Below, piece after piece: positions 1 to 26,800 of a stretch of 26,800 nucleotides of DNA; within the stretch, counting starts at the first letter, position 1; each line of letters starts with the position of its first letter. The translations under genes and the position numbers were made by a program. Source of the stretch: a virus (lineage: Duplodnaviria; Caudoviricetes); IMG/VR virus record IMGVR_UViG_3300030095_002559, positions 1-26,800 of that record; one strand, written 5' to 3'. The notes under the pieces are model-generated. The model did no database searches. It was not told where the DNA came from and saw nothing but the letters and a program-made list of their open reading frames with translations.

Positions 1-1005
1 TCTTTCTCCGTCTACATTGAGATAGTAGTAAGGGTCCTCCAAGTCTATTACCTGGAGGTCGGTTAGCCCAGGAAATAGTATCTCTTGACCAATACCATAT
101 TTTCTAGTCCGACATAATGTTTTATCACACATACTACACATTGGTTCATCTTTACATTTATAACCCCATTCTTTTTTATCATGTTGTGTAACAACTATCT
201 GTACCTCTGAGTCTGACAATGGTCTTTCCATTGCGGTTGCATTAAATAAAATTAATTTTGATTTCCATTCACCTGGCCACTTTTGTTTTGCATACACGCC
301 ATAATGAAACAGTGCATTATTTCTACCACCTTCACCTATTTTATTCATAGCCAGTGTTTCAATACACGGCGGTCCATCGTTATAATCTGATTTAGGTCTT
401 TCTACTTTTATACTATCGACATCTTTTACTTTTATATTTTCATACAGCTCAAAAAAACTTTCTAGTGTAGCAGCTTGACCTGTTCCATGGAAGGCATACC
501 TTGTTGTATTTTTATAATTAAAGTATGGTAAGTTTAAAAAATTTCCTGTATCATCTTTCGATTTCAATTCTGTTTGTTTTGGAAAAACTTCTGATCCGCC
601 ATATCCCAATACAGCCTTTATTTCCATCAGCTTATCTTGCATAGATCTTGCGGATACGTAATCTTCTGTAAATAAAAATACGTGAGCACCACCAGACTTA
701 GATCTAAATACTATTAGTGGTAAATTTAATTTATTAATTTTTTCTATTAATTGTTTGTGGTCAAACCCTGCATAAGAGTCTATATCTATACATCCCCACT
801 TACAATTATTGTCATCGTTAATAGGTATGACACCTAAACTATCTGTGCCATCTAAATGTTTTTGCCATAGATCATCTGTAACTGGTTCTCTTTTTATAAA
901 AGATACACCTTTTATCTTTTTACCATTACCGTTTGATTCACCTACTTTAGTGACACCGTGAGCACGGTCTAATCCTGTAAATATTTGTTTAAATTTTTCT
1001 ATCAT
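1..1005 (-). CDS. AEP-family primase (N-terminal part; ORF runs off the left edge; absent from ORF track)
   Basis: Manual translation from ATG 1005: MIEKFKQIFTGLDRAHG...WGCIDIDSY (AEP motif I DxD)...FRSKSGGAHVFLF (motif II SxxGxH)...GPPCIE...GEGGRNNALF...YKCKDEPMCSMCDKTLC. The frame matches at both ends of the interval. Confidence 0.85.
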   Translation of the reverse strand, partial: MIEKFKQIFTGLDRAHGVTKVGESNGNGKKIKGVSFIKREPVTDDLWQKHLDGTDSLGVIPINDDNNCKWGCIDIDSYAGFDHKQLIEKINKLNLPLIVFRSKSGGAHVFLFTEDYVSARSMQDKLMEIKAVLGYGGSEVFPKQTELKSKDDTGNFLNLPYFNYKNTTRYAFHGTGQAATLESFFELYENIKVKDVDSIKVERPKSDYNDGPPCIETLAMNKIGEGGRNNALFHYGVYAKQKWPGEWKSKLILFNATAMERPLSDSEVQIVVTQHDKKEWGYKCKDEPMCSMCDKTLCRTRKYGIGQEILFPGLTDLQVIDLEDPYYYLNVDGER

Positions 1006-1017
1006 AACAAATGCAAC

Positions 1018-1048
1018 GTGGGCAGCCTACTCTCGCGTGACTGCCCAC
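1018..1048 (-). promoter_or_regulatory. GC-rich intergenic hairpin between the SSB-like gene and the primase
   Basis: GTGGGCAG (1018-1025) and CTGCCCAC (1041-1048) form a perfect 8-bp inverted repeat in an AT-rich genome; there is no U-tract. Confidence 0.55.
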
Positions 1049-1062
1049 TACCTAGGATACGG

Positions 1063-1812
1063 TTAGTATGGTTGTTTGGAGTCTGCTTCTCCGTTACCAT
1101 GCTTCGCCTCAACTTCACCTTTACCTACGCTTACCGCAAAGTTTTTAGCCATGTCATAGATATTTTTATCTGTAACTGGTCCAACTTTACTTACGTCCCA
1201 TCCAAACCATGTACCTTTGTCGTTTGACATTTGTACAGTTTTTAGATTGTAAATGTGGCTGTATGTTGGCGGAGTAAAAAGTCCGTTCTTACCCTGCATT
1301 TTGATACCCATCATCATTGAGTTCCATTTTCTGCTCACTTTTAATTGTGTGCCTTTCATAGAAATCAAAGCTGTTTGTGGTGTAGTACCTACAGCTAACA
1401 CAAAGTGTTGTGCAGTGTTATCAAGATAATTACCGTTTGGTAATCTATCTTTGTAGTCTTTACCTCTTGTGGTTTGACTAATGATATCACTACTAGCTTC
1501 GTGAATTGCAACAGGTGCACCAGTGCTGGTACCTCTATCCTGCCACTCAATGTATTGTCTTTTATAATGACAAGGTACAATTTGTATCTCATCAAACAAC
1601 TCATTGGTAACAGTGTTTATGATCTTGCCGGGTTCTGCGCCCTCGACATATTTTGCATCTCTTTTGTTTACCTCTGGAGATAGCTGACCCAAAACTTTTA
1701 AGAAAGGTAACGCAAGATCTTCTTGCGAAATGTTTTGAGCCCCTTGGTTTGCATCTGCTTCAAACAAATTTGTTTGCAGTGCTCCTTCTTTTTTATTTGC
1801 TACTTGGTTCAT
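1063..1812 (-). CDS. Probable phage single-stranded DNA-binding protein
   Basis: 249 aa; DLALPFLKVLGQLSPEV...YVEGAEPG...KGTWFGW pattern of a conserved phage replication-module protein; directly upstream of the primase. Function inferred. Confidence 0.55.
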   Translation of the reverse strand: MNQVANKKEGALQTNLFEADANQGAQNISQEDLALPFLKVLGQLSPEVNKRDAKYVEGAEPGKIINTVTNELFDEIQIVPCHYKRQYIEWQDRGTSTGAPVAIHEASSDIISQTTRGKDYKDRLPNGNYLDNTAQHFVLAVGTTPQTALISMKGTQLKVSRKWNSMMMGIKMQGKNGLFTPPTYSHIYNLKTVQMSNDKGTWFGWDVSKVGPVTDKNIYDMAKNFAVSVGKGEVEAKHGNGEADSKQPY

Positions 1813-1814
1813 GT

Positions 1815-2366
1815 TTATTTGCTCCTTTTTATTGTAGTCTTATTCTCAGAGTATACTCCGAAAATTTCCGTTGGCATTTCTTTACCTGCCTCTATACGCT
1901 CACGGACTAACGCTTTCAGAGTCATGGGCTCAACCTTCATCTTTTGTGTCGGTTGAAACCCATTGCTCTTTGCAAGTTCGGCATAATCAGCCGCCTTGTT
2001 ATCTTCGTTACGACCAAACGATACGGATATCTCGTTTTTGATTATATCGCCTAGGCCATTTTCACGAAGCCAGTTGTACGCCGCTTCTTTATTCGCTTCA
2101 CTAATGTGAGCTTTGTACGACGTTGAAACTTTAAGATGTGACCCATCATGAAGTTTTAATTCTGCTAAACCCATCTCACTCATCATTGTAGGTATAACTT
2201 CTCCTGATATGTGTGCAATTTGTTTTTTCTTTTCTTTTACTGCACCCTCTAAAATTTCAAACTCCTGATGCATCGCCTCCAGTCTTTGAACTTGATCTGC
2301 AAGAGACTGAATATTGTCAGTCTTTTTCATTGCATCTTGTTGGTCTTTTTCAAAATTAATTGTCAT
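1815..2366 (-). CDS. Conserved phage replication-module protein (coiled-coil N-terminus)
   Basis: 183 aa; AYNWLRENGLGDIIKNE...VEPMTLKALVRERIEAG pattern; AAAGGAG SD upstream; tightly packed with neighbours. Confidence 0.7.
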   Translation of the reverse strand: MTINFEKDQQDAMKKTDNIQSLADQVQRLEAMHQEFEILEGAVKEKKKQIAHISGEVIPTMMSEMGLAELKLHDGSHLKVSTSYKAHISEANKEAAYNWLRENGLGDIIKNEISVSFGRNEDNKAADYAELAKSNGFQPTQKMKVEPMTLKALVRERIEAGKEMPTEIFGVYSENKTTIKRSK

Positions 2367-2724
2367 TCACTTCTCCTTTCTCGTATAAGTTTATTTCAAT
2401 AGGATAATATTTTCTTTCTTGTTTATCCCACTTTAACAATTTATATTTTCCATTAGTAATATCAGAAACAATAGAACACGCAACACCTATGATAGCAGGA
2501 TCACCTGTAAGTAGTAAATAATCTTCAGATGTATAACTTTTTAATCCTTGTCTCAACTTATACACGAGTGGACCAGGTGAAAAAATAATCTGAGAAAATT
2601 CTGGTAATAAAAAAATAAACTTACTTGATGAAGAATAACGAGACGCCCCCATAATATTTATTTTAGGGTTACCTGCTTTAGTACCAGCTATCTCTTGTAT
2701 TACAAAAACTCTACTTTCTGACAT
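2356..2724 (-). CDS. Conserved hypothetical phage protein (probable start MSESRVFVIQ at 2724)
   Basis: DYLLLTGDPAIIG and LLKWDKQERKYYP motifs; the track start at 2742 lies inside the divergent promoter region. Confidence 0.7.
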   Translation of the reverse strand: MSESRVFVIQEIAGTKAGNPKINIMGASRYSSSSKFIFLLPEFSQIIFSPGPLVYKLRQGLKSYTSEDYLLLTGDPAIIGVACSIVSDITNGKYKLLKWDKQERKYYPIEINLYEKGEVNDN

Positions 2725-2760
2725 TGACAAATCATATAACATGCTTTATATAAATGTCAA
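2724..2760. promoter_or_regulatory. Overlapping divergent sigma70-type promoters
   Basis: Plus strand: TTGACA 2724-2729, 17 nt, TATATA 2747-2752. Minus strand: TTGACA 2760-2755, 18 nt, TATGAT 2736-2731. Two perfect -35 boxes between divergent genes. Confidence 0.7.
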
Positions 2761-2767
2761 TAGAAAG

Positions 2768-4198
2768 ATGAATTATAAATTTAGAACAAAGCCATACAAG
2801 CATCAGTTGACTGCTTTAGAAAAGTCGTGGAACAAAGAAACCTACGCATACTTTATGGAGATGGGTACAGGTAAAACAAAAGTGTTGATAGATAACATGT
2901 CCATGCTTTATGACAAAGGCAAAATAGATGGTGCATTAATAGTAGCTCCCAAAGGTGTAATAAAAACCTGGTATGAGCAAGAGATACCTACACACTTACC
3001 AAAGCACATACAAAATGTGTCAGTATTGTGGCAATCTAATATTAATAAAACACAACAAGAAAAACTAGAAACTTTGTTTGAAACAGGCATAGATTTACAT
3101 ATTCTAATTATGAACGTGGAGGCTTTGTCTACAGACAAAGGTGTTAAGTTTGCAACTAAATTTTTAAACTCACACAAAGTATTGATGGCAATAGATGAAT
3201 CTACAACTATCAAAACACCAACAGCTAAACGTACAAAAAATATTATAAATCTTGGTAAGTACTCTAAATACAGAAGGATAATGACAGGATCTCCGGTTAC
3301 AAAGAATCCACTAGACTTGTATACACAGTGTGAATTTTTAGACCCATACTTACTAGATTTTGCATCATATTATGCTTTTAGAAATAGATATGCTGTAATG
3401 AAAACTATGCACGTTAGAGGTAGATCAATACAAGTTGTTCACAAATTTCAAAACCTAGGTGAGCTTTCAGAAACATTACAAAACTTTTCTTACAGAGTTT
3501 TAAAAGAAGATTGTTTAGACTTACCTCCAAAGAACTGGACTAAGCGTTATATTACTTTAAGTAAGGAACAAGAGAAGATTTACAAACAAATGAAAGAGCA
3601 CGCTCTTGCTACGTTAAATGGCAAAGTTACTTCTACTATGACTGTAATTACACAGCTGATGAGGTTACAACAAATAACTTGTGGCCACTTCGTTGCAGAT
3701 GATGGCACCACACAAGAAATAAAAAATAATAGAATTACGGAGCTAATGGATGTGTTGGATGAGATAGAAGGCAAAGCAATCATATGGGGACACTGGCAAA
3801 AAGATATACAGAATATGGTTAGTGAAATAGAAAAGGTCCATGGTCCGGGGTCAGTGGTTGACTATTATGGGTTAACGCCACAAGATGAAAGACAAGATAA
3901 TATACGTAGATTTCAGTCCGACCCTAAGTGCCGATTCATGGTAGGAACGCCGTCTACGGGCGGCTATGGGATAACTTTAACGGCTGCAAATACCGTAATT
4001 TACTATTCTAACGGATATGACCTAGAGAAGCGTTTACAGTCAGAGGACAGAGCGCATCGTATTGGACAAAAGAAAAACGTAACTTATATAGATATTATTG
4101 CAGAAAAAACTGTAGATGAAAAAATACAAAAATCACTTCGTAAAAAAATTAATATTGCATCTGAAGTATTGGGTGAAGAGTTACGAGCTTGGATTTAA
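2768..4198 (+). CDS. SNF2-family (SF2) helicase/ATPase
   Basis: Walker A MEMGTGKT, motif II IDEST, motif III TGSP, motif V GYGITLTAA, motif VI QSEDRAHRIGQ; likely start MNYKF at 2768, downstream of the promoter. Confidence 0.92.
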   Translation: MNYKFRTKPYKHQLTALEKSWNKETYAYFMEMGTGKTKVLIDNMSMLYDKGKIDGALIVAPKGVIKTWYEQEIPTHLPKHIQNVSVLWQSNINKTQQEKLETLFETGIDLHILIMNVEALSTDKGVKFATKFLNSHKVLMAIDESTTIKTPTAKRTKNIINLGKYSKYRRIMTGSPVTKNPLDLYTQCEFLDPYLLDFASYYAFRNRYAVMKTMHVRGRSIQVVHKFQNLGELSETLQNFSYRVLKEDCLDLPPKNWTKRYITLSKEQEKIYKQMKEHALATLNGKVTSTMTVITQLMRLQQITCGHFVADDGTTQEIKNNRITELMDVLDEIEGKAIIWGHWQKDIQNMVSEIEKVHGPGSVVDYYGLTPQDERQDNIRRFQSDPKCRFMVGTPSTGGYGITLTAANTVIYYSNGYDLEKRLQSEDRAHRIGQKKNVTYIDIIAEKTVDEKIQKSLRKKINIASEVLGEELRAWI

Positions 4199-4671
4199 TC
4201 TAAGTCTACAGCGTTACCAATAACAGGTTTGTATTTAGTTTTACCGTCTTCTCTAAAAGCTCTTAATAATTGTTTTCTTGGTTTATCAGATACATAGCTG
4301 CAGTGGATCCACCCCGAGTTTGGTTCACCGGGAGTGTAAAATTCTAATATCATTTGATCATACGGAAGGTTTGCCTTGATCCAATCAAAGACTTCAGCGT
4401 TGCTTGTGCCCAAGCATTCGAAGTCCGCCGCCTCCGCACGGGTATGTTGCGAATTTAAACTGCTGCCAATTTTTACACATAACTCAGGACTACGAAAGCA
4501 GCTAGTCACCGTTACTCTGCCGAAGTGGTCACGTACCGGTTGTAAAATATTCTCACAAAGTAATTTTAATTTTTCTATTTGATCTGCATTAGGATTATTG
4601 TCTATGCCCAGCCTGATAGCTGTGTCTGATTTAATAAGCTCTGATAAGCTAAAGTTTCGTGATAGTTTCAT
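4195..4671 (-). CDS. Peptidase M15-family Zn endolysin
   Basis: MKLSRNFSLSEL N-terminus, SCFRSPEL, SQHxxxxAAD and WIHCS zinc-ligand motifs; last gene of the late region. Confidence 0.88.
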   Translation of the reverse strand: MKLSRNFSLSELIKSDTAIRLGIDNNPNADQIEKLKLLCENILQPVRDHFGRVTVTSCFRSPELCVKIGSSLNSQHTRAEAADFECLGTSNAEVFDWIKANLPYDQMILEFYTPGEPNSGWIHCSYVSDKPRKQLLRAFREDGKTKYKPVIGNAVDLD

Positions 4672-4673
4672 TA

Positions 4674-4847
4674 TTATATGGCGTTCATGAGTAAGGCCAG
4701 TATTATGGCTCCGCCTCCACCCATGATCATCTTCTCCATCCTTGACACACGTTCTTTTATTTCTTTGATTTGTTCAAAGGTTTGTTTTTGCATAATTCTG
4801 CAAAGTTTCTCGTGCGCTTCTATTTTTTGTAATGCTGATTTTTTCAT
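4674..4847 (-). CDS. Small coiled-coil plus C-terminal hydrophobic protein, holin-like candidate (57 aa, not in track)
   Basis: MKKSALQKIEAHEKLCRIMQKQTFEQIKEIKERVSRMEKMIMGGGGAIILALLMNAI; fills the gap, TAATG-coupled to the upstream gene, directly upstream of the endolysin. Confidence 0.65.
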   Translation of the reverse strand: MKKSALQKIEAHEKLCRIMQKQTFEQIKEIKERVSRMEKMIMGGGGAIILALLMNAI

Positions 4848-7800
4848 TATGTTCTTTTCGCAATTGCCCTATCTAAAGTATCAGATAGTACTGCATCCTC
4901 TGTTTGTGTCAAGTTGGTAATTGGGCTTTTTTGTGGCACATTTGCTACTATATTTGGACTAGGTGTTGCAGGTAACGGTGGTGTTTGTATTTTTGCCTCT
5001 GGTTCATCAACTAAATTTTTAATAGTTCTTGTTGTTTTTCTTAAAACTTTTTTAACAAAACCTTCGTCTCTTACGGGGTCACCATTTTCATCTAATAATA
5101 TATTACCTTTTTTATCTGTTTCATAACTAAACTCCTCTGGATTATATTCGTTACCTTTTGTAAAAAATTCTTTGTCTTCGTACTCATCAATGATGTCATC
5201 TAATTCACTCTCTGGAAAAACAAAATCTTCATTTAATCTGTATTTAAATTTATTGTTTGTAAACTCTTCTATCTCTGTTTCTAAAGTATTTATCTTTGTT
5301 TCAAATCTTTTTTTAGAGTAGTTGACCGGAGTAAATTCACCATTAATTAAATTTTTAACTATTTTTTTACTTGTACCAGATTTAATCATGATTTCTTCAA
5401 TGGTATCTTCATCTACATCTAATAGTTTTAAATTTTGTATTCTAATAAACATATCTTTCTGTATTCTAAACGCCTCGTCTTGCATTTTTGTAAATGTTCT
5501 AACCATGTCAGATGGTGTATTTTCTTGATAATTATTTACGTTATAAAAATTTTCGTTTTCATCTGTTGCTCTTAATTTTCTATTCATGTCTGATGTAAAA
5601 AACCTTAAATCTTTTTTAACATCAATTCTAATAATTCTAGTACCAGCAAACAATGCAAGTAATTCATCTTTTAAATTTAAAGGTTTACCACCAGCTGTAA
5701 GATCTTTTGATACAGCTCCTGCAACTTTATCAACGTTTACAAAAACACCTGGCTTAACTCCATCCAATACGTATGCAAAAGATTTTGCCATTTTATCTCC
5801 TAAACTATCAGATGCAGAATAAACTGTACCACCTTGTGACTTTCTTCCTTTTCTAGTTGTAACATCTAAAACTCTATCGTACCCAATTGGTTCTGTAATA
5901 AATGGACTTAACAAAGTCATAACAGGTCCATCAGATGCAAACATTAATTCTAAAACATAATCTTCGGTTTCTTGTGGGTTTAATTTTTGTGCTTTTGCTT
6001 TTGCAAGTGCAGAAGCAAATGGTGCATACAAACTATCGTATGGTGAAAAGTATGAATAATTTATAGCTGCAGACTCACCATTTTCCCATCCTTTAATAGG
6101 CAATAAACTAGAGTTTTTATCCCAAGGTGCAGCAGCAGACATTTTGTAAGCATCCCATTGTGCACTAGTGCTATTAGTTAAAAACTGTGCTGTTTGTACA
6201 AGACCCGTTCCTCCAGCATATAAAGTCATAAAACCACCTAATAATCTTCTAAGTCCCATCTGTCTTACGGCGGCGTTTGAACTAGATGCTTGTTTTAAAG
6301 CAAAGTTCATAATGTTTGCTCCTGTTCTTAATATCTCTGCTGGAAAAGATACAAAGGCACCTAGTGGTAATTTTCTTAAATTTTGTATTGCAGGTGGCAC
6401 TTTAGAATAAGTTGGATAGGTGTTTCTAATAGAGTATGCAGCTACCTCATCTAATGCATCATCAAAAGTTTTTACATTGCCTGTTATAGGGTTTATGTCA
6501 TCAAAAGATCTTCCCATTTCTTTAAAATATAATCTAATATCATCTAAGTTTCTTAGCCCCTGACTTAATATTGATCTTTCAAATTCAAAACCATAAAATT
6601 TCCACAAGTTGTCTCCTCCTGCATATACTCTTGCAACTTTATCAGTAGGAGTCATTTTAATTAATTTGCTAAAAAGTTGATCAGATGTTCTAATTGATTG
6701 ATTTTTTACCTGATCCATAATTGCTTTTAATTCAGCAGCTACAACGTTTTCATCCCACACTCCTAAACGAACTAGTCTTTCTACATAATTATTAAATGCT
6801 ACTTCATCTATATTTTTCTGACCTGCTTTAAATATATCATCTAATACTATTTTAATTGCATTTGTAACACTTGCGTTGCCACCAATGTGTCCGTTCATAA
6901 GTGCAAAGAAAGCAGCTGATGTTACGTTTCTTACTTGTGTTTGTGGAGAGTACAAAGTTTTACCAATTTGCACACCAACCTTACCTTGCATAATTTCTCT
7001 GTATATTGGTATGTTGATTAAGTCATCTAATAGACCACCTACACCTTGAAACATTTGTACGTACTCTGGATCTGCGTACAACTCCATTAAATCAGACTTC
7101 ATATGTCTACCAAGTCTAGGTAATTTTTCTATCTTTTGAGCATTTAAAATACCAGCATTAATTGCTTCCTCACGACTGTTGAACAGCCATTTATTTTTTA
7201 AACCTGATTGAGCTATGTAATCTGCAGCTCTCTTGTTTGCCATTGCAGAAACCATTTCTGCTGTGGTTGTTCCCACAACTGCTTTTAAATTTTTTTCAGG
7301 TCCTAATAAATTTTTAACAACAGTAGGTAATTCCTCTCCTGTTTTTAACATATTGTAATCTTTAAACCTTAATAATTTTGCTATTTCTTTTAATTGTGAT
7401 AGTGGATTTTTACCTTCAGCTCTACCTAATCTTAATATCGATTCTACCATCATTTTTGCAGATTCGTTATAAGCTCTTTCTTTATTTAATTTTGGAAAAT
7501 CTTTTACAGAAATTAGTCTTAAATCTTTATTTTTTTTAATAATATTTGTTGATACCCAATCAACAGCATTATTATAAATTTTTTGATCTGGTGCATAATT
7601 AGGATTTGAAAACGTTGAAAAAGATTTAATTAAATAACTATTAATTCTACTAGCTTCTATATTAGCTAATTGTTTTGTAAGTTTATCTGCATTTTTATCT
7701 TTAGGTAAAGATTTTTGAAACTCTCTCATTACATTTGCAATTTCTTTTTTTAAATCTGCAGCCAATGGTTGTAATTCTTTTGGTAAATCATTTCTTTTAA

Positions 7801-9208
7801 TTTGATCTCTTAAAAATTGTTCTACTTGGTCAAGATAATGTTTTTGTAAAGCAGGAGAACTTGTTAAACTATTGTGTTGATTTTCAAAACCTTTTGCTAA
7901 ATTGTATGCTTTTTTCTCTAAACCTTCCATAGTTCTATCTAATTTTCTTGCTCTACCTTTTATATATAACATCACATTTTCGGATACACCTTCAATATCT
8001 TTTGGTGCTTTACCAAAAGACCTAAAGTAAGATAATATGTTATCTAGTTTTTTAATTACTCTAAGTTCTCTATTAGGATTTGTTACAGAATATAATCTCC
8101 AGTCTTCAAACTTTGGTAATTGTTTTACAATTTTACCAGAAAAAGCAGATACAATCGTAGGAGCTACTGCCTTTGTTAACACAAAATCTGTGGCATTTCT
8201 TATTCCTTTAGCAGTTTTTGTTACAACTGGTTTAACAGCTTCTCTTGATCCAAGATACGTAATGGGTCTAAATACAGCATTGTTTATACCTTTAGCGCCT
8301 AGTGATGCAGACGTTCTTACAAAAGGTGCAAGACCATATTTATAACCTTGTTGTAATCCTTTTCCTACAATTGGAAAACCAGCTCCTATTAATGTCCCTT
8401 CTGCACCATATTTAATTTTGTTTCTAAATTCTGCTGCAGCTCTTTTTCTTCCTGTTAAACCCTCCGTTGCCTCTGGTTCAAAAAATAAAGATTGTCTTCC
8501 AGGTTCAGATACTAAAAAATCTGTTGCACCAACAACTGTCATACCTTCTATAGATCTTGATGCAATCTTACTAATTTTTCTTTGCCTTGCAGTCTTACCC
8601 ATTTTTTCAACAACGTTTTTAACTTGTCGAAAAGTTTTAGTTCTATTTAAAGATTTTTGAATAATACCTCCTGGTATTCCAAATTGTGTCATTAAAGCAA
8701 CAAGGTCACCTCTCCAAGTTTCTGGTCTATCTGGTTGTTTTTTAGGATCTTTCATCATTTCATCAAATGATTCTAAAAAACTAGTATTGAAGGTGTAATC
8801 TAATCCTGTAAATAAAGCGCTCTTAAGAGCTGTATAAGTGTCAAATAACCCTGTATCCACACCTTTTCTAATTTCATCATAACCAGATATATAATCTTTT
8901 TCTCCCTCTATTCTTTCTAGTTTTTTAATTATGTCTTCGCCTTCTGTTAACGAGGCAGCTGTTCTTAGTTTTGGAGTTAAAAATAAACCAAGTCTTAATA
9001 AACTAGTATCTTTAGCGTCTTTGCCTTTGAAAGACTCTATTACAGGTCTAATATATTTTACAGGTTTTTTAGGTTCTCCAATACTTTCTAATGCAGATAA
9101 AAATGTTTGTTGAAACTCGTCAAGATTTCTTATATTTCCAGGTTCAGTCTCAGGTTTCTTATAAGGTCTCTTTCGTTGCCTTTCTATAGCAGTTTCATCT
9201 CTAGCCAT
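4847..9208 (-). CDS. Large internal virion/ejection protein (1453 aa)
   Basis: Very long, helical-looking ORF at the end of a podovirus structural region; no catalytic motif recognised. Role inferred from size and position. Confidence 0.6.
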   Translation of the reverse strand: MARDETAIERQRKRPYKKPETEPGNIRNLDEFQQTFLSALESIGEPKKPVKYIRPVIESFKGKDAKDTSLLRLGLFLTPKLRTAASLTEGEDIIKKLERIEGEKDYISGYDEIRKGVDTGLFDTYTALKSALFTGLDYTFNTSFLESFDEMMKDPKKQPDRPETWRGDLVALMTQFGIPGGIIQKSLNRTKTFRQVKNVVEKMGKTARQRKISKIASRSIEGMTVVGATDFLVSEPGRQSLFFEPEATEGLTGRKRAAAEFRNKIKYGAEGTLIGAGFPIVGKGLQQGYKYGLAPFVRTSASLGAKGINNAVFRPITYLGSREAVKPVVTKTAKGIRNATDFVLTKAVAPTIVSAFSGKIVKQLPKFEDWRLYSVTNPNRELRVIKKLDNILSYFRSFGKAPKDIEGVSENVMLYIKGRARKLDRTMEGLEKKAYNLAKGFENQHNSLTSSPALQKHYLDQVEQFLRDQIKRNDLPKELQPLAADLKKEIANVMREFQKSLPKDKNADKLTKQLANIEASRINSYLIKSFSTFSNPNYAPDQKIYNNAVDWVSTNIIKKNKDLRLISVKDFPKLNKERAYNESAKMMVESILRLGRAEGKNPLSQLKEIAKLLRFKDYNMLKTGEELPTVVKNLLGPEKNLKAVVGTTTAEMVSAMANKRAADYIAQSGLKNKWLFNSREEAINAGILNAQKIEKLPRLGRHMKSDLMELYADPEYVQMFQGVGGLLDDLINIPIYREIMQGKVGVQIGKTLYSPQTQVRNVTSAAFFALMNGHIGGNASVTNAIKIVLDDIFKAGQKNIDEVAFNNYVERLVRLGVWDENVVAAELKAIMDQVKNQSIRTSDQLFSKLIKMTPTDKVARVYAGGDNLWKFYGFEFERSILSQGLRNLDDIRLYFKEMGRSFDDINPITGNVKTFDDALDEVAAYSIRNTYPTYSKVPPAIQNLRKLPLGAFVSFPAEILRTGANIMNFALKQASSSNAAVRQMGLRRLLGGFMTLYAGGTGLVQTAQFLTNSTSAQWDAYKMSAAAPWDKNSSLLPIKGWENGESAAINYSYFSPYDSLYAPFASALAKAKAQKLNPQETEDYVLELMFASDGPVMTLLSPFITEPIGYDRVLDVTTRKGRKSQGGTVYSASDSLGDKMAKSFAYVLDGVKPGVFVNVDKVAGAVSKDLTAGGKPLNLKDELLALFAGTRIIRIDVKKDLRFFTSDMNRKLRATDENENFYNVNNYQENTPSDMVRTFTKMQDEAFRIQKDMFIRIQNLKLLDVDEDTIEEIMIKSGTSKKIVKNLINGEFTPVNYSKKRFETKINTLETEIEEFTNNKFKYRLNEDFVFPESELDDIIDEYEDKEFFTKGNEYNPEEFSYETDKKGNILLDENGDPVRDEGFVKKVLRKTTRTIKNLVDEPEAKIQTPPLPATPSPNIVANVPQKSPITNLTQTEDAVLSDTLDRAIAKRT

Positions 9209-9212
9209 GTTA

Positions 9213-10232
9213 TTACTCCTGTGGTAAAACTAGATTGACACTATACTTTTGATTAAATAAATCTACGTCTTGTTGTGTTGCTATTGTTGCAAAGTCTTCT
9301 AATGCTTCTGGACTTAATGCAATAAGTTTTACGATATCATCACCTATCTCTTTTGGTAATCTAGCTCTTAAAGTTGCAAAATCTATTTTAGGTTCTTCTG
9401 TTGTTCCTTGATCCGCGGGCATTGATTCACCACCCATTTGTAATCCAATACGACCACCATCAGCTTTTGCCTCCTCTATTTTAGGAACTGTTTGAAAAAA
9501 TTCTGCATATCTTCTAAATGCTTCTTTTAACAGATCAGGATCACTTTTACCATCTGGATATTTATCTATCATTAATTCTGGGTTATTAGGATCAGGTATT
9601 TGTTCATCTTTTAATGAATTAATAATACCTTTTAAAACATCAGCAGCAAAATCAGTTTGTTGCATTAACGATTTACCAACAGCATTTTCTTTAGATAAAT
9701 AATTTAATCTAGCTTGAGCTTTATCTAATTCATCTTTAAGACCTGTCTCACCTGCTGCAATTCTTTTGTTAAGCTCAGTTATTTTACCCATTGTTCTTTC
9801 AATATCATTTGCTATTTCAAGTTTAGCATATGTCTTACCACTAGTTCCACCAGAAGCCTCAGCTTTAGCTTCTATTAAAGTTTTAAATAAATCTGCATCT
9901 GTTGCAAACTTTGTAGCTCTTTCAGTGTCTATATCTTTGAAAAGTTGTTCTGTTGGTGCTTTAGCTGCAGATGCAACTGTAGAGAAGAAACCACCTTCTG
10001 GTGGTCTTGATAATAAATCTAAACCAAATGTAGTTAAAAATCTTGAAAGACCCTCACCTTGTGGTCTTTGAAATTGTGGAAACATTTCTTTTGCTTTTGT
10101 AAACTCTTCTTGAGTTGGTAACACACGACCTGCATCAAAATAGTTTTGTCTCGGTGTATCTAGTCCTGTCGTAATGCCAGTTCCTGCAGAACCACCTATT
10201 CTAAACATTGGTCTTTTTAAAATTCTATTCAT
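9213..10232 (-). CDS. Putative internal virion protein (339 aa)
   Basis: MNRILKRPMFRIGG start, ADGGRIG motif, C-terminal LRARLPKEI...FATIATQQDVDLFNQKY module; lies in the ejection-protein cluster. Confidence 0.6.
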   Translation of the reverse strand: MNRILKRPMFRIGGSAGTGITTGLDTPRQNYFDAGRVLPTQEEFTKAKEMFPQFQRPQGEGLSRFLTTFGLDLLSRPPEGGFFSTVASAAKAPTEQLFKDIDTERATKFATDADLFKTLIEAKAEASGGTSGKTYAKLEIANDIERTMGKITELNKRIAAGETGLKDELDKAQARLNYLSKENAVGKSLMQQTDFAADVLKGIINSLKDEQIPDPNNPELMIDKYPDGKSDPDLLKEAFRRYAEFFQTVPKIEEAKADGGRIGLQMGGESMPADQGTTEEPKIDFATLRARLPKEIGDDIVKLIALSPEALEDFATIATQQDVDLFNQKYSVNLVLPQE

Positions 10233-10234
10233 TA

Positions 10235-11236
10235 CTATCCACCAAAAAGAGGTCTTGGGTTTACCGCTCCATAAATACCAGCAAGTGTTGTTCCAACACC
10301 AAGAGCTGTTTGTAATGGTGTAGGGTTAGGTCTTATAGTTTGTTGAAACTGTGCAGGGTATCCACCCATTAATCCAGTTACTTGTCCAGCAAATCTATCT
10401 AACTGTTCTTGTGGTTGGAATGCTGCTTGTCTTGCTGCTTCTCTTTGTGCATCGAGTTGAGCCTGTGCTTGTGCCTGGTTTGCTGCGCCCAGTCGACCTA
10501 AAGTAGAAATATCTCCTTGTTGTAATCCAGGCACGAGAGATGCTAAACCTGCTTGTTGTTGTCCTAATCCGGATTGTGCTTGTGCTATGTTAAACCTGTT
10601 AGCTATGTCTTGTTGTCTAGCTGCTTGTGCTTGACCAAAACCTTGTTGTAAAAGTCCTGCCTGTAATAAAGCTCTTTCTCTCGCTGCCCCTGTGCCAAAC
10701 TCGGCGAGTTGCACTCCCGCTCGGCCACTGCCGAGCACTCCCAAAGCTGTTTGTTGATCTTTTATTTGCTGTTCTCTAATAGCTTGATTACGATCAAATT
10801 CTGAAAGTGTTGCATCAATCACTTGTGATTGATAAGGGGACATAAAGTCTTGAATCTGTTGTGTTGTTGCTGCCCCTGTTGGTATACCACCTATTGTAGT
10901 TCCTGCTGCACCAACTTGTTGTTGTGCTGCGGTTACGAATGGTTGAAAAGATCCTATACCAGTTTGTGCTAGTTGTTGTGCTTGTGTTGTTAATGCGTCT
11001 TGTGCTGCGATTTGTGGTGCAAGTCCAGCTAAACTTTCTTGTCTTGTTGTAAATGCTTTAGCTGCATCTTGTCTTGCTTTAAAACCTGCTGCAGTTTCAC
11101 CAGGTTGTTGTGTAATACCTGCAATGCCAGTTGATACAACTGGAACAGCTGTTTGAGCTGTAATTTGTTTTGCTAGGTCTAGACCTAAATCTTCAATAAA
11201 TTTTGCGGGTAATGTTCTTTGTTCAGTTACAGCCAT
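10235..11236 (-). CDS. Putative DNA-transfer/ejection protein (Gln/Ala/Gly-rich, 333 aa)
   Basis: Q/A-rich helical composition, FMSPYQSQVID motif, hydrophobic C-terminal LQTALGVGTTLAGIYG. Confidence 0.6.
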   Translation of the reverse strand: MAVTEQRTLPAKFIEDLGLDLAKQITAQTAVPVVSTGIAGITQQPGETAAGFKARQDAAKAFTTRQESLAGLAPQIAAQDALTTQAQQLAQTGIGSFQPFVTAAQQQVGAAGTTIGGIPTGAATTQQIQDFMSPYQSQVIDATLSEFDRNQAIREQQIKDQQTALGVLGSGRAGVQLAEFGTGAARERALLQAGLLQQGFGQAQAARQQDIANRFNIAQAQSGLGQQQAGLASLVPGLQQGDISTLGRLGAANQAQAQAQLDAQREAARQAAFQPQEQLDRFAGQVTGLMGGYPAQFQQTIRPNPTPLQTALGVGTTLAGIYGAVNPRPLFGG

Positions 11237-12987
11237 TATAATACTTCCTCTAATCTTTGTGATGTTTGAAACATTTTACGTGCGCCTTCTAAGCCTTGCG
11301 ATTCTTCAGATACGTCACCCCCGGCTTCTAGGTTCTTCATCATGTTATACATAACTTCTGCGCCTTTGTCTACATCTCCATCACCTGCATTTCTAACCGC
11401 ATCAGCTGTAAATACAAACTCATTCTTAGATAATCTAGCTGGTACATCATCTGCTTTTTCCATACGTCCAATAGGCACAAAACCACCGTCTTCTCTGTAG
11501 TCTTTTTCCATACCACCCATATCTAATAAAGGCATTACCTTTTTAGCTACTGGTTCTTTAGAGCCTTTTTGATAACCTATTCTACCACCGTCAGCAGCGT
11601 AGAAATCGAATTCACTACCTGCAAACCTAGATCTTAAAGTATCAAAAGGTCTTGCTGTAATTCCTTCTATATCTAATGATGGACCTCTGTCTTCATCTCT
11701 AAACTCCTCTGGTTCTTGTTGTTTTTTAGCTGTTATTCCTGCTAGTGCTGATGTTCCTAATATTGTTAAAAGCGGGTTTTCTTTTATAAAATCTAACGCT
11801 TTACTGTCTTTAGCAGCTTTAAATATATTTTTACCTTTTTGAAAAATACTTGTGTCTTTAGGCACTGCTCTTTCAAATATTTGACCCATACCTCTATCAG
11901 GAATTATACCTTTTTGTATTTGAGATGATATTAAATTAGGTTTTTGAGTAGCTAGGACTACATCGTCAGCATCAAAGAAACGAGGTCTTATTTGACCCAT
12001 AGCTCTATCAGGTATAGCTCCTGCGCTTATATCACTTGCAACTCTTGCTCTACCAGCAATACCTGTTGGATCTGCTTTTGGTGCTCCTCCTGGAGGAAAT
12101 GCTTTGGCAGTTGCTCCAGATAAAGCTGCTGATAATGCAATATCTTTAAAATCTAAATCTTCGTCTGATGCAAGTTGCGTGATACCTGTTGTTGCACCAG
12201 ATATTAATGCTGCTTTTTGTGCAGCGGATAAACTTCCCATAACACCAGTACCAAAAGCAGGACCAAGTGCGTATGGTGCTGCAACTGCTATAGCTAGTCT
12301 ACCAACTGGGCTCTTTGCAACTTTTTTAACTGTTGAAACTGTTTTCTTTGCAACTTTTTTTATTGGACGTGTAATTTTTCTTACAAAACTACCTAAACCA
12401 TAAGCTTGTCTTTCTTCATCAGTATCTTCTAAAAAACCACCGTCAGCAAAAAATCTATATGCTAGTCTATTTAAATCCATAGGTCTTTGCATAGGCATTA
12501 CTGGTGCGACTGTTCCTGGAGCGATTTGTGTTTGTGCAAATGTAGGGGGTATGTATTCTCCCTCTCCTCCTGGTTCAACAGTGTCATCATCGTCGTCTGT
12601 AAAAAAATCTAATTTTGCTTGTTCGTAAACATTTGGGTCTTTAATACCTTTTTTAGTATTAAAAAGATTTATACCAAAAGTTGGTACTTTTGTTTTTAAA
12701 CTAATAAGACCTTTAAATATATTTGTAGGAGTAAGAAGCTCTTTTAAACCTTCACCTTTGTCAGTTTTATCTGATCGGGTTTTACCCTTATCACCCATAC
12801 GTGTTTCTCTATTTAAATCACCTAATGAATCTGCTCCAGTTTCTGGTCCATCTCCTTTACTAGCTTCACTACCGCCATATGCATCATCACCACGGTATCC
12901 TTGTCTAGTACCACCAAATCCTGGTTGTACTAACATACCCCCGTTTTGTAACATCTGTTTTGCTTGTTGTGCTCTTGTTATGGCCAT
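11236..12987 (-). CDS. Putative internal virion/ejection protein with multiple xxGG motifs (583 aa)
   Basis: QNGG, FADGG, ADGGRIGY and EDGG motifs; hydrophobic stretches; C-terminal ADDVPARLSKNEFVFTADAVR. Confidence 0.6.
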   Translation of the reverse strand: MAITRAQQAKQMLQNGGMLVQPGFGGTRQGYRGDDAYGGSEASKGDGPETGADSLGDLNRETRMGDKGKTRSDKTDKGEGLKELLTPTNIFKGLISLKTKVPTFGINLFNTKKGIKDPNVYEQAKLDFFTDDDDDTVEPGGEGEYIPPTFAQTQIAPGTVAPVMPMQRPMDLNRLAYRFFADGGFLEDTDEERQAYGLGSFVRKITRPIKKVAKKTVSTVKKVAKSPVGRLAIAVAAPYALGPAFGTGVMGSLSAAQKAALISGATTGITQLASDEDLDFKDIALSAALSGATAKAFPPGGAPKADPTGIAGRARVASDISAGAIPDRAMGQIRPRFFDADDVVLATQKPNLISSQIQKGIIPDRGMGQIFERAVPKDTSIFQKGKNIFKAAKDSKALDFIKENPLLTILGTSALAGITAKKQQEPEEFRDEDRGPSLDIEGITARPFDTLRSRFAGSEFDFYAADGGRIGYQKGSKEPVAKKVMPLLDMGGMEKDYREDGGFVPIGRMEKADDVPARLSKNEFVFTADAVRNAGDGDVDKGAEVMYNMMKNLEAGGDVSEESQGLEGARKMFQTSQRLEEVL

Positions 12988-12996
12988 TTTTCTATT

Positions 12997-13176
12997 CTAT
13001 TTTGTTTTACCAAATAAATCAAGGCTAGGCATTTTTATAGTTACGTCTCTTTGTACGTCTTCTACTGGGATATTAGCCATTTTTAAAGCTTCTTCGCTTT
13101 CATAAATTTCACCAGTTTTTTTATTTTTTATAGTTGTTTTAATGTCTTCTGGTTTTATTACCATTACTTTACTCAT
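12997..13176 (-). CDS. Small hypothetical phage protein (59 aa, not in track)
   Basis: MSKVMVIKPEDIKTTIKNKKTGEIYESEEALKMANIPVEDVQRDVTIKMPSLDLFGKTK; TAATG-coupled and fills the gap. Confidence 0.7.
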   Translation of the reverse strand: MSKVMVIKPEDIKTTIKNKKTGEIYESEEALKMANIPVEDVQRDVTIKMPSLDLFGKTK

Positions 13177-13517
13177 TATGTCGTTACCTCTCTTGGCTGT
13201 ATTTCTAATATTGAGGCTATGACGTGCAGCCTACCTGCGTCAGCGGCCTGTACTTTTAATGCTTCACCTTCTTCCATTACAAGAGGTTGAGACAAAAGTT
13301 CTGTTGTTGCTTTAGATGCTACGGCTTTATCTTTAAATAAATTAAATATAGAACTACTAGCGTTTACTAAAGTTATAGTAATTGTACTTCCTGATCCGGC
13401 ATCCTCGGATATTAACAATGATTTAATAACAGCTGTCTTAAAACTAGGCACTGTATATAGTGTAGTTAAATCTGTTGTAGTTAAATCTACTTTTTTATTT
13501 ATAAAACTATTAGCCAT
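13176..13517 (-). CDS. Conserved hypothetical virion-region protein (113 aa, beta-rich)
   Basis: MANSFINKK...TTLYTVP...LHVIASILEI; coupled on both sides. Confidence 0.75.
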   Translation of the reverse strand: MANSFINKKVDLTTTDLTTLYTVPSFKTAVIKSLLISEDAGSGSTITITLVNASSSIFNLFKDKAVASKATTELLSQPLVMEEGEALKVQAADAGRLHVIASILEIQPREVTT

Positions 13518-13681
13518 TATTGTAAAAAGAAGTTAAATGCTTCTACCTCTTGTTTTAGTTCTTCTTGAAATGTTGTATTTAATTTTTCTACAATTGCATC
13601 AAGATCTCTTACTTGTGCCTCTGCCGTTCCTAAATCATATTCTTTACTTGGTCTTGTTAATACTTGTACTATCTTTGCCAT
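13517..13681 (-). CDS. Small hypothetical phage protein (54 aa, not in track)
   Basis: MAKIVQVLTRPSKEYDLGTAEAQVRDLDAIVEKLNTTFQEELKQEVEAFNFFLQ; TAATG overlaps at both ends. Confidence 0.75.
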   Translation of the reverse strand: MAKIVQVLTRPSKEYDLGTAEAQVRDLDAIVEKLNTTFQEELKQEVEAFNFFLQ

Positions 13682-15855
13682 TATCTACGTCCGTCCGGTT
13701 GTATATCTAATCTAAAAGTTCCTAACTTCCAGTTTTGAGAAGAAGAGGTATTTTCTATTTTTAATGCAATAGCTCTAGCTCTTGCGCGTGTATCTACTTT
13801 TTGTGTAGCTGTTGAAACTGTAAATGGTCCTAATGATGAACTAGCTTGGGCATCATTTGGAAAATTTCTTAATTGTAATGTAACTTGTGCATTTCCTGTT
13901 TGAGATATAAAATCTGGTATAAATCTTCTTATCTTCATTATAAACTCACCATCTCCTCTAATATCAGCTGTGCCTGTTGTTGCACCTCGTGCAATCCTTT
14001 GAGTAATATCAAAATCTCCAGAAGCTATGTTAGCTGTGATAGCTGTTATAGTTCCATTTTTATTTTGATCTGTCCCTGTTTCGTGTTCATAGTATATTGT
14101 TGTGCCCTCTGTGTTTCCTACCACATCAAAAGATGTGTCAGTTCCCGCATCATATTCTGTTGCGTGTGGTAAACCAAATACTGCAGAATCTCTCCACATT
14201 GTTCTGGATAATGTTCCGTTTGTCCAAACTGGCCTTTGTGGTGAAGAGTCAAAATAGTTATATGCAACCATTCTGTTTACAACAGAGGATGAGGAAGTTG
14301 GATAGAACCACATGACCTCACCAAAAAGATTGTTTAATCCAGCAGATACCATTTGGTTACCAGATGTTAAATTAATATCGTCGTATACAAAATCTTCTAC
14401 TAAGCATGGTAGTGATTCTAGTTTACCAGCATATCTAAAAAAACCATTCTCTGACATCCAGTATGCAGAACCATCTACTTCAACACACGCATTTTTTCCA
14501 ACAAGTCCACAGTTAGTTCCAACTTGTGCAAACGCAAAGGTAAAAGGTTGACCAACAAAACGTTGCGTAAATAATGCTGTATCAGTCCAAACATAGATTG
14601 CATCTCTACCTCTAATGGCTCCTATGATCTTTGATCCATCAGCCAATCTTTGTGTACCTGCTGTATTGGTTGCTGTAGGTGTATATGTATTTATATCCTC
14701 TTGATCAGAGAATCTGATAAACATACTGTCTTGTGTTTGTGTATCTCCAATAGTTGTTTCTGTTCCAAAAAACACTAAGTGACGATCGGGTGTAGATACT
14801 ATCATATGTCTTGATGCTGTTGGTGCTCCAGATATAATTGTGGCTCTAGTAGTTGTTGCATTCGATAATGAAGAGTCCCATTCAAAACAAGCATTGTTTG
14901 CAATTAAACAAATAGCTTTGTCACCAAAATTATCTATAGACCACATACCAGGTTCAATAACTAAGTCTCCTGATGCAGCTTCACCCCATGCTACAAAGTC
15001 TGAAGTGTCGGTAACTGTGGCTCCATCACTATGAGATGCAGCTGTTGTATTTCTAACACCTCTAGTTACACCTGTTAAAGTGTTTGATGTAATACCTGTG
15101 TAAGACATTTCTTCAGTTCCTATTTTAATAAAGTTAGTTCCTGTGCTAGGAAACTGAGAAGCGTCCGTTAATACAATAGTTGTTGTTGAATCATTAATGG
15201 CACCATTTAAAGTGGTCGTTGTTGCACCTGGCTCTTCTCCACCCCATGTTCCTAATGACCAACCAAAACCTCTTGCTTGAACAGCTGGTCCAACAGGGTA
15301 ATAATGTTGAACTCTAATTCCACCTGATGTTGTAGCACCAGATCCAGATTCGTTTGATGGCATTGTTATTGTTAAGGTTGTAGTAGATGGCACAGATGTC
15401 ACCATAAATTTTTTGTCATCAAAATCAGATGCGCTAAAATTAGAACCAGTTATAGCAGTAAAACTATCTAATAAAATTATTTCACCCGCAGCAATATTGT
15501 GCGCTGAAGGAAAAGTGATTGTAACAATAGGCGAACCATTGGTTGTGCTAAAAGCACTTGTTAAAGTTGTTGTAGTTTTTATGGGGTGTATGTCATGAAA
15601 AAGACCACCTGAGAATGCGTATAAAATTCTGTTTGTACCTATGATTGCATACTTTCTACCCACACTATTGATGTAGTGGTGTAGACCTCTAGTAGCTCCT
15701 GTTAAAGCATCTGTTCCTAATTGTTTCCATCCACCTATCTTTTCTGGAGTGCCATATCTAAATCTAACGTTATCGCAGTCTATCCACTGGCCTTCGGCTG
15801 TGGTTGCAGATATTTGTTTATTTATTCCAGGCTGAAAACCTATTTTTTGTAGCAT
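13681..15855 (-). CDS. Tail nozzle / packaged-DNA stabilisation protein (P22 gp10 / T7 gp12-like beta-propeller)
   Basis: 724 aa beta-rich; GQWIDCDNVRF, IRFSDQED, VWTD, YWMS and EVMWFYP motifs; ends DIQPDGRR; upstream of the ejection genes. Confidence 0.72.
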   Translation of the reverse strand: MLQKIGFQPGINKQISATTAEGQWIDCDNVRFRYGTPEKIGGWKQLGTDALTGATRGLHHYINSVGRKYAIIGTNRILYAFSGGLFHDIHPIKTTTTLTSAFSTTNGSPIVTITFPSAHNIAAGEIILLDSFTAITGSNFSASDFDDKKFMVTSVPSTTTLTITMPSNESGSGATTSGGIRVQHYYPVGPAVQARGFGWSLGTWGGEEPGATTTTLNGAINDSTTTIVLTDASQFPSTGTNFIKIGTEEMSYTGITSNTLTGVTRGVRNTTAASHSDGATVTDTSDFVAWGEAASGDLVIEPGMWSIDNFGDKAICLIANNACFEWDSSLSNATTTRATIISGAPTASRHMIVSTPDRHLVFFGTETTIGDTQTQDSMFIRFSDQEDINTYTPTATNTAGTQRLADGSKIIGAIRGRDAIYVWTDTALFTQRFVGQPFTFAFAQVGTNCGLVGKNACVEVDGSAYWMSENGFFRYAGKLESLPCLVEDFVYDDINLTSGNQMVSAGLNNLFGEVMWFYPTSSSSVVNRMVAYNYFDSSPQRPVWTNGTLSRTMWRDSAVFGLPHATEYDAGTDTSFDVVGNTEGTTIYYEHETGTDQNKNGTITAITANIASGDFDITQRIARGATTGTADIRGDGEFIMKIRRFIPDFISQTGNAQVTLQLRNFPNDAQASSSLGPFTVSTATQKVDTRARARAIALKIENTSSSQNWKLGTFRLDIQPDGRR

Positions 15856-15887
15856 ATAACCTCATATTCCGTATTGGTCGAATGCTT

Positions 15888-15916
15888 AACATATACTAGT
15901 ATATCCCTCACATCAA
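15888..15916 (-). promoter_or_regulatory. Sigma70-like promoter for nozzle/ejection/lysis genes with an overlapping palindrome
   Basis: TTGATG (15916-15911), 17 nt, TATGTT (15893-15888); palindrome ATATACTAGTATAT at 15891-15904; GAGG SD before ATG 15855. Confidence 0.6.
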
Positions 15917-15925
15917 GCGAGACTT

Positions 15926-16543
15926 TTAGCCCAAATTTAATTCATTCAAGCACTCGGGCTCACCGATTAGACCAGAAATAAAAGTATTAAAAGCTAAACT
16001 TATTCTAGTATTAGTTCCTTTTTTTGCTTCTACTTGATGAAGTGTGCTTGAGGGAAACATAACTAAATCACCCGTGCCAACATGAAACCACCACATGTGA
16101 GAGTTCCAAAGATTATAGTTTTCTACTTCAGGACTAATTTGTTGGTATTCTGATTTTGTGAATTTAATTTTGTCATTGTTAATATCACAATCAAAATATA
16201 AGACACCTGAAACAAATGAATTTGGATGTGAGTGCATATGATGAAATTCATTTTGTTCTGTGTAATTAAGCCAAGACTGAGTTATTCTAATATCTATTTT
16301 ATTTTTAGGACAGATAATAGTATCTATATAATTTTTGCAATGTCCTTCTAAAAAACTTTTTATGTTTTTAAATTCTTTTCTGTTTAATATATAATTGTCT
16401 TTTGTATTAATATTACCATTATTTTTAATACAATAATTTTTTTGTTCTTTTGCAAATAATAATTCTTGATTTGTAAAATCTCTGTCTATTTTTGTTTTAT
16501 AAACTGGTATGGGAAAAAGACTATGTATTGTTGGCTGTTCCAT
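15926..16543 (-). CDS. Putative 2OG-Fe(II) oxygenase (TIGR02466-like, HxH type)
   Basis: LFPIPVY start, SWLN, HSHPNSFVSGVLY, GDLVMFPSSTLHQV, RISLAFN. Confidence 0.85.
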   Translation of the reverse strand: MEQPTIHSLFPIPVYKTKIDRDFTNQELLFAKEQKNYCIKNNGNINTKDNYILNRKEFKNIKSFLEGHCKNYIDTIICPKNKIDIRITQSWLNYTEQNEFHHMHSHPNSFVSGVLYFDCDINNDKIKFTKSEYQQISPEVENYNLWNSHMWWFHVGTGDLVMFPSSTLHQVEAKKGTNTRISLAFNTFISGLIGEPECLNELNLG

Positions 16544-17116
16544 TTAAAAAACCCAAGATACTAGAGAGTATCTTGTTCCTTTTGTTACTGGTTTAACTAA
16601 ATGTGGATATAAAAATATTGATGGAAAAAGTAAAACATCTCCAGCTTTAAATTTTATTTCATGATCATCAAACAATATAAACTCACCGCCTTGATAATCA
16701 TCATTTAAAACTCCAACAATACTTAAAAACGGTATTCCTTTAACTTGACCATCAAATATACTGTGGATGTGATCATTGTGTTTAGCCATAGACTGACCTT
16801 CACTATATCTATTAAACCTAATTTTACTAAAACCTTTCCAACCACCAAAACTTTCTCCACCAATTTTATCAATTACAACATATCTTTCTATCGCTTTCCA
16901 TATATATTCATGCAATTCTTTATTATAAGTAAGATTATCACTAGTTAACATATCAAGTTCTTTCTTTCCATGTACATCACTTTCTGCATCATATGTTCTG
17001 ACATTAGTCCATTTATGTCTTAACCAATCTTGTTTATCGAACTCAATTATAGTTTTTTCTAAGATATTTTTAGGAATCCAATTATCTAATTGTAGTATGT
17101 AATCTTTTAAATTCAT
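16544..17116 (-). CDS. 2OG-Fe(II) oxygenase, prolyl-4-hydroxylase-like
   Basis: RFNRY...HND (HxD)...LNDDYQGGEF...FPSIFLYPHLVKPVTKGTRYS. Confidence 0.88.
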   Translation of the reverse strand: MNLKDYILQLDNWIPKNILEKTIIEFDKQDWLRHKWTNVRTYDAESDVHGKKELDMLTSDNLTYNKELHEYIWKAIERYVVIDKIGGESFGGWKGFSKIRFNRYSEGQSMAKHNDHIHSIFDGQVKGIPFLSIVGVLNDDYQGGEFILFDDHEIKFKAGDVLLFPSIFLYPHLVKPVTKGTRYSLVSWVF

Positions 17117-17599
17117 TTAAAAATAATTAAAGTTTATATTAAATCTTGCTTTTTCATCTGTGCAGTTTGTGCTGTTGTGTTCAACTGATGGGTCAAAAAA
17201 TAAAGCTCTGTTAGCTTTAGATTCTATTTTTTTATCTCCTATAACTGTATAACCATTACAATCATTTAAACTTAATATTAAACCTTTGTGCTCATACTTA
17301 TAATCAGTATGTGGTTTATGATAAACAATTTCATCTGATCTTGGATAACAATTACCTTTAACTCTTATTAATGCTTTTAAATTAATTTTTTTAAACACAG
17401 GTTCTAACACATAAAAATGATCGCTATTTATTGTATTTTTGTCGTAGAACATATGAGTAAAGTATAATGATCTTGGTTCATTTTCTTCATCTTCAGCAGA
17501 AACGTTTTGCTGATAAAACCAAGAAAAATGCCAATTTATTACTTTGTCTTTTATATTATTAAAATCTGTAACGTTTAAAAAATTATCAATTACTTCCAT
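17117..17599 (-). CDS. Small 2OG-Fe(II) oxygenase-like protein (probable start MEVIDNFL at 17599)
   Basis: VIDNFL start, HTD (HxD), NRALFFD...EHNS...RFNINFNY; AGGAG SD just before ATG 17599. Confidence 0.75.
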   Translation of the reverse strand: MEVIDNFLNVTDFNNIKDKVINWHFSWFYQQNVSAEDEENEPRSLYFTHMFYDKNTINSDHFYVLEPVFKKINLKALIRVKGNCYPRSDEIVYHKPHTDYKYEHKGLILSLNDCNGYTVIGDKKIESKANRALFFDPSVEHNSTNCTDEKARFNINFNYF

Positions 17600-18186
17600 G
17601 GTTCTCCTAAAGTCCATACAACTAGACTATATCTAGTGCCACTAATTACAGGTTTTATTCTATGCCAAACAAAAGAGGGAAATATTACTATAGACCCTTG
17701 TGTTTTTATTTCATCACACACTCTTATATTATTTTCTGGTCTATTTTTAAAATCAAACTCCAGTTCTCCACCATCGTATTCATTTTTATCATTAAGTAAA
17801 ATTGTTAAAGATAGTTTTCTTTGTTTGTTTACAATTGTTTCATCTTTATGTTGTTTTATTCTATCTGTAACACTATCTGTGTGCCAACCAAAAAAATGAT
17901 CTTTATTATAAATTGTAAACTGTGTTTTTTCAAATGTATGCCATTCAAAATTCCATTCAGCGTTATGATTAGCGTAATTAATATATGGTCTTAAATCATC
18001 ATAAATAAATTTTTGATCTAACCAAGAAACATCACAATCCCTGTTTTTACCAAGTATGTTTTTTTGATTAGCATCATACACTTTAGCTTTTTCTTTCGTA
18101 GCACTTAAACCTAAATTCATAACTTTATTACACCAATCTTTCGATAGAGCGTCTTTAAAATAATAGTAATAATTGCTTAGTTTCAT
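17590..18186 (-). CDS. 2OG-Fe(II) oxygenase, PKHD/prolyl-hydroxylase-like
   Basis: QFTIY...WHTD...RKLSLTILL...YDGGELEF...FPSFVWHRIKPVISGTRYSLVVW. Confidence 0.9.
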   Translation of the reverse strand: MKLSNYYYYFKDALSKDWCNKVMNLGLSATKEKAKVYDANQKNILGKNRDCDVSWLDQKFIYDDLRPYINYANHNAEWNFEWHTFEKTQFTIYNKDHFFGWHTDSVTDRIKQHKDETIVNKQRKLSLTILLNDKNEYDGGELEFDFKNRPENNIRVCDEIKTQGSIVIFPSFVWHRIKPVISGTRYSLVVWTLGEPWK

Positions 18187-18239
18187 ATATCTTTATAATT
18201 AAAGATATATCATATTGGTTTTATAAGTCAAAGATATAT
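18185..18239 (-). promoter_or_regulatory. Promoter/operator region of the oxygenase cassette
   Basis: TTGACT (18231-18226), 18 nt, TATCTT; perfect inverted repeat ATATATCTTTA/TAAAGATATAT (18185-18210); a third half-site AAAGATATAT at 18230-18239. Confidence 0.55.
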
Positions 18240-18733
18240 TAGGCTAGTACCCAAGCAGATCCATTCCAATTGTAAAGGGTAAGGTCTCCTGCAAATGTTG
18301 CTTTTTGCCCCTGCCAACCTAGTACTTTTGTAACATCTTCTTGGTGAACACGCTCGTTCCAAGTTATATCCCAAAGAACTTGATTTCCCTCATGTTCATA
18401 TGTTGTTATACTTGGTTTTGCAATCGGTGCTTCCCACTGATAAGTAGTTTCATTTAAAAGCCAACTATCGAATCTTTTAATTGGAAGAAAAACATCTAGC
18501 GCTTGATCGTATCTTCCACCAACAGTTGCAAAATTTCCTCTAAAAGGTGTACCACCTAATAAATGTTTGTTTTCAGAAGTATTGTATGAAGTCTGTTTCC
18601 AAATACTATCATCTTTAGGATACAGTTTTTTAATAAATTGAAGACCAGCTTCTTCTGTAGGAGCATCATTATTATGAACAATAATTACTTCTTCAACTAT
18701 GTTTCCTTTTCCTAATTTTGCAAAATGTGCCAT
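18239..18733 (-). CDS. Tail-fibre-associated protein (MAHFAKL-type), possible fibre chaperone/tip
   Basis: MAHFAKL...WKQTSYNT...GGTPFRGNFA...SWLLNETTYQWEAP; immediately follows the Gly-rich fibre gene. Confidence 0.6.
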   Translation of the reverse strand: MAHFAKLGKGNIVEEVIIVHNNDAPTEEAGLQFIKKLYPKDDSIWKQTSYNTSENKHLLGGTPFRGNFATVGGRYDQALDVFLPIKRFDSWLLNETTYQWEAPIAKPSITTYEHEGNQVLWDITWNERVHQEDVTKVLGWQGQKATFAGDLTLYNWNGSAWVLA

Positions 18734-18749
18734 ATTTTATCTCCTATGC
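18728..18749. repeat. 22-bp direct repeat, copy 1
   Basis: TGCCATATTTTATCTCCTATGC, identical to 21003-21024. Confidence 0.9.
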
Positions 18750-21008
18750 TACGTATGTACCGCTAGCTGTAAATTGTAATACTGTATCAGTACCAACCAC
18801 TGAAACCGTAGGTGATCCTGTTATTGTGCCTGAATAGTTTGATGTTGGTATTCTTAAAATTACAATACCGCTTCCTCCAGGTCCTGCATTGTTTGCACTA
18901 GCACCGCCACCGCCACCAGTGTTTGCTGTGCCCGCAGGTTCATTGTTTCCTGTAGAGCCGCCACCGCCTCCGCCGGCACCTCCGGGTCCTCCACCTGCCG
19001 GTCCGCTTTGGCCACCGCCTCCGCCACCACCAGCTAGTGTTACTGAAGAACCTGTTATAGCTGTAGCTTGACCGTCTCCTCCAGGATTAGCAGAACCGTT
19101 TTGAACTCCGTTTCCTCCAACCTGAGTAGCTCCGCCACCAGATCCTCCTGATCGGTTACTTCCACCGCTTGAACCAGCTCCACCGTCATTTCCTTGACCA
19201 GCAGTTCCAGCTCCACCAGGGATGACAGGTCCTCCGCCACCTTCTTGAGCAGAAACTCCTCCACCGCCAGATCCACCAGCAGATGTAGCTGTGTTACTAT
19301 TATTATAATTACCTCTACCACCACCAATTGATGTGATTGTAGTGACTCCTGGTCCAGCTATTGAACTGTCCGAACCGTTAGAATTTTTGCTACCCCCAGC
19401 TCCTACTGTAATCGTGTAAGTTGCACCAGGTGTTAAAGTTATGGCAGATTCTCCTGAAGCACTACCACCAGTAGGTTCACTAGCGAAAGCCGCTCTGTAC
19501 CCACCTGCGCCTCCGCCTCCGCCACCGTACGGAACTAGAGGTGTTCTACCACCACCGCCACCAGCTACAACAACCCAATTAGATGTGTAAGGTGCAGAGA
19601 TGTTAAAACCACCAGAGTTTGCGTCTGCTGTTGAGTTAGCAGATGCAGTTAATACATATCCTTTTGTACTGTCTGAATAAACAATTTCAATTGCTTGTCT
19701 GTTTTGCATTGCATAGTGTGTTACATCATCTAATCCTTCAAACTTATTTCCGTTAGGATCTATTAAAAAGTTATTACTATTCCATGTCTGTGCATAATCT
19801 TTGAATATGAAACTATTTCCGATACTAGGAGATGCTGGTAATGTTGCTGTTATTGCACCACCAGTTGTATTTACGAAATAACCTTCTCCCGCTGCTGCGT
19901 TAAAGTTAGCTGTTTTTACCGCTTGCCAAGAGGTTCCGCCTGATACTTCAGCAAATGATAATTGTCCAACACCTGTTGTTCCAGATCCTGATACTGAATC
20001 TACTTTTAAAAATCTATCTGCTGTAACATTTCCAGTGGGAAATTTAAGTGTGTAGCTCTGATTAGCTGAGTGTGCGGGACTTTGAAGTTTAATACCATGA
20101 GAGTTGGCTTCACAATTAAGAACAAGAGTACCTGGATTTGTATTACCACCAACAACTACTTTACCAGTTCCATTAGGTGTAGCTGTAATATCACCATTAG
20201 CACCGTCTGTAATTGTAATGTTACCAGAGTTTGATCCAGAGTTTGTATCTAAAACTAAATCATATGCACCGCTAGAAGTTACAGTCGCTGCTGCAGCTCC
20301 TGTACCAACTTTAGTTTCACCCGTTCCTTTTGGAATTAAAGCAAGATCGATATTAGAATCATCTCCAGTTGCAGATATGCTAGGTGCATTACCTGTTGCT
20401 GCGTTCGTAACATCTATTTGGTTTACTGCAGATGAAGTTGTTTGAAATATAATTTGTTCGTTTCCGTTTTCATCTGTAATGCCGTGAGCATCATCAAATG
20501 AAATATTAAAACTATTAGTATCTAGATTTCCACCTAGTTGTGGTGTTGTATCATCAACAACATCTGAACCTGTTGAGATTTCTAAAATTTTAGGATTTGT
20601 AGTATCTGGATTACCAGAAGCAAAAACTATTTTTGTTCCTTTATCTGTAGCTGAAAAAGTAAAACTATCTCCAGATCCTGTAGCATATTTAAATTGTACA
20701 GTGTAAGCACCTGAAGTTGAATTTTTTAAGAAGTAAAGGTTTTGAACGTCATTTGGAATTGTAACGATTTGATTACCTGTAATTGTACCTGTAAACTCAA
20801 TCATTCTGTGTGCAAGCTCTGCACCTGTTCCACCATCTGTAACTGCTAAAGCAGTTGTCTGTGCACTACCTGCAATAGATTTTTGTATAAATCCACCAGA
20901 TATTTGTTCTAAAATTTCTAAATTAGTATTTGTTTTTGTCCCCCAAGTTCCCGCATTTTCACCGGTAGCTTGAATTTCTATACCTAAAGGTGTGTATGTT
21001 GATGCCAT
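18744..21008 (-). CDS. Tail fibre / receptor-binding protein with C-terminal glycine-rich domain
   Basis: N-terminal ATGENAGTWGTKTNTNL anchor, DTTPQLGGNLD, repeated P[KN]GTG turns, C-terminal VVAGGGGG...GTANTGGGGG...GGSGIVILR...FTASGT. Confidence 0.82.
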   Translation of the reverse strand: MASTYTPLGIEIQATGENAGTWGTKTNTNLEILEQISGGFIQKSIAGSAQTTALAVTDGGTGAELAHRMIEFTGTITGNQIVTIPNDVQNLYFLKNSTSGAYTVQFKYATGSGDSFTFSATDKGTKIVFASGNPDTTNPKILEISTGSDVVDDTTPQLGGNLDTNSFNISFDDAHGITDENGNEQIIFQTTSSAVNQIDVTNAATGNAPSISATGDDSNIDLALIPKGTGETKVGTGAAAATVTSSGAYDLVLDTNSGSNSGNITITDGANGDITATPNGTGKVVVGGNTNPGTLVLNCEANSHGIKLQSPAHSANQSYTLKFPTGNVTADRFLKVDSVSGSGTTGVGQLSFAEVSGGTSWQAVKTANFNAAAGEGYFVNTTGGAITATLPASPSIGNSFIFKDYAQTWNSNNFLIDPNGNKFEGLDDVTHYAMQNRQAIEIVYSDSTKGYVLTASANSTADANSGGFNISAPYTSNWVVVAGGGGGRTPLVPYGGGGGGAGGYRAAFASEPTGGSASGESAITLTPGATYTITVGAGGSKNSNGSDSSIAGPGVTTITSIGGGRGNYNNSNTATSAGGSGGGGVSAQEGGGGPVIPGGAGTAGQGNDGGAGSSGGSNRSGGSGGGATQVGGNGVQNGSANPGGDGQATAITGSSVTLAGGGGGGGQSGPAGGGPGGAGGGGGGSTGNNEPAGTANTGGGGGASANNAGPGGSGIVILRIPTSNYSGTITGSPTVSVVGTDTVLQFTASGTYVA

Positions 21009-21024
21009 ATTTTATCTCCTATGC
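21003..21024. repeat. 22-bp direct repeat, copy 2
   Basis: TGCCATATTTTATCTCCTATGC, identical to 18728-18749. Confidence 0.9.
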
Positions 21025-22170
21025 AGCGTCACTATAACTTGTATTTGAGCCAGTTGCAACATCTGTATACGATGAATTTGAACCAGTGTCAACGGCTGAA
21101 TATGCTTGAATTCCGAATCCTTTAGCAGTTCCAAATGTAGCCAAATTTGACGTCATTGATAATCCAGTTATATCTGGAGTTGTGGCTGATGAAACTGTAA
21201 GTCCTGTACCAACACTAGAAGTAGCAGATTGTCCTGTGATTCCCATTACATCAGCAGGAGCTAATGTTCCTTGTGATGATGTTATTGATTGACCTGAAGG
21301 TATAACTATAGGATTTGAATTTACAAATATTTCACCTAAACTTATTGCAGAAGATAATCCAGAAACTCCCATTACATCTGCAGGAGATACAGAGCCAACA
21401 GAAGATGTAGCAGCTCGACCTGTAACACCTTGTATAATTCCTTCAGGATCTATTGCTCCCGATGAAACAGTTGCAGATTGACCAGTTGGAAGAACTGTAA
21501 CATTACCAATTACTGTAGGTGATCCAACACTAGGTGTTGCAGCGACTCCTGTAACTCCCATTACATCTGCAGGAGATAATGCACCTACAGAAGATGTGGA
21601 TGATTGGCCTGATAAAATTATTGCGAAATCATTTGCTTGACCATATAGTTCTTCACCCCAACCATCACGGCCCCAACCTACTTCGTTGTATGCTTCTATG
21701 TCTGTACCAAGAGAAACTGTTACTGATAAACCTGTTAGTGAAACAGAAAGTGCACTTTCACCCCAGTTTTCAAATCCCCAAGTATCTCTACCCCAACCTT
21801 CAGCATTAAAAGATTCTACTGAACCAAGTGATGATGTTAGTGATTGTCCAGAAAGAGTTACTGGGGTGTTAGGTGTAGCTGTTGCATCGCCTAATGATGA
21901 AGTTGATGATTGACCAGTTAAAGAAACTTCTAATAGTTCTCCTGGTGTTATTGTTCCAAAAGATGTTGATGCAGAAAGTCCACCAAGTTCTTGAGAAAAT
22001 GCAACGCCCCATCCAGAGTTATTCCAAGCTTGTCTACCCCATCCAGCTTGGTTAAAACCGTCTGCTTGACCTGGTGAAGATGTTACGGAAAAGCCAGTTA
22101 CACTTATTGAAACAGTGTCTGACTGCCATGTATTAGCACCCCAAGTGTTATTACCCCAGGTAGAAGCCAT
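21019..22170 (-). CDS. Ser/Thr/Gly-rich virion protein with WG and ADVMG repeats
   Basis: 383 aa; three GWGRxxW blocks, three PADVMG[VI][TS]G repeats and periodic [TS]GxSxTSSxG units. Confidence 0.7.
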   Translation of the reverse strand: MASTWGNNTWGANTWQSDTVSISVTGFSVTSSPGQADGFNQAGWGRQAWNNSGWGVAFSQELGGLSASTSFGTITPGELLEVSLTGQSSTSSLGDATATPNTPVTLSGQSLTSSLGSVESFNAEGWGRDTWGFENWGESALSVSLTGLSVTVSLGTDIEAYNEVGWGRDGWGEELYGQANDFAIILSGQSSTSSVGALSPADVMGVTGVAATPSVGSPTVIGNVTVLPTGQSATVSSGAIDPEGIIQGVTGRAATSSVGSVSPADVMGVSGLSSAISLGEIFVNSNPIVIPSGQSITSSQGTLAPADVMGITGQSATSSVGTGLTVSSATTPDITGLSMTSNLATFGTAKGFGIQAYSAVDTGSNSSYTDVATGSNTSYSDAA

Positions 22171-22183
22171 AAGGTTGGCTCCT

Positions 22184-22615
22184 TTACGCTATTCTGATGA
22201 TTGCGTTTGATGCGTCTGCTGCTGGAAATTGAATTGTAAAAGTTCCGCTTGTTACAGTTTTGTCTGAACCAAAGTCGATTGCACAAACTGCTGGATCACC
22301 TGATGCTGAATCGTTAAAAATTAAACATCCTCTTGCTGTAAAAGAAGCAGATGTAAAGCTTGTGTCAGCAAAATCACAAACTGCTGTGTCTGTTGATAAA
22401 ACTGGAGTTACACTCGTAAGCGCGTTTCCTTTTGCAGTATAACCAGATCCAGAAACTTCGTTAGAAGTTGTATATGCAGTTGTAGATTTATTTAACGTTG
22501 CAGAACTTGTGTACAAAGCTAAATTAAAAGTGTCTCCAGATGATGCAGTAAAATTATGCGTCCCTGTTAATATTTCAGTTTTGAAACTATTACAAATTGC
22601 CGATGTTATTGCCAT
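22184..22615 (-). CDS. Conserved virion structural protein (143 aa)
   Basis: MAITSAICNSFK...LALYTS...GYTAKG...DFGSDKT...FTIQFP; strong SD; in the tail region. Confidence 0.7.
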   Translation of the reverse strand: MAITSAICNSFKTEILTGTHNFTASSGDTFNLALYTSSATLNKSTTAYTTSNEVSGSGYTAKGNALTSVTPVLSTDTAVCDFADTSFTSASFTARGCLIFNDSASGDPAVCAIDFGSDKTVTSGTFTIQFPAADASNAIIRIA

Positions 22616-22625
22616 AATTAATCTC

Positions 22626-23330
22626 CTACGGGTTTACTGAGTTTACCGGTATTCGAACAGTGCCATCTGTGTAGTCATCTCTTCGTCTTCTACCGACTTG
22701 CTCGTTAGCAAACTTTTGTACCTCTTGTTTATATTTATTTTCATATAATGTCAACATATCTATTGGACCTTTTAAAAAGCCGTATGCCTCTGATAAACAG
22801 CAATATAATAGCCCATTTGGAAAATTAAGACTAATATAATTAGTGTCATTATTTTCTAACAATGCAGGGGCTGCATTAAAATGCACTCTAAATTTATAAG
22901 TTGTATCAGGGACAGGAGCAAACATCATTCTACCAGATGTGGTATCAGATTCTCCTGTGGCACCGCCAAACATAGCATAGTATTTTGGTTGTCCTCTTTT
23001 AGCTGATTCTGTCGATGAAATATATTCTTGAAGATATGTAACATCTTTTTTTTCTAACCAAGTATTAGCTCCAGTCGTAGCTGATGTTGAATCATATACT
23101 TGTATGCCTCTTATGAAAACTGCACCTGCTGGAGCATTAATTGTTTCTTGTCCTGCAACTAAATTACCTGTTTGTTGTTTTCTGTCAGCATCAATTGGAA
23201 CATCTCTAAATATTCTATACTGTGCATTTAAAATAATATTTTCTAAAACACTATCAGATAAAACATTTGAATCTGTTTCTGTATAACTTCTAATTTGTGT
23301 TTTTAATCCTGATGCACTTAACCCTGCCAT
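22626..23330 (-). CDS. Head-tail adaptor / tail tubular A-like protein
   Basis: 234 aa; LKTQIRSYTE...AQYRIFRD...GQPKYYA...APVPDTTY...LLYCCLSEAYGFLK. Confidence 0.6.
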   Translation of the reverse strand: MAGLSASGLKTQIRSYTETDSNVLSDSVLENIILNAQYRIFRDVPIDADRKQQTGNLVAGQETINAPAGAVFIRGIQVYDSTSATTGANTWLEKKDVTYLQEYISSTESAKRGQPKYYAMFGGATGESDTTSGRMMFAPVPDTTYKFRVHFNAAPALLENNDTNYISLNFPNGLLYCCLSEAYGFLKGPIDMLTLYENKYKQEVQKFANEQVGRRRRDDYTDGTVRIPVNSVNP

Positions 23331-23494
23331 TACTGTTCTCCTATTGTATCAGTATCAACTTTATATTTTAATCTTATCTTTTTTTGTTTTGCAGTTTCTT
23401 CATTTTCATAAACAGGTACATCTGCTATAGAATTACATTCACATTGTTTAATGCCAAATAATTTACAAACAAAATTTTTTAATTTTTTTATCAT
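23330..23494 (-). CDS. Small hypothetical protein (54 aa, not in track)
   Basis: MIKKLKNFVCKLFGIKQCECNSIADVPVYENEETAKQKKIRLKYKVDTDTIGEQ; ATGA and TAATG overlaps with neighbours. Confidence 0.65.
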   Translation of the reverse strand: MIKKLKNFVCKLFGIKQCECNSIADVPVYENEETAKQKKIRLKYKVDTDTIGEQ

Positions 23495-23988
23495 GGTGTT
23501 ATTGTAACTGGTCCTGCAGACACAGTTGGTCCTCCTCCTTCTTCTGTTATACTAGGAGTTGCACCTAGTGTAAATGTATATTTATCTGTTGTAGTCACTG
23601 TTATACTAAAACCTGAAGAATTTTCATACGTTGAAAAAGCTACACCTCCAGGGCTACCTTGAACATTTCTAAATCTCACTGTATCTCCTGAAGTTCTTCC
23701 GTGATTAGGTTCTGTTACTGTAATAGTTTGTGAAGACGCAGTTATAGAAAAAGGATTATTACCTAACATAGCAGCAACAGCTGGTTCTATTCTTCCTGGT
23801 CTTACATGTCTCAAAGATATAGAATCACCATTCATAGGTTTTGGTTCTAATTGTGGTTGCTTTGGTTCAAACTCAGATACATGAACAAAAGCACCGTTCC
23901 ATTCTCTAACCATTTCTTTGTATGGAAACTCCATACCAGATCTATCTGATATTGCTTTTGCGTATTTACCTGTTGCGTACTTTGCCAT
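23491..23988 (-). CDS. Virion-region protein: conserved N-terminal domain plus small beta-domain
   Basis: AISDRSG...EWNG...EFEPKQPQL followed by NPFSITASSQTITVTEPNHGRTSGDTVRF. Confidence 0.7.
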   Translation of the reverse strand: MAKYATGKYAKAISDRSGMEFPYKEMVREWNGAFVHVSEFEPKQPQLEPKPMNGDSISLRHVRPGRIEPAVAAMLGNNPFSITASSQTITVTEPNHGRTSGDTVRFRNVQGSPGGVAFSTYENSSGFSITVTTTDKYTFTLGATPSITEEGGGPTVSAGPVTITP

Positions 23989-24197
23989 TATTTTCTACCT
24001 TTTGTAAATATTTTATAAGACTTTTTTACAGCGTCTTCATCTAAAGGTTTATTTTTATATTTATCTAAAAGTTTTTTATGTTTTTTCACAGCTTCTTTAA
24101 ATTCAAGACCTGGTCCTTCTTTTAACATTTTTTTTCTAATTGGAGAAAGAGCTTTTGCTCCCTTAACTAACATACCTGCAAAAAATTTTTTTCTCAT
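23988..24197 (-). CDS. Small Lys-rich hypothetical protein
   Basis: 69 aa, highly basic, TAATG-coupled on both sides. Confidence 0.65.
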   Translation of the reverse strand: MRKKFFAGMLVKGAKALSPIRKKMLKEGPGLEFKEAVKKHKKLLDKYKNKPLDEDAVKKSYKIFTKGRK

Positions 24198-24400
24198 TAA
24201 TCTAAATAACCTTTCAAGTAACTTAAATCTTTAGGTATTTTTTTCTTTTTTAAACCAATAAATCCTTTTTTCTTCATATCTTTTTTTGCTTGAGCAATAC
24301 CTTGTCTAACATTAGGATCTGTTTCCATATCTCCTTTAGTTTTTAAAGTATTTGCTCTTCCTTTTAATATTTTTCCCATTCCTTTAGTTATAATAGTCAT
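24197..24400 (-). CDS. Small Lys-rich hypothetical protein
   Basis: 67 aa, highly basic, TAATG-coupled on both sides. Confidence 0.65.
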   Translation of the reverse strand: MTIITKGMGKILKGRANTLKTKGDMETDPNVRQGIAQAKKDMKKKGFIGLKKKKIPKDLSYLKGYLD

Positions 24401-25149
24401 TATGATCCTGGGTAATATGCTTTAGGAGTAATGTGCGTGCTAGATGCAGAACCATCTTCTGCTAATGCTCTTGCAAACTCATCCTCATAAACTAGTTTTG
24501 TTTGTTGAATTAAATTTGGTTGATACTTCATGGATAGATAATATGCTAATCCTGATACCATACAAGGCACAAATCTAAATGGTATATCAGTTGCATTTGT
24601 GTAATCACCTACATCTTGTATTCTTTTTATGTAATAAAAATGCATGTCTTTTGATGCATTAGAAGAATCAGGTGTTGGGTAAATATGCACTCTAACTTTA
24701 TCAATAAATCTCTCTACCCAATATTGATTAGGTGTGCCTTTAGATAGTTTGTTTGAAAAACCTGCATAAGTAGATCTATCTACTTTAGTCATCGGTGAAT
24801 CTGATTGTGTTGTTTGAGTTCTATTGGATCTTAACTGTGCTTCGAGAACATCGGACATTCCATATATTCCGTTTGGTGTAGAAACAGCGCTTGTACCATC
24901 ACCACTAGATCTAAAGAAATCATACTCTGCTTGTCCTTCGATTAGATCCATATTAAGTTCATCTATTTCCCAATAGTGAATACCTCTATTGCCCCATTCT
25001 TGAAACAATATATTTAAAGTTCTTCTAGCGTTCTTTAGTTGATAACCAGCAACATTTTGCTGACCTATACGTTCAAAAGCTTCTTCTACTATTTCTTCAA
25101 TAGCAAAAGTTTTGTCGAACGTTGCTGTTCCTGAAGTAGTATTAGCCAT
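24400..25149 (-). CDS. Head-tail connector/adaptor protein (P22 gp4 / tubular A-like)
   Basis: 249 aa; EIVEEAFERIG...ARRTLNILFQEWGNRG...KGTPNQYW...YPTPD...VSGLAYYLS. Confidence 0.65.
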   Translation of the reverse strand: MANTTSGTATFDKTFAIEEIVEEAFERIGQQNVAGYQLKNARRTLNILFQEWGNRGIHYWEIDELNMDLIEGQAEYDFFRSSGDGTSAVSTPNGIYGMSDVLEAQLRSNRTQTTQSDSPMTKVDRSTYAGFSNKLSKGTPNQYWVERFIDKVRVHIYPTPDSSNASKDMHFYYIKRIQDVGDYTNATDIPFRFVPCMVSGLAYYLSMKYQPNLIQQTKLVYEDEFARALAEDGSASSTHITPKAYYPGS

Positions 25150-25157
25150 TTAAACTC

Positions 25158-25454
25158 CTAGCCAGTGTAGCCAATAGTAACAGATGTAGTATTTGTTATC
25201 GTAGCATGTAAAGTTGTTTCGAATCGAATACCGTTTCCAGGCATATAAATATCTAAACCTTCTGTGCCAAAATCAGCTTCAAACACTTTATTTCCACTGC
25301 CATCACTACTATCTCTTAAAATTAGTTTAGAACTAGCAACTCCCTCACATTGAATGTAAGTAACTCTACATGGACCCATATTAGTTGTTCCACCAGAAAT
25401 AGTTTTAACCTGTCCCGTACTTGTTATTGTAGTAAACTTTTGATCTGAACTCAT
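25158..25454 (-). CDS. Hypothetical virion-region protein (probable start MSSDQKF at 25454)
   Basis: AAGGAG SD precedes ATG 25454; the track start at 25496 lies at the terminator hairpin; YMPGNGIRF motif. Confidence 0.7.
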   Translation of the reverse strand: MSSDQKFTTITSTGQVKTISGGTTNMGPCRVTYIQCEGVASSKLILRDSSDGSGNKVFEADFGTEGLDIYMPGNGIRFETTLHATITNTTSVTIGYTG

Positions 25455-25466
25455 ATTTTTCTCCTT

Positions 25467-25495
25467 AAAATTAAATGTGGGGCCGAAGCCCCACA
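25467..25495 (-). terminator. Rho-independent terminator with cUUCGg tetraloop
   Basis: Minus strand TGTGGGGC-TTCG-GCCCCACA followed by TTTAATTTT, just after the stop of 25507..26061. Confidence 0.85.
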
Positions 25496-25506
25496 CTAAT
25501 TATTTA

Positions 25507-26061
25507 TTACGCTGCAAATGCAAATGCACCTGTAGTAGCGTCTGCTGCGCCACCCATTTTAGATGCAATGTGCCATGTTCCTTTTTCATAACAAATGAAA
25601 GCAATCATGCTTCCTGTTGTGAATAAGTTTGTAGCTGCGTTTGCTGGTGTGAAAACTAATTGTGTTTCACCTGCAGTTGAAATATCAAAATCAACCTCTG
25701 CTGTAGCTCTTGATTCAATTACTGAACCTGTAGCCCAAACATCAGAACCTGCTGCATTAAAAGTTAATGTAGATGTTCCACCAGTTGTGTCTTTTGCTTG
25801 TGCATAAACTACGATAGTTCCTTGCGTTGCCGCAGGTAACGTACAAGCAGCTGCTGCTGCACCTGTGTAGTTTACAATTGATATAGTGTCTGCTGCTAAT
25901 GTTAAACTAGCACCTGTTGCTACATCTGCTTTTGATAAACCAGTTAAGTCAGGCATACCTGAACTCATTCTAGTTGTTATTGCTCCCGTAGTTGCATTTT
26001 TAGTTGCAACTTGGAAACCTTTTTCCGAACGGACTGGTCCGTTAAACGTTGTACTTGCCAT
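25507..26061 (-). CDS. Putative minor capsid/decoration or head-fibre protein (184 aa)
   Basis: MASTTFNGPVRS start; Ala/Thr-rich beta composition; has its own promoter, AGGAGG SD and terminator. Function inferred from position near the capsid gene. Confidence 0.55.
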   Translation of the reverse strand: MASTTFNGPVRSEKGFQVATKNATTGAITTRMSSGMPDLTGLSKADVATGASLTLAADTISIVNYTGAAAAACTLPAATQGTIVVYAQAKDTTGGTSTLTFNAAGSDVWATGSVIESRATAEVDFDISTAGETQLVFTPANAATNLFTTGSMIAFICYEKGTWHIASKMGGAADATTGAFAFAA

Positions 26062-26140
26062 AATTATATCCTCCTAGTTTCCGAACATAGTCTCTAGGCC
26101 GTCGACTATACGCGTCTATGTTCTAATTAATTGTATAGTG
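26062..26140 (-). ncRNA. Candidate cis-regulatory pseudoknotted 5' leader RNA
   Basis: Three perfectly complementary pairs: ACTATAC/GTATAGT, GAACATAG/CTATGTTC and CCTAG/CTAGG, the last overlapping the AGGAGG SD. Confidence 0.6.
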
Positions 26141-26145
26141 ATTAA

Positions 26146-26174
26146 TTTATATAGTAGATTTATGTAAAGCGCAA
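26146..26174 (-). promoter_or_regulatory. Sigma70-like promoter
   Basis: TTGCGC (26174-26169), 17 nt, TATAAA (26151-26146); predicted TSS near 26140-26139. Confidence 0.6.
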
Positions 26175-26222
26175 GAGGGCCTGTAGTGTGGATTGGATTT
26201 TTCCAACGATGTAGCTTTTTTA

Positions 26223-26450
26223 TTAAGTAGCTACAGAAACTTGAGGAGCGGCAGCTTCTATTTTAATCTCTGCATCAGCTTTTTCTGCTTCTGCTAGTTT
26301 GATCTGGCTAATAACCTCTCTGACTTTTCTGTCAATCTTAACCATATCCAGAGTATATTTACCCTGTTTAAGATGCTCCTGCTCCCATTGAAGATCTAGT
26401 CCCTTCTTTTGTGTGTAAAGGGTCTCCAGATGTTGCATTATCGCCTCCAT
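26223..26450 (-). CDS. Small coiled-coil hypothetical protein (start at 26450 or 26438)
   Basis: MEAIMQHLETLYTQKKGLDLQWEQEH...; GAGGAGG precedes 26450 and GGAGG precedes 26438. Confidence 0.7.
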   Translation of the reverse strand: MEAIMQHLETLYTQKKGLDLQWEQEHLKQGKYTLDMVKIDRKVREVISQIKLAEAEKADAEIKIEAAAPQVSVAT

Positions 26451-26640
26451 TAATAACCTCCTCATAGGTTATTCTGTTAACTCTTGGATCCATCATTTCT
26501 CCAAGATACTCCCATTTTATATCAGATTTTCCCAATCTGTCAATAATAGCATTCTCTATGCCTTCTGCGGAGTCTTCTGATTCTACTGTGAAATCTGCGT
26601 GATATTGATAAGCGTTAATTTGAACTCTAAATTTTTTCAT
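26368..26640 (-). CDS. Small hypothetical protein (90 aa)
   Basis: MKKFRVQINAYQYHADF...; GGTGAG SD-like sequence; follows the capsid terminator. Confidence 0.7.
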   Translation of the reverse strand: MKKFRVQINAYQYHADFTVESEDSAEGIENAIIDRLGKSDIKWEYLGEMMDPRVNRITYEEVINGGDNATSGDPLHTKEGTRSSMGAGAS

Positions 26641-26660
26641 AATCTCACCGTTTGTATTGA

Positions 26661-26689
26661 TAAATGGGGCCGTTTTAAGGCGGCCCCAT
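26661..26689 (-). terminator. Hairpin/terminator after the major capsid gene
   Basis: ATGGGGCCG/CGGCCCCAT 9-bp stem (26664-26689) with only a short TTT tail, so probably leaky. Confidence 0.7.
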
Positions 26690-26701
26690 AAATTAGATTA
26701 A

Positions 26702-26800
26702 TTACGCACCTTCTACACCGAAGATACCTCTAGGGTCTGATACTCCAAATGAGTATCTTTCTCTAGCTTTGTATCTTACGTTGCCAGTGTCGAAATCACC
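26702..26800 (-). CDS. Major capsid protein, C-terminal end (partial, not in track)
   Basis: GDFDTGNVRYKARERYSFGVSDPRGIFGVEGA*, a typical HK97-fold capsid C-terminus, followed by a strong hairpin. Confidence 0.88.
   Translation of the reverse strand, partial: GDFDTGNVRYKARERYSFGVSDPRGIFGVEGA

Follow-up and report, generated by a model that had tools for sequence, protein, structure and literature searches.

A leader of about 70 bases stands at the front of a probable capsid-spike message in a 26.8-kb virus record (hereafter the window, by which we mean the whole stretch of DNA analysed). The leader has a doubly knotted RNA fold that is real and conserved, and it is a more elaborate form of a catalogued orphan RNA, Mu-gpT-DE, which represents the simplest form of the same core. 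The leader ends at the translation initiation region of a single gene family and probably controls the amount of spike protein made.

Setting and architecture of the leader

The leader lies on the minus strand, as do the genes, sites and hairpins placed below, and is 82% identical to its counterpart in Pelagibacter phage HTVC027P and 73% identical to that in phage 023Pt_psg01. The gene order is common to the window and both phages (capsid, two small ORFs, leader, a gene of 170-184 aa, terminator), and the 3' end of the major capsid gene, which is cut by the window edge (26702..26800), has 28 of 32 residues (88%) identical to HTVC027P gp59. Together, the leader matches, the common gene order and this capsid fragment suggest that the window comes from an HTVC023P-type pelagiphage. 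The two small ORFs (26368-26640 and 26223-26435) overlap in different frames and lie between capsid and leader in the window's clade only, the second of them terminating in a conserved VSVAT-stop. Across the stop codon of the small ORF preceding the promoter there is a 6-bp hairpin (26211-26234, GUAGCU/AGCUAC), whose 5' arm motif recurs in 95 of 180 distinct upstream regions; it appears invariant rather than covarying, and it was left out of the evidence. Elsewhere, within the structural region, are four consecutive short genes (15926-18186) that by eye resemble 2OG-Fe(II) oxygenases. At four related loci (L334, L337, L346 and L380) the phage region sits in genomes filed as Alphaproteobacteria, Thermoplasmatota, Pelagibacteraceae and Flavobacterium, which probably reflects infection or mis-binning (genes were read for L346).

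The first-pass annotation had described three perfect helices, A, B and C (7, 8 and 5 bp), interleaved as A-B-A'-C-B'-C', and both the sequence and the helices were found exactly so in the window. The 5' strand of helix A (26133..26139), whose first base is the predicted +1 as had been claimed, pairs with A' (26105..26111) to form the first pseudoknot; helix B joins 26116..26123 to B' (26083..26090); and strand C (26094..26098) pairs with C' (26073..26077) to form the second pseudoknot, C' overlapping the first three bases (AGG) of the Shine-Dalgarno (SD) sequence AGGAGG at 26070..26075. Dinucleotide shuffling of the leader gave no interleaved 7/8/5-bp set in 3000 trials, and among 2674 window tiles two contain one, the leader itself being one of these two, which excludes a chance origin. 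The plain folding energy is ordinary (z 0.1 to 0.5 on the leader strand), as expected of a program that ignores pseudoknots. As a separate observation, four-base palindromes are over-represented in the pseudoknot loops (26106-26111 and 26094-26098 in the window, and in relatives; 16/26 and 15/34 types against ~6 expected) and in helix B (24/68 against 15 expected), the types in each case being kin; they could permit dimers or simply be the trace of new helices arising by duplication.

Upstream of helix A, a predicted -35 box (TTGCGC, 26169..26174, from its sequence pattern) and a predicted -10 box (TATAAA, 26146..26151), the latter 17 nt past the former and 6 nt before helix A, make up the sole match on either strand to the pattern TTGCGC-17-TATAAA (26174-26146), which a generic promoter scan did not list. 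Of 220 knotted leaders, 168 have such a -35/-10 match, which in 148 lies precisely 6 nt upstream of helix A; the -35 box reads TTGCAC or TTGCGC in 132 of the 168. Behind the spike gene stands a terminator-like hairpin with a UUCG loop (25474..25497), the same hairpin being found in HTVC027P. The promoter and UUCG terminator earlier ascribed to the gene are both there, as predicted promoter-like boxes and a hairpin. RNA-seq of HTVC027P has the gene at the same position, gp62, as a well-expressed late gene, with mean TPM in the last three columns of 12786, 22241 and 28568, the same columns giving 3198, 6216 and 9428 for gp63, 10371, 33390 and 74585 for the capsid gene, and 8271, 20718 and 36186 for the upstream gp61 (PMC12753301). 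The drop from gp62 to gp63 fits the terminator; since gp61 reaches a level similar to gp62, these data do not prove a separate promoter.

Covariation and the GAC junction

We evaluated the fold in an alignment of 60 leaders (53 distinct), selected through the protein that follows them or through its N-terminal codons, with the two cultured phages added. Among the 53 distinct leaders, pairing holds in 99.3% of 1207 cells and two-sided change occurs at 15 of the 23 pairs; 0 of 500 shuffles reach any of these measures, and slid registers pair just 19-50%. Helix A shows such change at 5 of its 7 pairs and helix B at all 8. This comparison of regions upstream of homologues, proposed as a check in the first-pass annotation, found helices A, B and C to be conserved, with A and B covarying within the alignment. 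Helix C is 96.5% paired there with no two-sided pair, five GGAGA-type leaders being misaligned at this point, and its support comes from a wider set of 224 knotted leaders. These contain 39 C helix types, and the C loop pairs over at least 5 bp with its own flank for 83% of 52 loop types as against 19% for swapped flanks, so strand C varies along with the SD region; the A loop likewise pairs with its own flank in 26 of 26 types as against 7.5% when swapped. Unfiltered helix B cells (567 cells, 81 distinct helices) include 38 G-U and 2 A-C, an excess that identifies the structure as RNA of the leader's strand. The leaders are kin, and the counts are of cells rather than independent events.

The core of the fold had been missed on first reading: three GAC triplets pair in a ring, creating a three-way junction to which each strand contributes a single unpaired A and which includes two mini-hairpins, D and E. 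The first GAC (26114..26116) closes helix B with its G, leaves its A unpaired and opens mini-hairpin D (26103..26114, with 26114-26113 paired with 26104-26103) with its C; the second (26101..26103) closes D with its G, leaves its A unpaired and pairs its C with the G of the third GAC (26090..26092), which we call pair E. The short loop of D is A', which pairs with the 5' end, and that closed by pair E holds strand C, which pairs with the ribosome-binding region. Evaluating the junction pairs, we found the G of the first GAC and C of the third to be GC in 244, AU in 10 and GU in 1 of 255. The C of the first and G of the second, set by the parser in the wide set, pair in 53/53 of the unparsed alignment. 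Pair E is CG in 253 and UA in 2 of the wide set, and CG in 51 and UA in 2 (L082 and L256) of the 53 distinct leaders, the evidence here being two compensatory cases. The inner pair of mini-helix D is GC in 38, CG in 9 and UA in 6 of 53, the three junction A's are invariant in both alignments, and the junction letters are far less variable than the helices. Loci L207, L233, L285 and L313 represent a third form, in which the D loop is extended to 10-13 nt and seemingly still pairs with the 5' end.

A small self-cleaving ribozyme had been among the functions suggested for this RNA. HDV-like ribozymes have a nested double pseudoknot with a 7-bp P1 from position 1 and a 2-bp P1.1, and the leader resembles them in its nested double pseudoknot, its 7-bp first helix and an adjoining 2-bp helix, its strand order A-B-D-A'-D'-B' paralleling P1-P2-P1.1. 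It differs from them, however, in having neither P3/L3 nor a P4 hairpin on inspection against the HDV consensus (which puts the catalytic C in J4/2) and no Rfam ribozyme hit; moreover, the conserved promoter already accounts for the 5' end, and relatives without helix A retain the core. We regard self-cleavage as the least probable of all the explanations considered.

One gene family and the relation to Mu-gpT-DE

Anchoring a scan on the N-terminal codons of the downstream gene alone, we recovered 120 loci, 118 of them with enough flank. A strict GAC core stood before 113 of these 118 same-family genes; among 2360 shuffles it arose in 22, and among the 27 leaders within the window in 1. Conversely, anchoring on the RNA gave the same gene downstream for 113 of 113 leaders with enough flank (112 by pattern, one with a variant N-terminus), and an RNA-anchored scan for minimal forms gave 120 loci, whose 110 distinct members with an ATG all (110/110) open the same gene family. 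Two further minimal-form leaders (L456 and L502, Mu-gpT-DE) belong to the same gene family and start at UUG; there the changed base is the one outside the proposed loop pairing. The distance from capsid match to core ranges from 42 to 792 nt (82 loci), and that from core to start codon falls into two tight groups, 14-16 or 27-44 nt; the varying capsid distance, the tight start-codon distance and the constant downstream gene place the RNA with that gene and not with the capsid gene. There is one leader copy per genome in the records searched.

Wider scans bear on whether the RNA could be a riboswitch that senses a metabolite, an ion or a signalling nucleotide, in which the GAC junction would be the pocket and helix C the platform. 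Aptamers are typically recognised by features such as those of this leader, namely a multi-stem junction, two pseudoknots, an almost invariant core and a final helix placed at the SD (criteria in PMC5737381), and marine phages carry predicted glutamine riboswitches (PMC9004378). The RNA was, however, never found before a metabolic gene: a genome pattern scan, whose matches are mostly chance, yielded 4 real leaders among 80 loci examined of the at least 120 matches listed, all four before this spike gene and the other 76 failing the helix test, and model R1, which detects near forms only and lets distant forms escape, picked up no leader in 150 further genomes of the G001 family. Of 4 loci from a metagenome scan, 1 proved to be a true leader and the other 3 do not lie before the spike gene. 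The downstream gene also suggests no ligand, and no conserved alternative fold was seen (below), which together make a riboswitch unlikely.

The downstream gene itself (184 aa, 25507..26061) encodes a conserved N-terminal stretch, MAxTTFxGPV, and a predicted beta-sandwich knob. The product is a probable capsid spike or decoration protein, and likely a spike whose anchor is fixed and whose head can be swapped. Sequence searches of Pfam and the PDB gave it no name, its one grouping being an unnamed PHROG, and tblastn against cultured phages gave no match, since HTVC027P gp62 has only the first 16 residues in common with it. In the predicted structure (pLDDT 87) the first 20 residues are of low confidence and a beta-sandwich occupies residues 40-182, which match the head domains of CBA120 TSP4 (Z 10.8, rmsd 2.3, 103 aligned), a KP1 baseplate chain (Z 9.1), a tailspike (Z 7.9) and the knob of the capsid spike gp52 of Pseudomonas phage Pa223 (PDB 9NY6; Z 7.6, rmsd 2.8, 95 aligned), with Foldseek E-values of just 0.002-0.01. 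No cement protein was at the top of these structure comparisons. Pa223 gp52 is a homotrimer at the capsid three-fold axes, held by residues 2-41 (bioRxiv 2025.06.11.659172). The window product has the knob fold in common with gp52 and TSP4 and differs from them in lacking the triple beta-helix and in its low identity (16-20%); because the best fold match is a tailspike domain, we infer the capsid location from gene position.

Across 181 complete products the N-terminus alone is held in common and the bodies fall into 31 clusters, 12 unrelated ones of which follow loops that match those of the window exactly. Acidity is general among the products (median pI 4.5, 171/181 below 6), and residues 1-16 carry little charge. 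An element that flanks so hypervariable a gene, and many of whose loops contain 4-nt palindromes, might be a DNA-level anchor for swapping the gene, or might act not as a leader at all but as a free or packaged RNA. The G-U over A-C bias and the non-nested covariation speak against both, as do the absence of a terminator between the RNA and the start codon and the way in which pairing follows the SD and AUG, and we consider this explanation very improbable.

Mu-gpT-DE (RF03012; 53 positions, typed Gene; sRNA, gathering threshold 49 bits) reportedly originates in Weinberg et al. 2017. The name does not occur in the main text of PMC5737381. Scanning with Rfam, we found nothing in the window at gathering nor at E up to 10, and nothing in 10 near relatives at E up to 1, while 9 of 40 gene-anchored loci scanned pass the Mu-gpT-DE gathering score. 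The earlier statement that this is not a named family is accurate for the window, which has no Rfam hit, but not for its core and downstream gene, which are common to RF03012. Both RNAs have the GAC-stem-GAC-loop-GAC core (three GAC triplets, the first two separated by a stem), and both follow a capsid gene of Mu-like gpT type and precede the same gene family; the capsid of one relative passes Pfam Mu-like_gpT (24.1 vs 20.1 bits), and in the window two small ORFs intervene between the gpT-like capsid end and the leader.

The two differ in their loops and outer stem. In the minimal forms, Mu-gpT-DE among them, the inner hairpin D is closed, whereas the window's inner loop pairs with the 5' end; the second loop, E, is of UAGCCA type and complementary to UGGCUA across the start codon, whereas the window's is GGCCUAGA and pairs with the SD region; and the 3' strand of the outer stem, B', is itself the SD, whereas the window's outer stem is 8 bp, with B' ending 7 nt before the SD. 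The Rfam structure line of Mu-gpT-DE shows neither pair E nor a pseudoknot; CaCoFold (preprint; PMC7657543) lists two extra covarying pairs for it. No account of the knotted form was found in the literature searched, though the supplements of PMC5737381 and the model files of PMC10690425 may contain one. An orphan Rfam 'sRNA' is here recast as the 5' leader of the next gene, with a junction pair and two pseudoknots that are absent from Rfam.

Codon 2 lends indirect support to the loop-to-start-codon pairing of the minimal forms, being GCU in 94 and GCA in 4 of 110; knotted forms have GCA in 152/224, and gene bodies contain GCU 652 and GCA 519 times. Covariation between minimal loop and codon 2 is weak (p 0.74 in a U-or-other test, with 19 of 23 UUGCCA loops facing GCU), and the 4 GCA minimal cases all have the matching loop (p 0.0015) but are partly kin. 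In a quick capsid tree, rough in that it uses partial sequences of unequal length from 75 of 255 rows, minimal and knotted forms are intermixed, nine minimal forms needing 7 changes, at least 3 of them by well-supported branches.

Possible modes of action at the initiation region

In every form the fold either stops 4-17 nt short of the AUG or pairs across it. In the window, forming helix C costs the SD 6.6 kcal/mol of pairing, energies being computed against an anti-SD string. This loss is at least 2 kcal/mol in 169 of 215 leaders and in 27 of 67 of the gene-anchored set, and below 0.5 kcal/mol in 44 of 215, with distant forms at 38 of 51. Some near forms carry a second SD beyond C', and in many forms C' stops just before an open SD. 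The covering of the SD by C', which the first-pass annotation had put forward, therefore describes the window and its clade (AGG of AGGAGG) but not most distant forms. Similarly, the alternative helix between A' and B' that was to act as the switch is present as a duplex in the window sequence and is not conserved, reaching at least 7 bp in 24 of 56 distinct near forms and at most 3 bp in 41 of 45 distant ones; no conserved alternative fold was found, A'/B' being the alternative examined. What survives of the translational switch first proposed is a double-pseudoknot leader, conserved and covarying, that reaches into the initiation region of a structural gene equipped with a predicted promoter and a terminator-like hairpin of its own; the A'/B' switch, general SD covering and the ribozyme are not supported.

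A constitutive fold would need no effector, the pairing at +1 shielding the mRNA from 5'-end-dependent decay and the knot fixing the initiation rate. Helix A at the predicted +1 (148 of 220 leaders), the frequent halt of C' just before an open SD, the acidic products and the strong late expression of the HTVC027P gene at the same position (PMC12753301) are all in keeping with it. The minimal forms, however, lack helix A and bury the SD, the leader occurs once per genome (records searched) and before one gene only where a generic stabiliser might spread, and the junction letters vary far less than the helices, so that a constitutive fold strikes us as possible but somewhat unlikely.

The reading that we tentatively favour, as a candidate, is a translational operator read by a head-assembly protein. 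The leader would be the 5' end of a separately promoted late mRNA for the capsid spike, with one loop of the three-GAC core fastening the 5' end and the other the start of the ribosome-binding region. The folded state would limit initiation by half covering the SD in the window's clade, by burying both SD and start codon in the minimal forms, and by abutting the 5' edge of the SD in other forms. The near-invariant junction would be the putative site at which a conserved head-assembly protein binds and either stabilises or releases the fold, so that spike output would be matched to capsids. The reader may be the three N-terminal arms of free spike trimers, whose symmetry fits, or equally a capsid or scaffold protein; junction symmetry and the trimeric fold relatives suggest feedback by free spike arms, and the protein body cannot be the reader because the same two loops precede 12 unrelated bodies.

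Counted in favour of the operator are the covariation, the strand bias, the gene link, the co-change of C with the SD, the codon 2 bias and the likeness of the knob to trimeric spikes; counted against it are the acidic products, the low charge at residues 1-16, the 44 of 215 leaders that lose less than 0.5 kcal/mol of SD pairing and the lack of a conserved alternative fold, and RNA and N-terminus may travel together only because domain swaps occur downstream of both. A precedent is the T4 gene 32 operator (PMC535899). The leader is like autogenous operators of this kind (T4 gene 32; E. coli rpsO) in that a pseudoknot of the 5' leader sits where translation initiates (PMC535899, PMC10690425, PMC3985624), and unlike them in that their products bind nucleic acid whereas the product here is an acidic virion protein, with no sequence or fold kinship.

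In order of preference we place the operator first, then the constitutive fold, the riboswitch, the DNA-level anchor or free RNA and, last, the ribozyme; that the RNA is a cis-acting leader in one of the first three ways is highly probable. A bolder proposal, to which we give rather low probability, is that the GAC ring is a pseudo-three-fold junction, centred on three unpaired A's, and constitutes a novel class of binding site that would receive either the three N-terminal arms of a spike trimer or a small signalling molecule. Mu-gpT-DE would then belong with the knotted forms to a single family that draws on three exchangeable expression platforms, in which the SD is buried together with the AUG, half covered or abutted.

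Pelagiphages of the HTVC023P type are reported to rank with the most abundant phages in the ocean (PMC9599517), and the presence of the leader in cultured HTVC027P makes it testable, a 70-nt RNA being also of a size that suits structure work. If the spike-arm reading is true, it would be a case of symmetry-matched feedback by a virion protein without an RNA-binding domain, and a ligand or protein partner, if found, would represent a new way to control virion assembly.
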